This document shows positions 1-64,000 of a stretch of DNA of 64,000 nucleotides, piece by piece. A model generated the notes under the pieces. It was not told where the DNA came from and ran no database searches. It saw nothing but the letters and a program-made list of their open reading frames with translations. Origin of the DNA: Vulcanimicrobiota bacterium (GTDB lineage Bacteria; Vulcanimicrobiota; Vulcanimicrobiia; Eremiobacterales; Eremiobacteraceae); NCBI GenBank assembly GCA_963812135.1, contig CAWETU010000001.1, forward strand, positions 896,001 to 960,000, written 5' to 3'. The translations under genes and the position numbers were made by a program. The first letter of the stretch is position 1, and each line of letters begins with the position of its first letter.

Positions 1-492
1 GTGAAACCCAAAACGCTGCACAATAAACTTTGTCGGACAGCAGTGCGCCTGCCCTTGGAGATAGATCGGATTAACGGTGTAGAGGCGATCGTTTGCAAAG
101 TGGGCATCGAGTCGATCGGGTTCGATTGAGTTCTTGCTAGCACCCATGGCGGTGATGATTCCGAGATTTGTGGTAAGCGGCCCATTGCCGCCGTCGCCAA
201 CCGCAAAAACGTGGGCGTACGACGCGAAGCCATTGGTTCCACTGTAGATCATGACGAGACCAACCCATCGCCCTTGAACGACGCCTTGAACGAAGCTACC
301 ATCTGCTGACGTAGGTGTGCTCGGAAGCGCCTCAACCCCGCACGGGGTTTTCTTCTGCGCTAACAGCTCGGGGTTCGGTGAACATGTCATATTCTTGATC
401 TTTGAAATCGGAATTAGATCGGCTGGCGCGCGGGTCGAAAACCCGAGGAGTACAGCAATTGCCAGTACCGCGGCGCCGTAGTGAATCTTCAT
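1..492 (-). CDS. Hypothetical secreted protein, truncated at window edge (MKIHYGAAVLAIAVLLGFSTRAPAD...QAHCCPTKFIVQRFGFH)
   Basis: Manual translation from ATG at 492 with GGAG RBS upstream; open to position 1; N-terminal signal-peptide-like segment and CCP motif. Confidence 0.7.
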   Translation of the reverse strand, partial: MKIHYGAAVLAIAVLLGFSTRAPADLIPISKIKNMTCSPNPELLAQKKTPCGVEALPSTPTSADGSFVQGVVQGRWVGLVMIYSGTNGFASYAHVFAVGDGGNGPLTTNLGIITAMGASKNSIEPDRLDAHFANDRLYTVNPIYLQGQAHCCPTKFIVQRFGFH

Positions 493-501
493 TCGATCTC
501 C

Positions 502-948
502 TCAGTCGTTAGATGCCGGGCAAAGCGCGCTCAGCGCTTTCACTTCGTCCGGGTTTGGCTGCGGATACCGAAACCGATACTGTAGGATATACGCGGCCGG
601 CCCTTCGCGGAATATGAAGGCGTCGTTGTTTTGCGTTGTCTTGTCGGTTTGTGTCGCGACCCCGACCGCAACGATATGGGCTGCTTCGACTCCGCATATC
701 GTCTGCGTGTCATGCGTGATCGTCACGCCGGGGCCGGTCAAACCTTTGATCCAATCGGCCTGCAGCACCGCGACTTTGCAATCGCAAACGTTCTTTGTTG
801 CGGACACGGTGCTATACGTGCCGTCGGGCTCAAGCTTGCCGTAATACGCGTACATGCCTTTTGTGGCAGGGTCACCCTGCACCCAAGGGGGCGGCAAAAG
901 CGGGCTTGGCTGAGTGGCCATGACGGCCAACATTGCGATGATCATCAT
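502..948 (-). CDS. Hypothetical secreted protein
   Basis: 148-aa ORF, hydrophobic N-terminus, co-oriented with neighbours. Confidence 0.6.
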   Translation of the reverse strand: MMIIAMLAVMATQPSPLLPPPWVQGDPATKGMYAYYGKLEPDGTYSTVSATKNVCDCKVAVLQADWIKGLTGPGVTITHDTQTICGVEAAHIVAVGVATQTDKTTQNNDAFIFREGPAAYILQYRFRYPQPNPDEVKALSALCPASND

Positions 949-987
949 GGCCGGTAGGTTGGTAAGTAGAGTGCCGGTTACCTCGCG

Positions 988-1656
988 TTATGAGTAATCG
1001 TTCGAGGGATTCCAGTCGTCGCGGCCCGACGGTAGCAGATCGAACAGATTCCACACCGGGCTCAGTAGATCGATGCCGCCGAATTGTCCGAACATGAGCG
1101 CGCGCGCGACGTACGTGTTTCGGATCGCGGACCCGTCCTTCGAAAATACCAAGACCGTTTCGACCGGATCGCCGTTGATGTCTTCAGCGCCAGTGTCGCG
1201 CGCGAACGCCGGACCATCGTCGGAGAGCAATCGAATCGAATCCCAACCACGGCGCTTCGCCCACGCCCGCAGCTTCTCGACGGGCGCCCGTGTGGCCACC
1301 GCGATGTTGGCACGCTGTTCCACGTGCTTGGCAACCCCGTTCAACCCGTCGATCCACAGCGTGCACATCGGGCAGAACTCGTCGTCGTCGGCCCAATACA
1401 TGACATGGTACACGATCAGCTCGGAGCCGCGCGAAAAGAGTTCGGATAGTCGGACGCGCCGCTCGCCCTCGAAAAAGGCGTAGTCTGGAACTTCGGGCCC
1501 AGCGGGAAGCGCTCGGCGCTTGGCAGCCACGGTTGCGACCTGTTTGCGAAGCGCTTCTTCGGCGCGATAAAGCTCCTCTCGCGCGGTTTTGTACGCGTCG
1601 CTCGCGCCGGGCATAACGGGAATCGTGTCTCGCACGGAAACTGTTTGTGCCATCAT
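988..1656 (-). CDS. DUF899 family thioredoxin-like protein
   Basis: 'RRALPAGPEVPDYAF', 'LSELF', CPMC motif, 'LFDLLPSGR' C-terminus typical of DUF899. Confidence 0.85.
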   Translation of the reverse strand: MMAQTVSVRDTIPVMPGASDAYKTAREELYRAEEALRKQVATVAAKRRALPAGPEVPDYAFFEGERRVRLSELFSRGSELIVYHVMYWADDDEFCPMCTLWIDGLNGVAKHVEQRANIAVATRAPVEKLRAWAKRRGWDSIRLLSDDGPAFARDTGAEDINGDPVETVLVFSKDGSAIRNTYVARALMFGQFGGIDLLSPVWNLFDLLPSGRDDWNPSNDYS

Positions 1657-1680
1657 TTGTCTCCCTATTGACGCTATATT

Positions 1681-2259
1681 TTATTTCTCGGTTTGCGCGC
1701 GAGCGATGATCTCCTCGACGATCGCCGTCTTGGCATCCGCGTAGTTCTGAACGTACTTCCAATCTTGTTGCGCCAACGCGCGCTTTGCATTCGCATACAA
1801 CTCGCGATCGGCGTCGTTCTCGCGCAACCGATCCCGAAAGATCAGCATGCGAGCGATCTCCGGACTGTTCGCCGAGAAGACATGCAGATTGATGTTGATC
1901 CGCGGGCCCTTGAACACTCGGTGCTCGTACCAATCGGGCTCGCGGATGCGCAGCACGTAGCCGGCGCCCTCGAGATCGGGTACGTATGCAGGCTCGTCCG
2001 CCGAGTTTGCGACGACCAATACCATATCAATGATCGGTTTCGCAGGCAGCCCCGGCACTGATGTCGAGCCGACGTGTTCGATAGCGAGCGCGCGCTCGCC
2101 GAGGGCGGCTCGCAGAGCATCGGCTTCGGTGAGAAAGTGTCGCGGCCAAAGCGGATCGGAGTCCGCGAGGACGATCCGCCCCTCCAACGGCTGAAGCTCG
2201 CCGATCGTGTACCCGCGGATCTGCTCTTCCGTATGACCCGATTCACCGCGACTCGTCAT
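1681..2259 (-). CDS. GrpB family (UPF0157) nucleotidyltransferase-like protein
   Basis: 'IEHVGSTSVPGLPAKPIID', 'LHVF', 'FRDRLR', 'YADAK' motifs; start 2259 or 2265. Confidence 0.9.
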   Translation of the reverse strand: MTSRGESGHTEEQIRGYTIGELQPLEGRIVLADSDPLWPRHFLTEADALRAALGERALAIEHVGSTSVPGLPAKPIIDMVLVVANSADEPAYVPDLEGAGYVLRIREPDWYEHRVFKGPRININLHVFSANSPEIARMLIFRDRLRENDADRELYANAKRALAQQDWKYVQNYADAKTAIVEEIIARAQTEK

Positions 2260-2281
2260 CGACAACGATCATATCCATTAA

Positions 2282-3340
2282 TCACGTGAGCGCGGCGGCG
2301 ATCGCCTTGCCGACATCTTCAGTGCTCGCCTGCCCGCCGATGTCACGCGTGCGCGGCCCGTTTCGCAGCACCGATTCAATCGCCTTCATGATGGCATTTG
2401 CGGCGTCGGCGTGGCCGAGATGCTCGAGCATCATCGCGCCGGACCAGATCTGTCCGATGGGATTGGCGATGTGTTTGCCGGCGATGTCCGGGGCCGAGCC
2501 ATGCACCGGTTCGAACATCGAAGGGAATTCGCGCTCCGGATTGAGGTTCGCCGATGGCGCGATGCCGATGGTGCCGGTGACCGCCGGGCCAAGATCGGAG
2601 AGGATGTCGCCGAACAGATTCGACCCGACGACGACGTCGAACCAATCGGGGTGCTGCACGAAATGCGCGGTCAAGATGTCGATGTGGTATTGATCGGTTT
2701 TCACATCGGGGTAGTGTTGCGCCATCGCCCGCACCCGCTCATCCCAATATGGCATCGTGATGGCGATGCCGTTGGATTTCGTGGCCGAGGTGAGATGTTT
2801 TTTCGGCCGGCTCTTAGCGAGCTCGTACGCGTAGCGCAAGATGCGGTCGACGCCGCGCCGTGTGAAGATCGATTCCTGCACGACGACCTCAGCATCCGTT
2901 CCATCGTTGAGGCGGCCACCGATCGAAGAGTATTCACCTTCGCTGTTCTCTCGAACGATCCAGAAATCGATATCGCCCGGCTTGCGACCCGCCAGCGGCG
3001 AGTCAATGCCCGGCATGAGCCGTACCGGACGCAAGTTGACGTATTGCTGGAAACGGCGTCGGATCGGGATCAGCAGTCCCCACAAGGAGATGTGATCGGG
3101 CACCTCCGGCGAGCCGACAGCGCCTAGGCAGATCGCGTCGTGCGCGCGGATGCGGTCGAGCCCGCCGTCAGGCATCATCTTGCCGGTCTTCGAGTATTCC
3201 TCGCAGCTCCAAGGCAGGTAGTCCCATTGGAAACCGATCCCGAATTTCGCCGCCGCCGCATCGACGACGCGAATGCCTTCGGGCACGACTTCTTTGCCGA
3301 TCCCATCGCCCGGAATCACCGCAATCCGGTACGTCTTCAT
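2282..3340 (-). CDS. ttuC: Tartrate dehydrogenase/decarboxylase (D-malate dehydrogenase)
   Basis: 'IAVIPGDGIGKEV', 'VPDHISLWGLL', 'RENSEGEYS', 'TSATKSNGI', 'FEPVHGSAPDIAG' motifs. Confidence 0.92.
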   Translation of the reverse strand: MKTYRIAVIPGDGIGKEVVPEGIRVVDAAAAKFGIGFQWDYLPWSCEEYSKTGKMMPDGGLDRIRAHDAICLGAVGSPEVPDHISLWGLLIPIRRRFQQYVNLRPVRLMPGIDSPLAGRKPGDIDFWIVRENSEGEYSSIGGRLNDGTDAEVVVQESIFTRRGVDRILRYAYELAKSRPKKHLTSATKSNGIAITMPYWDERVRAMAQHYPDVKTDQYHIDILTAHFVQHPDWFDVVVGSNLFGDILSDLGPAVTGTIGIAPSANLNPEREFPSMFEPVHGSAPDIAGKHIANPIGQIWSGAMMLEHLGHADAANAIMKAIESVLRNGPRTRDIGGQASTEDVGKAIAAALT

Positions 3341-3349
3341 CTCGTATGC

Positions 3350-4552
3350 TTAGGTGGATCCTGCCGGTGCGGCCTGCAGGTTGCGCTCGGTGGCAATAAG
3401 CATGATCGTCACGGCGATGGCGCCCAGCGCGATCGCGCTTGCGAGAAACGACTCAGGCAACCCGATTCGATTCGCGGCAAGTCCGACCGCGAGCGCGGGC
3501 AGACTGAAACCCGCGTAGCACGCGACAAGAAATGCGGAATTGACTTCAGCCCGGTGGTCCGGGGGCGCGATTTGCAGGACGATTCTCAGGCCCGCAAGAT
3601 ACGACAGACCAAGCCCGCCACCGACGAGTAACGCAGCGACCCCGATCAAGGCGTACATGTGGGTCGGCACGGAAAGCAGCAGCGACCACATCCCGGCGCC
3701 AAGGAGCAGCATCGCGATGATGATCGCGGTCCTGTTGCGCAACGCATTGCCTGCGAGTGACGCCGACGCCGACCCTATTTGCATCAACGTGATGACGCCG
3801 GCTCCCACCATGAGATTGCGCAGGTCAAGCGTGCCGGCAAGAAAGGTGGGAACCAGCGACAGAAAGATCGCTGACGTTCCCCAGCCGATGAACGACTGGG
3901 TGGCCGCAATCGCAAACGGGCGACGGATGGCTTTGGGAACCGCGACTACCGTGCTGTGTTGGAGATCGTGAATGTGGGGGCACGACGGAACCGTCCCAAT
4001 CGCAATCGCGACGAACACCAGCAAAGCGACGTGTACGAGGTAGGGCAATAGCAACGGGTACGGGCCGTACTGCCCGATCACGCCGCCGAGTAGAGCTCCA
4101 AGCGCCGACCCGGCCGCGGTCGCGACAACGACGAGTTGCGTGGCGTGCGGGCGCTGCGCCTCCGACATCCACTCAGTGACCGCAGCGATTGCCGCGCCCA
4201 ACGACATGCCGAGAGCGAACCCTTGTAAAATACGTGCGATGATGAGCCAAACCAGACCTTCGGAGAACGCGAAGACCAGCGAGCCCAGCGCCATGAGCGC
4301 GACGCCGATGAGCATCGTGCGCCGCCGTCCGATGCGGTCGGAGATCCCACCTAGGAAAAGCAACGACGGGATCACCGACGCGGCGTACACGGCAAACACC
4401 ACGCTTATCTCTCCCGCGGTAAGCCCGAAAGTCCGTTCGTACTGTAAGTAGATCGGCGACGGCAAGATCGCGCCGGTGAGAAGGAGCGCGATCATCGTCA
4501 GCGCGATCGGGTAGCGACCGGCGGCAGGATTCGGTGCGCTCGTGGGCGTCAT
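3350..4552 (-). CDS. MFS transporter
   Basis: Motif A 'GGISDRIGRRR', about 12 hydrophobic segments; start trimmed to ATG 4552 to avoid overlap with the divergent gene. Confidence 0.9.
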   Translation of the reverse strand: MTPTSAPNPAAGRYPIALTMIALLLTGAILPSPIYLQYERTFGLTAGEISVVFAVYAASVIPSLLFLGGISDRIGRRRTMLIGVALMALGSLVFAFSEGLVWLIIARILQGFALGMSLGAAIAAVTEWMSEAQRPHATQLVVVATAAGSALGALLGGVIGQYGPYPLLLPYLVHVALLVFVAIAIGTVPSCPHIHDLQHSTVVAVPKAIRRPFAIAATQSFIGWGTSAIFLSLVPTFLAGTLDLRNLMVGAGVITLMQIGSASASLAGNALRNRTAIIIAMLLLGAGMWSLLLSVPTHMYALIGVAALLVGGGLGLSYLAGLRIVLQIAPPDHRAEVNSAFLVACYAGFSLPALAVGLAANRIGLPESFLASAIALGAIAVTIMLIATERNLQAAPAGST

Positions 4553-4619
4553 GCTTCGTTGCGAACCCCAAAGGCGGAAAACGTGCCTGAGTGAAACAAC
4601 TGCAGCATGCGAGACGATA

Positions 4620-5054
4620 ATGCCTACTGATTTTCGAGACGGAAAGACGTTCCCACGGCGGGGCCGAGAAGCTCTCGGGGGTTTCTTGTGGCTCGCCCGC
4701 GTGTTCGACAAAGCACGTGCGAAGGCGAGCGGAACGCAGGACGGCTACATCTACCCTTGCCCGATGGATCGCGCCATGATGCAACGCTGGGGCATCAGCC
4801 CTGGCGATTTCACCGCCGCCATCGGCGAGCACTCGAGCGACGACCAAATCCTTGCATGGATGTCCCAACGTGTCACGCCGGAACGCAAACAGTCGGCAAA
4901 CGAGTGGCTGTTGACCCAAAAAAGCGCGCTCGATCGGCACGACGCAGAAGAAGGCGTGCCCGGCGCCGTCGCACCCCCTCGGAAAGAGATTATCCTCGGC
5001 GTCGGCGCGCTAATGTTATTGGCGGCTTGGCTTGCCCGCGTACTGCATCACTAG
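4620..5054 (+). CDS. DUF5069 domain-containing protein
   Basis: 'PRRGREALGGFLWLARVFDKARA...YIYPCPMD' family pattern; C-terminal TM helix. Confidence 0.75.
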   Translation: MPTDFRDGKTFPRRGREALGGFLWLARVFDKARAKASGTQDGYIYPCPMDRAMMQRWGISPGDFTAAIGEHSSDDQILAWMSQRVTPERKQSANEWLLTQKSALDRHDAEEGVPGAVAPPRKEIILGVGALMLLAAWLARVLHH

Positions 5055-6955
5055 ATTTTTTGCAAAATGTATGCCTGGATCTGCTGCGCCATGGCTTGCG
5101 TATCGCGCTTCTCGCCACCGGTGGTTATCGTGATCATGCCGCCGCGCGCGTGCAAGAACCCGGCCATCTTCTGGATTGGGTAACACGTGGCCGCGTGACC
5201 GCATGGAGTACCGCCGGGAGGGTAAGGTCCAGGCATATTGTTCCACACTGAGACGTTTATTTCGGCAAAGGTGGGGTCGACGCGCGCCGTGCTATAGGTG
5301 CACGATGAGGTCGACGTGGGATTTATACGCGTCGTGTCAACCGTGTTGGGCAGATGCAAGATCGAGTTCGCTTCAGCTTGCGTGAGGAGCACACACGCGC
5401 CCGGCAGGCCGCTTGTCTGGGTGCCAGGCCCCGGGGGCGGGGGCGGGGGCGGGGGAGTCCCGCGACAGTGCTGATCGACTGAAAGTCCGATGATGCCGAC
5501 TGATGCGCCCGTATCCGCGCCAGAGATGGCGAAATAGCCCTCGCCTTTCACAGCCTTTTCGTAATGCGCCGACGGGCACTTCGGGGTGACGCATTCGTCA
5601 GACCGCGTGCAAAACGCGGTGCCCTCTAAGGCGACGCCAGCGAACTCCGATCCATCCGCGAAATGGATCCGAGCATGTGCGGAATTGGTCTGCACCACGA
5701 TGATGTCGGCTTCGAAATCCGGCCTCAGCAATACGTTTTGATACGGTCCGATCGGCGCGGGCTGAAGCTCGGTGTTGTCGCTTAACACGAAAGACAGCAA
5801 GTTGGACATGGCGGCGGTGATGCCAGGCCCGCTGCTATCCCAAACTTGCGCATTGAGCGACGGATCGCGGTACTTGGAGCGGCCATAGCTCGGGGCCCAC
5901 GCGTCTTCAAACGCGTTCGCGTTGCCGGTGATCGCGCGTTGATAGGCGTCCACACTGCCACTCGCCTGCAACATTTCGTCGAAGTGGTCCCATGGATTGA
6001 TTCCGACATAGTTGAGCTCGGAGTAGTACCCGATCGCGTCATACTTTCGGGAGAACAGCGGGGTTCGGCCGCTGTTGAAATAGGTATCCCACGACCCGAC
6101 CCCGACATCGCAATGCCCGGCGATCGTGCACCCGACCCATTCCGCCTGGCCCTCGATGAGCCACGATGGTTTGGTGCCTAATACCGCTGCTGAGCTGAAC
6201 AGCGCCATCTGGAAACAGTGGAAGACCTCGTGCGGAATCACTTCTTGCTGGATTCGAAAGGTCGATGCCTGAAGGCTCGGATTGATCCACACGATGCACG
6301 GCATCGGCCGTCCGCTGGCGTCGTACGAAAACGCGTAGGCGAGCGCGTCGAAGACGAGCGGGCCCGAGTAGGGTTGCGTAGGAAACATCTCCATCGAGTT
6401 GATGACAACCGCTGGATCATAACCAAGGTCTCGATGGAGCAGGCCGGCGATGTCGGCTCGCGCCGAGTGCACCATCGCCTCATATTGCGATTGGGTAAGC
6501 GCCGCAACAACTTCATCACTTCTGCCGCGATCGCGGACGGCGGCGCTTGCGAAGCGCATCGCATGCACTCGCGGGCGCCGCAGATACGAAAGAACTACCC
6601 TGCGCTGCGCCGGCGTGAGCTCATTCCAGTGGCCCCACATCCAGCGCAGCGCGCCGGTTCCGGATGAGATGAGGCCGCGCGGCCCCGGTGGCATCGCGAC
6701 GCCCGGCAGCGGCCCAAAAGCGAGTGAGAATGCGTCCAGCGCGACTTGCTTGCTCGGGACGCCGTCTGGTCCGATGTTCCTCATCACCGCCTCCCATGCG
6801 GAGCGCGGCTTTGGCGTCGGCTCGATTGGGACGACGATCTTTTTCAGACCAGAGTACTCGCTTGTCGCTGTCATGCCCGGCGCGTTTGCCGGTCGAGAGC
6901 AGCCTGACGTAAGAACAATCGCGATGATGGCGAGGCAAGTCAGAAACTTCAACAT
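5051..6955 (-). CDS. Lipoprotein with gluzincin-like zinc metallopeptidase motif, poly-Pro linker and Cys-rich C-terminal domain
   Basis: Lipobox LTSGC; HEVFH followed by 'WLIEGQAEW'; AGGAG RBS before ATG 6955. Confidence 0.7.
   Translation of the reverse strand: MLKFLTCLAIIAIVLTSGCSRPANAPGMTATSEYSGLKKIVVPIEPTPKPRSAWEAVMRNIGPDGVPSKQVALDAFSLAFGPLPGVAMPPGPRGLISSGTGALRWMWGHWNELTPAQRRVVLSYLRRPRVHAMRFASAAVRDRGRSDEVVAALTQSQYEAMVHSARADIAGLLHRDLGYDPAVVINSMEMFPTQPYSGPLVFDALAYAFSYDASGRPMPCIVWINPSLQASTFRIQQEVIPHEVFHCFQMALFSSAAVLGTKPSWLIEGQAEWVGCTIAGHCDVGVGSWDTYFNSGRTPLFSRKYDAIGYYSELNYVGINPWDHFDEMLQASGSVDAYQRAITGNANAFEDAWAPSYGRSKYRDPSLNAQVWDSSGPGITAAMSNLLSFVLSDNTELQPAPIGPYQNVLLRPDFEADIIVVQTNSAHARIHFADGSEFAGVALEGTAFCTRSDECVTPKCPSAHYEKAVKGEGYFAISGADTGASVGIIGLSVDQHCRGTPPPPPPPPGPGTQTSGLPGACVLLTQAEANSILHLPNTVDTTRINPTSTSSCTYSTARVDPTFAEINVSVWNNMPGPYPPGGTPCGHAATCYPIQKMAGFLHARGGMITITTGGEKRDTQAMAQQIQAYILQKI
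5433..5455. repeat. (GGGGGC)x4 hexamer tandem repeat encoding poly-Pro
   Basis: gggggcgggggcgggggcggggg read directly. Confidence 0.85.
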
Positions 6956-6975
6956 TCCGTCGCTCCTATGGTCGT

Positions 6976-7632
6976 TCATACGGCTGAATCGAGTCGTTGC
7001 AGCGCGAGGCGCCACACGGTGACCTCACGCACGGCTTGACCCGCGGATAGTGCGACGATGAGCCAGCCGGTCACCAGATCGGCAACAACGATTTGGGAGC
7101 GCGCGAAAAAAGCCGCTGCCGCGAAGAAGATCACCGCAGCCACAGCACACGACGTAACGTCGACTCGCCGAAAGCCTTTTGTAAGGCGGTGCACGAACGC
7201 GCCCGGACCCCAGCACTTTCGCAATTGACTGTACTGGTGCTCGAAAGCGAACACCCCGAGCACGAAAAACACGCCGTACGCAATGAGCGTGACGACGGCC
7301 CCGTGCTCGAGCCCAAGAATCGCGCTGAATTCGCAGACACCGAAACCGAACGGGATGAATGCGTCGAACAGTTGTGAGTTCCAGTAGTACAACATGACGC
7401 CAATTTGATATTGGTTCCAAAGCAAAACGATCGTGAGCAGCAGTCCGATAGCCATGACAAGCTGTGGTGTGTGAAAGCGATGCTGGCCGATGAGGTAGTC
7501 GACCTTGAGAAAAAGAGTCGCGAGCGCGGTGCCCTGGATGATGCTGAGCAACGTCAGGTACGAGTTCGAAAATGCGTTGCGCATCCGGTCGCGGATCTGT
7601 GCGATCTCTTGCGCTTGCTCAGCTTGGATCAT
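6976..7632 (-). CDS. Hypothetical integral membrane protein
   Basis: About 6 TM segments; GAGG RBS before ATG 7632. Confidence 0.7.
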   Translation of the reverse strand: MIQAEQAQEIAQIRDRMRNAFSNSYLTLLSIIQGTALATLFLKVDYLIGQHRFHTPQLVMAIGLLLTIVLLWNQYQIGVMLYYWNSQLFDAFIPFGFGVCEFSAILGLEHGAVVTLIAYGVFFVLGVFAFEHQYSQLRKCWGPGAFVHRLTKGFRRVDVTSCAVAAVIFFAAAAFFARSQIVVADLVTGWLIVALSAGQAVREVTVWRLALQRLDSAV

Positions 7633-7645
7633 GCTCGCCTCTGAC

Positions 7646-8179
7646 TTATGGCGCAGCCGGGAGTAGTCGTTCCTCGGCGCGCGGATAGTCCCCATCAGGA
7701 TGCTCTTTGATCCACGCTTTGGCTCGAGCGGCCAGATATTCGAAGTTCTCGAAGACATGGGGCCGATTGGTTCGGCAGATCGCGATCACGTCGGCCAGCA
7801 ATCCCCAATAGAGATTGACGTTGAACCAATCGGTCTGGAGGTACGTGCGTTCATCGATGAGGCCGCTGCGCACGAACGAACCAATGTGGTTGTACATGTC
7901 GCAAAGGTAGAACTCGGGGTGTTTGTTACGATCGATGGGGATCTCCAACAAGGAGGCGCGAAAGTCAGCGTCCTTCATGCGCTCGGCTAGATCGTGGCGG
8001 ACGAAGTTCGTCAGATCGCGAACGCTGGGATCCTGCAACATGCCAAATACCGTGATCAGGCCACTGAGTTGATTGCCCGTTCGCAAATGGCGAAGCTGCG
8101 CCAGCGCCGCGATCGCAGACGCGGTGATGACGACGAACGTGCCTATCGCGGCAGCGGTATTCCATGCCTCGAGAGTCAT
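7646..8179 (-). CDS. DUF4760-like protein (N-terminal TM helix)
   Basis: 'AALAQLRHLR', 'IGSFVRSGLID', 'FENFEYLA' pattern; similar to 18310-18879. Confidence 0.65.
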   Translation of the reverse strand: MTLEAWNTAAAIGTFVVITASAIAALAQLRHLRTGNQLSGLITVFGMLQDPSVRDLTNFVRHDLAERMKDADFRASLLEIPIDRNKHPEFYLCDMYNHIGSFVRSGLIDERTYLQTDWFNVNLYWGLLADVIAICRTNRPHVFENFEYLAARAKAWIKEHPDGDYPRAEERLLPAAP

Positions 8180-8238
8180 GCTGGACGGGGACGTTTGGGC
8201 TGGATGGGGCGGTCGCCTTTGGCTCTGGGGTCTCTCCG

Positions 8239-8892
8239 ATGAGCCACCACGTCGGAAGTCAGGAATTTTGGGACGAGCTCTACCGCTCACGGGGATCAGT
8301 GTGGAGCGGCGAACCCAACGAGTCTTTGGTGAAACAGATGTCGGGACTGCCGGCGGGCACGGCGCTCGACGTCGGTTGCGGCGAGGGGGCGGATGCGATC
8401 TGGTTAGCGCAGCGCGGCTGGCGAGTCACGGCGGTTGACATATCCAACGTCGCGCTCGAGCGAGCGAAGAAAAGCGCGATTCAAGGCGGCGAAAAAGTCG
8501 CGGAGAAGATCTCGTGGATTCGAACCGATCTAACGGAATCCGTTCCGGCAGACACTACCTACGATTTGGTCTGCGCGTTCTTCATGCACTTACCAAAGGC
8601 CGAAAGAGACGTTCTATTCCGCAGCCTTACTGATCTGGTGGCGCCTGGCGGCTCCCTCCTTATCGTCGGCCACCATCCTTCAGACTTGGATGTGCCGGTG
8701 AATCGCCCGAAAGAACCAGATCTCTTTTATACGGCAACCGAGGTCGCAGGTTTGCTCCAACCCGGTCAATGGCAAGTTGTCGTCGAAGCAGCCGACGCTC
8801 GGCCCGCCAAAGGACGCGACGAACAACCTGTGACCGTGCACGATGCGGTGTTGCACGCCCGCAGAGTCAGCTCGGGTGCAACGCTTGGATAG
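8239..8892 (+). CDS. Class I SAM-dependent methyltransferase
   Basis: 'FWDELY..VWSGEPN', 'ALDVGCGEGADAIWLA', 'VTAVDIS' motifs. Confidence 0.9.
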   Translation: MSHHVGSQEFWDELYRSRGSVWSGEPNESLVKQMSGLPAGTALDVGCGEGADAIWLAQRGWRVTAVDISNVALERAKKSAIQGGEKVAEKISWIRTDLTESVPADTTYDLVCAFFMHLPKAERDVLFRSLTDLVAPGGSLLIVGHHPSDLDVPVNRPKEPDLFYTATEVAGLLQPGQWQVVVEAADARPAKGRDEQPVTVHDAVLHARRVSSGATLG

Positions 8893-8913
8893 CAGCAGGG
8901 TCGGGTATATAAT
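8885..8913 (+). promoter_or_regulatory. Putative sigma70-type promoter for the 8950 gene
   Basis: TTGGAT(8885-8890)-17 nt-TATAAT(8908-8913), followed by GGAGG RBS. Confidence 0.5.
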
Positions 8914-8949
8914 TTAGTACAGAGCCACGAATATTCTGAGGGAGGACAA

Positions 8950-9336
8950 ATGCTCGCACTTATGCTCGCCGCGGCGCTCAACGGAGCGTCGTGCGCGACT
9001 CCAACTATTGTCTCCGCAACGGTCCAGTCAGCCACGGCGAACGGCGCGTTGAAGCACTACACGATCGCGATCACCGTGGCGAACCAGGGCGGCGTCAAAC
9101 AGCCGAGCGATCTGCTCGAGTCAGTGGACGTCTTCCAAGCTGGTCAGAGGGTCGACCGGATCGGTCTGCAGCCGCTCGGACCCAAGCAATCGCAAACCGT
9201 CACCTACAGCTTCGATCGGTCCGCGGAGGCAGGCGACGGCACGACCGATGTCATTTTCACGCTCGATTTCAACGGGCGCACGGGCAACGATGTTGACTGC
9301 CGCGGCGGGAGGGAAGCTCTCAGAATCTCTGTCTGA
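8950..9336 (+). CDS. Secreted CARDB/Ig-like protein
   Basis: Strong GGAGG RBS, signal peptide, 'ITVANQG...PLGPKQSQTVTY' Ig-like pattern. Confidence 0.6.
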   Translation: MLALMLAAALNGASCATPTIVSATVQSATANGALKHYTIAITVANQGGVKQPSDLLESVDVFQAGQRVDRIGLQPLGPKQSQTVTYSFDRSAEAGDGTTDVIFTLDFNGRTGNDVDCRGGREALRISV

Positions 9337-9444
9337 CGTCAGGGCGGCAGGAGCAGATGTTCCAAATGCTCCACTCGAAAATGAGTGGAGCATTATACTT
9401 CTGCGTCGAAGGAACTCCTAACAAAGCTGGGGAGTTGAACGTTC

Positions 9445-10623
9445 ATGACCACACACTTTCGACCGTTTATCGCGGTCGCCATCGCGCTGATTCTACTTCT
9501 TGGCGGCCGTTCTTCTGTGCGATCCGCCGAGCTGCCAGGTAGCTCAGGCTCGCAAGCCGTTCAGCCGAGCAACACGATCGTCGTCGCCGAACCGAAGGGC
9601 CTCGTCGTGGTGCTCGATACGAGCGACCTGGCGGATCCATCGTGGAAAAAAGCGGTCAGCAATCCCTCCATCAGCGGCGTGGCGCTTCAAATCCATTGGA
9701 GCGACATCGAAGCGACCAAGGGAAAACCGGATTGGTCGCAATTGGATGCGTGGTTCGCCGCCGCGGCGTCGTCGAAGAAATGGGTCCACCTCCTCATTTT
9801 TCCCGGCTTCTTCTCGCCGCAATGGGCCTTGAAAGACGCGGTGATCGCGAAGTTTCCGATTCAGTACGGGCCGGGCAAAGGAGGCGATGCCGAGCCGTTG
9901 CCGATGCCGTGGGATTCGACGTATCTCAACAACTGGCTCGCATTTGTGAAGAAAGTCGCAGATCGGTACGGATCGAACTCAGCCCTCTCGCTGGTCGCAG
10001 CGGCCGGGCCGACATCGGTCTCGGCGGAGTTCACGCTGCCCGCGACGCCGCCGGACCTGAAGAAGTGGGAAGCTGACGGATACACGCCGACAAAATTTAT
10101 CGGGGCATGGAAAACGGTACTTAACGCCTATGCCGCCGACTTTCCCAATCAGTATATCTCTGTGTCGCAAGGCTCCGGCCTGAATATCGACGATCAAAGC
10201 AAACCCGATCCCGGCGAAAATCACAAAACGAGGCAAGCGATCGTCGACGCGGCGAGCACTATCCTAGGCCATCGATTCGTCCTTCAATCGAGCAACGTCC
10301 ATGCCGGGCCGGGTCCTCACGAGCCGAATTCTGCGGCTGATGATCAATTCGTCATCGGCTACATCGGCCGCGCCCTGACCGGCTTTCAACTGCGCACGTC
10401 AGCCGAAAACAACAGCAAGATCATGGGCGCTGCCGGCGATCCTTCACTCGCCCTGACCAGGTCGATCGGGTATGCGACGGTGACGAACACCGCCGGTCAG
10501 CACGTCAACTACGTGGAGATATATGCGGCCGACGTTCTCGCACCGGATATGCAATCAGCGTTGACGAGTGCTGCTTCGATCTTCACAGGGCACGCGCCAT
10601 TCGTCCCTCACGTGCTCCACTAA
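9445..10623 (+). CDS. Secreted glycoside hydrolase-like TIM-barrel protein (GH42/GH35-like N-terminus)
   Basis: 'GVALQIHWSDIE...DWSQLDAWF', 'PMPWDSTY..W..FVKKVADRY' patterns. Confidence 0.6.
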   Translation: MTTHFRPFIAVAIALILLLGGRSSVRSAELPGSSGSQAVQPSNTIVVAEPKGLVVVLDTSDLADPSWKKAVSNPSISGVALQIHWSDIEATKGKPDWSQLDAWFAAAASSKKWVHLLIFPGFFSPQWALKDAVIAKFPIQYGPGKGGDAEPLPMPWDSTYLNNWLAFVKKVADRYGSNSALSLVAAAGPTSVSAEFTLPATPPDLKKWEADGYTPTKFIGAWKTVLNAYAADFPNQYISVSQGSGLNIDDQSKPDPGENHKTRQAIVDAASTILGHRFVLQSSNVHAGPGPHEPNSAADDQFVIGYIGRALTGFQLRTSAENNSKIMGAAGDPSLALTRSIGYATVTNTAGQHVNYVEIYAADVLAPDMQSALTSAASIFTGHAPFVPHVLH

Positions 10624-10625
10624 AG

Positions 10626-11417
10626 CTATTCGGTGTAGCCGATCATATAGATCCCGAGCGCCATTGCGAAGAACGTCCACAGGATCGCACCCAAACGTCC
10701 TTTGATGTAGCCCGCATCAGCGAGCAGCTTGGCGGCTGCCAGGCCAAAGCCTGTGATGGAAAACCAAAGATGCTCGAACTTGACATGTTTCATCGACGCG
10801 ATCATGCTCTGCATGGCCGGGTTGGACGCAGCGCCCGGATCGGACATGTGACGCATCATCGCTTGCGTCTCGATGCCCCCGTGGACGTGGAAGAAGAGAT
10901 AGACCCCGCCAAACACTGCGATCGCAGGGACGGCCCACACTTGCAGAAGTTTAGGCAGGCGGTCGCCCGCGCGCAGCAATTCGACGACGGCGAGCGCGAT
11001 CAGAAGAAGCACGAAGATCCGGTGCTGGAGCACGCTGGGGTCCTGAAAGCTGATCCAAAACCCATACGGGCCGCTGGGCCACGCTTTCGGATCGTTGCGC
11101 AAGAACAAGAACTCGACCAGGCCCAAAAGCACGAGGCCCGGCACATAGTTGAACCAGGTGCGCTTCGGCCACTGCAATCCTGCGATCAGCGCGGTAAGGC
11201 CCCATAAAAAAAGAAACACGCCGGCGCCCCGGTGGTTGAACTCGGACCACTGCGTGTTGGTCACGGGCGACGCTATCCCGTTCTCGGGATTGTCCGCGTT
11301 CTGACCTTGCGTCATGCCGGGCATGTTCATGGGCATCGGCGTCGAGTCGGCTTTGGCGACGGACAGCGTGAGCAGCCCGCCCAACATGCAAGCCGCTAAG
11401 AGCGTCAGTGTCTTCAT
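10626..11417 (-). CDS. His/Met-rich membrane protein resembling the C-terminal domain fused to some CopD proteins
   Basis: 'WSEFNHRGAG', 'RNDPKAWP', 'VLQHR', 'FHVH', 'FEHLW' and a Met-rich N-terminus; start at ATG 11417 with GGGG RBS. Confidence 0.55.
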   Translation of the reverse strand: MKTLTLLAACMLGGLLTLSVAKADSTPMPMNMPGMTQGQNADNPENGIASPVTNTQWSEFNHRGAGVFLFLWGLTALIAGLQWPKRTWFNYVPGLVLLGLVEFLFLRNDPKAWPSGPYGFWISFQDPSVLQHRIFVLLLIALAVVELLRAGDRLPKLLQVWAVPAIAVFGGVYLFFHVHGGIETQAMMRHMSDPGAASNPAMQSMIASMKHVKFEHLWFSITGFGLAAAKLLADAGYIKGRLGAILWTFFAMALGIYMIGYTE

Positions 11418-11530
11418 GCAACCCCCTGTGTTAGTCTCCGCCGCTTGTTGTCCACGCTCCCCTTCGTCACCTCGGCGAACTGCGCGAGGCAAAAATGTGC
11501 TCGGGGTGGACTTGCGCTATCTCCTCGGGG

Positions 11531-11995
11531 CTAGCGCCGGCGAAGGAACCTTTGCCAGGGGTCTGCCGCCGTCATCGACGGCGTTTCGACGTGGGCAAGC
11601 GCGGCATATCGCGAGCTGGGGAACTGCTTGAATAGCAGCTCGCGGCAGCGGTCGGCGGCCACGTTTGCTTCCGCGGAGTGCATCCGCCAGAAAAGATGCG
11701 ACATCTCGTATGCGCGCTTCGGAATCCAGCTGTCGTGCGGATACTTCACGGCCCAGTCCCCGAGCGCATCTTCGGCGGTCATGAGCCCGCCGTACAAGCT
11801 CTCCGCCGTCGTCGGGTCGGAGGACTCCCGCTGGTCCGTGTCGCGGATTATGTTGTCGATGCCAAGCGTGCTGATTTGCTGCCGCCCGAAGTACTCATCC
11901 ACGGGCGCGTCGACGGTTTTCTGATCGGCGAGGACGGGCAGACCGAACGCGAACGCGCACGCAACGGTCAGAACGATTCGAAGTGCGCCTGTCAT
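11531..11995 (-). CDS. Hypothetical secreted protein (DAPVDEYFG...KYPHDSWIP family)
   Basis: Signal peptide and TPR-like helical C-terminus. Confidence 0.65.
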   Translation of the reverse strand: MTGALRIVLTVACAFAFGLPVLADQKTVDAPVDEYFGRQQISTLGIDNIIRDTDQRESSDPTTAESLYGGLMTAEDALGDWAVKYPHDSWIPKRAYEMSHLFWRMHSAEANVAADRCRELLFKQFPSSRYAALAHVETPSMTAADPWQRFLRRR

Positions 11996-12118
11996 GGCTC
12001 ACAAACCCCGACATGATGTCCGATGTCACGCCAGCATAGCATGACCGATTTAGAGCCGCATGAGAGAAGGCGAGTGTCCGATCTCGCCGGCCCGTTGAGC
12101 AAGCGGCCGCTTGCCTTA

Positions 12119-13093
12119 TCAGGAAATGGGTTCCACCTTCGCCGGCGTCGCTCTCCACCGGCGTGTCAGATCAGCCGCAGCCTCCGGCCAGTTTGGAAAT
12201 TCAAACATATAGCCTGCTTCGAGCAACCGCGTCGGAACCACGCGGCGGCTCTTGAGCACGAGTTCGGATTCCGAGCGCATGAAGAACGTGCCCACCTCGA
12301 GCATCCACTCGGTCGCGGGTAGTCCGATCCGCGCGCCCCACGCGTCGCGCAGGACGCGCATGAACTCCCGATTCGGCAACGGGTGCGGCGCGCTGATGTT
12401 GACGACGCCGTCGAGGTCGTCTCTGGCGACGAGAAAATCGATCGACCGGCAGAGATCGGCGTCGTGGACCCATGAGAAGAACTGTTTGCCGGAGCCCATC
12501 GTGCCGCCAAGACCTCGCCGCACGAGGCCCAGTAAGATGTCGAAGGTGCCTTCACGCTGCGGACTCATGACGATCGCGCAACGGAGCGCGAGCTTGCGCG
12601 TCCGCGGAGCAACGGCTTCAAAAAAGGCATCTTCCCACTTCTTCGCCACATCGATGCTGAAGCGCCACGTCCGAGGGGCGTCGGGTTCAGATCCGCCAAG
12701 CTCACCTGTCGCCTCGTCCATCGCGCGATCAAAGGTGTGGCGATAGATCGTCGCCGTGCTTGCATTCATCCAGAGCGGCGGCGGATGGGGGGCGTTGGCG
12801 ATGGCTTGGCCTACGAGACGGGTCGTCTCGGTGCGCGATTCTTTGATGATGCGCGAGTTCTCAGCCGTATAGCGGCAATTGACGCTGCGTCCTGCAAGAT
12901 TGATGATCACGTCCGCGCCGTCGAACGCGTCGGCCCACGGTCCTAGCGTTCGGCCATCCCAAACGATAGAACGCCAGGGCGCACCCGGATCCGGGTTGCG
13001 CGCGAGGACGGTGACGTCGTCGCCCTGCTCGTGGAAATGCGCAGCAAGGATCCGGCCGATTTGACCGCTGCCACCCGGAATCACGATGCGCAT
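12119..13093 (-). CDS. TIGR01777 family NAD-dependent epimerase/oxidoreductase
   Basis: 'IVIPGGSGQIG', 'INLAGRSV', 'GKQFFSWVH', DUF1731-like 'SRRVVPTRLLEAGYMFEFP'. Confidence 0.9.
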   Translation of the reverse strand: MRIVIPGGSGQIGRILAAHFHEQGDDVTVLARNPDPGAPWRSIVWDGRTLGPWADAFDGADVIINLAGRSVNCRYTAENSRIIKESRTETTRLVGQAIANAPHPPPLWMNASTATIYRHTFDRAMDEATGELGGSEPDAPRTWRFSIDVAKKWEDAFFEAVAPRTRKLALRCAIVMSPQREGTFDILLGLVRRGLGGTMGSGKQFFSWVHDADLCRSIDFLVARDDLDGVVNISAPHPLPNREFMRVLRDAWGARIGLPATEWMLEVGTFFMRSESELVLKSRRVVPTRLLEAGYMFEFPNWPEAAADLTRRWRATPAKVEPIS

Positions 13094-13194
13094 GTCACGC
13101 CTTTCACGCTTCACCGGACCTTCACATCCGCGCTCTGTCCCTTCGTTGCGCCGTGCTCGGCGCTTCACAACTGTGCGTTACGATTTTCAGCATA

Positions 13195-14343
13195 ATGAAC
13201 GCGCTTGAACGCCTGATCCCCGCTCCACGCTTGCACCAGAGCGACCACGTCGAGGTGGGAGCGCCGCAAAGCGTCGCATGGACCGCCGTGCGCACCATCG
13301 ATATGGCGCGCTCACCCTTCGTCCATGCGCTCTTCGCCCTCCGAACCGTTCCCGATCGTCTGGGCGGCCGAGACGTCGAAACCGAGAGTCTTCGGATCGA
13401 CGACATCACCGCGAACGCACACGGTTTTCGGATTCTCGACGAGCAGCCCGGCAGAGCGGTCACGGTCGGAGCAATCGGAAAAGTGTGGCAACCGCTCATC
13501 GAGTTCGCTGACGTGCCGGCAGAGCGCTTCGCATCGTTCGACGAGCCCGGGTGGATCAAGGTCGCGTGGGAGCTCCGCTGCGAGCCACGCGGACACGCCG
13601 TCACGCGTATCGTCGTCGAGTTACGCGTCGCGGCCACGGATGACGTCTCGTGGCGGCGCTTCGAGCATTACTTCCAGTTGGTGGGTCCGTTCTCGCATTT
13701 CATCCGCCGGCACATGCTCGGCTTGATGGCGCGTGAGCTCGGCGGCCCGGGAGCGGCAGAACACATGCAGCCGCTGCGAGGCGACGAGTTATTGGGCGAC
13801 GCAATAGTGCAGGCCACCGACGGCGTCACGATCGCCGCGACACCCGCTGCCATCTGGCCATGGCTCGTGCAGATGGGATGTCGTCGTGCGGGCTGGTATA
13901 GCTGGGACGTCCTCGACAACGCCGGCAGGCCGAGCGCACGCGAGATCCTCTCACAATTCCAATCGTTGCACGTCGGCGACGTCATACCGTCAACACCCAA
14001 GGGCGACGATGGTTTCGAAGTGCTGCTTCTGGACGAGCCGCATGCGTTTGTGCTGGGCGGGCTGTACGACCTTGACACCAACCGACAGCTGCCGTTTGCA
14101 TCGCCGCGCCCGGAGCGCTACCTGCAGACGACGTGGGCGTTCGCCCTCGAGCCGCTCGACCATTCGACGACGCGTCTGCACGTGCGCCTACGCGGGGCGT
14201 TCGGTGGTCGACTGACGCTGAGCGTATACCTCATGACCCGCATTCATCACTTCATGCAGACGGCCCAATTGCGCAATCTCAGAGAACGGGTCGAAAACGC
14301 CCAGCACGAGTCTGAGCGAATACAAGAAAAAGGCCGGCGATGA
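13195..14343 (+). CDS. Two-domain SRPBCC/DUF2867-like protein
   Basis: N-half 'FEHYFQLVGPFSHFIRR'; C-half 'IWPWLVQMGCRRAGWYSWD'. Confidence 0.6.
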   Translation: MNALERLIPAPRLHQSDHVEVGAPQSVAWTAVRTIDMARSPFVHALFALRTVPDRLGGRDVETESLRIDDITANAHGFRILDEQPGRAVTVGAIGKVWQPLIEFADVPAERFASFDEPGWIKVAWELRCEPRGHAVTRIVVELRVAATDDVSWRRFEHYFQLVGPFSHFIRRHMLGLMARELGGPGAAEHMQPLRGDELLGDAIVQATDGVTIAATPAAIWPWLVQMGCRRAGWYSWDVLDNAGRPSAREILSQFQSLHVGDVIPSTPKGDDGFEVLLLDEPHAFVLGGLYDLDTNRQLPFASPRPERYLQTTWAFALEPLDHSTTRLHVRLRGAFGGRLTLSVYLMTRIHHFMQTAQLRNLRERVENAQHESERIQEKGRR

Positions 14344-14374
14344 GCCGGCCAAGAGCGGATCGAAAACGCGGGTT

Positions 14375-14494
14375 CTAGACCTTCTTGGCCGCTCTCCGAA
14401 CCTTGCGCTTCGTCTTGCGCACCGCGCGTTTCACCTTGCGCTCGCCCTGCTCTACGGCGCGCTTTGCTTTGCGCGCAGCTCTTCGTTTGGCCAT
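14375..14494 (-). CDS. 39-aa highly basic peptide MAKRRAARKAKRAVEQGERKVKRAVRKTKRKVRRAAKKV (not in ORF track)
   Basis: AAGGAG RBS 7 nt upstream of ATG 14494, TAG at 14375-14377; 20/39 residues are K/R; fills an intergenic gap. Confidence 0.7.
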   Translation of the reverse strand: MAKRRAARKAKRAVEQGERKVKRAVRKTKRKVRRAAKKV

Positions 14495-14588
14495 TCATCG
14501 TCTCCTTAAAGCGTCTGATCGAGCACCATGACTCGACTTGAAATTCATTACCGAGGCGAATCGGGCTCTCCTTTCTAATTCACCCACG

Positions 14589-15122
14589 GTGCTGGCATTG
14601 ACGACGCGCCGAATGCAGCTTATCGCCGCGACGCCCGACATGGCCGTTGCCGATCTCCGCGAACGGGCTCGCCTTGGGCGGCTTTTGAACGCGACGCTGC
14701 CGCGTAACTGGCCGCCGCCGTTTAACGACGAAGGTTCAGCGCGTTGGTTCGCGGATCACCTCGCGCAACACCCGGCTGCCGTCGGGTGGATGATATGGTA
14801 TTTCGTCCTGGTCGACGGCGATGCGCGCACCGCTATCGGAAACGGCGGCTTCAAGGGCGAGCCGCGCGACGGAACGGTCGAGATCGGTTATTCCATCATC
14901 CCACAGTTCCAGCGACGGGGCTATGCGAGCGAGGCTGCGCAAGCGTTGGTGGACTGGGCGTTCGGTCATAACGATGTGGCTCGCGTGGTCGCGGAGACGC
15001 TGCCGGGCTCGGCGGCCTCGCAAGCGTTGCTCGGCAAACTAGGCTTCCGGCGCACAGGTAGAGCGGACGAGCTGGGCGTACTGCGTTTCGAAAAATTGAA
15101 GCAACCCGTAGCCGAATCCTAA
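14589..15122 (+). CDS. GNAT family N-acetyltransferase (RimJ/RimL-like)
   Basis: 'VEIGYSIIPQFQRRGYASEA', 'LGKLGF'; start uncertain (14538/14589/14613). Confidence 0.85.
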   Translation: MLALTTRRMQLIAATPDMAVADLRERARLGRLLNATLPRNWPPPFNDEGSARWFADHLAQHPAAVGWMIWYFVLVDGDARTAIGNGGFKGEPRDGTVEIGYSIIPQFQRRGYASEAAQALVDWAFGHNDVARVVAETLPGSAASQALLGKLGFRRTGRADELGVLRFEKLKQPVAES

Positions 15123-15140
15123 AGCGGAGGTCTTCGCGCT

Positions 15141-17129
15141 TTGGCCGCATCCGTTGTTCAAACCACTGGCCGCGATACTCGTCTCGAGCTGACGTGGCGT
15201 GGGCTTATACTCGGTGCAGCGATCACGCTCGTGTTCACAGCGGCGAATGTCTATCTCGGGCTCAAGGTCGGGCTCACCTTCGCGTCCTCGATCCCTGCCG
15301 CCGTCATCTCGATGGCGGTGCTGCGCATCCTCTTCAAAAACGCGACGATCTGGGAGAATAACATCGTCCAGACCATCGCCTCGGCAGCCGGCACGCTGTC
15401 GGCGATCATCTTCGTGTTGCCGGGTCTGGTGATGGTCGGCTGGTGGTCGGGCTTTCCGTATTGGGAGTCGCTGGCCGTCATCGCGATCGGCGGCATCCTT
15501 GGAGTGATGTATAGCGTGCCGCTGCGCCGCGCGCTCGTCGCGCAATCCGACCTTCCCTATCCGGAGGGCGTCGCCGCTGCAGAAGTGCTCAAGGTCGGCG
15601 TCGGCGGGAGCGATGCGTCGGCCGCATCGATCGACGAGAACAAGAAAGGATTGCTCGCGATCTCGATCGGGTCGCTCGTATCCGCCGGATATGCCGCGCT
15701 TGCCGCCGCGCGCGTCTTCGCGGACACGATCTCGGGCTATTTCCGGATCGGCGGCGCCGCCACGGGTTTTGGCATGTCGATGTCGCTCGCGCTCGTGGGC
15801 GCGGGTCACCTGATCGGAATATCCGTCGGGCTCGCGATCGCCGCGGGTCTCGTCATCTCGTGGGGGATTCTCACGCCGTTGCTGACCGCGCTGCACCCGG
15901 CGGACGGTCCAGCCGGCGCCGTGGCGCTGGGCGTGTGGGCGCACCAAGTGCGCTTCATCGGTACGGGTACCATTGGCATCGCCGCGTTGTGGACCATCGG
16001 CAAGCTGTTCAAGCCCGTCTACAGCGGCGTCGCCTCGGCCATCGCAGCGTCGCGCCGCCGCGCAGAAGCGGGCGGGGATGATAGCACGCTGCCGCGCACC
16101 GAGCGCGATCTGCCGATCGGTATCGTCGCGCTTATCAGCGTGGCCTGCTTCATCCCGCTCGCGTTCTTGCTCGCGATCTTCCTCCAAGGAAGCACGGTTG
16201 CGTCGCTCACTGTGCCGCTCGTGATCGCGGGGCTCATCTATGTCGTCGTCGCGGGCTTTTTCGTCGCCGCGGCGTGCGGCTACATGGCCGGTCTCATCGG
16301 TTCGTCCAACAGTCCGGTCTCGGGCCTGGCGATCCTGAGCGTGATCGGCGCGGCGTTGCTGCTCCTCGTCGTCGGCAAGGCGGCCGGCGCCACGGGCGCG
16401 CCTGCGTTGGTCGCCTTCGCCCTGTTCGTCACCGCGGTGCTGCTCAGCGTCGCGACGATCTCCAACGACAATCTCCAGGACCTCAAGACCGGCCAACTGG
16501 TGGACGCGACGCCGTGGCGGCAGCAAGTCGCGCTCATCGCAGGCGTGATCTTCGGCGCGCTGGTGATCCCGCCGATCCTCGATCTGCTGAACAAGGCGTA
16601 CGGTTTCGGCGGCGGTCCACATGCGCTACCCGCGCCGCAAGCCACGCTGATCTCGACGCTCGCGAAGGGCGTGATCCAAGGCCAGATCGACTGGGGACTC
16701 ATCGGCGTCGGCGTGCTGATCGGCATCGCCATCATCATCATCGACGAGGTGTTGCGCGCCAAGACGCGATTCCAATTACCGCCGCTGGCCGTCGGGCTCG
16801 GCATTTATCTGCCTGCGACGACGACGTCGGCGACGGTCGTCGGCGCCGTCGCCGGCTGGGCGTACAATCGCTGGGTCGCCAAAGGTCCGAACGCCGACGT
16901 CGCGCGGCGTATCGGCGTGCTCATCGCGTCCGGATTGATCGTCGGCGAGAGCCTCTTCGGCGTCGTGCTCGCCGGAATCATCGTCTTTAGCGGCAACGCG
17001 ACGCCGCTGGCGGTCGTCGGCGATGCATTCCAACGCAATGCGACATGGCTCGGAGGCATCGTTTTTGTCCTCACCATCATAGCTTTGTATCGCTGGAGCG
17101 CGCGGCTCGCGCAGAGCGTCGCAAACTAG
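15141..17129 (+). CDS. OPT family oligopeptide transporter
   Basis: 'ELTWRGLILG', 'YLGLKVGLTFASSIPAAVIS', 'LPYPEGVAAAEVL', 'DNLQDLKTG', 'APQATL'. Confidence 0.95.
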   Translation: MAASVVQTTGRDTRLELTWRGLILGAAITLVFTAANVYLGLKVGLTFASSIPAAVISMAVLRILFKNATIWENNIVQTIASAAGTLSAIIFVLPGLVMVGWWSGFPYWESLAVIAIGGILGVMYSVPLRRALVAQSDLPYPEGVAAAEVLKVGVGGSDASAASIDENKKGLLAISIGSLVSAGYAALAAARVFADTISGYFRIGGAATGFGMSMSLALVGAGHLIGISVGLAIAAGLVISWGILTPLLTALHPADGPAGAVALGVWAHQVRFIGTGTIGIAALWTIGKLFKPVYSGVASAIAASRRRAEAGGDDSTLPRTERDLPIGIVALISVACFIPLAFLLAIFLQGSTVASLTVPLVIAGLIYVVVAGFFVAAACGYMAGLIGSSNSPVSGLAILSVIGAALLLLVVGKAAGATGAPALVAFALFVTAVLLSVATISNDNLQDLKTGQLVDATPWRQQVALIAGVIFGALVIPPILDLLNKAYGFGGGPHALPAPQATLISTLAKGVIQGQIDWGLIGVGVLIGIAIIIIDEVLRAKTRFQLPPLAVGLGIYLPATTTSATVVGAVAGWAYNRWVAKGPNADVARRIGVLIASGLIVGESLFGVVLAGIIVFSGNATPLAVVGDAFQRNATWLGGIVFVLTIIALYRWSARLAQSVAN

Positions 17130-17137
17130 GTCTACGC

Positions 17138-17181
17138 AAAAAGAAAGAAACCGCGACTCTTGCGAGCCGCGGTTTTCTCTT
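17138..17181 (-). terminator. Rho-independent terminator between convergent genes (probably bidirectional)
   Basis: On - strand: CCGCGGCTC-GCAA-GAGTCGCGG stem with GNRA loop, followed by TTTCTTTCTTTTT; T-rich tail also on + strand. Confidence 0.8.
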
Positions 17182-17195
17182 GCCGCCGAATGAGG

Positions 17196-17582
17196 TTACG
17201 GGGAGGGCGACGGTGCAGGGTGCTGGCTGCGCCACGCGGCCTTCTCTTGTTCGAGCTTGGTGCGTTGGTCGGGCGTCAAAACGGCCATGATCTGGTCCTG
17301 GAGCTGCTTGCGCGCCGTCGGGTCCTTCGGGCCGCCTTCGGGATGCGCTTGCTTGTAGCTGGTCATGAGCGCCTTGATCTGATCTTGCTGTTGCTGTGAC
17401 AGGTTGAGCGTTTGCAGCATGTGCATCATGCCGCCGTGGTGATGGCCTTCGGCCGGCTGGCTTGCCCCCGGGGCAGGCTGGTTGGTATCGGCGATCGTGC
17501 CGCTTTGTGCGAGCGCGAGCGCAGGCGCACCGAGCGCAGCTGCGCACGTCGCAGCGATGATGAATGACTTGAGTGATTTCAC
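17196..17582 (-). CDS. Spy/CpxP (LTXXQ) family periplasmic chaperone
   Basis: Signal peptide, 'LNLSQQQQDQI' and 'VLTPDQR' motifs; GTG start with AAGGAG upstream. Confidence 0.8.
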   Translation of the reverse strand: MKSLKSFIIAATCAAALGAPALALAQSGTIADTNQPAPGASQPAEGHHHGGMMHMLQTLNLSQQQQDQIKALMTSYKQAHPEGGPKDPTARKQLQDQIMAVLTPDQRTKLEQEKAAWRSQHPAPSPSP

Positions 17583-17721
17583 GTGGTTATCCAATCTCCT
17601 TAGGAAGAGCGAGTACACTGCCGCTAATGATAGGGCACAGCGCGTTGGAAAACGCTGAGAATGCGCGCTTGGCCGCTCGCCGAGCAGAGTTCGCAAGACG
17701 CGTGTCGAAGCAAGCAAGCAG

Positions 17722-18306
17722 ATGCAATTTTCGCTCTTACCGCAACCGGAAATCGAAGTGCTCAACGACAATGAGCTCGGACGCATCGTCTATCGGCGCG
17801 CGCTCTTCGATGAAGCGCAAGTGCGCGAGTGGTTCGCAAAACTGCGTGAAGGCGCCGTCTGGCGCTCGGAGCGCCGGCCGATGTACGACCGGGTCGTCGA
17901 CGTCCCCCGGCTTGTCGCTTCGTATCGGCTCGACGATCCTGATCTGCCGGAGCCGATCGCACGCATGCGCCCCGCGGTCGAAGAATTTTCCGGCGTCACC
18001 TTCAACTCGGCGGGCTTAAATTTCTATCGCGACGGCAACGACAGCGTCGCGCCGCACGGCGATCATGTCGAGCGCGGGCCCGTGGGCGCACCAGTCGCGC
18101 TCGTCAGCCTCGGCGCCGTGCGCCGCATGACGATCCGTAGCAACGCCAAACCGCGCCGCATCCTCGATCGAGATCTCGAGCCCGGCAGCCTCCTGCTCAT
18201 GAGCTACGTGAGCCATCTCAATTTTCTGCACGGGATTCCGAAGACGCGCGAGCACGTCGGCCCAAGGATCAGCGTGGCGTTCCGCCAGACCAACCCGGGC
18301 AAGTAA
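17722..18306 (+). CDS. AlkB-like 2OG-Fe(II) oxygenase (ALKBH2/3 type)
   Basis: 'NFYRDGNDSVAPHGD', 'SLGAVRR', 'HGIPK', 'RISVAFR'. Confidence 0.9.
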   Translation: MQFSLLPQPEIEVLNDNELGRIVYRRALFDEAQVREWFAKLREGAVWRSERRPMYDRVVDVPRLVASYRLDDPDLPEPIARMRPAVEEFSGVTFNSAGLNFYRDGNDSVAPHGDHVERGPVGAPVALVSLGAVRRMTIRSNAKPRRILDRDLEPGSLLLMSYVSHLNFLHGIPKTREHVGPRISVAFRQTNPGK

Positions 18307-18309
18307 CGC

Positions 18310-18879
18310 TTAGGAAATCTGCTCGGGCGGCTCGTGTTGGCTTCGCGCGGCCGCGATGAACGTGTTGACTTTACCCGGCTCGACACCCTGACGCTGGACC
18401 CAGTCGGCGGCGCTGTCCTTCAATTTCTCGAAGCGCTGCCAAAGAAAAGCACCGACGACGCTGCGGTGGATCGCGATGACGTCGCTCAACATCGCCCAAG
18501 CGGCCAAGATGCGGCCAAATGCGGCCTTATTGATGATCTGGCCCTCGATAAGCCCTTCCTCGACATACGTTCCGACTCGATCGAAGAACCGCAGGATGAG
18601 CAGTTCCTTGTGGACGCGCGCGTCGCCGAGCGACGTGAGCTCGACCTCCTTGCGGAATTGCGGATCCTTGAGCTTCTCGTGCAACTCGTACGTGACGAAA
18701 CGCCGCGCGTCGTCAAGCTCCGGCGAGTCGAGCTCTGCAAAAATGCGCATCGCGCCTTCAAGCTGCGTGGCGCGGCGCAACTCGTCGAGTTGGCGCCAGC
18801 CGACGATGACCGTGATCACGATGACGACGGCGGTCGCCACGCTGCCGATGGCGGAGAGCGCAGCCCAGAACGTGTCCAC
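18310..18879 (-). CDS. DUF4760-like protein
   Basis: 'GWRQLDELRRATQL', 'FFDRVGTYVEEGLI', 'FLWQRFEKL'; paralogue of 7646-8179. Confidence 0.65.
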   Translation of the reverse strand: MDTFWAALSAIGSVATAVVIVITVIVGWRQLDELRRATQLEGAMRIFAELDSPELDDARRFVTYELHEKLKDPQFRKEVELTSLGDARVHKELLILRFFDRVGTYVEEGLIEGQIINKAAFGRILAAWAMLSDVIAIHRSVVGAFLWQRFEKLKDSAADWVQRQGVEPGKVNTFIAAARSQHEPPEQIS

Positions 18880-18913
18880 GCGCCAACGTTGAAGGCGCAG
18901 GGGCGACGGCCCT

Positions 18914-20005
18914 TTAGTCGGCTAACCGGAAGCCGATGTGGTTGGCCGAGCTGCTCGGCTCGGTCTGATTGCGACCGCCAACTTCGTAGCGCGAGCAGAA
19001 CTGGTCGGTGCACAAGAATGAGCCGCCGCGCACGGAGCGCTTCGGCACGCCCGGCTCTTGCGGATCGTAGCTGTCGGCCGGCCCCTTCGGATTAACGGCC
19101 ACGCCGCCGGCTGCCGCGAGTTGCTGGTAGTAGTCCGCGCGATACCAGTCGGACGTCCACTCCCACACGTTGCCGGACATATCGTACAATCCATAACCGT
19201 TTGGCTTGTATGAACCAACGCGCGTGGTGGTGGGATGGTTGTGCGGCGCGGTGCTCTTATCCGGAAAATGGCCGACGTACGTGTTGGCCATGGATTTCCC
19301 GTTCGGTGCGAACTGCGTGCCCCACGCGTAGGTCAGGCAATCCAACCCACCGCGCTCGGCGAATTCGTATTCCGCCTCGGTCGGCAGCCGCTTGCCGGCC
19401 CACTTCGCATATGTTTGAGCGTCCTCGAACGCGATCTGCACGACCGGGTAATCGCCTTTGCCGTCGATCGTGCTGCCCGGGCCATCGGGATGACGCCAGT
19501 TCGCACCGGGCACATAGCGCCACCATTGCGAGTCGTCGTTGAGCTCGACCGGATGTTTCGGCGGCGTGAAGACAAGCGACCCGGGGACGAGCTTGTCCGG
19601 CGGCGCGTCAGGAAAATCTTTCTGCAGCGGCTTGCGTTCCGCGACGGTCACGTAGTGCGTCGCGCGCACGAAGCGCGCGAACTGATCGTTGGTCACCACG
19701 GTAGGCGCGATCCAGAAACCGCTCACCCGCACGCGATGCCAGGGCCGCGCATCCGCGAACTTCGGATCGTTCGAACCCATCGAGAACTCGCCGCCGGCGA
19801 TCCATATCATGCCGGCGTGCGCTTTCGGATCCTGCGCTGCCTGACGAGAAAACGCGCTTGGCTCGCACTTCGAGCCGTCCGCGGCGGGTGAAGAGAACAT
19901 CCCCTGAGCCGGTGCGCTTGCGACTGTGGGTTTGGCGCACGATACGGCGAGGACACCCGTGATGACGAGCAGCGCGACGCACCGGGACTGGCAGGGCAGG
20001 ATCAT
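18914..20005 (-). CDS. Formylglycine-generating enzyme (SUMF1/FGE-sulfatase) family lipoprotein
   Basis: 'RLPTEAEYEFA', 'GLYDMSGNVWEW', 'RGGSFLCTDQFCSRY', 'HIGFR'. Confidence 0.9.
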   Translation of the reverse strand: MILPCQSRCVALLVITGVLAVSCAKPTVASAPAQGMFSSPAADGSKCEPSAFSRQAAQDPKAHAGMIWIAGGEFSMGSNDPKFADARPWHRVRVSGFWIAPTVVTNDQFARFVRATHYVTVAERKPLQKDFPDAPPDKLVPGSLVFTPPKHPVELNDDSQWWRYVPGANWRHPDGPGSTIDGKGDYPVVQIAFEDAQTYAKWAGKRLPTEAEYEFAERGGLDCLTYAWGTQFAPNGKSMANTYVGHFPDKSTAPHNHPTTTRVGSYKPNGYGLYDMSGNVWEWTSDWYRADYYQQLAAAGGVAVNPKGPADSYDPQEPGVPKRSVRGGSFLCTDQFCSRYEVGGRNQTEPSSSANHIGFRLAD

Positions 20006-20006
20006 C

Positions 20007-20684
20007 TCATTTAGGAGGCCGGATCAGCATGTCGGACGTATTTGCGATTCTCTTCATCACAAGGGAGATCGTGGATACGAGCTTCGAGCGCCTATCGATA
20101 CACGTCTGAAGTCGTTGTGAAGTCGTTTCGCTCATCTCATTTAGCTTGTCATACTGCAGTTTCAACTGCGCGGCCGTTGGCGGTAGATTACCGGCGGGAC
20201 TCGGTGAAGGACTGACATTTTTCGCCGCATTCGCCGCAAGGGCATTTACCTGGTTCATCTGTTCGCGCAACTGCTGCTTCGCCGCGTCCTGTGCTTTCAC
20301 TTGGTCCATGATGTTCTTGAGGTCCTGGTCCATATCGTTTGTGGCTTGCATCATGACGATGAACGCGAGCTCTTCGATGTCGCCGCCCGAGAGATTCATG
20401 CCCGCGAGCATCGGATCGGTCGGACTTGGCCAGTTGAGACCGTCAGTCTGACCGAGGCTTATGCTCCGCGCCTCTTGGGAGATCCATGGCATGAGCCTGG
20501 GCGGGACCCGGGTGATGAGCTTCGAGTACAGTTGGTTCGCGCCCGCTGGCACAGGCAAGGGCGACACCATTGATGCCGCCGGCGCCGCTTGGAGCATTTG
20601 CGAGCTGGTCGCGGCCCCGGCGATCGGGGAGCTCACGAGCGACACAAAAATCGCGGCTGCGAACAAGGCGATCAGGAGGCGCAT
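20007..20684 (-). CDS. Hypothetical secreted coiled-coil protein
   Basis: Signal peptide; helical 'DIEELAFIVMMQA..DLKNIM' and C-terminal 'RLQ...RRSK..STIS..MKRI..T'. Confidence 0.7.
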   Translation of the reverse strand: MRLLIALFAAAIFVSLVSSPIAGAATSSQMLQAAPAASMVSPLPVPAGANQLYSKLITRVPPRLMPWISQEARSISLGQTDGLNWPSPTDPMLAGMNLSGGDIEELAFIVMMQATNDMDQDLKNIMDQVKAQDAAKQQLREQMNQVNALAANAAKNVSPSPSPAGNLPPTAAQLKLQYDKLNEMSETTSQRLQTCIDRRSKLVSTISLVMKRIANTSDMLIRPPK

Positions 20685-20704
20685 GATCGTATCTCCGATT
20701 CACA

Positions 20705-21112
20705 TCACGAGAACTTGATTCCCGCCTTTTGCACTTCTCGATTCGGCAAGAGCCAGACGAGCGATTCGTCGTGCAGGTCGACCACTTGGATGCGGTTGCC
20801 GAACGGATCGAGGAAGTCACAACGGAAGCCAGCGATCAGCTTGATCCCGTATTTCTTCGTCAGCTTGTCGCGCACTTCGGCGATCTGCGCTTCGTCGCGC
20901 ACCATAAGCCCGAAATGGCGCGTGCGGTCGGGCTTCATCGTCGCGACTTCGAACATCGCCAAGAACTGGTGCTCGCCGAGCTGGAAGAAGGCGTCGCCCT
21001 CGCCTTCATCTTTCTTCTTGAGGCCGAACACGTCTTCATAGAAGGCCACCGCCTGTTTGATATCGGTGACCTCGATGGCGATGTGGTTGATCCCGTAGAC
21101 GCGGACGCTCAC
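20705..21112 (-). CDS. VOC (glyoxalase/bleomycin resistance) family protein
   Basis: 'INHIAIEVTD...AFYEDVFG', 'HFGL', 'DPFGNRIQ'. Confidence 0.9.
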   Translation of the reverse strand: MSVRVYGINHIAIEVTDIKQAVAFYEDVFGLKKKDEGEGDAFFQLGEHQFLAMFEVATMKPDRTRHFGLMVRDEAQIAEVRDKLTKKYGIKLIAGFRCDFLDPFGNRIQVVDLHDESLVWLLPNREVQKAGIKFS

Positions 21113-21453
21113 GCCGGTGCGGTGGTGCTGCTGTCGCGATTGCGTTGCGCGCGCGCTGCGACCGCGTTATAGATCACCGCGAACAGCGCGCCGGCGAGAC
21201 CGGCGATAACGATGCCGGCTAGCCAGTGCAATGGGAAGGCGAATATGGAATGTGCGAAGTGATGAGGCTGCATCGCACCGCCCATGCCTGGACCCATGCC
21301 GGGGCCGCCCATCGGGGCCATCCGGTGGTGGACAAAGCCGAAGGCGAAACCGAAAAGTCCGCGCAGAAACGCGAGGGCGGCCAGAGCGACGGCCATGCCG
21401 GCCGGACTGAGGACCAAAAAGCGAGCTGGGACGTTTAGTTGCGGGTTTTGCAT
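21109..21453 (-). CDS. Small hypothetical membrane protein with Met/Gly/His-rich loop
   Basis: AGGAG RBS before ATG 21453; two TM segments; GTGA overlap with the VOC gene. Confidence 0.65.
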   Translation of the reverse strand: MQNPQLNVPARFLVLSPAGMAVALAALAFLRGLFGFAFGFVHHRMAPMGGPGMGPGMGGAMQPHHFAHSIFAFPLHWLAGIVIAGLAGALFAVIYNAVAARAQRNRDSSTTAPA

Positions 21454-21616
21454 CGTGTTGAGTCTCCTCTGCCGTCTTATTCTACGCGAAGGCGTTTGGT
21501 TTTTCCGGTGGGGATGGGCCCCAAGCGGCCAAGCGTTCGCGCCAGCGCTCAAGGGACTTTCCCAACGCTTTTTCATGTAATTATGATAGTATTGGGTCAG
21601 AAAAATGGGGGTAATC

Positions 21617-23548
21617 ATGCCTCGCACCGCCCGGCTCGCTCTGATCGCGGCCACCCTGAGCCTCCTCGTCCCATTTGCTGCGGCCCGCGCCGACGATTAT
21701 GTCGGAGTGGCGCGGCTGAGTTTGCTCAACGGCACGGTGACGGTGCAACACGGCGACAACGGCGATACGGTCGCCGGCGCGATCAACGCGTCGCTGATGG
21801 TCGGCGACTACGTGTCGACGGGGAACGCCTCACGCACCGAAGTGCAGATCGACGATGCGAATTTCGTGCGCGTCGGGGCGGACACGCAGTTGCGCTTCAC
21901 ACGCATGGATCCCACCGACCATGTCCTTCAGCTCGCCACCGGCACGGTCGAGGTCAGCTTGCTGCGCGTCACCGACGCGCGTCCGCAGGTCGAAACGCCA
22001 TCTATCCGCATCCGGCCTGACGACGTCGGCCAATACCGCATCACCGTCACGAGCGACGGCGACACCTTATTGACGGTACGCGCTGGCCGGGCCGAGCTGC
22101 TCGCGCCCCAGGGCACGCAGACGATCTCCGCCGGCACGAGCGTGGTCATCCACGGCGCATCGTCCGACCCGAGCTATCACGTGGTCACAGCGATCGCGTA
22201 CGACGACTTCGACATGTGGAACGCGGACCGCGACCGGCTTGCACTGCGCGCCTACGCGACCACGTACGCGAGCAGCGACATCGTCGGGCTCGCTGACCTC
22301 GGCAGCTACGGACGGTGGGTTCCATCGGCGTACGGCTATGCGTGGTCGCCGTACAATCAGTTCAATTGGGCGCCATATCAATACGGCCGTTGGGCGTGGG
22401 CCCAACAGTGCGGCTGGACGTGGGTCGGTTACGAGCCGTGGGGATGGGCGCCGTATCACTACGGCCGCTGGTTCTACGCCCCAGCGTTCGGCTGGGCGTG
22501 GTATCCGGGTCCGATCTATGGCCGCTACTACTGGCAGCCCGCGCTGGTCGCGTTCTTCGACTTCGGCGGCGGCGGTTTCAATTTCGGGATCGGCAACATC
22601 GGCTGGGTGCCGCTGGCGCCGTACGAGCCCTACTATCCATATCGCAACGTGACCAACATAACCAACATCACGAATATCACCAACATCACATACATCACGC
22701 CGATACGCGACCTCCGGCATCATTTGGGCAACGCAAGATGGCCCGGCGGCATTACCGCGATCCACGCCGGCGACCTGACGAATGGTTCCAAGTACCATTA
22801 CGTGCCGGTCCATGAGGGCGATCTCGGAAATGTCGCGGTGTCACCCGGTACGCTGCCGGTGGTTCCGACGCGGGCCGGCCAACGCTTCACGAACGACAGC
22901 GGTACGACCGCAGCGATCGTGCCTGTCTCCGCGCGCTTCGGATCGATGGCGAAACCGCAACTGCAGCCGACGTTTGAGCAGCAACGTGCTGCGGTCGCGG
23001 CGGTCGCCGGACAGCTGAACGCCACGCGGACGGTCGAGACCATGCGCGTGCAGAGTCAGCCGCTCAAGACCGTCCAGTCGAACATCGTGCCAAGCGTCTG
23101 GAGCAAATTCGGTCCCACCGACGCGCAAAAGCCGGTCGGCGGCCACCCCAACGCGGGCCCGCAGAAAATCTCGTCGCTGCAAACGACTGTGACGTCGTCG
23201 ACGATCACTGCCGTGCACGCGGGCGGCACTATCGCCGCGAGTGCGAGCGCGCACGCCGACCCATCGAATGTGTGGAGCAGGTTCGCGACCAGCAATTCGC
23301 CGACGTCGGTGACCGCGCTTCACGCGCCGAGCTACATGCTGCACGCGTACCCGGCGCAGAGGCCGCAGATGGCGCCGTACTCGCCGTATCACTCGCTGAT
23401 GCCGGGCAACGGGTTCTATGCAGCCCCGAACAACGCTGGCTATCAAGCGCCGCACATCACGGCACCGGTGGTGCCGCAGCCCCCGCCGCATGTCGAGGCT
23501 CCACACCAGAGCGGCGGCAACGGCAAGAATTCGACCAAGCACAAATAG
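21617..23548 (+). CDS. FecR-domain plus DUF6600 (Trp/Pro/Tyr-rich) secreted protein
   Basis: 'VARLSLLNGTV' FecR-like N-terminus; 'WAPYQYGRW..GWTWV..EPWGWAPYHYGRW' DUF6600 pattern; NIT tripeptide repeats. Confidence 0.85.
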   Translation: MPRTARLALIAATLSLLVPFAAARADDYVGVARLSLLNGTVTVQHGDNGDTVAGAINASLMVGDYVSTGNASRTEVQIDDANFVRVGADTQLRFTRMDPTDHVLQLATGTVEVSLLRVTDARPQVETPSIRIRPDDVGQYRITVTSDGDTLLTVRAGRAELLAPQGTQTISAGTSVVIHGASSDPSYHVVTAIAYDDFDMWNADRDRLALRAYATTYASSDIVGLADLGSYGRWVPSAYGYAWSPYNQFNWAPYQYGRWAWAQQCGWTWVGYEPWGWAPYHYGRWFYAPAFGWAWYPGPIYGRYYWQPALVAFFDFGGGGFNFGIGNIGWVPLAPYEPYYPYRNVTNITNITNITNITYITPIRDLRHHLGNARWPGGITAIHAGDLTNGSKYHYVPVHEGDLGNVAVSPGTLPVVPTRAGQRFTNDSGTTAAIVPVSARFGSMAKPQLQPTFEQQRAAVAAVAGQLNATRTVETMRVQSQPLKTVQSNIVPSVWSKFGPTDAQKPVGGHPNAGPQKISSLQTTVTSSTITAVHAGGTIAASASAHADPSNVWSRFATSNSPTSVTALHAPSYMLHAYPAQRPQMAPYSPYHSLMPGNGFYAAPNNAGYQAPHITAPVVPQPPPHVEAPHQSGGNGKNSTKHK

Positions 23549-23572
23549 CGCGCCAAGGTCCGCGCTCGCCCG

Positions 23573-25084
23573 TTGCGTAATCGAGCCGCCGTGAGAAGTC
23601 CGGCTAGTTACGCATTGCTCGCGGTTGCGCTTGGCGTCCTCGCGGGTTGCGGCGGCGGCTCATCAGGCATGCCCGGCGGCGGACCCACTCCGCCTCCGCC
23701 GACCCCTGGCCCGATTCAAGCCGTACGCATCAGCTCCGACCCATTCGTCAATGGGTCTAGCCAGCACGCGACCGAGGTCGAGCCTCATGTGGTCGCGTCA
23801 GGGATGACGCTGGTCGCGGCTCTTCAACAGGGACGCTTTCCCGCGGCCGGTTCGTCCGACATCGGTTTTGCGACATCGATAAATGGCGGCCTCACGTGGA
23901 CGGCCGGTTCGCTGCCGGGCACGACCACGAACTCGACGCCGGCCGGACCCTACGACAGCGTGAGCGATCCAAGCGTGGCGTTTGACGCGAAGCACGGCCT
24001 CTGGCTGATGTCATCGTTGCCGATCTTGTTCAGCAACGCGCCGACTCCGGCAGTGCTCGTCAACCGTTCAACCGACGGCATCACCTGGGGCAACCCCGTT
24101 TCCATCGCGCTGGGTCAGGTCAGCACCGACAAAGATTGGATCGTCTGCGACAGCAATCTCGGCAGCCCGCACTACGGCAACTGTTATGTCGAGTGGGATG
24201 ACCCAAGCGCCAACGACCTCATCCACATGAGCACGTCGAGCGATGGCGGTGTCACCTGGAGCGCGCCCGCGAATACGGCGGACAATGCGACCGGCATCGG
24301 CGGCCAACCGCTCGTGCAACCGAACGGCACGGTGATCGTCCCGATCAACGACGCCTTTCAGGCCAACATGCTTTCGTTCAGATCGACGGACGGCGGCGCG
24401 ACGTGGTCTTCAACGGTTTCCTTCGGAATCGCAAACCATCTCGTGGGCGGCGGCATGCGCACCAGTCCGTTGCCATCAGCTGCGATGGACGCAAGCGGCA
24501 AAGTGTATCTCGCGTGGCAGGATTGCACTTTCCGATTGGGCTGCACTTCGAACGACATTGTGATCAGGACGACGATGGACGGCGTGAGCTGGTCTGCGCT
24601 CGCGCGAGTTCCCATCGACGCAACCAGCAGTACCGTCGATCACTTCATCCCGGGCATCGGCATCGACCCGACCACCAGTGGCGCCGGCGCGCACATCGGC
24701 CTCACCTATTATTACTATCCGGACGCTGGCTGTTCCACGGCTTGTCAGCTGTTCGTGGGGTTCGTCGGGTCGACGGACGGCGGCGCGACGTGGACCTCTC
24801 CGCAGACGCTTGCCGGACCCATGGCGTTGTCGTGGCTCGCGCAAACCACGCAGGGACCGATGGTGGGCGACTACATCGCGACCGCGTTTTCGGGCGGCCA
24901 GCCGATCGGAGTGTTCGCAATCGCGAACCCGAAGGGCGTCTTCTTCGACGAAGGGATGTACGTGCCGAAGCCAGGTTTCTTGACGCTCCACTCCGCGGCG
25001 ATGCGCGCCTCTGTCGGCGAGCGGCCGGTCCGCGGCGCTCATTCCGATCACGGGCCACCGGGACTGCCGATCCGGATTCGCTAG
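23573..25084 (+). CDS. Sialidase/BNR (Asp-box) repeat lipoprotein
   Basis: Lipobox LAGC; several SxDGGxTW Asp boxes; 'DKDWIVCD', 'VGDY'; start may be GTG 23591. Confidence 0.85.
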   Translation: MRNRAAVRSPASYALLAVALGVLAGCGGGSSGMPGGGPTPPPPTPGPIQAVRISSDPFVNGSSQHATEVEPHVVASGMTLVAALQQGRFPAAGSSDIGFATSINGGLTWTAGSLPGTTTNSTPAGPYDSVSDPSVAFDAKHGLWLMSSLPILFSNAPTPAVLVNRSTDGITWGNPVSIALGQVSTDKDWIVCDSNLGSPHYGNCYVEWDDPSANDLIHMSTSSDGGVTWSAPANTADNATGIGGQPLVQPNGTVIVPINDAFQANMLSFRSTDGGATWSSTVSFGIANHLVGGGMRTSPLPSAAMDASGKVYLAWQDCTFRLGCTSNDIVIRTTMDGVSWSALARVPIDATSSTVDHFIPGIGIDPTTSGAGAHIGLTYYYYPDAGCSTACQLFVGFVGSTDGGATWTSPQTLAGPMALSWLAQTTQGPMVGDYIATAFSGGQPIGVFAIANPKGVFFDEGMYVPKPGFLTLHSAAMRASVGERPVRGAHSDHGPPGLPIRIR

Positions 25085-25809
25085 CTCTTCGGCGTCGCTT
25101 TGAAGCGCGCGAGCGGGAAACCGCCGCCGTACAGATTGAGCATGCCGTGGTCGAAGTTGAAGGTTTGGACTTGCTCCAACGCTTTGGTGAACGCCGACTC
25201 GACCGTCGCGCCCTCGGCGCAGGCCATGCGCGTCATCGCAAGCGGCGAGAACTTCAGCGAGCTGCCTGTCTGCGTGTAGGTGCCCGCGAGCCGGTTGCAA
25301 CCGGTCGACCCAGACACGTGATGCCCCGTCTCGTCGAACGTCAGCGTCGGCGCCGGCGACGTCGCCGACTTGGAGAGATGTTGGCCGCGCAACTCGGTCA
25401 GCACCCAGGTGTTGCTGTCGAGGGTCATGAGGGAAAGGTTCTTGTTCGCCGTCGTCTTGATCTCATTGCCGGAGCGGTCCAAGACGCGTAGCGTGCGCGG
25501 ATTGGCGAGCGCGAAATACTGCGGCGCCCCATACGGCGACTTCAGCTCGACCCTGGACGTCGCGCTATCGAATGACCAGGAACCCTTGTAGACGACATCG
25601 GGGACGTCGCGCAAGAGGTAGTGCAGGTCGAGGACGTACTTGCCATCCGCACCGAGCGTCAGCGTTGTGCGCGTGCCGGCGCAATCAGCACAGGGCATCG
25701 TGCCGGCGAACGTCGCGGGCAGCGCGAACGGGGGCGCTGATGCAGCGCTCGCACGCGCCGCGCACAGCAACACAAAAACCGCGAGTAGTTCAAGCAAGCC
25801 TCGACGCAT
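25081..25809 (-). CDS. NlpE N-terminal plus META (HslJ) domain protein
   Basis: 'GTMPCADCAG' NlpE motif; 'GSTGCNR', 'MTRMAC' META motifs. Confidence 0.88.
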   Translation of the reverse strand: MRRGLLELLAVFVLLCAARASAASAPPFALPATFAGTMPCADCAGTRTTLTLGADGKYVLDLHYLLRDVPDVVYKGSWSFDSATSRVELKSPYGAPQYFALANPRTLRVLDRSGNEIKTTANKNLSLMTLDSNTWVLTELRGQHLSKSATSPAPTLTFDETGHHVSGSTGCNRLAGTYTQTGSSLKFSPLAMTRMACAEGATVESAFTKALEQVQTFNFDHGMLNLYGGGFPLARFKATPKS

Positions 25810-25826
25810 GGCGTATCCCCTCCGAA

Positions 25827-25850
25827 CGGTCGAGTAAACTCGACCGCTAC
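25827..25850 (-). repeat. REP-like palindrome copy 1 (GTAG-CGGTCGAGT-TT-ACTCGACCG), intergenic
   Basis: Perfect 9-bp stem preceded by GTAG; matches six other copies. Confidence 0.85.
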
Positions 25851-25854
25851 ATTC

Positions 25855-26766
25855 TTACGGAGAGAGCTTGAAGCCTTGGATGAAATCGCCCGCCGGCGTC
25901 GCCCAAACCGTCCAGAAGTTTCCCGTTTGGGAATCCACGCCGACGGTGTACACGCCGTTGACGACCTGCTGCGTCGCGATGAGATCGACCGAGGAGCCCG
26001 AGTCATGGAAGATGTTGACCCTGCCATGGCCCGCACACGCGAGGTTATGATGGGCGGGGTCGAGATTGCATTGGTCGTAGAAATTGTCGATTTTGGTGGT
26101 CCAGAGCAGCGTGCCGCTCAAATCGTACGTCATGAGCAAACCGCCGCGTCCCGAGACGTACACGTGGCCGAGCGCCGCGTCCAGCTGCAGGGGATGGTTG
26201 TGCTCGATGCCGGGTGTCGGCACTGCTTTCACGACCACGAGCGATTTTGGATCGATGATCACGAACTCGTTGAGATTGTCGATGTTCTGATAAATCTTGT
26301 GCGTCGCAGGGTCGATCGCCAAGAATTCCGGCTTGTGGCCGGGCAACGCCACCACGCCGATCTGCTTCAGATCCGCGCCGCTCGTCTCGATTACGAACAT
26401 GCGCGTTCCGTCGTCCTCGTCTGCGTAGATGCGATGCAACTGCGGATCGTACGCGATCGCGTCGACGGGGCCATCGACATCCACGGAGCGCAGCTCTTTC
26501 ATCCCGACCGGATCGACCTCCGACACGCTGCGCGCGTCGCCATTGCCCGTGAAGACATGTCCGGTCACGGGATCCACCGCCACGCCGTGTAGTGGGCCTA
26601 CGCGCACTTGGCCAAGCACCTGGCTGGTGTCCGCGTTCACGATGAGCAGCGCTTGGCTGCCCTCGTGCGCGGCGTAGACGCGGCGGCGTTGCGCGTCCAC
26701 GGTGACGTAGTCAAAGCCGCTGAAAATCGGTACAGAGGCGGGCGGAGCGACGGGCACGATGAGCAT
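25855..26766 (-). CDS. YncE-like beta-propeller protein
   Basis: 'GFDYVTVD..RRRVY', 'HGVAV', 'DAIAYDP', 'PEFLAID' blade repeats. Confidence 0.85.
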   Translation of the reverse strand: MLIVPVAPPASVPIFSGFDYVTVDAQRRRVYAAHEGSQALLIVNADTSQVLGQVRVGPLHGVAVDPVTGHVFTGNGDARSVSEVDPVGMKELRSVDVDGPVDAIAYDPQLHRIYADEDDGTRMFVIETSGADLKQIGVVALPGHKPEFLAIDPATHKIYQNIDNLNEFVIIDPKSLVVVKAVPTPGIEHNHPLQLDAALGHVYVSGRGGLLMTYDLSGTLLWTTKIDNFYDQCNLDPAHHNLACAGHGRVNIFHDSGSSVDLIATQQVVNGVYTVGVDSQTGNFWTVWATPAGDFIQGFKLSP

Positions 26767-26899
26767 GGCGGCGGTTCCTCTCTGACGGCGAAAATGTGAC
26801 CTGGGTCAACCTGGGGAATCAGGCGCTCGAAGCGTGACTAATGCCACGCCGATAGGGGCATTTAGCGCTTAGGAATGCGTCTGTAGGAGTATTCGGGCA

Positions 26900-27154
26900 T
26901 TGTTGCAGTGGATAGTTGTGCTCGTCGTTGCGTATTGTGCGTACCGCTGGGCCGGTGGCTGGCCAGTCGCGGCAGGCGTGATTGTCTTATACGTGATCGG
27001 ATCGTATCTGTATCGGAAATCTCGCGAGCATTCGGAACGCGTCAAAGCCGCGCTCATCGTGAGCATGCCGCTGTCCGATGCTGAAAAAATCCACATGGAG
27101 AGCATGCAAGAGCGCAACCAGCGGCTTGCGCAGCGCCAGAGCGGGAAGCGCTGA
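26900..27154 (+). CDS. Small hypothetical membrane protein
   Basis: AGGAG RBS upstream of TTG; two TM helices and a basic tail. Confidence 0.55.
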   Translation: MLQWIVVLVVAYCAYRWAGGWPVAAGVIVLYVIGSYLYRKSREHSERVKAALIVSMPLSDAEKIHMESMQERNQRLAQRQSGKR

Positions 27155-27158
27155 CCTC

Positions 27159-27593
27159 TTAGCCGGCAGCGGCGGCAACCTTGGGCGCCTTCTTCCAGGC
27201 CCCGTGCAGCGCACCCAGGATGACGAGCCCGAAAACGACATAGCCGGCGTTTATCGCCCACAGAATGACAGGATGGCCTTCGTGCAGGGTTCCCGTCAGC
27301 ATCGTCGTCGCAAAGAACAGCAAACCGAAGAAGATCCCGAACTCGACGCCGTGCTTGGCCGTGCGGTTGTCGTCGTGGCTGAGCGCGATTGCAACGCCGA
27401 ACGACAAGAGCATCGCCATCACGAACGACACGATGTATGGGATCGGGTCTTTGGGATTGAGGTTTGCGGCCATCGGACCGATCGCGATAAGCCATTTTTG
27501 CCCGAAGAGGACGCCGTACCAGAGCCAGCCCCATGCGAAATATAAGATGCCGCCGACGATGACGGCGAGCCAATTGATACGGTCGATCGGCAT
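27159..27593 (-). CDS. DUF1761 domain membrane protein
   Basis: 'INWLAVIVG..WGWLWYG.LFG..W', 'INAGY' patterns; GGAGG RBS. Confidence 0.85.
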   Translation of the reverse strand: MPIDRINWLAVIVGGILYFAWGWLWYGVLFGQKWLIAIGPMAANLNPKDPIPYIVSFVMAMLLSFGVAIALSHDDNRTAKHGVEFGIFFGLLFFATTMLTGTLHEGHPVILWAINAGYVVFGLVILGALHGAWKKAPKVAAAAG

Positions 27594-27680
27594 TGCAGAT
27601 CCCTCCAGCGACGCTTGCAAAGCGCCGTGAGCGTGTCGGTTTGACCGTCACATGGCTCGGGCCCTGTTCGCCGCTGGTGC

Positions 27681-27866
27681 CTATGGCGCGACCGCCTGGC
27701 TGAAATCAAACGCGTTCTGCAGGCCGTTGGCATGCGCGTCGCGCTGCCGATTGTTCGAGTCCGGGAACTTGCCGTACAGGACCGTCTTAGCTCCAATTCT
27801 TCTGATAGACGACGACGACGTGGTTGATCACAAAAGTAGAGCGGCGAGTATGATTATGCGCTTCAT
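27681..27866 (-). pseudogene. Collapsed remnant of a phosphoesterase/acid phosphatase (PF04185/AcpA-like) gene
   Basis: Signal peptide MKRIIILAALLL*, frameshifted 'INHVVVVYQKNWS*DG/LYGKFP' and C-terminal 'QRDAHANGLQNAFDFSQ' within 186 bp. Confidence 0.65.
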
Positions 27867-28011
27867 GGTTCAAGCATAACCCACGCACCGTTATCGCCTG
27901 GTTAAGGATGCGGAGGATGCCGCCGGACCCCGCGGGAAGCGAAACGCACACCGGGACGGGAGGGCCGCGCCAATCGGAACCGTCTCCGCATTCGCGCTAT
28001 CTCGAGAAAGC

Positions 28012-28518
28012 ATGATACAGGTCATCCAGACGGATTTCCCGGAGGCGCTGATCTTCGTCCCAGACGTATTTCCCGACGCGCGCGGTTTCTTCAAAGAGAC
28101 GTATGCCCGCGACAAATACGCGTCGCTGGGCTTGCGCGAGGAGTGGCTTCAGGACAGCGTCTCGCGATCGCGCCGCAACGTCGTCCGCGGCATGCACTAC
28201 GACATGCGTATGGCGAAGCTCGTCCAGTGCCTCGACGGCCGCATTTTCGACGTCATCGTGGACGTGCGCGAAGGATCCCCGACGTTCCATCGCTGGCAAG
28301 GCTTCGAGCTGAGCGCCGACAACCATCACCAGCTGCTCGTGCCGCGTGGTTTCGCGCACGGCTTCTTGGCGCTCGAAGACAGCCTCGTGCACTACAAGAT
28401 GACCGCGCTGTTCGATCCCGCGCACGAAGGCGTCCTGAGCTGGAAGGATCCCTCGGTCGGCATCCGCTGGCCGCTCACCGGCGAGCCGATCCTCTCGCCC
28501 AAAGACGCCAATGCCTGA
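28012..28518 (+). CDS. rfbC: dTDP-4-dehydrorhamnose 3,5-epimerase
   Basis: 'DARGFFKE', 'VRGMHY', 'FDVIVDVREGSPTF', 'VPRGFAHGF', 'ILSPKD'. Confidence 0.92.
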   Translation: MIQVIQTDFPEALIFVPDVFPDARGFFKETYARDKYASLGLREEWLQDSVSRSRRNVVRGMHYDMRMAKLVQCLDGRIFDVIVDVREGSPTFHRWQGFELSADNHHQLLVPRGFAHGFLALEDSLVHYKMTALFDPAHEGVLSWKDPSVGIRWPLTGEPILSPKDANA

Positions 28519-28723
28519 CCGAGCGGACCGGCTCACCGACTTGATCGCGGCGCTGGGCGAGCATATCGTGGATCTCGAGCGGCGCGTGAGCGCGCTCGAA
28601 TCCGGCACCGCTCCGCCGAAACGGATCGCCGCGTCCGATCTGCGCCGCATCGCGAAGGCGCTGATGCGGTTGTCGCTCGGCGCGCCGGACGACCCCGGCA
28701 CGACGCGCAAGAGGAGCACTTGA
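28511..28723 (+). CDS. Small hypothetical coiled-coil protein
   Basis: 70-aa ORF overlapping both neighbours, consistent with translational coupling. Confidence 0.55.
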   Translation: MPDRADRLTDLIAALGEHIVDLERRVSALESGTAPPKRIAASDLRRIAKALMRLSLGAPDDPGTTRKRST

Positions 28724-30144
28724 TGGGTCTCTTCGTCACCCGTTCGATCGACGCGCTCAACAAAGAGACGGAGGAGATAGAAGGCCCAAGGCTCCGGCGC
28801 GCGCTCGGCCCATGGGCGCTCATCGCGTTCGGTCTGGGCAGCATGGTCGGCGGCGGTATTTTTGCGACGATCGGTCTGGGCGTCCACACCTACGCCGGGC
28901 CGTCGGTCGTGCTCTCATTTATTTTAGCCGGATTAGCGTGTCTCTTCGCGGCGTTCGCGTATGCCGAGATCGCGTCGATGGTACCGGTCGCGGGCAGCGC
29001 GTATACGTATACGTACGCGACCCTCGGCGAGATCGTGGCGTGGGTCGTTGGCTGGAACCTTATCCTTGAGTACGCGCTCTCGGCGGCGCCCGACGCGAAC
29101 ATCCTCTCGCAGAACGCGCAGCAGTGGCTTGCACAGTTCAACATCCACTTACCGCTCTGGGCGACGGCGTTCTACTCGCCCTCGCAACACACGGTGTTCG
29201 ACGTGCTCGCATTCCTGTCGTGCGTGGTGGTCGGGCTGTTGGTCGCCGTCGGCATCCGCGAATCCGCCGGCACGAACTCGGTGCTGGTTTTCCTCAAGAT
29301 GGGCGTGCTTGTGCTGTTCATCATCGTCGCGATTCCGTTTTTCCATCCGGCCAATATGCATCCGTTCGCGACGCATGGCGTGCACGGCATCATCGGTGCG
29401 GCGTTCATCGTGTTCTTCGCGTTCATCGGCTTCGACGCCATCACGACGACGGCCGAAGAGGCGAAGAACCCGCAGCGTGACTTGCCGATGGCGATCCTCG
29501 GAGCGTTGGGCCTGGGTGCGTTATTCTATGTCGCGATCGCGATCACGTTGACGGGCATGGTGCCCGCAACCCACGTGGACGAGAACACGCCGCTCTCCAG
29601 CGCGTGGGTGTCGGTCGGACTCGCCAAGTGGGCGTGGATCATGAACTGGGGCGCGTTTTTCGGCGCAGTGTCGATCATCCTGACGGCGTTCATCGGCCAG
29701 GCCCGGATCTTCTACGTCATGGCGCGCGACGGGCTCTTGCCGAAGAGCGTCGCCAAGATCCACCCGGTGTTCCGGACGCCCGCGCGCATGACGATCATCA
29801 TGAGCGTCGTGGTCGGCGTGCTCGCCGCGATGTTCGATCTGAACACCCTGCTCGATTTCGTCAACATCGGCACGCTCGCTGCGTTCATCTGCGTGTGCAT
29901 CGGCGTCATCATCTTGCGCTACACGCAGCCGGATCGGCCCAGACTCTTCAGATCGCCGTTTGTGCCGGTCTTCCCGGCGCTCGGCGTCATTTTGTCGCTA
30001 ATACTCGTCTTCTACGGAACGGATTGGATCGTCTGGGTGCGCTTCGGCGTGTGGATGCTGCTCGGCTTCGTCGTCTACGCGCTCTACGGGTATCGCCATT
30101 CGGAAGCGCGCAAGCAAGCGCTCGCGGCGGAGCAAACGAAGTAG
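28723..30144 (+). CDS. APC family amino acid permease (cationic amino acid transporter-like)
   Basis: 'LRRALG', 'PVAGSAYTYTY', 'FFAFIGFD...EEAKNPQRD', 'MARDGLLP', 'YGYRHS'. Confidence 0.93.
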   Translation: MGLFVTRSIDALNKETEEIEGPRLRRALGPWALIAFGLGSMVGGGIFATIGLGVHTYAGPSVVLSFILAGLACLFAAFAYAEIASMVPVAGSAYTYTYATLGEIVAWVVGWNLILEYALSAAPDANILSQNAQQWLAQFNIHLPLWATAFYSPSQHTVFDVLAFLSCVVVGLLVAVGIRESAGTNSVLVFLKMGVLVLFIIVAIPFFHPANMHPFATHGVHGIIGAAFIVFFAFIGFDAITTTAEEAKNPQRDLPMAILGALGLGALFYVAIAITLTGMVPATHVDENTPLSSAWVSVGLAKWAWIMNWGAFFGAVSIILTAFIGQARIFYVMARDGLLPKSVAKIHPVFRTPARMTIIMSVVVGVLAAMFDLNTLLDFVNIGTLAAFICVCIGVIILRYTQPDRPRLFRSPFVPVFPALGVILSLILVFYGTDWIVWVRFGVWMLLGFVVYALYGYRHSEARKQALAAEQTK

Positions 30145-30164
30145 CGGTCGAATTTACTCGATCG
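30141..30164 (+). repeat. REP-like palindrome copy 2; its TAG is the permease stop codon
   Basis: gtagcggtcgaatttactcgatcg. Confidence 0.8.
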
Positions 30165-30166
30165 TC

Positions 30167-31060
30167 CTAGTGGGTGATGGGCGCTTCGACGGTGCTGTTG
30201 TCCGTCTGCGGGCTTGCCGCGAGCGACGAGGGGTCGAGTTCGACGACGTAGTGCTGATGATCGTCGACGGTGCCGCCGTGATGCGACGCTGCGCTGATCC
30301 GCAACGTGTCGACCAGATCGACATCCATTGAGATCATGCGGTGGTTGGCGGGATCGTACTCGCCGTGCACGCTGATATGCGCTGTGCCCGTCGCGTAGCC
30401 AAGCGCCTCGCCCGTGTTGGAGACGATCGGTTCTTTCATCGGCGCGGTACCGGTCGCTTCGAGCTCGTAGACGTTGACTCCGAGCGCGAGATGCTGGCCC
30501 GTGATCTGGAAGTCCATGGTCGGACGCGCAGTCATGCCGTAAAGCTTGGTGCCGAGCTTGTCGGACCATTGAGTGCCGACCGCAAGATCCAAGCCCTCGT
30601 TGATCGATCGCTCGCCGAGAAACGGCAGCGGCAGCAAGAAAACGCCGCCGAGGTCGCCGGTGTCTTTGGCGATCGACCCGTCATCGCGGACCAGCGTCCA
30701 GCCATTGCCGGATTTCTTGCGCGATTGGTTGGAGACGACCGCCACGATGAGTCCGGATCGATGCAACGTGATGCCCTGCGGGCTGATCTGTTTGATGGAG
30801 ACATGTTCGCGTCCGTCGAGCGACGTCGGGGTGCCGGGTTGATCGATCCGTTTACCGAGCGAGTCGCTGGCGAGGATCGCCTGCATCATGCTGCCCCGAA
30901 CGGTGTAGTCGAACGCATCGCCGACGCGATGAGCGACGGGCTGACTGACGGGCGCTGCGGCGGTGACTCCGGCGGGCGCGGAGCTATTCGTATCGGCCAA
31001 TGCGCTAGCGGATCCAGCGAGCAAAAAGCACGCGGCGCATGCGCCGATGAGTCGATTCAA
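30167..31060 (-). CDS. Hypothetical secreted beta-rich protein
   Basis: Signal peptide 'MNRLIGACAACFLLAGSASALA'; 297 aa. Confidence 0.65.
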   Translation of the reverse strand: MNRLIGACAACFLLAGSASALADTNSSAPAGVTAAAPVSQPVAHRVGDAFDYTVRGSMMQAILASDSLGKRIDQPGTPTSLDGREHVSIKQISPQGITLHRSGLIVAVVSNQSRKKSGNGWTLVRDDGSIAKDTGDLGGVFLLPLPFLGERSINEGLDLAVGTQWSDKLGTKLYGMTARPTMDFQITGQHLALGVNVYELEATGTAPMKEPIVSNTGEALGYATGTAHISVHGEYDPANHRMISMDVDLVDTLRISAASHHGGTVDDHQHYVVELDPSSLAASPQTDNSTVEAPITH

Positions 31061-31191
31061 AATACGTTGGGCCTCCGAGGGTATATTTGCTCGCAGGTGA
31101 GAAGTCGGGGAATATTAAGTATCTTCGGCGTAACCTTGCCTTCGCCTTCGCTTAACACTGCAGAGCGGGACATGACATGAGGAGACAACAA

Positions 31192-31599
31192 ATGCGCCAT
31201 CTGAAGATTGTGACTACGGTCGCGTCGTTCGCGGTCGCCAGCGTTCTGTTCGGTTGCGGCGGCGGCTCGTCCAACAACAGCTCGAGTTCGACGACCGCGA
31301 CGAGCGCGCCGACGCCGACCAGCGTCGCGTATGCCGAACAGAATTCGCTCCCGCTCGCCGTTGCGATGAAGGTACCATCCGGCTTGAAGTGCGCTCCGGC
31401 GGATATCGTGTGGGCGAACATGCACACGAAGGCCTTCCACGATCCAGGCGATCCGTATTACGGCAAGACGAAGAACGGCGCGTACATGTGCCGCGCGACT
31501 GCCGAGGCGAACGGTTACCATGCGGCCGGCGCACGCCACACGCACATGGAGACGAATCGCATGAAGATGAACGCGAGTCCAGCGCCCGCGAGCACCTAA
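31192..31599 (+). CDS. Small lipoprotein (VWxN..FH..YYGKTK.G.YMC family)
   Basis: AGGAG RBS, lipobox LFGC. Confidence 0.7.
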   Translation: MRHLKIVTTVASFAVASVLFGCGGGSSNNSSSSTTATSAPTPTSVAYAEQNSLPLAVAMKVPSGLKCAPADIVWANMHTKAFHDPGDPYYGKTKNGAYMCRATAEANGYHAAGARHTHMETNRMKMNASPAPAST

Positions 31600-31608
31600 G
31601 ATCAGAGA

Positions 31609-31636
31609 AGGGGGTCGAATGAATTCGACCCCCTAG
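31609..31636 (-). repeat. REP-like palindrome variant copy 3 between convergent genes
   Basis: - strand CTAG-GGGGTCGAAT-TC-ATTCGACCCC, perfect stem sharing the GGTCGAAT core. Confidence 0.7.
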
Positions 31637-31639
31637 TCC

Positions 31640-32011
31640 CTAGTGTTCGCCGATGCTCGATACGTCCAGCGCGGCTGTACCGCACTCGCCTGCCGGCGCG
31701 TTGTTCAACGAGCCGAGCGCGACGACCATGTCGCCGTCATGCAATTGCTCGAGCGTCTGCTGCTTCACGAACAGGGCCACGCGACCGTCATAGAGCGATC
31801 GATGCTGCGCGTCGAAGACCACATATGCGCAGCCGTTGGGCCGCAGCGCAAGGCGGCCGGCGACCCACGAGAAATCCGAAGCGTGGCCGTACTGCGGATA
31901 GTTTCCCGTCACGAGCGGCAGCGGCGTGGATAACACGCGCGTGCCGCCATGCGAGCACGCGCCGCACGCAAGCGCAGCAAGGACGGCGACGGCGCCGCGC
32001 GTGATGCTCAG
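31640..32011 (-). CDS. Hypothetical lipoprotein (start uncertain, possibly CTG 32011)
   Basis: In-frame extension upstream of GTG 31936 reads LSITRGAVAVLAALACGACSHGG, a lipoprotein signal. Confidence 0.55.
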   Translation of the reverse strand: MSITRGAVAVLAALACGACSHGGTRVLSTPLPLVTGNYPQYGHASDFSWVAGRLALRPNGCAYVVFDAQHRSLYDGRVALFVKQQTLEQLHDGDMVVALGSLNNAPAGECGTAALDVSSIGEH

Positions 32012-32021
32012 ACTCGCGGAC

Positions 32022-34820
32022 CTAGATGTTGACGTCGAGCCGGAACCGCCCGAACGACGTCTCTGAGCTCAGCGCCGGATCGCGATCGTAATGGCGCTGG
32101 TAATTGAACTCGAACCCCGGCGCGAACTGCGGCGTGACGTGCCACGAGAGCAGGCCGGTGAGCGTCGCCGTATGGCCACCGGCCGTGAGCGCGCTCATGT
32201 TGACGTTCGTGAGCACGAACTTGGTCTCAAAATTGCGCGTGCCCGGCGAGAGCGGCTGGCCGCTCGTATTGGCGGCGGCCCGGCCGCCGAACGTGAACCC
32301 GTAGTTGACCGTCTCCGTGACCGTGCCGGTGGACGCTGCGCTCGTCGTGTCCGTCGCGTTGAGGCCGGCGCCCAGCGTATGCGCGCCGTTCGTGTACTGG
32401 TAGGTCACGACGCCGGTGCGCGTCGTCGAATACGATTCGGGCGCGAGCGAGTCGCTGACCGCTGATAGCGTGCCGGTCACGGCGATGCTCGATATGCCGC
32501 TTTTCGAAATGCCGACGTTCACCGTCTTCGTGACCGCATTGGATCCAGGCGCCGCGGCCGTGTCGCGTTCCAGACCGAACGTGACGCCGGCCCATTTCGG
32601 CGTGATGTTGAACGTCGCGTTCGCATTGGTGGTGTCGGAGAACAACGAACGCACGGCGTCGTGTCCGTACGTGACCGCGAGCGTTGAGATCGGCGAAGTT
32701 TGCATGTTCAGCGCGGCGGCCCCGCCCGCGCGATCCGACAGCGCCGATGCGCCGCTGAGCGTGCCGAATTGCGGTCCGGCGTTATGGTACTGCACGTCGA
32801 GACTCGTCGCGCCGAGCGTGTACGTGAGATCGGTCTGATCCACAGAGTCGTTGAGGGCGGGCATGCCGCCCGTCTCCGGCTGCGTATTGGACCGGCCGCC
32901 GGTCAACAGAGCCCGCAGATGCGGCGTGAGCTGCTCGGTCCACTCGAAGACGCCGGCGCTGACGTCGAGCGGGCCCATCGTCCCCGTTTGCACGAATTTG
33001 TTCACGTTATCCTGATTTCGCGAAAACGCGACTCTAAACGAGTCCGCGCCCGCTTCCCATGCTTTGATCACGTCAAGAAGCTCGCCGGTCCGCTCGGTCG
33101 TGTCCTCGCTCGGCAGCTGGAAGTAGCCGCCGCCGCCGTGGAAGGTCCAACCCGACATCAACGCATACGTGGCGTCGACGCCCCGTATCGTCTCCTTGCT
33201 GCCGATGACTGAGGGCATCGCGGCGTCGGTGCGCCCGACTACATCTTTGAATGTCAGCGACGGTGTTGCGGGCGCCGGAGCGGGTGCCGGCGCCGGAGCC
33301 GGCGTGGGCTGCGGCGTCACCGCCGGCGGCGCTTGTTGCGGCGCCGAACCGCCTGTGGTGGTCTGGCCAGCCGGCGCTGGCGTCGGTTGCGGCGTCGCGC
33401 TCGTGGCGGCGATCGAATCGGGCTGCGCGTCCATCGACGACGTCTGGGTCGGGGATTGCGGCGGCTTGGTCGCGGGAGCCGTCGCCGAGCCTGACGGCTC
33501 TGGCGTCTTCATGCCACCTGGCGACGGCGTCGCTTGCGGCGAGGGCAATGGAGCCTCACTATTGGTCGGCGGCGGTGGCACGTGGCCGCTGTCCCCTTGC
33601 GTCGTCGTCGACGAGGGTGCGGCAGTTGCGTCCGGCGCGGTGATCGGCGCCGGCGTGGCCGACTGAAGTACGACGAGCGGATCGACTTTTTTGGACACGG
33701 GGTCGAACAGGCCGGTCAACAGAAGCTCTTCGGTCGACCACTCGACCGCGGTCGTCATGCCAAGGTTGACGTTGTAGCCGCCGCGATTGGTGCCCGAGTT
33801 CGTCAGGATCGCGCCGCTCGCATGGAACGCGTTGTTGATATGCGGCGCCGGATCTGGCCCGCCGATGATCTGCAGCGGCTGAGCCCGGCCGACCGCGACG
33901 GTGCCGCCTTGATTGACGCGCACGTACACGCGCACGACGTAGTTCCCACCCGCGTCCGCCGGCACGGTATAGGGGATCATCACGGTCTGCACGCTGTTGA
34001 CGTTTTGCTGCGTGAACGGCAGCGCGAATGGATCGCTGCGCTGGATGACGTTGCCCTTCGTGTCGGCAAGCTCGACGATCGCTTGCAACGGGCTGACGCC
34101 GGTCGGTCCAAGCACGAACGGCGTGAAGATCCGATAGGTCAGCGCGATCGATGTGTCTGCGCCCGCGAGCACGGGCGAGCCGACCAAGAACGACGAGTAG
34201 ACCTGACCGATCGGCACGTTGACGGGATTGGCTGAGACCGAGACCACTGCGCTCGCGAAGGTCACGCCTTCGCCGACCACCAGCAGGCGCGCCGTGTAGA
34301 CGCCCGGGTTCTGGTACCGATGCACGATTTGATTGAAAGCGGCAGGCGCGGGCGCCGACTGGCCGTCGCCGAAGTCGACGAATGCACCCGGCAACGGCGC
34401 GCCCGTCGTCGCCGTGAAGTTCACGGCTTGGCCCGCGATCACACTCGACGGATTCGCCGTCAGCGAGAACGTCGCTGGGTTCAGGATCGTCACCGAAGTC
34501 GTGGCGATCGGAAGGGGGTTGCCGGGCCGGAACAGAGTCACCGTGAAAGTGCCGGGATCCCCGTAGGAGTGCATGGCCACCGCGGGATACGCCGGCCCGG
34601 TATCTTGTGAGAACCCGTCGCCGAAATGAATAATCGTCGGTACCCCGGCCGGACCTATGACGGTGAATGAGATCGTCTGTCCGACAAGGGCGATGTTGGC
34701 GTTCGGCGTGACACTCTGGGCGTTCGCGACGACCGGCACCGACCACGCGATAAGGACCAACGCAGCCGGCAGCGCGATGCGGCGCACAAAAATGAAAAGA
34801 CCGCGCGTGAGATGCTGCAT
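32022..34820 (-). CDS. Large secreted protein with two PKD domains, Pro/Thr linker and probable C-terminal beta-barrel
   Basis: 'FGDG...HSYGDPGTFTVTL' and 'DFGDG...HRYQNPGVYTARL' PKD motifs; alternating beta pattern ending 'FGRFRLDVNI'. Confidence 0.7.
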   Translation of the reverse strand: MQHLTRGLFIFVRRIALPAALVLIAWSVPVVANAQSVTPNANIALVGQTISFTVIGPAGVPTIIHFGDGFSQDTGPAYPAVAMHSYGDPGTFTVTLFRPGNPLPIATTSVTILNPATFSLTANPSSVIAGQAVNFTATTGAPLPGAFVDFGDGQSAPAPAAFNQIVHRYQNPGVYTARLLVVGEGVTFASAVVSVSANPVNVPIGQVYSSFLVGSPVLAGADTSIALTYRIFTPFVLGPTGVSPLQAIVELADTKGNVIQRSDPFALPFTQQNVNSVQTVMIPYTVPADAGGNYVVRVYVRVNQGGTVAVGRAQPLQIIGGPDPAPHINNAFHASGAILTNSGTNRGGYNVNLGMTTAVEWSTEELLLTGLFDPVSKKVDPLVVLQSATPAPITAPDATAAPSSTTTQGDSGHVPPPPTNSEAPLPSPQATPSPGGMKTPEPSGSATAPATKPPQSPTQTSSMDAQPDSIAATSATPQPTPAPAGQTTTGGSAPQQAPPAVTPQPTPAPAPAPAPAPATPSLTFKDVVGRTDAAMPSVIGSKETIRGVDATYALMSGWTFHGGGGYFQLPSEDTTERTGELLDVIKAWEAGADSFRVAFSRNQDNVNKFVQTGTMGPLDVSAGVFEWTEQLTPHLRALLTGGRSNTQPETGGMPALNDSVDQTDLTYTLGATSLDVQYHNAGPQFGTLSGASALSDRAGGAAALNMQTSPISTLAVTYGHDAVRSLFSDTTNANATFNITPKWAGVTFGLERDTAAAPGSNAVTKTVNVGISKSGISSIAVTGTLSAVSDSLAPESYSTTRTGVVTYQYTNGAHTLGAGLNATDTTSAASTGTVTETVNYGFTFGGRAAANTSGQPLSPGTRNFETKFVLTNVNMSALTAGGHTATLTGLLSWHVTPQFAPGFEFNYQRHYDRDPALSSETSFGRFRLDVNI

Positions 34821-34922
34821 CTAAAAACACCCGAGGCCGTGTCGTGGACCAACCGAGTCGTCGTCCGGCGGACGTGCGCCTGTTCCAATGATTCGCCGTC
34901 CTTTCCTTTGAAAGTCCTGGCG

Positions 34923-37595
34923 ATGAGCTCGCGCTTGCTTGCTATTTGCGTTGTCACGTCGATGTTCGCAGTACCCGCGTCCGCGCGCGGCGATGTCACC
35001 GCCACCGCCGCCACGCTTTCGAACGGTTTGACCGTGATCGTCGCGCCGGTGCACGCCGCGCCGGTGGCGACGGTCGGCGTGCTGTATAAGGCCGGCTCGC
35101 GCGATGAGACGCCGTGGACGACGGGCGTGGCGCATCAGGTCGAGCACATGATGTTCAAAGGCACAACCGACCTGCTCAAGCCCGGCGACATCGACCGGCG
35201 ATTCTACGACAATCAAGCGACGACGGACCAGGACTCGACGTACTACTACGAGTCGTTCCACAAGGACGAGCTCGCGAGCGCGTTGGAAGTCGAAGCCGAT
35301 CGGATGCTCAACGCGGCGATCGATCCTGCGCAGTTGCGCGCCGAGAACGCCGTCGTGCTTGCCGAGCTGGAGAACGCCGACAACAGCCCAGCCGAGCTGC
35401 TCGATGAACAGGTCGGCGCGACCGCGATGCAAGCGCATCAGTATCACTGGCCGACCATCGGTTGGAAGAGCGTGGTCGCCACCTTCGCCACGCGGCGCGA
35501 CCTCGTCTACGATTTCTACGCGCACCACTATGCGCCGCAGAACGCCGTGCTCGTGGTGGCGGGCGACGTCGACGCCGACGCGGCTATGGCGCTGGTCCAT
35601 CATTATTTCGACGGCGTCGCGCAGCGGCCGGTTGCGCCGCTCGAGCGCATCGTCGAGCCGCGCCAGGCAGGAGTGCGCCGCTTCAACATCTCGGGTGCCG
35701 GCTCTTCGGACCGCATCGAGATGGCGTATCACGTGCCAGGCGCGTTCGGCGAGGATGGTTACGTCCTCCAAGTGCTCGATGCGGTGCTCGCGACCGGGCA
35801 ATCATCGCGTCTGTATCAATCGCTCGTCGGTGGCGGCTACGCTACCGATCTCACCACGACTCCCAATCAGACGGTCGACCCATTCATCTACACGATTTCG
35901 GCGACGCTGTCGGACGGCGTCTCGCACGACAGTGCGCGAGCCGTCGCCGAGCGCGAGCTGCGCGATCTGGCCGATACCCCCGTCTCCGACGCCGACCTGC
36001 GCAAGGGCAAGAAGCAGGTCATCGCGAGCTACGTCTATAGCCACGACGGCATCGAGGCGCTGGCGCAATCGCTGGCGCGCTGGCAGGCGTGGACGGGCGA
36101 CTGGCACAACGACGCGCGTTTCGCAGCGCGCATCGAGGCGGTGAGCGCGGCGCAGATCAGACAGTTCGCACGCCGTTATCTGGTTTCCGACAACCTCACA
36201 ATCGGCACGTACACCGCGCGAAGCTCCGGAGCGCCTGCGCCGCGCACGCGCGTCCACGGGCATCGGATGCCCGAGCGCGTGCGCATCAGGCCCTTCGCGC
36301 CGGCGCGGCTGGGCTCGCGCTCGATCGCGGCTGCCACCGAGGAGTCTTCAGCCGGCGGCCCGCAGCGCTTCGTCTTGCCGAACGGCATGATCTTGATCGT
36401 TCAAGAGAATCACGCCAACGCCAGCGCAGTCATCGAGACGAGCACGCAGGCGGGCAGCGCATTCGACCCGCCGAGCGAATCGGGACTTGCCGCGCTGACG
36501 GAAGAAATGCTGATGCGCGGCACGACGAACAGGCCCTACGACCGGCTGCAGAGCGCGTTCGACTTGCTGGCGCTCACCGTCAATGCGGCCAATTCTATGT
36601 CCGACGCGACGTTTTCGACGCAGATGCTATCGGCGGATGAGCCAAAGGCGATGGCGTTGCTCGCGGACATCTTGATGCACCCGGCGTTCGATCCCATCGA
36701 TTTCACGCAAGCCAAGGAACAGCTCATCGCGGACCGGCGCAGCGATCGCGACGATCCGGCCGTCGTCGCGCGCGACGCGCTCTTCCGCGCGCTGTATCCC
36801 GCCTCGAATCCGTGGTCGCAGCCGAGCGTCGGAACGCCAGATGGCCTCGCGCGCGTGCGACTCCGCGACGCGGTCAGCGACTATCGCGCGCACTACGGTC
36901 CGAACGACACCGTGGTCGTCGTCACGGGCGACGTCGAGGCGGATGCGATCCGCGCGCAGGTCGCCGGCATTTTCGGGAACTGGGCGCGCATCAAGGCGCA
37001 GACGATCGAATTGCGAGGCCCGGTGGCGCCGGTCGCCAGACGGATCGACGCGACCGTCGCGGGGGCGGCGCAGGTCGAACTGTACGCGGGCGCGCCTGGG
37101 CTGCCCCAAGGCGCGACGGACTACGATGCGGCGCAACTGATGAACTTCGTGCTCGGCGGAGGATCGTTTATCTCAAAGATGCTGCACCAGGTGCGCGACG
37201 TGGACGGCTACGTCTACAACATCGAGGCGCGCTTCGCCGACAGCGCGGCCGGCGGCGGGCCGTGGGTCATGTCGTTCGGCGCGAACCGGCGCGACGCAGA
37301 CAAGGCGCTTGCCGAATCGATCGGCCAGATGCGCGCGCTGCAGCGCGACGGCGTCAGCGACGCCGAGCTGGCGGACTACCGGCGCCTGGCGGCTGACGCG
37401 GTGATCACCGGCGAGCTGAGCGATCAAGGTCTTGCCGACGAGCTGCTGAGCGACGAACTGCTCGGACTCGGCCTCGACCACGCGCAACGCCTGCCGCAGA
37501 TCTACGGCGCGATCGCGCCCGCGCAGATCCAAGCGGCCGCGCAGAAATATCTTCATCCGGATGCGTTGACGGTCTCCACCGCTGGCCCGCCGTAA
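34923..37595 (+). CDS. M16 (pitrilysin/PqqL-like) zinc peptidase, secreted
   Basis: Inverted HxxEH motif 'AHQVEHMMFKG', 'YAPQNAVLVVAGD', second degenerate M16 module. Confidence 0.9.
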   Translation: MSSRLLAICVVTSMFAVPASARGDVTATAATLSNGLTVIVAPVHAAPVATVGVLYKAGSRDETPWTTGVAHQVEHMMFKGTTDLLKPGDIDRRFYDNQATTDQDSTYYYESFHKDELASALEVEADRMLNAAIDPAQLRAENAVVLAELENADNSPAELLDEQVGATAMQAHQYHWPTIGWKSVVATFATRRDLVYDFYAHHYAPQNAVLVVAGDVDADAAMALVHHYFDGVAQRPVAPLERIVEPRQAGVRRFNISGAGSSDRIEMAYHVPGAFGEDGYVLQVLDAVLATGQSSRLYQSLVGGGYATDLTTTPNQTVDPFIYTISATLSDGVSHDSARAVAERELRDLADTPVSDADLRKGKKQVIASYVYSHDGIEALAQSLARWQAWTGDWHNDARFAARIEAVSAAQIRQFARRYLVSDNLTIGTYTARSSGAPAPRTRVHGHRMPERVRIRPFAPARLGSRSIAAATEESSAGGPQRFVLPNGMILIVQENHANASAVIETSTQAGSAFDPPSESGLAALTEEMLMRGTTNRPYDRLQSAFDLLALTVNAANSMSDATFSTQMLSADEPKAMALLADILMHPAFDPIDFTQAKEQLIADRRSDRDDPAVVARDALFRALYPASNPWSQPSVGTPDGLARVRLRDAVSDYRAHYGPNDTVVVVTGDVEADAIRAQVAGIFGNWARIKAQTIELRGPVAPVARRIDATVAGAAQVELYAGAPGLPQGATDYDAAQLMNFVLGGGSFISKMLHQVRDVDGYVYNIEARFADSAAGGGPWVMSFGANRRDADKALAESIGQMRALQRDGVSDAELADYRRLAADAVITGELSDQGLADELLSDELLGLGLDHAQRLPQIYGAIAPAQIQAAAQKYLHPDALTVSTAGPP

Positions 37596-37599
37596 GGGG

Positions 37600-39033
37600 C
37601 TAGAGCGTGGACGACACCAGCGACACGAAGATCTGCGGGATCACACCAAGCGCGATCACCCCGGCGACGCCGACGCCGATCGGGATCCACGAGAGCAGCG
37701 AGTTGCCGATGGTGACGGGTTGTTCGCCTTCCAGCGGCGCGAACATCAGATACACGACCTTGAAGTACGCGTAGAACGACACGAGCGACCCGATCACGAG
37801 CGCGAGTCCGAGCGCGACGCCCCACGGACCGGCGCCAAAGCCTTGTTCGAGCAGCAACACCTTCCCGAAGAACCCCGCGGTGCCGGGGATCCCCGCCAAC
37901 GAGAACAAGAACAAGGACATCGCCACCGCGACCCACGGACGACGGTAGAACAGGCCGCGGTAGGCGTCCAGATCGGCGTGCGCTTCGTCGCCGTCACCGA
38001 GCAGCGCGATGACGGCGAACGCGCCGAGGTTCATGAACGCGTAGGCGACGAGATAGAACAGCAGACTCGATAGTCCGTACGCGCCGACGCCCGCGAGCGC
38101 CACGACCATGAAACCGGCTTGCGCGATGCTCGAGTACGCGAGCAGGCGCTTGAGATTGCGCTGGCGCAACGCGCCGAAGCTTCCGACCAGCATCGAGAGG
38201 ATGGCCATCAACCAGAGCGGCACGAGCGCGATGCTATCGTGGCCGAACGCGGTATAGATGAAGCGCGCGAGCACGGCGAAGGTCGCCGCCTTCACGGCGA
38301 CCGTCATGAACGCGGTGATCGCCAGCGGCGAGCCCTCGTAGACGTCCGGCGTCCACAGGTGGAACGGCGCGAGCGCGAGCTTGAATGCGATCCCGACCAA
38401 CAACAGCGCGAAGCCTGTGACGAACAGCGGCGAGAGAGCGGCGGCGGCGGGCGCCAGCGCAGCGATCGACACGCTGCCCGCAGAGCCATACAGCAGCGCG
38501 GATCCGTAGATGAGGAAGCCCGATGCGAGCGAGCCGAGCAGCACGTACTTGAGCGCCGCCTCCTCGGATGCGGGTCGCGGATAGCCGGTGCCGGCGAGCA
38601 CGTACAACGCGAGCGACAACTGCTCGAGCCCCAAGAAGATGCCGATGAGCGTCGTCGCGCCGGCCATGATCAGGCCGCCGATCGTGCAGAAGATCAGCAA
38701 CGCGGTGTACGAGCCCGGGTTGCCGCCATCATCCGCGTTGCGCAGCGACGAGAGCAACAGCGTCACCGCGAGCGTCAGGATGAGCACCGCGGAGAAGCTC
38801 CACGAGAAGCGGTCGGTGGCGAACGCGCCGTTGAGCGTCGTTTCGCTGCGCCCGTACAGCGGCGCCATGAAGAAGAACGCTGCCAAACAGCCGGCGATGC
38901 CGATGCCGTACAGCACCGTGCGCGCGACGATTCGGCTGACCAAGTCGACCATCAGCGCGAGCAGGCCGGCGACCGCCAGCACCAGGATCGGCGCCAGCAT
39001 CTGCATGTCGAAGCTCACGCCGGCGACGTTCAT
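37600..39033 (-). CDS. nuoN: NADH-quinone oxidoreductase subunit N
   Basis: 'EAALKY', 'FKLALAPFHLWTPDVYEG', 'KRLLAYSSIAQAG'; last gene of operon. Confidence 0.96.
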   Translation of the reverse strand: MNVAGVSFDMQMLAPILVLAVAGLLALMVDLVSRIVARTVLYGIGIAGCLAAFFFMAPLYGRSETTLNGAFATDRFSWSFSAVLILTLAVTLLLSSLRNADDGGNPGSYTALLIFCTIGGLIMAGATTLIGIFLGLEQLSLALYVLAGTGYPRPASEEAALKYVLLGSLASGFLIYGSALLYGSAGSVSIAALAPAAAALSPLFVTGFALLLVGIAFKLALAPFHLWTPDVYEGSPLAITAFMTVAVKAATFAVLARFIYTAFGHDSIALVPLWLMAILSMLVGSFGALRQRNLKRLLAYSSIAQAGFMVVALAGVGAYGLSSLLFYLVAYAFMNLGAFAVIALLGDGDEAHADLDAYRGLFYRRPWVAVAMSLFLFSLAGIPGTAGFFGKVLLLEQGFGAGPWGVALGLALVIGSLVSFYAYFKVVYLMFAPLEGEQPVTIGNSLLSWIPIGVGVAGVIALGVIPQIFVSLVSSTL

Positions 39034-40490
39034 CCGTGCGCACCCGTCGAGATGTGCGAGGTCGCGGTCTGACCCGGCGACGGGATGCGGTCATTGAGCC
39101 ACGCCGGCCAGATGCCGAAGAAGAAGATCGCGACCAGCAACGGCACCATCAGCCAGAATTCGCGCGGACGCAGGTCGGCGATCGGCCCGACGTCGGGCGG
39201 CACGCGCAACGGGCCGTGCATCGAGCTTTGGAACAGCCGCAGCGCGTAGGCCGCCGCCAGCACGACCGCGATCAGCGCGAGCGACGTGTAGAGCGGCTGC
39301 GTCTGCCAGGCGCCGAGCAGGATCAAGAACTCACCGGCAAAACCGGACAAGCCGGGCAGACCGAGCACGGCCATCGCCGCGATGAGCATGAACACCGCCA
39401 AACGCGGGGCGCTTGCAGCGAGACCGCCGAATGCGCCGAGATCGCTGGTGCCGGTGCGCATCTCGATGAAGCCGAGCAGCAAGAAGAGCGCTGCGGCGAT
39501 GATCCCGTGGCTGACGATCATGAGGATGCCCGCGGGGATCGACGTGAAGTTGAACGCGAACAGCGCAAGGAGCACAAGGCCCAGGTGCGACAGCGATGAG
39601 TATCCGACCAGCGTCTTCGCGTTGTTCTCGACCATCGCGACCAGCGCGCCGTACAAGATGCTGCACACCGCCAAGACCAGCATCGCCGGCGCGAAGTAGT
39701 GTGCCGCTTCCGGGAACAACGGCAGCGCGAAGACGATGAAGCCGTAGAGCCCGGCCTTGCTCTGCACGCCGGACACGATCGCCATCATCGAGGTCGGCGT
39801 TTGTGTGTAGGTCGGCGGCATCCACGCGTGCAGCGGGAACACCGGCGTCTTGATCAGGAACGCGAACGCGAACGCGGCGAACAGCCAGCGGCCCAATTCC
39901 GGCGTGAGATGATACGTGTTGCCCAGCACCTCGAAGGTGTGCGCGTTCAGCACGAGACCGATGACGCCCGCCAAGAGCACCAAACCGCCGGCAAAATTGT
40001 AGATGAGGTAGATCCACGCGGCGCGCCGCGCCTGCGGCGTGCCCGTGTAGCCGACGAGCACCAAGAACACCGGGATCAGCATCAAATCCCAGTAGATGTA
40101 GAAGAGCAGCAAGTCGCCGGCGGTGAACAAGCCGAGCAGCGTCCACTCGAAGAGCAACAGCAAGACGAGATAGCCGCGCAACCGCTGCGTGTCGGCATAT
40201 GCGAACGCCGCCCAGACGGCGGGCACGGCGACGAACGTCGTCAGCAGCACGAAGAACAAGCTGAGGCCATCGACTCGGACGTGATAGTAGGCCGCAACCG
40301 CGCCGTGGATCCAGTCCAGCGATTCGTTCACGACGCCCGCAGGCGCCAGCGGCAAGAGGATGAGCGAGAGCGCGAACGTGCCGAGCGCGCCGGCGAGCGC
40401 GATTCCCTTGAGCAACGCCGTGTTGCCGCGCGGGATGCACAGCAGCACCAGCGCGAAAAGCACGGGCAGGAAGACGAGCGCGCTGATCAC
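39030..40490 (-). CDS. nuoM: NADH-quinone oxidoreductase subunit M
   Basis: 'IKTPVFPLHAWMP', 'YSSLSHLG', 'GLPGLSGFAGEF'. Confidence 0.96.
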   Translation of the reverse strand: MISALVFLPVLFALVLLCIPRGNTALLKGIALAGALGTFALSLILLPLAPAGVVNESLDWIHGAVAAYYHVRVDGLSLFFVLLTTFVAVPAVWAAFAYADTQRLRGYLVLLLLFEWTLLGLFTAGDLLLFYIYWDLMLIPVFLVLVGYTGTPQARRAAWIYLIYNFAGGLVLLAGVIGLVLNAHTFEVLGNTYHLTPELGRWLFAAFAFAFLIKTPVFPLHAWMPPTYTQTPTSMMAIVSGVQSKAGLYGFIVFALPLFPEAAHYFAPAMLVLAVCSILYGALVAMVENNAKTLVGYSSLSHLGLVLLALFAFNFTSIPAGILMIVSHGIIAAALFLLLGFIEMRTGTSDLGAFGGLAASAPRLAVFMLIAAMAVLGLPGLSGFAGEFLILLGAWQTQPLYTSLALIAVVLAAAYALRLFQSSMHGPLRVPPDVGPIADLRPREFWLMVPLLVAIFFFGIWPAWLNDRIPSPGQTATSHISTGAHG

Positions 40491-42418
40491 TGCGCCGCTC
40501 CTGCGCCGGATCCGTAGACCAAGAAGAAGTAGATGAAGAGCAGCACGGCCGCGCCGATGACGAAGGTCAGACCGTAGCGGCGCAGATAGCCCGTCTCCCA
40601 GCGGGTCGAGATCCTGCCGAAGAACCCTCCTATGCGCACCGCCAGCGCGGGCAGCGCGTCGACCGCATCGATCTCAAACGAGCTGCCCAGCGCCACGGCC
40701 AGCGCATACGTCGGTTTCTCGAAGAGCCAGTGATAGAGCGGATCGATGTAATACGCGTTGCTGAGCAGCGCGTGCACGCCGGCAAGGCTCTTGCGCGCCG
40801 CGGCGGCGACCTCAGGCCGCCATTGATACGCCAGCCAGGCGATTGCGATGCCCGCGAACGAGATGAGCAAGACGCCGAGCGAGAGCCCACCGTTGAACTC
40901 GGCCAAGCTCTGCGGCATGCGCGCGTCGCCGAACGTGCTCGCCAGCATCGCCGAGAGCTCGTCGTGGTGCGGCAAGACCAGCCAGCCGCCGATCAGCGAC
41001 AGCACCGCGAGGATGCCGACCGGCACGGTCATCGTTCGCGGCATGTCGGCGTGCACCGCATGTTCGCCGCGATACGCGCCGCTGAAGAACGTCAGGAACA
41101 CGAGGCGGAACATGTAGAACGCGGTGAGACCCGCGGCGAGCACGGCAAACGCGAACAGATACGGATGGTTCGAGGTCAGCGCGGCCTCGAGCACGGCGTC
41201 TTTGGAGAAGAAGCCTGCGAACGGGAAGATGCCCGCGATCGCCACGGTGCCGACGAGAAACGTCCAGAACGCAAACGGCAACTTGGCCGCCAGCCCGCCC
41301 ATCTTGCGGATGTCCTGTTCGCCGCCCAGCGCGTGGATGATGATGCCGGCCGCCATGAACAGCAGCGCTTTAAAGAACGCGTGCGTCATGAAGTGGAAGG
41401 CGCCGGCGGCGTATGCCCCGACGCCGACGGCTAAGACCATGTAGCCGATCTGGCTCATCGTCGAGTACGCCAAGACGCGTTTGATGTCGTACTGCACGCA
41501 ACCGACCGTCGCTGCGAACAAAGCGGTCGCTCCGCCGACCACCGCCACGATCTCGGCGGCGACCGGCGCGTTGTCGTAGATCGGATGCGATCGGGCGACG
41601 AGATAGACGCCGGCGGTGACCATCGTCGCCGCGTGGATCAAAGCGCTGACGGGCGTCGGGCCTTCCATGGCGTCGGGCAGCCAGGTGTGCAGCGGCAGCT
41701 GGGCCGATTTGGCGACCGCGCCGACGAAGAGCCAGATGCCGATCCAAGTGAGCGCCGGCGTGCCGATCGCCGCGACGTGGCTGAAGACGTTTTGGTACGA
41801 GACGCTGCCGACGTGCGCGTACATGAGGAAGATCGCGATCATGATGCCGACGTCGCCGATGACGTTCATGATCAACGCCTTGCGCGCCGCCAGCACCGCG
41901 ATCGGCCGATCGTAATCAAAGCCGATGAGCAGGTACGACGCCAGTCCGACGCCGCCCCAGCCGACGAGCAGCCACAAGAAATTGTCGGCCATCACCACCA
42001 GCAGCATCACGAACACGAAGAAGTTCATGTACGAGAAGAACGTGCGATAGTTCTTGGACTCAGCCATGTAGCCGACGGAATAAAGATGGATCAAGAAGCC
42101 CACGCCCGTGATGATGAGCATCCATAACAGCGCGAGCGGATCGATCAGCAGCCGGAACGAGATGATGAGGTTCGGCGGCAGATGGGCCCAATAGCCGGCG
42201 AAATGGCTATGGCTGTACAGCGCCTGCTGCCCCGGCGACAGTCTGAAGATGACGAACGCCACGCCGACCGTGAGCAGGAACGATAAGCCGATTGACAGAT
42301 TGGCGATGTACGCCGACGCCGTGCGCTGCACGTATTGGCCGAAGATCGCGATCGTCAGCGCGCCGATCAGCGGGAAGAACAAGATGAGCGGCGCGGCCGA
42401 GAGGAAGAAGTTCTCCAT
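40487..42418 (-). CDS. nuoL: NADH-quinone oxidoreductase subunit L
   Basis: 'KSAQLPLHTWLPDAMEGPTPVSALIHAATMV', 'HAFFKALLF'. Confidence 0.97.
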   Translation of the reverse strand: MENFFLSAAPLILFFPLIGALTIAIFGQYVQRTASAYIANLSIGLSFLLTVGVAFVIFRLSPGQQALYSHSHFAGYWAHLPPNLIISFRLLIDPLALLWMLIITGVGFLIHLYSVGYMAESKNYRTFFSYMNFFVFVMLLVVMADNFLWLLVGWGGVGLASYLLIGFDYDRPIAVLAARKALIMNVIGDVGIMIAIFLMYAHVGSVSYQNVFSHVAAIGTPALTWIGIWLFVGAVAKSAQLPLHTWLPDAMEGPTPVSALIHAATMVTAGVYLVARSHPIYDNAPVAAEIVAVVGGATALFAATVGCVQYDIKRVLAYSTMSQIGYMVLAVGVGAYAAGAFHFMTHAFFKALLFMAAGIIIHALGGEQDIRKMGGLAAKLPFAFWTFLVGTVAIAGIFPFAGFFSKDAVLEAALTSNHPYLFAFAVLAAGLTAFYMFRLVFLTFFSGAYRGEHAVHADMPRTMTVPVGILAVLSLIGGWLVLPHHDELSAMLASTFGDARMPQSLAEFNGGLSLGVLLISFAGIAIAWLAYQWRPEVAAAARKSLAGVHALLSNAYYIDPLYHWLFEKPTYALAVALGSSFEIDAVDALPALAVRIGGFFGRISTRWETGYLRRYGLTFVIGAAVLLFIYFFLVYGSGAGAAQ

Positions 42419-42726
42419 CAGCCTCTCATGATCGAAATGTCGTCGACGTCGGCATTGTCACGGCGCCGGAACACCATGACGACGATCGCAAGGGAGATCG
42501 CGGCTTCCGCCGCGGCGACGGTGATCACCAAGAACGCGAATACCTGCCCGGTCATGTCGACGAAATCGCGCGCGAAGGCGATGAACGCGAGGTTGCCGGC
42601 GTTCCACATCAGCTCGATCGCCATCAGCATGGTGAGCGGGTTGCGCCGCAGCAAGAAGCCGACCGTACCGGTGATGAACAGCGCGGCTGACAGCTCGAGG
42701 TAGAGGTTGAGCGGTACTTGCGGCAT
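42418..42726 (-). CDS. nuoK: NADH-quinone oxidoreductase subunit K
   Basis: 'RRN...IELM', 'VAAAEAAI'. Confidence 0.96.
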   Translation of the reverse strand: MPQVPLNLYLELSAALFITGTVGFLLRRNPLTMLMAIELMWNAGNLAFIAFARDFVDMTGQVFAFLVITVAAAEAAISLAIVVMVFRRRDNADVDDISIMRG

Positions 42727-42728
42727 CG

Positions 42729-43235
42729 CTAGAACCGCAGCTCTTTGCGACCGGCCATCATGACGACGCCGACGATCGCGATGAGCAGGATGAAGGCGGT
42801 GACTTCGAAGGCGAACACGTGCGTCGTCAAGAGCTGCTGGCCGAACGTCGCAACCGTACCGAGGTCGGCGGTCGGCGCCGCGGCCGATTGCGCCCAGGCG
42901 ACGCGCAGGCCCGCGCCCATCACCGCGAGCGCGGCCAAGCCGGCGATGACCGATGGCGCGGTCTGGAACGCGAGGCGGCCCGCGCCGCGCTCGATCGGCT
43001 GCGCCCCGATCGTGAGCAGCGCGATCACGAAGAGGAACAACACGAGGATCGCGCCGGCGTAGATCAAGATCTGCATCATCGCCAAGAACTCGGCGGACAG
43101 CGTGAGGAACAAGACGCCGAGCGCCGTGAAGTTCACGATGAGTCCGACGACCGAATGCACCGGCTGGCGGCTTGCGACCACCCAGATACCCGACGCGATC
43201 AGCACGACCGCGCAGACCCAGAACAAGACGATCAC
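42729..43235 (-). CDS. nuoJ: NADH-quinone oxidoreductase subunit J
   Basis: 'AEFLAMMQILIYAGAILVLFLFVI'; GTG start overlaps the nuoI stop (GTGA). Confidence 0.94.
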   Translation of the reverse strand: MIVLFWVCAVVLIASGIWVVASRQPVHSVVGLIVNFTALGVLFLTLSAEFLAMMQILIYAGAILVLFLFVIALLTIGAQPIERGAGRLAFQTAPSVIAGLAALAVMGAGLRVAWAQSAAAPTADLGTVATFGQQLLTTHVFAFEVTAFILLIAIVGVVMMAGRKELRF

Positions 43236-43813
43236 GTCGCGTCCGCCCCCGAGGTCGCGGAGGTAGCGGTCGGATTTATCCGACCATCCGCGTCGGCCGT
43301 CGCGGTCGAATTTATTTGACCGACTCCCGGATCGGTCTCGACGCCTGACTCGGTGTTCGCCAGATGCTGCGTGTAGGGGTCGCGCACGAGGAGCTTGTCC
43401 TTGCCGAAGACGAGGCGTTCGCGGGTGAAGTCGGCGATGTCGAAGCGCGGCGTCAGCACGATCGCGTCCGTCGGGCACGCCTCTTCGCACCAGCCGCAGA
43501 AGATGCAGCGCAGCATGTCGATCTCGTAGCGGTAGCCGTAGCGCTCGCCCGGCGACACGGGTTTGGCGGGATCGTTCTCCGCGCCGATGACCGTGATGGC
43601 GTTGGCGGGGCACGCGACGGCGCACAGCTCGCAGCCGATGCAACGTTCCATGCCGTCGTCGTATTTGCGCAACTCGTGCACGCCGCGGAAACGCTCCGGA
43701 TGCGGATATGGCTCGCGCGGATAGTCGATCGTCGACTTCTTGCGGAACAGATATTTCAGCGTCGTGCCCAAACCGATGACGATGCCTGCCGCGGCCTTGA
43801 ACGGATTGATCAT
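43232..43813 (-). CDS. nuoI: NADH-quinone oxidoreductase subunit I, with repeat-derived C-terminal tail
   Basis: Two CxxCxxCxxxCP motifs; ATGA overlap with nuoH. Confidence 0.96.
   Translation of the reverse strand: MINPFKAAAGIVIGLGTTLKYLFRKKSTIDYPREPYPHPERFRGVHELRKYDDGMERCIGCELCAVACPANAITVIGAENDPAKPVSPGERYGYRYEIDMLRCIFCGWCEEACPTDAIVLTPRFDIADFTRERLVFGKDKLLVRDPYTQHLANTESGVETDPGVGQINSTATADADGRINPTATSATSGADAT
43263..43322 (+). repeat. Tandem REP-like copies 4 (43263-43285) and 5 (43299-43322) inside the nuoI 3' end
   Basis: gtagcggtcggatttatccgacc and gtcgcggtcgaatttatttgaccg, 36 nt apart. Confidence 0.85.
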
Positions 43814-44820
43814 GCGCCCGTCCCCCGCAGCGCGACCAGCGCCGCCGTCACCAGCAGATTGAGCGCCGCGATCGGCAGCAGCACCTTCCAGCCGAATGCC
43901 ATGAGCCGGTCGTAGCGCAGCCGCGGCAGCGTCGCGCGCAGCCAGATGAACGAGAAGAGCAATGCAGCGACCTTGACCAAGAACCAGAAGATCGACAGCC
44001 ACGGGACGACGGAGACGAACGGGCCGTCGCCGCCGCCGAGGAACAGCAGCGTCGCGATCGCCGAGACGGTGATCATGTTGACGTATTCGGCGACGAAAAA
44101 CGTGCCAAAGCGCAAGCTTGAATACTCGGTGTGGAATCCGGCGACCAGCTCGGTCTCTGCTTCGGGCAGGTCGAACGGCGCGCGATTCGTCTCGGCGGTC
44201 GCCGTGATGCCGTAGATGAGGAACCCGATCAGCTGCGGGATGATGAACCAGACGTGATGCGCGCTCTGGGCCGAGACGATGCCCTGCAGATCGGTGGTGC
44301 CGGCAAGGATCAGCACGCCGACGATTGATAGTCCCATCGCGAGCTCGTACGAGATCAACTGCGCGGTCGAACGGATCGCGCCGAGCAGCGACCACTTCGA
44401 TTGCGAAGCCCAACCGCCCAGCGCGATGCCGTAGACGCCGATCGCGCCCATCGCGAGCAGGAACAAGATGCCGACGTTCGGGTTGGCGATCGAGATGGGC
44501 GTGCCGTCCGGGAACGTGCCGAAGGGGATGACCGCGTATGCCATGAGCGCGGTGAGCACCGCGAGCGCCGGCGCGATCTTGTAGATGAACGGGTCGGCGG
44601 TGGCGGGTGTGAGATCTTCTTTAAGGACGAGCTTGACGGCGTCCGCCGCGGGCTGCATCAGACCCCACGGTCCGCACCAGATCGGTCCGACGCGCAGCTG
44701 GAACCACGCGAGCAGCTTGCGCTCGAACAGCATCAGATACGCGAATGACGTCACCACGATGAAGATGAGCAGGCCTGCCTTGATCGCGATGACGATCGCG
44801 AGCGCGAGAGCCGGATTCAC
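43810..44820 (-). CDS. nuoH: NADH-quinone oxidoreductase subunit H
   Basis: 'ERK...GP', 'AETNRAPFDLPEAETELVAGFHTEYS', 'PRLRYD'. Confidence 0.97.
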   Translation of the reverse strand: MNPALALAIVIAIKAGLLIFIVVTSFAYLMLFERKLLAWFQLRVGPIWCGPWGLMQPAADAVKLVLKEDLTPATADPFIYKIAPALAVLTALMAYAVIPFGTFPDGTPISIANPNVGILFLLAMGAIGVYGIALGGWASQSKWSLLGAIRSTAQLISYELAMGLSIVGVLILAGTTDLQGIVSAQSAHHVWFIIPQLIGFLIYGITATAETNRAPFDLPEAETELVAGFHTEYSSLRFGTFFVAEYVNMITVSAIATLLFLGGGDGPFVSVVPWLSIFWFLVKVAALLFSFIWLRATLPRLRYDRLMAFGWKVLLPIAALNLLVTAALVALRGTGA

Positions 44821-47195
44821 GCGGTCGCCTCCTCGCGCACGGCCGGCGTCACGATCACGCGACCGGAACCCGACGCGTCGAGCAACCGGTTGACGGGCGC
44901 TTGCGGCATGTCCGCGATGACGAGCACCGAGCCGACCGGGGCACTCGAATCCACGCGCGCGGCGACGGTGATCGAGCCGTTGCTGCCCGAAAGCGTGATC
45001 ATGCGCCCGTCGGCGATGCCGAGCAGCAGCGCGTCATCCTCGTGGAACACGGCGCACGGCGTAGGCCGCATCGGCGCGATACCGGGGTCGTGGGCGGCGG
45101 CACCACCGCCAGCGTAGAGCTTCGGGATCGAAATCACGGTGAACGTCTTGCGCTGAGCGTCGAGCGTGTCGCCGTGCTTGGCCGCCAATGGGGCCACCTT
45201 GGGGCGCGCGAGCGACGCGCTTGCGGGCGCGGCGCGGCGCGCGGCGTCGAGCCGCGCGAAAAGCCAATCCGGGTCGGCGGAGAGCATATCGGCTTTGCCC
45301 ATCGCCTGTGCGATCGACGCCAGGATGGCGGCGTCCGTCGCGACATGCACCGGCGCCTCGACGGCCTGCGCAAACGGTTGTTGCCGGCCTTCGAGGTTCG
45401 TCACGTGGCCGCGCTTTTCGGCGAACGAGGCGGCGGCGAACACGACATCCGCGTACGAAGCGGTCTCCGTCATGAGCTGATCGGCGACCGCGAGAAACGG
45501 AACCGTCTCGAGCGCTTTGCGTGCGAGCGCCCCATCCGGATACGTCAGCGCCGGATTTGCGCCGGCGATGAACAGCGCATCGAGCTTGCCGTCGGCCGCC
45601 GCTTGCAGCATTTCGCCGGTCGTGAGTCCAGGCGTCGCCACCCCGACGTATCCAGGACCAAGATTTGGCACGCAGCCTGCCGCTTCGGCGCCGCGCGAGT
45701 TGCCCTGGCTGCCGACGACGAGGATGCCGGCCGCGCGGCCCTTGGACACCAGCGTCTCGATGAGCCGCTCCAACGCAGCGGCCGCAGCGGTATTGCGTCC
45801 ATTATGGATCGCGACGACTTTGCTCGCGTTCGCCAACGCCGATGTGAGTTCGCCCGTGAATCCGCCGGCCGGCTGCGCGCCTTGCGCGAGCGCGTCGGCG
45901 AGGGACTCCATCAGGCCGCCGATGGCGTCGCTCGTGTGCTCGATGTACTGGAACGGCACGGTGATCTGCGGTTTGAAGGGCCCGACGAAGATGAGCTGTG
46001 CGCCGCGATGCGACACCGCGCGCCGCACGCGCAGGTCGAGGATCGGCGCCTGCTCGGCGGTCACCGCGCCGAAGACCACGATGAGCGATGCGTCGTCGAT
46101 GTCGGTCAGCGTCGCGCCGAAACGTGCCGGCGACGCGAATTTTTGCGAGCGCACGCGGTGATCGATGTTGTTCGTGCCCAGCACGTCGCGGGCCAAGCCT
46201 TGCAGTGCGAACGCTTCTTCATCCGAGAGACGGCCGCCGCCGATCACGCCGACGCGGCCGCTGCGCGCGGCGATCCCGAGTTTCTCGGCGGTCAAGGCCA
46301 CCGCTTCGGCGAATGACGCGGGTTCGAGATCGCCGTCGCGCCGCACGAGAGGCTTGCGCAAGCGCGCGGGTTCGTACATATAATTGAAGGTGTAACGCCC
46401 GCGGTCGCAGATCCATCCGCCGTCGACCTCGGGGTTCTCGCGGGTGAACGTGCGCATGATGTGTCCGAAGCGCGAGTCGATGCGATAGTTGCAGCCGACC
46501 GAGCACTGCGTGCACACTGAATCCGCGTGGCCGAGGTCCCATGGCCGGGCACGGAAGCGATACGCCTTGCTCGTGAGCGCGCCGACCGGACAGATCTCCG
46601 TCGTGTTGCCGGAGAAATACGACGCGTAGTCGCCGCCGTCGATCGTGCCGATCAGCGATTGGTGGCCGCGTTCGACCACGACGAGGTTACGCTCTTGCGC
46701 GATCTCGTCGTCGAAGCGCGTGCAGCGCCGGCATAAAATGCAGCGCTCTTCGTCCAGCACGATCGTCGGGCCGAGGTCGACGCGTTTTGGCTTATGCAGC
46801 TTGGGCTCGGTCAGCCGGCTGGCGCCCGGGCCGTACTCCATCGTGAAGTCTTGCAGATCGCACTCGCCGCCCTTGTCGCAGATCGGGCAATCCAAGGGAT
46901 GATTGAGCAGCAAAAACTCGAGCACGCCGCGACGCGCTTCGGCGACTTTCGGAGACATCGTGTGGACGACCATGCCTTCGGTCACGCGCGTCGCGCACGC
47001 GATCTGCAGCTTGGGCGTCTTCTCGATCTCGACCAGACAGATGCGGCACAGGCCGACCGGTGCCATCTTCGGGTGGTAGCAATACACGGGTACCTGGGTG
47101 CCGAGCGTTTTTGCCGCTTCGACGACCAGCGTGCCATCCGGCACGTTGACCTCTTGGCCGTCGATCAGCAGCTTCACCATCTTCGGTTCGCTCAT
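44817..47195 (-). CDS. nuoG: NADH-quinone oxidoreductase subunit G
   Basis: 'CYHP...CRICLVE', 'NHPLDCPICDKGGECDLQD', 'CILCRRC', N7-type 'CTQCSVGC...C'. Confidence 0.96.
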   Translation of the reverse strand: MSEPKMVKLLIDGQEVNVPDGTLVVEAAKTLGTQVPVYCYHPKMAPVGLCRICLVEIEKTPKLQIACATRVTEGMVVHTMSPKVAEARRGVLEFLLLNHPLDCPICDKGGECDLQDFTMEYGPGASRLTEPKLHKPKRVDLGPTIVLDEERCILCRRCTRFDDEIAQERNLVVVERGHQSLIGTIDGGDYASYFSGNTTEICPVGALTSKAYRFRARPWDLGHADSVCTQCSVGCNYRIDSRFGHIMRTFTRENPEVDGGWICDRGRYTFNYMYEPARLRKPLVRRDGDLEPASFAEAVALTAEKLGIAARSGRVGVIGGGRLSDEEAFALQGLARDVLGTNNIDHRVRSQKFASPARFGATLTDIDDASLIVVFGAVTAEQAPILDLRVRRAVSHRGAQLIFVGPFKPQITVPFQYIEHTSDAIGGLMESLADALAQGAQPAGGFTGELTSALANASKVVAIHNGRNTAAAAALERLIETLVSKGRAAGILVVGSQGNSRGAEAAGCVPNLGPGYVGVATPGLTTGEMLQAAADGKLDALFIAGANPALTYPDGALARKALETVPFLAVADQLMTETASYADVVFAAASFAEKRGHVTNLEGRQQPFAQAVEAPVHVATDAAILASIAQAMGKADMLSADPDWLFARLDAARRAAPASASLARPKVAPLAAKHGDTLDAQRKTFTVISIPKLYAGGGAAAHDPGIAPMRPTPCAVFHEDDALLLGIADGRMITLSGSNGSITVAARVDSSAPVGSVLVIADMPQAPVNRLLDASGSGRVIVTPAVREEATA

Positions 47196-48487
47196 GCCAC
47201 ACCCGCCACTGCCGCTTTGAGCGGGCAGCCGCCTTGCGTCACGTGCGCCTTGAACTCGTCGGGGAAGCGGCGTAACACCGACAGCAAGAACGGCATGATC
47301 GAGTCGCCGAGCGGGCACAGGTTCGTGCCGGTCAAGGTGTTGTTGATGACGCCGAGCACGCGCAGGTCTTCATCGGACCCTTCGCCCGCTTCCAGTCGCG
47401 ACACCATGCGCGCGACCCACTGGCCGCCTTCGCGGCACGGCGTGCACTGGCCGCACGATTCGTGCTCGAAGAAACGCGTGAGCGTCTTCGCGCAGCGCAC
47501 CATGCATGCGGTGTCATCCATGACCACGAAGCCGCCCGAACCGAGCATCGTGCGCTTGGCCGCGAGCGAATCGAAGTCGATGCCCACGTCGAGATCTTCC
47601 GCGAACAGCGCCGCGGAGGACGCGCCGCCGGGTTGGAAGGCTTTGAGGGTGCGCTTGGGCAGCAAGCCGCCCGCATATTCCTCGATCAGCTCGCGCGCGG
47701 GGATGCCGAGCGGCACTTCATAGTTGCCGGGCCGGCGGACGTGGCCGCTGACCGACATGATCTTGGGGCCAGGCGATTTCTCGGGCCCGATCGCCGCGAA
47801 CCACGGCGCACCGCGCTCGATGATGTGCTTGACGTAGCCCAGCGTCTCCACGTTGTTGATGACCGTCGGCATGCCGTAGAGTCCGGCGATGGCGGGGAAC
47901 GGAGGCTTGAGGCGCGGCTCGCCGCGCTTGCCCTCGATCGATTCGAGCTGCGCGGTCTCCTCGCCGCAGATGTACGCACCCGCGCCCCGGTGGATCACGA
48001 CGTTCAGGGAGTAATCGGTGCCGAGGATGCGTTCGCCGACGTAGCCGCGCTGCGTCGCCGCGTCGAGCGCCCGGCGGAAGATGCGCGAACCCTCGAGGAA
48101 TTCACCGCGTATATAGATGTAGGCTTGCGTCGAGCCGATGGCATACGCCGCGATGACCAGACCTTCAATGATCTGCAGCGGCGTCTGCTCGAGCAGCATG
48201 CGGTCCTTGAACGTCCCTGGCTCGGCTTCGTCGCAATTGCAGACGAGGTAACGCGGCCGTCCGTCTTTGGGCAAGAAACCCCACTTGCGGCCCGTCGGGA
48301 AGCCGGCGCCGCCGCGCCCGCGCAGGTTCGAAGCCGTGATCTCGGTGGTGACCGACTCTGGCGTCATCTCTTTGAGCGCCTTCTTGAGCCCGGCGAATCC
48401 GCCGTCGCGCTCGTACACGTCGATGTCGGTCAGGTCCAACTGCCCGATGCCCTTCATGAGGACCGGTTCAAATGTCGCCATCGTCAT
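47192..48487 (-). CDS. nuoF: NADH-quinone oxidoreductase subunit F
   Basis: 'LRGRGGAGFPTG', 'GAGAYICGEET', 'ESCGQCTPCREG'. Confidence 0.97.
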   Translation of the reverse strand: MTMATFEPVLMKGIGQLDLTDIDVYERDGGFAGLKKALKEMTPESVTTEITASNLRGRGGAGFPTGRKWGFLPKDGRPRYLVCNCDEAEPGTFKDRMLLEQTPLQIIEGLVIAAYAIGSTQAYIYIRGEFLEGSRIFRRALDAATQRGYVGERILGTDYSLNVVIHRGAGAYICGEETAQLESIEGKRGEPRLKPPFPAIAGLYGMPTVINNVETLGYVKHIIERGAPWFAAIGPEKSPGPKIMSVSGHVRRPGNYEVPLGIPARELIEEYAGGLLPKRTLKAFQPGGASSAALFAEDLDVGIDFDSLAAKRTMLGSGGFVVMDDTACMVRCAKTLTRFFEHESCGQCTPCREGGQWVARMVSRLEAGEGSDEDLRVLGVINNTLTGTNLCPLGDSIMPFLLSVLRRFPDEFKAHVTQGGCPLKAAVAGVA

Positions 48488-48978
48488 TCGGCCGGCATCG
48501 CCGGTTGCGGCAGTTGCGAGCTCCAAGTGTCGAGCAGCGCGTCAAACGCCGGCGCGGTGACGTCATAGTGGAACTCAAGGTTGTGCTGCAGGCACGGCGC
48601 GCGGTCGCACGCCGCCAAACACTCGACCTCTTCGTAGTAGAACTGCCCGTCGGCCGATGTCTCGAGATGGCCGATGCCGAGGCGGCGCTTGATGTGGTCC
48701 TGCAAGTCCTCGGCGCCGCGCAGCATGCACGACATCGTGCGGCACACCTGGATGATGTGCTTGCCGACCGGCTCCTTGAAGAGCAGCGTATAAAAGGAAG
48801 CGATCGATTCGACCTCGCCCGGGGTGATGCCGACCACCTCGGCTGCGTCGCGCATGGCTTGGGTGGTCACGTAGCCGTCCTGCGCTTGGCAGAACTGCAA
48901 GAACGGGATCAGCGCGGACTGCGGCTTCGGGTAGCGCGCCATGAGCTCGCGCGCGCGCTCGGCGCGTTCGGGCGTCAT
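48484..48978 (-). CDS. nuoE: NADH-quinone oxidoreductase subunit E
   Basis: 'SFYTLL', 'VCRTMSC', 'ECLAACDRAP'. Confidence 0.95.
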   Translation of the reverse strand: MTPERAERARELMARYPKPQSALIPFLQFCQAQDGYVTTQAMRDAAEVVGITPGEVESIASFYTLLFKEPVGKHIIQVCRTMSCMLRGAEDLQDHIKRRLGIGHLETSADGQFYYEEVECLAACDRAPCLQHNLEFHYDVTAPAFDALLDTWSSQLPQPAMPAE

Positions 48979-50207
48979 CGGTCGACCTCGCCGAACACCG
49001 GGTCCAAACTGCCGATGATCGCCACCACATCCGCCACGAGGTTGCCCGGCGCCAGCTTGCGCAGCGCTTGGAGGTTGTAGAACGATGGCGGGCGCCAGCG
49101 CACGCGCCACGGCTTGTTGCCGCCTGCGCTCGTGACGTACATCCCGAGCTCGCCGCGCGGGCTCTCCACCGATTGATAGATGTGGCCTTCCGGCACGTTG
49201 AAGCCCGACGACACGAGTTTGAAGTGGTGGATCAGCGCTTCCATCGAGTGTTGGATCTCGGTCTTGGGGGGCGGCAGGATCTTGCGGTCGCTGATCGTGA
49301 CCGGTCCGTCCGGAAATTTTTCGCGCGCTTGCTTGATGATGCGCCACGCTTGATACATCTCGTCGAGCCGCACGACGAAGCGCGAATAGCTGTCGCCGCC
49401 CGTGTGCGTGCAGATGTCGAAATCGTACGTCTCATAACCGCTGTACGGCAGCGCCTTGCGCACGTCGTACGGGATGCCGCTGCCGCGCAGGATCGGTCCG
49501 GTCATGCCCCAATCGATCGCCTCTTGCGGCGTGATCACGCCGACGCCGATCAGACGATCCATGATGATGACGTTCTTCTCGAGGATGGCGCGCATATCGG
49601 TCAGGCGCTCGGGGAAAAGGCCGATGAAGTCGTCCAACTTCGCGAGGAAGCCCTTGGGCACGTCGATGGCGAGGCCGCCGATGCGGAACCAGGACTGATG
49701 CATGCGCGCGCCCGTGACGAATTCCATGATCTCGAGGATGCGCTCGCGCATCTCGAACGCGTACATGAAGATCGATTGCGCGCCGAGATCCATGGCGTGC
49801 GTGCCGAGCTGCACCAAGTGGCTGGCGATGCGCGTGAGCTCGGTGAACATCACGCGCAGCACTTGGGCGCGCGGCGGGATGTTGTCGATGCCGAGCAGCC
49901 GCTCGGCAGCGAGCACGTAACACAGGCTGTTCGAGAGCGGCGCGAGGTAATCGGCGCGATCGACGACGGTGACCGCCTGTTGCCAGAAAAGATTCTCGGC
50001 CTGTTTTTCGATGCCCGTATGAAGGAAGCCGATCTCGGGCTCCGCGGTGACCACCGTCTCGCCGTCGAGCCGCAACATCACCCGCAGCACGCCGTGCGTG
50101 CTCGGATGCTGCGGTCCCATCGACAGGACGAGCGTATCGCGCTCATCGCCCGGCGTGGCCGTCACATCTTTTTCGGCTTCGAACACCGACAGATCGGTGG
50201 TGCTCAT
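48975..50207 (-). CDS. nuoD: NADH-quinone oxidoreductase subunit D
   Basis: '[13 protein letters not shown]', 'ESPRGELG', 'DPVFGEVDR'. Confidence 0.97.
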
Positions 50208-50800
50208 TTGGTCACCACCGGCGGCACGGGACCGGGCAGCCCGCCGGGATTGAAGCGACGGTTGAGCCCGCGCAGCGGATAATCTTTACGCAGCGGATAG
50301 CCTTCCCAATCGTCGGGCATCAGAATCCGTCGCAGGTCCGGATGGCCGTCAAACCGGACGCCGAACAGATCCCACACTTCACGCTCCGGCCAGTTCGCGT
50401 TCGGCCACCGGCTGCACAGCGAGGGCACGACCGGATCGATATCGCTCGGGAAGACTCGCAGCCGGAATCTTTCCGGCACCAATGTAGCGGTCGAATTTAT
50501 TCGACCGGTCGCTTCCTTGCGTTCGGCCCTTTGGATGCGCTCGAGCGGGAACGCGAGGAAATGATACGAGATCTCAAAGCGCGGCGTGAGCGGGAGGTGG
50601 TCGGTGCCGCCGATATCGAGCAAATGGTTGAAGCCTGCCGCGCGCGCCAGGTCGACGGCAGCGAGCAGTCCGGCAGCCAAGATCGCGGCTTCGTCCATGT
50701 CGGCGGCTGAGACCGCCTCGACGAACGACGGGCCGAGCGATTGCGCGAGCTGGGCGAGAAGCGCTGAACTCGCAGCGCGTCCGGCGACGGCCTCAGGCAC
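50204..50800 (-). CDS. nuoC: NADH-quinone oxidoreductase subunit C, with repeat-containing loop
   Basis: '[36 protein letters not shown]'. Confidence 0.95.
50484..50507 (+). repeat. REP-like palindrome copy 6 inside nuoC
   Basis: gtagcggtcgaatttattcgaccg, perfect 9-bp stem; read as GRINSTAT on the coding strand. Confidence 0.88.
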
Positions 50801-51269
50801 GCGCCAGCACGTTGGCCTTGCCGCCGGCTTCGATCTCGCGCCGCAGTTGCATGAGCGCGTAGATCAACGCGTCGGGGCTCGGCGGGCAGCCGGGGACGTA
50901 CACATCGACGGGCAAGATCGAATCGACGCCCGGCAAGATGGCGTAGTTGTCGAAGATGCCGCCGGACGACGCGCATGCGCCCATCGAGATGACCCATTTC
51001 GGATCCGGCATCTGCTCGTAGAGCTGGCGCAGGATGGGCGCCATCTTGTTCGCGACACGCCCGGACACGATCATGAGATCGCTTTGGCGCGGCGACGAGC
51101 GGAAGACCTCCGCGCCGAAGCGCGACGTGTCGTAGCGCGGCGAGACGATGCTCATCATCTCGATCGCGCAGCATGCGAGGCCCATGGTCATCGGCCAGAT
51201 CGCGGACGTCTGCGCCCAGCGCGTGAATTCATCGAGTTTGGTGGTGATGAACGGCTGCTGCGGGCTCAT
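50793..51269 (-). CDS. nuoB: NADH-quinone oxidoreductase subunit B
   Basis: '[10 protein letters not shown]', 'SPRQSD', 'MGACASSGG', 'PGCPP'. Confidence 0.97.
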
Positions 51270-51625
51270 CTCCATGAGAAACCGCCCTTCTTCCAGACGT
51301 ACGCGTAGCCGATGCCAAGCACGACGATGAACGCGACCATCTCGAGCAATCCGAACGTGCCGAGCTGGCGCAAACGGACGGCCCATGGATAGAACGACGC
51401 CGCTTCGACGTCGAAGATGACGAAGAGCATCGCGACCAAGTAGAAACGCACGGGGAAGCGCCCGACCATCGGCGAGGTCGGGGGCACGCCGCACTCATAC
51501 GGTTCGAGCTTTTCGACCGTCGGGCGCTTCTTGGTGAAAATGCCAGGCACAATAGCGATGAGCGTCGCCACCACGACGGCGACGACGAAATAGATCAGGA
51601 TGGCGGACCAGGCGGATTCGGGCAC
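51266..51625 (-). CDS. nuoA: NADH-quinone oxidoreductase subunit A
   Basis: 'PYECG', '[14 protein letters not shown]', 'YVWKKG'. Confidence 0.96.
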
Positions 51626-51740
51626 GGTTCCCCTGTATGGCCCCGCGCGTTAGCGTGCGCGGGGAAGAATTACGCTTTGCGAGACGTCCGCTGAGTTTGT
51701 GAAAATATTCCCAAAGTCCCCCCGTTCGAACGCCTCGCCC

Positions 51741-51764
51741 CGGTCGAATAAACTCGACCGCTAC
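51741..51764 (-). repeat. REP-like palindrome copy 7; its TAG is the cysK stop codon
   Basis: - strand gtagcggtcgagtttattcgaccg. Confidence 0.85.
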
Positions 51765-52762
51765 AAGAACTCGAGGCCGGTGGCGGTGGGCGTCAAGTGG
51801 TTCTCCGCCAGCCACTCTGCGTTGTACAGACGGGACATCGAGCGCGCCCCGCCGTCGCACAAGATGGTGACGACATTGCTCCCGGGAGGGCAGTCCTTAG
51901 CCACGCGTGCGGCGGCGGTCACATTTACGCCGGACGAGCCACCCAAGAACAATCCTTCCTCACGCAACAGGTAGTGCACCATCTCGACCATCGACCGATC
52001 GTCGACGCGTACCGCGTCATCGGCTCGGGCGCCTTTGAAGTTGTCGGTGATCCGCTTGATGCCGATGCCTTCGGCGATCGACTCGCCGACGACGTCGAGC
52101 ATGCCCGCCGTGATGTAGCAATACAGAGAGGAGCCGAGCGGATCGGCGAGCACGCAGCGGATATTCTGATCGCGCTCTTTCAAGTAGGATGAAACGCCGG
52201 CGAACGTGCCGCCCGTCCCCGCCGCGGCGACGAACGCGGCGATCGATCCGCCGTTGTCCGACCAGATTTCAGGTCCCGTCGTCTCGTGGTGCGCGCGCCG
52301 GTTGGCAGGGTTATTGAACTGGTCGGCCCACAACGCGCCGGGAATCGATTGAGCGATGCGCTGCGCCACGTGATAATAGTTGTTCTCGTCCGCGAACGGC
52401 ACTGAGGGCACGATGCGCACGTCGGCGCCGAGGACGCGCAACAGGTCGAACTTCTCGGACGATTGGTCGTCGGGGATGACGATGATCGTGCGATACCCGC
52501 GCGCGTTGCCCAACAACGCCAGCGCGATCCCGGTGTTGCCAGCCGTGCCTTCGACGATTGTTCCGCCCGGCTTGAGCGTGCCCGCCGCCTCGGCGGATTC
52601 GATGATGAATTTCGCCGCGCGGTCCTTGACCGATCCGCCGGGGTTGAGATGTTCGGCCTTGCCGAGGATGTTGCGGCCAAGCGCGTCGGACAGGCGCGGG
52701 ATGCGGACGAGCGGCGTATCGCCGACCGTTGCGAAGAGATCGCGCTTGATGCCGCCCGCCAT
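51761..52762 (-). CDS. cysK: Cysteine synthase A family PLP enzyme
   Basis: 'KAEHLNPGGSVKDR', 'EGTAGNTG', 'GTGGT', 'GGSSG', 'ILCD'. Confidence 0.88.
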   Translation of the reverse strand: MAGGIKRDLFATVGDTPLVRIPRLSDALGRNILGKAEHLNPGGSVKDRAAKFIIESAEAAGTLKPGGTIVEGTAGNTGIALALLGNARGYRTIIVIPDDQSSEKFDLLRVLGADVRIVPSVPFADENNYYHVAQRIAQSIPGALWADQFNNPANRRAHHETTGPEIWSDNGGSIAAFVAAAGTGGTFAGVSSYLKERDQNIRCVLADPLGSSLYCYITAGMLDVVGESIAEGIGIKRITDNFKGARADDAVRVDDRSMVEMVHYLLREEGLFLGGSSGVNVTAAARVAKDCPPGSNVVTILCDGGARSMSRLYNAEWLAENHLTPTATGLEFL

Positions 52763-52809
52763 GTCGCCAAAAGGCTACCCACCGGTTGCGCGGAATACCT
52801 GCGACTGCG

Positions 52810-53763
52810 ATGCATGCACGCAAGATCATTATCATCGGCTCCGGACCTGCGGGTCTGACGGCGGCGATCTACGCCGCGCGCGCCAACCTCGCGCCGCTGA
52901 TGTTCGCGGGAGGACTCTACGGCGGCCAGCTCATGCTCACGAGCGACGTCGAGAACTATCCGGGCTTTCCCGAAGGCATCCTCGGGCCAGAGCTGATGGA
53001 GCGTTTTCGCGCGCAAGCGGAGCGTTTCGGAGCCGTCATCCGCAACGACGACGTGACCCGCGTCGATTTCTCGTCGCAGCCGTTGAAGGTCTGGGTCGGC
53101 GACGAAGAGCATCACGCGACCGTCGTCATCGCCGCGACCGGCGCGTCCGCGCAATGGCTCGGCTTGCCGAACGAGACCCGCTTGCGCGGCCGCGGCGTGT
53201 CGAGCTGCGCGACGTGCGACGGCGCTTTCTTCAAAGAGAAGGACATTATCGTCGTCGGTGGCGGCGACACGGCGCTTGAGGATGGGTTGTTCTTGACGCG
53301 TTTCGGGCGCAGCGTGACGGTCGTGCATCGGCGCGACACCTTGCGCGCGTCAAAAATAATGCAGCAGCGCGCGTTCTCGCATCCGAAGATGTCGTTCATC
53401 TGGAACACCGTCGTCGAGGACATCGAGGGCGAGCGCAACGTGACGGCCGCGAAGCTGCACGACCTTGAGACGGGGATGGTGACGGTTCGTCCGTGCGACG
53501 CCGTCTTCGTGGCGATCGGCCACGTGCCGAACACCGAGATCTTCGCGGGACAACTCGAGCTCGATCACAAGGGCTACATCGTCTCACCGGACGGGGTGCG
53601 GACCAACGTCGAGGGCGTCTTCGTGGCCGGCGACGTCCAGGACACGCGCTACCGGCAGGCGGTGACCGCCGCCGGACTGGGTTGCCGCGCCGCAATGGAA
53701 GCCGAAAAACATCTCGAAACTATTGAGAGCCAGGCGCATCACGCCTCTGCGGCGGCGCATTAG
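52810..53763 (+). CDS. trxB: Thioredoxin-disulfide reductase
   Basis: 'GSGPAGLTAAIY', 'CATCDG', 'GGGDTA', 'AGDVQD..YRQAVTAAG'. Confidence 0.96.
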   Translation: MHARKIIIIGSGPAGLTAAIYAARANLAPLMFAGGLYGGQLMLTSDVENYPGFPEGILGPELMERFRAQAERFGAVIRNDDVTRVDFSSQPLKVWVGDEEHHATVVIAATGASAQWLGLPNETRLRGRGVSSCATCDGAFFKEKDIIVVGGGDTALEDGLFLTRFGRSVTVVHRRDTLRASKIMQQRAFSHPKMSFIWNTVVEDIEGERNVTAAKLHDLETGMVTVRPCDAVFVAIGHVPNTEIFAGQLELDHKGYIVSPDGVRTNVEGVFVAGDVQDTRYRQAVTAAGLGCRAAMEAEKHLETIESQAHHASAAAH

Positions 53764-53861
53764 CACGCCTTAAGCCCAGAGGGCGGTACAGCCGATAATT
53801 AATGTAAGCGGCCGCACAGCGGAACCGTCTTTTCCTTGGATCAGGAGCAGATACCGAACGT

Positions 53862-56276
53862 ATGAGTGAGCAGCAGCCCGGCCAGGCATCCGCGCACGGC
53901 CTCGAGCAAGCCCGGGCCGAGATCGCCGCAGGCAATACCGCCGCGGCCGGCTCCCTCGTGCGCCAAGCCGTCGGGCGCTCCGATACGTCCCCCGCACAGC
54001 TCGCTGAAGGCGCGCGCATCGCCGCCGACCTCGGCATGGAAGAAGCGTTCGGCTGGTTCATGCGCGCGGGCAGATTGCAGCTCGACGCCGGCGACGTCGA
54101 CGCGTCGCGCGCGGCGTTCGAAGCGGCCCGCGCATTGGACGAGAAGAACTACGAGCCGATCTTCGAGATCGGGCGCGCCGAAATCGCCGCGGGCAACAAA
54201 GCCGCGGGACTCGGGCGATTCGCCGAAGTCCTCCGTAAGTCGAACTACACGTTTGTCCCCGCGCTGTTCGAAGCCGGCTGCGTCTACGAAGCCGACGAGC
54301 AAGTCGATCAAGCCATCCTGACCTTCAAGCGCATCGTCGAGCGCGACAAGAGCCACGCGCAAGCCCTCGCGCATCTCGGCCGCCTCTATCGCATCAAGCA
54401 GATGGCGACGGAAGCGACGGCCTATCTGCTGCAGTCTGCAGAAGCGGCGCGCAAGGTCATGGAGTACGAGCTTGCGCTGCAGTGCGCACGCGACATCCTC
54501 GAGTTCGACCCCGGCAACGCGCGCGCGCGCGGGTTGGAATCGGAGATGGAGAAAATCGCGCCGACACCGCGCGATCGCCCGGCTCAGAAACCGCAGCCGA
54601 AGCCTGCACCTATGCCGCCACCGCCGCCGATCCAACAAGTGGCGGCTACGGTCGTGCCGCCGGACTACAAGCTCATCGAGCAGCAGTCCAAGGCGACGCT
54701 CGAACTCGCCCAAGTGACGGCCGCGATAGCGGAGACCTACAAGCAGCGGCTCGCGATCGAAGAGCAGATCAAAGCGGCGCAGAGCACGTTGGCGTCGGTC
54801 GGCGAGGCCAAGGCCGGCGCCGATCAGGAGCTCGCCTCGATCAAGGCGCAGCTCGACAACGTCGCCAAAGCGCGCGCCGCCGAAGAAGCCACGTTGGACG
54901 CACTGTCGGCGAAGCTCGAGCAAGCCCGTCAAGGTCTGGTGGAGATCGAAGCGCTGCACGAGACGGTCAAACAAGCCGACGAACAGCGCGCCGGAATCGT
55001 CAAGTCGATCGAGCAGCTCTCGACGGATGCGGCGGGCGTCCGCTCGCGCGCCGACAAGGCGAAGACCGACGCGGCTGCGGTCGAAAAATCGTTGCTCGAA
55101 GTCGCCGCCGGTTTTGCAGCGTTGCGCAAAGACGCCGAAGGCGCGAAGTCGCTGCTCGATGACGCGAAGTCGCAAGCCGAGCGCGCGAAGGCCGATGCGA
55201 TCGCCGCCGAAGCGACCATCGCGAAGGCACGCGAAGCGTTCGAGAAGAGCAAGTCACAAGTCGACGCGGCTGAGAAACGCATCATCGAGGCGGCGGCGCA
55301 CGCGCACGCGGTTGGTGCCGACTCCACCACCGCGCTGGGCGCGCTTGGGGAAGTCGAGGGGCTCATCGCTTCGACGATGGCCGCCCACAAAGGCATCGAA
55401 GACGCAGTCGCGCAGCTGCGCGCGCTTGCGGTCGCCCTGACCGATCGGCGCAAACAGACCGAGGCCACCCTCGCCCAGATCCAAGGTCTTGGCGAGCCGC
55501 AAAACGTCGGACTGACCGACGCCGACATCGCCAAGCTCGAAGCCGGTCTCGCCGCGGCGATCGAAAAAGCCACCGCCGCCTCGAAGCAGGCTGCGCAGGC
55601 TCCATCCGCTCCGCCCACGCCGCCGCCGGCCGCCGCCGTCAAGCCGAACGGCGCCTCGACTGCGCCCGACGTCGCGGTCGGCAAGGCCGCAGCGAAAGCC
55701 GAGCCGGCCAAAGCCGAGCAGGCGAAGCCCGAGCCTGCCAAAGCGGAAGCTCCCAAGGCCGAGCCGCCCAAAGCGGAAACGGCGAAAGCGCAACCTGCCA
55801 AAGCCGAGCCCGCGAAGCCTGAGCCAGCCAAAGCAGAAGCGCCCAAGGCGCCTGCTGCGAAAGCCAACGACAACACGCCGCATGGTATCTTCGCGCGCGG
55901 TATCGCACAACTCGAAGAGAACAAGCCGCAAGATGCGCTCAAGACGCTCGAGCCGCTGCAGGCGAATCCGGAGTTCGCGGTGCTGGTCCAGACCGCGATC
56001 GGACGCTGCTACGCGCAGCTCGGCAACCTCGACGAAGCGCTGGCGCGTTATGCGAAGGCGCTCGAAGTCTCAGGCCACCCGGAAGAGCAATATCACGAGG
56101 CCCTGTATTACATGGCTGCCGCGCACGAGAGCCGCAACGACGACGAGTCGCGCGAGCTCGCGACCTGGGCGCTCGAAGAGATCTTCGCTGCCAATCCCAA
56201 GTATCGGGATGTCGGCGCGCGCCTCGACTCGCTCAAAGCGAAAGCCGGAAAGGCCGCGGCCGGCGGTCCGGCCTAA
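53862..56276 (+). CDS. TPR / long coiled-coil / TPR protein (SgmX-like architecture)
   Basis: N-terminal TPRs, Ala-rich coiled coil, AKAEP repeats, C-terminal TPR ending 'NPKYRDVGARL'; AGGAG RBS. Confidence 0.75.
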   Translation: MSEQQPGQASAHGLEQARAEIAAGNTAAAGSLVRQAVGRSDTSPAQLAEGARIAADLGMEEAFGWFMRAGRLQLDAGDVDASRAAFEAARALDEKNYEPIFEIGRAEIAAGNKAAGLGRFAEVLRKSNYTFVPALFEAGCVYEADEQVDQAILTFKRIVERDKSHAQALAHLGRLYRIKQMATEATAYLLQSAEAARKVMEYELALQCARDILEFDPGNARARGLESEMEKIAPTPRDRPAQKPQPKPAPMPPPPPIQQVAATVVPPDYKLIEQQSKATLELAQVTAAIAETYKQRLAIEEQIKAAQSTLASVGEAKAGADQELASIKAQLDNVAKARAAEEATLDALSAKLEQARQGLVEIEALHETVKQADEQRAGIVKSIEQLSTDAAGVRSRADKAKTDAAAVEKSLLEVAAGFAALRKDAEGAKSLLDDAKSQAERAKADAIAAEATIAKAREAFEKSKSQVDAAEKRIIEAAAHAHAVGADSTTALGALGEVEGLIASTMAAHKGIEDAVAQLRALAVALTDRRKQTEATLAQIQGLGEPQNVGLTDADIAKLEAGLAAAIEKATAASKQAAQAPSAPPTPPPAAAVKPNGASTAPDVAVGKAAAKAEPAKAEQAKPEPAKAEAPKAEPPKAETAKAQPAKAEPAKPEPAKAEAPKAPAAKANDNTPHGIFARGIAQLEENKPQDALKTLEPLQANPEFAVLVQTAIGRCYAQLGNLDEALARYAKALEVSGHPEEQYHEALYYMAAAHESRNDDESRELATWALEEIFAANPKYRDVGARLDSLKAKAGKAAAGGPA
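55690..55865 (+). repeat. Degenerate 15-bp tandem repeats encoding (A/P)K(A/P)E(P/A) pentapeptides
   Basis: AKAEP AKAEQ AKPEP AKAEA PKAEP PKAET AKAQP AKAEP AKPEP AKAEA. Confidence 0.8.
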
Positions 56277-56279
56277 CGC

Positions 56280-57893
56280 GTGACGAACGCCAACCGCAAA
56301 CGCCAACTCGCGGTCGAGACCGCGGCCAAAGAAGGGCTGCGCGCCTCCGTGCCGCTCTATATCGCCGCAGCCGAAGCGTTCGCGCAAGAAGACCGGCCGG
56401 CGCAGGGCGTCGAGCTGCTCGGCGAGCTGCTGCGCGCCAAAGAGAAACGTCGCGGACTGCTCGGCCGCGTCGAGAAGAATCCGCTCGGGCCCGAGCGCGT
56501 GCGCGTGGCGACGAAATATTGCGAGTTCTCCCGCACGACGTCGCCGACCGAAGATTCGTTGGAGATGCTCGCCGATCTGGCCACCGAGTTCAGCGATGTC
56601 GCGATCGTGCGCCGCGCGAACGCCGACGCGCTGCGCAATGCGGGTTATGCCTCCGATTCGATCGATGAATACCGCTACTGCTGGAAGCTCGAGCCTGACG
56701 AAGGCGACATCCCGGTACGGCTGAGCGAGCTGTATGCCGCTCTCGGCCGCAACGATGAGGCGATCGATCACCTGCGCAAGGGCATCGCGCTCCACGCGGC
56801 GAGCGGACAGTTCGAGCAGGTCGCCGATCGCGCGATGCGGTTCATCGACATCAATCCGGACGAGTTGGACGACGTCTTCAGTTCGATGGCGCTGCTCCCG
56901 GGCGACGTCCTCAAGAAACACGTGCCGTCGCTCGATCATCTCGGGGTCTTGGTGCGTCGCGATCCGTCGCGTGAGCCCGAGTGGCGCACGCGGATGGAAC
57001 AGCGGCTCGTCGATCTCTACGCGCGCGTGCTCGAAGCCGACAACCGCAACGGCGCCGCGCGGCGCGGGATCAACGTGCTAGGTCCGCAGTATCTCGCAGA
57101 AGTCGAGAGCAAGCTGCGCAACGCTCCCAAGCCAGCGCCTGTCGCAGCTGCGGCGCCGGCCCCAGCCGCCGAACCGCCCCCAGCGCCGGCGCCGCCAGCG
57201 CAAGCACCGACTCCGCCAGCGCAAGTACCGGCCGCGCAAACTCCGCCAGCGCAAACGGCCGCAGCGCCCGCGAAACCGGAACCGTCTGCGCCGCAAGTTG
57301 CTGAAGCCGAAGAGTCGGCCGCTCCGGAGCTCGTTGAGAAGTCGCCGGGCGAACTCGTCACTGAAGAAACTCCAGAGATCGCCGCCGCGGCCGAGACCGC
57401 ACCGCAAGCCGCAGCGGCCGAGACTAAGGAAGCGACACCGCCTGCGGCGGCCGCTCCGGCGCCCGCAGCCGCGACACCGGTACCAGCGGCTGCGTCTACC
57501 CCCGCTGCTGCACCAACGCCGGCCGCTGCGCCAACGCCGGCTGCTGCGCCAGCACCGGCTCCGTCACGCGCGATCTACGCGTTCGCGTTACGCAAGGCGC
57601 AAGAGCAATACGACGCCGGAAGCTATGAAGAGGCCGCGCAGGCCTGCGATCGTATACTGAAACGCGGTGACATCCCCGAGGTGCTGACGCTCCTCGCGCA
57701 TTGCTACATGAAGCTCGAGCGCAAGCCCGATGCGGTGAAAGCGTGCCTGCGATACGCGGACGCGCAAGCCGCAGAAGATCCGACCAAGGCGCTCGATGCG
57801 CTGACCGAGCTCATCAAAGAGCTGCCGGACGCAGCGCTCATCCTTCGCCGCTCGCAACTGCTCACGAAGATCCGTCAAGTCGAACGCGTCTAA
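56280..57893 (+). CDS. TPR protein with Pro/Ala-rich linker
   Basis: TPR-like helices at both ends; 3 nt downstream of the previous gene. Confidence 0.75.
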   Translation: MTNANRKRQLAVETAAKEGLRASVPLYIAAAEAFAQEDRPAQGVELLGELLRAKEKRRGLLGRVEKNPLGPERVRVATKYCEFSRTTSPTEDSLEMLADLATEFSDVAIVRRANADALRNAGYASDSIDEYRYCWKLEPDEGDIPVRLSELYAALGRNDEAIDHLRKGIALHAASGQFEQVADRAMRFIDINPDELDDVFSSMALLPGDVLKKHVPSLDHLGVLVRRDPSREPEWRTRMEQRLVDLYARVLEADNRNGAARRGINVLGPQYLAEVESKLRNAPKPAPVAAAAPAPAAEPPPAPAPPAQAPTPPAQVPAAQTPPAQTAAAPAKPEPSAPQVAEAEESAAPELVEKSPGELVTEETPEIAAAAETAPQAAAAETKEATPPAAAAPAPAAATPVPAAASTPAAAPTPAAAPTPAAAPAPAPSRAIYAFALRKAQEQYDAGSYEEAAQACDRILKRGDIPEVLTLLAHCYMKLERKPDAVKACLRYADAQAAEDPTKALDALTELIKELPDAALILRRSQLLTKIRQVERV

Positions 57894-57905
57894 CGCGCTC
57901 CAGGG

Positions 57906-58724
57906 TCACGGAGCGAAGGTGTAATAGATCCTGTAGGTCTCGGTCGCGGGTCTGCCGTCTATCTTCGGCGGTAAGAACGAGCTGCGTGACGCCGCGGCGA
58001 GCGCCGCCTGATCGAGCGCCGGATGACCGGCCGACTTCTCCAAACGTTGCGAGATCACGTTCCCCTTGGGGCCGACGGTCACGAGCACCTGAGCGGTGCC
58101 TGAGGCGCTCTGTTCACGCGCGATCTCCGGATAATCAGGTTGCACGCGGTTTGCAAAACGCGCGTCCACCACGATCTGCGGCGCATACACCGCTTCGCTC
58201 GGCGGCGTGGTCGCAGGCGGCGCGGTGGCGGGCGGCTGCGTGGGCGGGTTCGTGAGCGCGGGCGCCGGCGTCGGCGGCAGCGAGAAGACGTTGCCGGCAG
58301 CCGCGATGCTGAGCGGTTTCGCGGGGCGCGTGGCGGGCGCCGTTTTCGGTTTGGGAGTTTTCTTGGGTCCGGGCGTCGGCGTCGGCGTCGGCACCGGCGT
58401 CGGCGTCGGCACGGGGGTTGCGGTCGGCAGCGGCGTCGGCGTTCCGCCGATCAGCGGCAAAACCGGCTTGAGCGGATGAAACGCCACGACATGCGTCGAC
58501 ACGACCGCCTTGGGCGTCGGCTTTGGAGTCGCGGCATGGAACATGTTGGTGACGCTGCTGAAGTCAGGTTTGGCATATACGACGTATGCGCCCGCGCCGA
58601 CCAAGACGAGGACCGCGACCGCAGCGAGGGTGCGGACGCGCGTTCTGGATTCTTTCCGCCGACGCCGCTCTTCGCGGTCTTCTTTGAAGCTGCGGCGGAT
58701 CGGCGCGCCGGGGGTGAAGCTCAC
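57906..58724 (-). CDS. tonB: TonB family protein (TM anchor, Pro/Thr linker, TonB C-terminal domain)
   Basis: 'PDYPEIAREQ..SG...V.V...G', 'LDQAALAAA', 'F.P..IDGRP'. Confidence 0.8.
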   Translation of the reverse strand: MSFTPGAPIRRSFKEDREERRRRKESRTRVRTLAAVAVLVLVGAGAYVVYAKPDFSSVTNMFHAATPKPTPKAVVSTHVVAFHPLKPVLPLIGGTPTPLPTATPVPTPTPVPTPTPTPGPKKTPKPKTAPATRPAKPLSIAAAGNVFSLPPTPAPALTNPPTQPPATAPPATTPPSEAVYAPQIVVDARFANRVQPDYPEIAREQSASGTAQVLVTVGPKGNVISQRLEKSAGHPALDQAALAAASRSSFLPPKIDGRPATETYRIYYTFAP

Positions 58725-58824
58725 GCGGAGATGCCTCCTGTGGGCCCGAGCGAAGCTCGGGTACTACCTTTGAATATCGTCAAAAATGGGGTTCGAGTTT
58801 ACGACCCGCGCGGGACGCGCGTTG

Positions 58825-59991
58825 TTACAGCTGGATGGGTAGTGTGTGCGCCAGCGTCCTGAAGGTGCGCACCCCTGTGGCGAGCGCCCTCTCGTCGAGC
58901 CGGAACTCGGGTGAATGGGTCATCGCCGGATCAGCCACTCCCGCAAATCCGACCCCGAGCCGAAGATAGCAGCCAGGCGCGCGCTGCGCGAAATAGGCGA
59001 AGTCCTCGGCGCCCATGCTCGGTCGAGGAATCGCCTCGACGGTATCGCCTGCGTCGTTCAAGATCGAGACGATGCGCTCGACCAGCGCGGGATCGTTGAT
59101 GACGCTCGGGTAGCCGAACTCGAAGTCGATTTCGTAGGTGGCGCGATGCGCGTCGCAGATCCCCTTGACCATGCGTTCGAGACGCGCCGGTATGCCTTTG
59201 CGCACGTCCTCGTCCAGGCAGCGGATCGTTCCTTCGAGCACGGTCTGATCGGCGATGATGTTGCGCCGGTATCCGCCTCGGATGAGGCCGATCGACATGA
59301 CGACCGATTCCAGGGGGTCGACTTCGCGACTGACGATGCGTTGCACCGCGCCGACGATCTCCGCGGCGATCGGGATGGTGTCCACGGAGCCGTGCGGATA
59401 CGCGCCGTGCCCGCCGCGGCCACGCACGGTGATCGCAAAATCATCGCACGACGCCGACATCGCGCCCGGTTTCGTGGCAAGCGTGCCTGCCAGCAGGAGC
59501 GGTGACACGTGGATCATGACGACCGCGTCGACCTTCGGTGCGTCCATCGCTCCGGCCTCGATCATCGGCAGTGCGCCGCCTGGCCCTTCCTCAGCTGGTT
59601 GAAAGAAGAACTTGATCGTGCCGGCGAGCGTCGCGCGTTCCTGCGCCAGCGACACGGCGGCGCCGAGCAGCATCGCGGTGTGCGCGTCGTGACCGCACGC
59701 ATGCATCACGCCAGGGACTTTCGATGAGAACGGCTCGCCGCTTCGCTCGTCGAGCGGCAGCGCATCCATGTCCGCGCGAAACGCTAACGTCTTGCCAGGC
59801 CGTCCGCCCTTGAGTACGCCGACGATACCGGTCTTCGCGACGCGCGTCGTCTCGATGCCGGCCGCGCGCAGCGTCTTCTCGACGAGCGCGCTGGTGCGTT
59901 CTTCTTCGAAGCCGAGTTCCGGATGCTCGTGGATGCTGCGCCGCCAGCCGACCACATCCTCGAAGACGCGCTCGAGCGCGGCCTCGGTCAT
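58825..59991 (-). CDS. M20D family amidohydrolase
   Basis: 'HEHPELGFEE', 'RADMDALP', 'MHACGHDAH', 'FQPAEEG', 'GAEDF'. Confidence 0.92.
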   Translation of the reverse strand: MTEAALERVFEDVVGWRRSIHEHPELGFEEERTSALVEKTLRAAGIETTRVAKTGIVGVLKGGRPGKTLAFRADMDALPLDERSGEPFSSKVPGVMHACGHDAHTAMLLGAAVSLAQERATLAGTIKFFFQPAEEGPGGALPMIEAGAMDAPKVDAVVMIHVSPLLLAGTLATKPGAMSASCDDFAITVRGRGGHGAYPHGSVDTIPIAAEIVGAVQRIVSREVDPLESVVMSIGLIRGGYRRNIIADQTVLEGTIRCLDEDVRKGIPARLERMVKGICDAHRATYEIDFEFGYPSVINDPALVERIVSILNDAGDTVEAIPRPSMGAEDFAYFAQRAPGCYLRLGVGFAGVADPAMTHSPEFRLDERALATGVRTFRTLAHTLPIQL

Positions 59992-61316
59992 GCGAACAAC
60001 GGCTCTTTGGATTCGCGCCCTTGCGCCATCGTCAGCTCGATCTGCGCCGCGAGTTTGGGCAGACCGTCGTCGAGGACCTCGCGACCGTTCTCGGTGATCA
60101 GCACGTCGTCTTCGATGCGCACGCCGATGCCTTTGAAGCGCTTGTCGACATCGAGGTCATCGCCGACGTAGAGTCCGGGTTCGATCGTGACGATCATGCC
60201 CGCCTTGAGCTCGCGCCAATCACCTTGCGCGCGATAGAAGCCGACGTCGTGCGTGTCGAAACCCAAGAAATGACCCACGCGGTGGGGCAGGAACGGTTTG
60301 TGCGCGCCGTTCTCGATCACAGCGTCGTTGGATCCTTTGACTAGCCCGAGCTCGCGCAGCCCGTCGATGAGGATGCGTTGCGCGGCGTCGTTGATCTCGC
60401 TGTTGTATTTCACGCCCGGTTTACATTTTTCGATGGCTGCGACGTTGGCGGCGAGCACGATGTCGTAGATGGCGCGCTGCTCCGGCGAGAACGTGCCGGA
60501 GATCGGCCACGTCCGCGTGATGTCGCCGTTGTAATAATCGACTTCGGCGCCTGCGTCGACGAGCACCAAGGCGTCGTCCGGGACCCGATCGCGATTCGCG
60601 GTGTAGTGCAGATAGGTCGTGTTATTGCCGCCCGCGACGATCGAAGGATACGCGTTTGATTCCGCGCCAAGGCTGGTGAAGGTGTAGTCGACGATCGCTT
60701 GGATTTCGTACTCGTGCATCCCAGGCCGTGCGTGGCGCATGGCTGCCAGATGACCGGCCGCCGAGATCTCGACCGCGCGCCGCATGCCCGCGATGTCGGC
60801 AGATGATTTGAACACGCGCAGCTCGTGCAGGATCGGGCTCGGGTCGAGGACATTGATCGCGCCGTGGTCGCCGCGCCGGCGCGCGACACGCGCGTTGACG
60901 ACATGCTCGCGGATGCGCCGCTGGAATTCCTCGCCGCCGCTCCAACCGTAATAGAGGTTATCCGACGAGTCGAGCAGCTCCGGCAGCCGTTTGTCGAGCT
61001 CGTCGATCGGATAAGTCGCGTCGATGTGGAGCGCTTGCGCGGCGCGTTCGACGCCGAGGCGTTTGCCTTCCCAGATCTCGCGATCTCGATCGAGTTGGCG
61101 CAAGAAGAGAACCGATTTGGTCTCTTTGTGATTGGGCGCGAGCACGAGCACGCTGTGCGGCTCGCTAAATCCGCTCAGATAGTAGAAGTCTGAGTCTTGG
61201 CGGTATGGATAATGGCCGTCGTTGGAGCGGATGACTTGTGGCGCGCTTGGAAAAACGGCGACCGCGTCGCCGATGCTCTTGGTGAAGGCGGCGCGCCGCC
61301 GTTCGAATTCGGTCAT
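59988..61316 (-). CDS. pepP: Xaa-Pro aminopeptidase P
   Basis: 'YRQDSDFYYLSGF.EP', 'LHY', 'DAGAE..Y.GDITRTWP', 'GH.LG.D.HD', 'TIEPG', 'RIEDD'. Confidence 0.93.
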   Translation of the reverse strand: MTEFERRRAAFTKSIGDAVAVFPSAPQVIRSNDGHYPYRQDSDFYYLSGFSEPHSVLVLAPNHKETKSVLFLRQLDRDREIWEGKRLGVERAAQALHIDATYPIDELDKRLPELLDSSDNLYYGWSGGEEFQRRIREHVVNARVARRRGDHGAINVLDPSPILHELRVFKSSADIAGMRRAVEISAAGHLAAMRHARPGMHEYEIQAIVDYTFTSLGAESNAYPSIVAGGNNTTYLHYTANRDRVPDDALVLVDAGAEVDYYNGDITRTWPISGTFSPEQRAIYDIVLAANVAAIEKCKPGVKYNSEINDAAQRILIDGLRELGLVKGSNDAVIENGAHKPFLPHRVGHFLGFDTHDVGFYRAQGDWRELKAGMIVTIEPGLYVGDDLDVDKRFKGIGVRIEDDVLITENGREVLDDGLPKLAAQIELTMAQGRESKEPLFA

Positions 61317-61324
61317 CGTGCTCC

Positions 61325-62164
61325 TTACAAACCGCGCGCTTGGCGCAAGTACTCAACGGTATGACGGATATGCTCGCCGTCGCCGGCGCCCGGCGAGCGG
61401 CGTAGGTAGGTCTCGAGATCCTCGATGGCGCGGTCGTAGCGATGCAGGCGCGCGAACAAAATGCCGCGGTCGCGCAGCTCGGTCGGATCGTCCGGATCGA
61501 TCGCGAGCTGCAATTCGATCGCCGCAAGCGCGGCGACGTAGTTCTTGGCTTGGCTCAGGCTGTTCTTCAAATTGAGCAGCACGCGCTTGACGATGGTGCG
61601 GTGCGAGACCGGCTCGAGGAACTCGTCGCGCCACGTGATGCGCCCGCGATACAGCTTATCCACGAGCGCGACGCACTCGGGCACGTCGAGCACCGCGCCG
61701 CCCTGGAATGGATCGATGAACAAGCGGCTCGACGGGTCGGGAAAGCGGACGACGAAATGCCCCGGCAGACCCACGCCGGCGAGCGTCAAACCGACGCGCC
61801 GCGCCGTCTCCATCAGCACGATCGACAGGGTGATCGGGATGCCGATGCGCCGGTCGAGCACGCTCGAGAGCAAGCTGTTCCCGGGTTCGTAGTACGCGCT
61901 GTGGTTGCCGCGGAAACCGCCCTCGCCGAACAGAGTGCGCAACACGCCGTCGATGCGCGCGTAGGGGTCGCTGGAATTGCCGGCCGCCTTAGCGGCGCGC
62001 GCCGCAAGCGCGTCAAGCTTGCGCGCATAGCGGTCGGGCTCGACGCCGGTATCGAACACCGCGGCTGAAAGCAGGCACGCGGTGTCGAGCGGCAGATCGA
62101 CGCTCTCCTCGTCGCACCGTGCGACAAGATTAGCGAAACGTTGCCCGGGCACTAACGGTCTCAT
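61325..62164 (-). CDS. SirB1/YchA family transglutaminase-like plus TPR protein
   Basis: 'FRGN..YY..NS', 'GIPITLS', 'GLPGHF', 'IDPF', 'RDRG'. Confidence 0.9.
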   Translation of the reverse strand: MRPLVPGQRFANLVARCDEESVDLPLDTACLLSAAVFDTGVEPDRYARKLDALAARAAKAAGNSSDPYARIDGVLRTLFGEGGFRGNHSAYYEPGNSLLSSVLDRRIGIPITLSIVLMETARRVGLTLAGVGLPGHFVVRFPDPSSRLFIDPFQGGAVLDVPECVALVDKLYRGRITWRDEFLEPVSHRTIVKRVLLNLKNSLSQAKNYVAALAAIELQLAIDPDDPTELRDRGILFARLHRYDRAIEDLETYLRRSPGAGDGEHIRHTVEYLRQARGL

Positions 62165-62240
62165 CGGGAGCGTCCCCTTCTCGGCACCGCGCGCTCGCCC
62201 CTAGCGGGTAGGCGCGCCAGCGAACCAGAAATCGCGTCAC

Positions 62241-63398
62241 ATGCGCGTCGACGCCGATGCTCTGCTCGCGCGGCGAGCGGAATTCCCTATCCTATCGACC
62301 TGCACGTATCTCATCAGCAACTCATTGGGCGCCGTGCCTGCGCGCACGAGGCAGCGCTTGGCGGATTATGCGGAGAGCTGGGCGGTGCGCGGCGTGCTGG
62401 CATGGGATGAATGGCTTGGTGTGGCTCGGGCCGCGGGCGATCTCGTGTCGCGGCTCATCAACGCCGGCCGCGACGAGGTCACACTTTTTCAAAACGTGAC
62501 GATTTGCGAGTCGGTGCTGATCTCGTGCCTCGATTTCTCAGGACGGCGCAACAAGGTCGTGTATTCCGACCTTGAGTTCCCGACGGTCCACTATGTCTGG
62601 CAGGGGCAAACGCAGCGTGGCGCGCGCACCGAAGTGATAAAGAGTCCCAACGGCATACACGCCGACATCAAGGCGCTTTGTGACGCCATCGACGAGACGA
62701 CGATTGCCGTGCCGATCTCGCACGTGCTGTTCCGCTCGAGCGCCATTTGCGACATCGCGCCCATCGTCGAAAAGGCCCACCGCGTGGGCGCGTTCGTGTT
62801 CCTCGACGTGTTCCAATCGATCGGCACCGTGCCGGTCGACGTCCAGGCGCTTGGCGTCGACGCGGTCGTCGGCGGTTGCCTGAAGTGGCTGTGCGGCGGC
62901 CCGGGCGCTGCCTTCTTGTGGGTACGGCCGTCGCTCTACGATCGCCTGAACCCGGCGATGGTCGGCTGGTTCGGTCACAAGCGGCCGTTCGATTTCGATA
63001 TGGGCGCGTTCGAAGGCGCCGACGATGTGTGGCGTTATGCCGGTGGCACGTCGAACGTGCCGGCGCTATACGCAGCGCGCAGCGGGCTGGAGATCATCAA
63101 TGAGGTCGGCGTCGACGCGATACGCACGCGTAGCATCGAGCTGACGTCGCTGCTGGTCGAGCTGGCGCAACACCACGGCCTGTCCGTGCGCTCTCCGTTG
63201 GATGCTGCCCGTCGCGGCGGTCACGTGACGCTTGACCTCCCGAATGCGCAACATGCATGCGATGAAATGATCCGCCGCAGCTTCATGGTCGATTTCCGGC
63301 CGAATGCCGGCATCCGCATCGCCCCGCATTTCTATAACTCACATGACGAGGTCGAGGCCGCCGTGCGCGAGCTGGTGGCGATCCGCGATGGCCACTGA
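62241..63398 (+). CDS. kynU: Kynureninase-like class V PLP-dependent enzyme
   Basis: 'YLISNSLG', 'FPT', 'D.FQS.G', 'KWLCGGPG', 'GWF', 'RRGGHV', 'DFR'. Confidence 0.75.
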   Translation: MRVDADALLARRAEFPILSTCTYLISNSLGAVPARTRQRLADYAESWAVRGVLAWDEWLGVARAAGDLVSRLINAGRDEVTLFQNVTICESVLISCLDFSGRRNKVVYSDLEFPTVHYVWQGQTQRGARTEVIKSPNGIHADIKALCDAIDETTIAVPISHVLFRSSAICDIAPIVEKAHRVGAFVFLDVFQSIGTVPVDVQALGVDAVVGGCLKWLCGGPGAAFLWVRPSLYDRLNPAMVGWFGHKRPFDFDMGAFEGADDVWRYAGGTSNVPALYAARSGLEIINEVGVDAIRTRSIELTSLLVELAQHHGLSVRSPLDAARRGGHVTLDLPNAQHACDEMIRRSFMVDFRPNAGIRIAPHFYNSHDEVEAAVRELVAIRDGH

Positions 63399-64000
63399 CG
63401 TCGTCGTCGTCGTTGGCGCAGGCCCAGGCGGCTCGGCGGCGGCGCACTGGCTTGCACGCGCCGGCGCCGACGTCGTGATGCTCGAACGCGCACGCTTCCC
63501 GCGCGACAAGAGCTGCGGCGACGGCGTCACTGCGCACGCAGTCGACATTCTCGCGGATATGGGCGTGCACTTCGACGATTTTCAGGGCAAGGGCGCGCGC
63601 ACGTTCGGCGGCTTGATCGGCGGGCCCAGCGGCGACACGTTTGCGGCCGATCCGCCGCCGCATCCGAGCGGTGCGAAAGTGGAATGCTGGGTCGTGCCGC
63701 GCGCGTTGCTCGACGAGCGCTTGGCGCGGGCAGCGGCGACGGCTGGCGCGGTGCTGCGCGAAGAGACGGCGTTCGCGGGCATGACGCGGCGCGCCGGCGG
63801 ATGGCGCGTTGAATATACCGACGCCTCGGGCGCGGGCACGATCGACTGCCAGCTCGTCATCGGCGCCGACGGCGCGCATTCAGCCGTCGCGAAATCACTC
63901 GGCCTGCAAGAAAATCCGCCGCCGCATCTGGGCTACGCGCTGCGCGGCTACTACGAAGGCGTGCAAGGCTTGAGCGACAAGCTTGAGATCTATTACTATG
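63388..64000 (+). CDS. Geranylgeranyl reductase family FAD-dependent oxidoreductase (truncated at window edge)
   Basis: Manual translation MATDVVVVGAGPGGSAAAHWLARAG...FPRDKSCGDG...IGADGAHS; not in ORF track. Confidence 0.9.
   Translation, partial: MATDVVVVVGAGPGGSAAAHWLARAGADVVMLERARFPRDKSCGDGVTAHAVDILADMGVHFDDFQGKGARTFGGLIGGPSGDTFAADPPPHPSGAKVECWVVPRALLDERLARAAATAGAVLREETAFAGMTRRAGGWRVEYTDASGAGTIDCQLVIGADGAHSAVAKSLGLQENPPPHLGYALRGYYEGVQGLSDKLEIYYY

Follow-up and report, generated by a model that had tools for sequence, protein, structure and literature searches.

An in-frame GTAG-type REP in nuoC of a soil bacterium and the turnover of REPs at the loop that holds it

Palindromic repeats inside genes

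Intragenic REPs with a GTAG tag have been described by Di Nocera, De Gregorio and Rocco (2013; PMC3733652), who noted the donation of TAG stop codons by such elements and found single copies read as seven to eight residues inside known proteins. The accessible part of that paper lists about 70 rows for Opitutus terrae, among them FGAM synthase, the E2 component of 2-oxoglutarate dehydrogenase and an entry named 'NADH ubiquinone oxidoreductase subunit'. It records a single instance of a shared site, in recB of two Xanthomonas, and also mentions GTAG families dominated by singletons. The repeat reported here, termed family A, resembles these elements in its unpaired GTAG, its short perfect stem, its 2-nt loop and its hundreds of copies. 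Set against what is available of the same source, family A belongs to another lineage and, going by the descriptions, to another sequence family; it consists mostly of singletons and same-orientation tandems rather than head-to-head dimers, the same loop has been refilled by several families or frames in five genes, and the source genome is without a detected cognate RAYT.

Rickettsia palindromic elements had been named as a precedent in the initial annotation of this DNA. RPE-1 measures about 150 bp, and RPE-4 and RPE-6 are CGTC repeats (PMC10969869, PMC3733652, each as far as accessible). As in family A, palindromic DNA resides in frame inside housekeeping proteins that are left intact; unlike family A, the Rickettsia elements carry a CGTC tag or are far longer and, in the portions of these papers at hand, have no transposase link. 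CGTC repeats of R. conorii are present in NuoC (RC0483, residues 232-240 of 242) and NuoL (PMC3733652, accessible part), but that NuoC copy sits in the C-terminal tail whereas the family-A copy occupies an internal beta-hairpin loop. Nor does the latter resemble RPE-1, a palindrome of about 150 bp with a conserved peptide, as it comprises 24 bp and its peptide shifts with the frame. The Rickettsia elements remain a precedent, but the accessible part of PMC3733652 provides a nearer one in intragenic GTAG REPs, complex I subunits included. Group 3 REPtrons of S. maltophilia and Marinomonas share the GTAG and the perfect short stem with family A; going by the available part of their description (PMC8266576), they pair a RAYT with REPs, whereas no family-A-flanked RAYT was detected here. 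The same text calls the mechanism of REP dissemination poorly understood. Our literature search, which mostly covered work outside subscription journals, retrieved nothing on REPs of Eremiobacterota or on the refilling of one loop by several families. The insertion in nuoC is in itself an unremarkable instance of what has been published. What is distinctive is the evidence that REPs are exchanged rapidly at a single loop of a core respiratory-chain protein, together with the missing transposase.

The REP in nuoC and its family

The window analysed is a stretch of 64,000 nucleotides from the genome of a soil bacterium (G000); G001-G006 denote other members of the genus and G011 the sister genus. 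Homologues bear the source labels Eremiobacteraceae or Eremiobacteraeota, and the host is probably a member of the Eremiobacteraceae. Within nuoC, a 24-bp element matches the repeat consensus without mismatch and is built from a GTAG tag, a perfect 9-bp stem and a TT loop (Table 1). On the minus strand it reads ACC GGT CGA ATA AAT TCG ACC GCT ACA, corresponding to T98 followed by GRINSTAT (residues 99-106), and leaves the open reading frame of 198 residues intact. The hairpin in nuoC is therefore a family-A GTAG REP that is read in frame as GRINSTAT within NuoC, which confirms what the initial annotation had seen. Its hairpin scores z -2.6 against shuffles. At up to three mismatches the 64-kb window contains six matches to the repeat and 100 shuffles contain none; as the reversed genome is likewise devoid of copies, the element does not arise by chance. 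The identity of the host protein is established by PF00329 (Pfam, E 8e-38), by Nqo5 2fug_5 as best match among solved structures (E 2e-24), by a fold match to Nqo5/NDUFS3 and by the position of the gene, which is flanked by nuoB and nuoD within an intact nuo operon, so that the Complex1_30kDa domain, the fold and the gene neighborhood all agree with NuoC/Nqo5/NDUFS3.

Table 1. Coordinates of nuoC, its loop and the family-A REPs in the 64-kb window
Feature	Position	Strand	Basis or remark
Family-A REP, perfect consensus copy	50484..50507	+	Codes for NuoC G99-T106 on the opposite strand
nuoC (30-kDa subunit of complex I, 198 aa)	50204..50800	-	Pfam, structure and fold match, operon place
Hypervariable NuoC loop (residues 82-110), flanked by strands 75-83 and 110-117	50471..50557	-	Alignment and model
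Family-A REP, 2 mismatches, in C-terminal tail of NuoI-position ferredoxin-type subunit (43232-43813, -)	43299..43322	+	In frame, encodes GQINSTAT
Second family-A REP, 3 mismatches, same NuoI tail	43263..43286	+	Encodes GRINPTAT
Family-A REP, GTAG holds TAG stop of gene 51761-52762	51741..51764	-	Repeat match
Family-A REP overlapping 3' end (TAG stop) of predicted gene 28723-30144	30141..30164	+	Repeat match
Family-A REP, intergenic	25827..25850	-	Repeat match

Two REP copies make up the C-terminal tail of NuoI in G000 (window 43232-43340). The same tail has one perfect copy in G006 and none in G005, G001 and G002-G004. The TAG at window 51761-51764, which terminates a gene that we take to be cysteine-synthase-like, is also the stop in six of the seven relatives shown, most of them without a hairpin; only a hairpin stub is present at this place in G005 and a family-C-like hairpin in G006, which hints that REPs may use a (G)TAG already present at a stop codon as their landing point.

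Genome-wide, a weight matrix retrieved 212 copies of family A in G000, whereas the reversed genome yielded none. The consensus of the 212 copies starts with GTAG, and GGAG variants are frequent in G005 and G006. Contigs C3 (97%) and C4 (91-94%) duplicate C1:1.93-1.95 Mb and C5:1-2923 overlaps the end of C1; these are strain haplotigs that slightly inflate the counts, and dropping redundant contigs leaves 208 copies. A search of viral contigs gave no match to the repeat. Family A falls within the limits for GTAG-tagged REPs (stem of 5-13 bp, loop of 2-20 nt, total length of 20-40 bp) and exhibits their unpaired tag, high copy number, lineage restriction and preference for intergenic sites and gene 3' ends with a TAG stop. 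Most copies are single and close pairs are almost exclusively same-orientation tandems; the inverted dimers of REPINs or BIMEs are not a feature of family A in G000.

Placed on a home-made gene model (85% coding) that reproduced the nuo operon, 105 of the 208 copies are intergenic, 36 lie at 3' ends, eight at 5' ends and 59 inside predicted genes, which does not fully agree with the designation 'intergenic repeat' chosen initially. Among the copies over 3' ends, 27 are in sense orientation, with the tag holding the TAG stop, and nine are antisense; intergenic copies between co-oriented genes are sense in 43 and antisense in 30 cases. More than 20 residues separate 38 of the 59 intragenic copies from both protein ends, while N-terminal-proximal ones may be extragenic through start-site error. 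The 38 copies are distributed over 28 genes, and the insertion in nuoC is therefore not a one-off. A set of 38 host open reading frames was scanned against NCBIfam and Pfam, and every one of them matches a family in at least one of these libraries. REP-bearing genes encode ValS, CysS, CarB, PurL, FabH, SelB, NuoI, a RluA-family synthase, protoporphyrinogen oxidase, AccD, PBP1C and 2-oxoglutarate dehydrogenase, the first six of which are full-length and above the NCBIfam cut-offs, i.e. intact. The GRINSTAT frame accounts for 20 of 27 gene-frame cases among internal copies (p 1.2e-7 versus equal use), a preference that probably reflects selection for small polar residues. The frame is indeed free of stops, as the initial annotation had emphasized, but so are four of the six frames, and all four are used.

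Some arrangements of family A deserve mention in their own right. The strands are mixed in G000:C1 from 0 to 1.0 Mb (37 plus, 28 minus) and almost uniform from 1.0 to 2.37 Mb (11 plus, 106 minus), and G005 has a skew of 122 to 28; dnaA is located at C1:306700 and the GC skew of G000 is too weak for defining replichores. Five copies reside in the linker of a fused 2-oxoglutarate dehydrogenase (G000:C1:1750374-1750673), where the usual TAA frame is opened by variants of the TAA-to-CAA type (VEQARPLQ). Three tandem perfect or near-perfect copies at G000:C1:2159925-2160026 are intergenic in the gene model.

Two further families were encountered. Family B is a GTAG REP with an 8-9-bp stem and a 3-nt loop (e.g. 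C1:86262, 604193, 966158), of which G000 has 35 copies, 17 of them inside genes (duplicates included) and there mostly read as V[AGE]PERSSG. Relatives of family B number 37 copies in G001 and are absent from G002-G004 and G011. For family C, the peptide RAQERGT led to a guess at the sequence, and a search of the DNA then turned up 11 copies in G006 and one in G005 at one mismatch from the guessed sequence; a single hairpin in G000 (C1:787541) is related. Because the sequence was derived from that peptide, the peptide match is not independent evidence, while the existence of the family is.

Turnover of REPs at orthologous loops

Allowing one mismatch, family A has 159 copies in G000, 118 in G001, 150 in G005 and 156 in G006, as opposed to one in G002, two in G003 and none in G004 (72% complete). 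Exact-pattern matches amount to 108-143 in four of 32 family genomes and to 0-1 in the other 28, the unpublished G010, G013 and G016 being used just as zeros and loop examples. REP DNA occupies the NuoC loop in exactly the four repeat-rich genomes of the genus and is absent from it in the three poor ones (7/7 agree). G005 (which has an additional half copy) and G006 contain the identical 24-mer, G001 a diverged hairpin. In the Nuo tree, G002-G004 form a clade nested among the repeat-rich genomes with G001 in basal position (support 100), and it follows that the family was either lost there or gained more than once. Copies of families A, B and C are almost lacking in G002-G004, and few GTAG hairpins occur in the 24-48 kb sampled from each, pointing at wholesale loss or at a state in which the repeats were never gained. 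The initial annotation was prepared to give up its reading if repeat-free orthologues carried GRINSTAT or if the segment proved an assembly artefact. GRINSTAT is not found in NuoC of G002-G004 (0-2 copies), and the presence of the identical 24-mer in the same loop of two other species, G005 and G006, speaks against an artefact.

For the loop itself, 116 of 121 NuoC proteins could be parsed (43 closest and 73 more distant homologues). Its median length is 26 residues in the closest and 15 in the more distant set; seven residues, in keeping with the initial description of the loop as 'short and variable', are seen only in distant, Acidobacteria-type NuoC and in the sister genus G011, so that variability but not shortness applies here. 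The loop was already long in the family before the REP, which supplies eight of its 29 residues. An AlphaFold model of NuoC (mean pLDDT 81) predicts a helix (residues 86-97) followed by a coil (98-109; pLDDT about 73-78) that would contain the REP peptide. Judging by this monomer model and the tolerance for indels, the loop probably lies at the surface, as initially proposed.

When a match to a REP translation at six or more residues is demanded, loops of 26 of the 43 closest homologues match a REP, versus one of the 73 distant ones; in controls, seven of 860 shuffled loops matched and two hits fell elsewhere in the 43 proteins. Fifteen loops correspond to family A in antisense, two to family A in sense, four to family B (one weak), three to family C and two to RAYT-flank REPs (both weak), and 17 of the 43 are without a REP match. 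The NuoC hairpin of G001 and loops reading RALERGS and ELRSSAT stay below the threshold and are not counted. A first peptide test with RAYT-flank REPs only had yielded one clear loop match (P0045, 8/8) and two weak ones. The database entries are peptides alone, their REP family is assigned by translation, and the 121 proteins are kin, some of them equal to those of the G genomes; on this basis, the 26 loops appear to represent at least three REP families in both orientations.

The tempo of exchange is evident from proteins that are 97-99% identical to NuoC of the window outside the loop and yet differ inside it, with family A in antisense in P0009, family A in sense in P0020 and family B in P0002. 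A tree calculated without the loop unites antisense-A, sense-A and B loops in the clade around NuoC from the window (support 100), within which off-loop identities are 164/169 and 133/135 residues. Scans of genome and metagenome contigs for related loci returned distant NuoC only (35-54% identity).

Six of the eight GRINSTAT codons end in A or T, though the genes have about 87-92% GC3, and four of them each serve just 3-6% of their amino acid in G000. G000, G005 and G006 nevertheless share all eight codons, while A/T-ending codons in nuo genes are kept between these genomes in only 27-31% of cases; the probability that all eight codons are kept, given that the peptide is kept, is 2-5 x 10^-4. 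It is the DNA that recurs and not the peptide, i.e. a permissive loop is probably colonised repeatedly and the outcome filtered by selection. The initial claim of a GTAG-type REP colonising a variable loop of NuoC in a stop-free frame is supported.

Orthologues of six of the 28 REP-bearing genes were compared at the DNA level in five genomes. For ValS, CysS, CarB and PurL, i.e. four of the six, a REP is present in the same loop and differs in frame or orientation between species. The REP in FabH is read in one frame throughout G000, G005 and G006, and that in SelB is restricted to G000. At the six tested genes no REP was found in G003 and G004; the query used did not retrieve ValS from G004 and G006. 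Shorter, REP-free loops exist in ValS of G003 and FabH of G001. In FabH of G003 and G004, both poor in the repeat, the loop resembles decayed GRINSTAP, which counts against a pure insertion model and fits an old insertion refreshed by conversion.

Mobilisation, competing explanations and significance

RAYT-type HUH genes occur in 17 of the 32 family genomes, with the H-hydrophobic-H motif, an invariant C-terminal tyrosine and inward-facing flanking REPs. GTAG or GGAG hairpins of the same build as family A flank 21 of 24 RAYT loci, but family A itself flanks none of the 24; family-A-like, non-identical hairpins accompany the RAYTs of G009, G018, G015 and G039, and the only RAYT of the genus, that of G001, has a different REP family at its flanks. 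Each family RAYT has a REP variant of its own, and three RAYT loci with different REPs coexist in G014 and in G039. In G000 (98% complete), no RAYT was detected by PF01797 search, by tblastn with 11 family RAYT ORFs or by alignment search, nor by unfiltered hmmsearch of all six frames (best E 0.46), and a RAYT flanked by its own REP, as in a REPtron, was not found for family A in this genome. The two best weak tblastn matches fall in unrelated ORFs and were rejected. The alignment search also failed to find a RAYT in G005 and G006. Repeat architecture and published biochemistry, as far as the available part of PMC8266576 goes, suggest that family A is mobilised by a RAYT (TnpA-REP), an HUH transposase that would act on single-stranded hairpins. 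The failure to detect a RAYT in G000, G005 and G006, or any family-A-flanked RAYT, counts against this mobiliser.

We consider the element in nuoC an ordinary copy of a genus-specific GTAG REP in a loop that is repeatedly refilled, with GRINSTAT as a tolerated passenger, and assign this explanation a probability of roughly 0.7. REPs of family A and its sister families would land across the whole chromosome, and coding copies would survive where the frame stays open and the site is tolerant, as at termini, in linkers and in long loops. The beta-hairpin loop of NuoC would have been filled, eroded and refilled by various families in both orientations. GRINSTAT, presumably translated into assembled complex I, would have no function of its own and is probably neutral, its frame being favored for small polar residues. 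More tentatively, and with the odds rather against it, it is conceivable that new copies are directed to sites that hold a REP or a remnant and overwrite them, across families and orientations, in genomes without detectable RAYT.

A single old insertion in the ancestor of the genus, inherited vertically, continually restored to the consensus by conversion between some 200 copies and decayed in G002-G004, would agree with the nesting of the repeat-poor genomes inside the rich ones, with the G004 NuoC loop (GSIPSSGV) and the G003 and G004 FabH loops that look like decayed GRINSTAT or GRINSTAP, and, through conversion, with the identical rare codons. Taken alone, it accounts neither for opposite orientations and unrelated families among proteins that are 97-99% identical nor for the shorter REP-free loops of ValS in G003 and FabH in G001, and we regard it as unlikely in this form; an old insertion with conversion may operate beside the repeated refilling that we favor. 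Less probable still is that selection on DNA or mRNA structure in the nuo operon (pausing, transcript stability, relief of supercoils) keeps the hairpin. Perfect DNA identity in three species and the overlap of 36 of 208 copies with gene 3' ends would fit, and REPs have been proposed as RNA elements (PMC3733652, accessible part); yet very close relatives differ in the orientation, family and presence of the REP at the same loop, three members of the genus are without a hairpin in nuoC, and the sites occupied coincide with protein-permissive loops. Domestication of GRINSTAT as a functional peptide of complex I might be read from its occurrence, exactly or as a close variant, in 15 of 43 close homologues and from the genome-wide dominance of its frame, but peptide selection would not preserve rare synonymous codons, near-identical NuoC proteins hold unrelated peptides in the loop and GRINSTAT occurs in 20 unrelated proteins, so that this possibility appears very improbable. 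An assembly artefact or chance resemblance has a negligible likelihood: contigs from the nearest-strain run X1 leave 50378-50649 uncovered, but 50259-50832 is bridged by a contig of another study (X2), for which a single 6-base gap is listed next to the REP, two other species share the 24-mer in the same loop and the null searches gave no match. Among the pieces listed for the RNA run X19, none crosses the loop, and neither X1 nor X19 bears on expression.

Intergenic REP sites align badly across species, and a loop between conserved strands offers exact orthologous sites that are filled, refilled or empty. At the NuoC loop, frame, orientation and family of the REP turn over fast, and three nearly complete genomes each hold about 150 young copies while a RAYT is undetected. 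REP sites furthermore mark where complex I, tRNA synthetases, CarB, PurL and FabH naturally tolerate insertions. If directed overwriting were true, the conserved protein flanks would serve as a ruler that records single events of REP transposition or replacement to the base; short peptides would be written into at least one eighth of a family's target loops, those of essential enzymes included, and this writing of peptides would run on the timescale of species.
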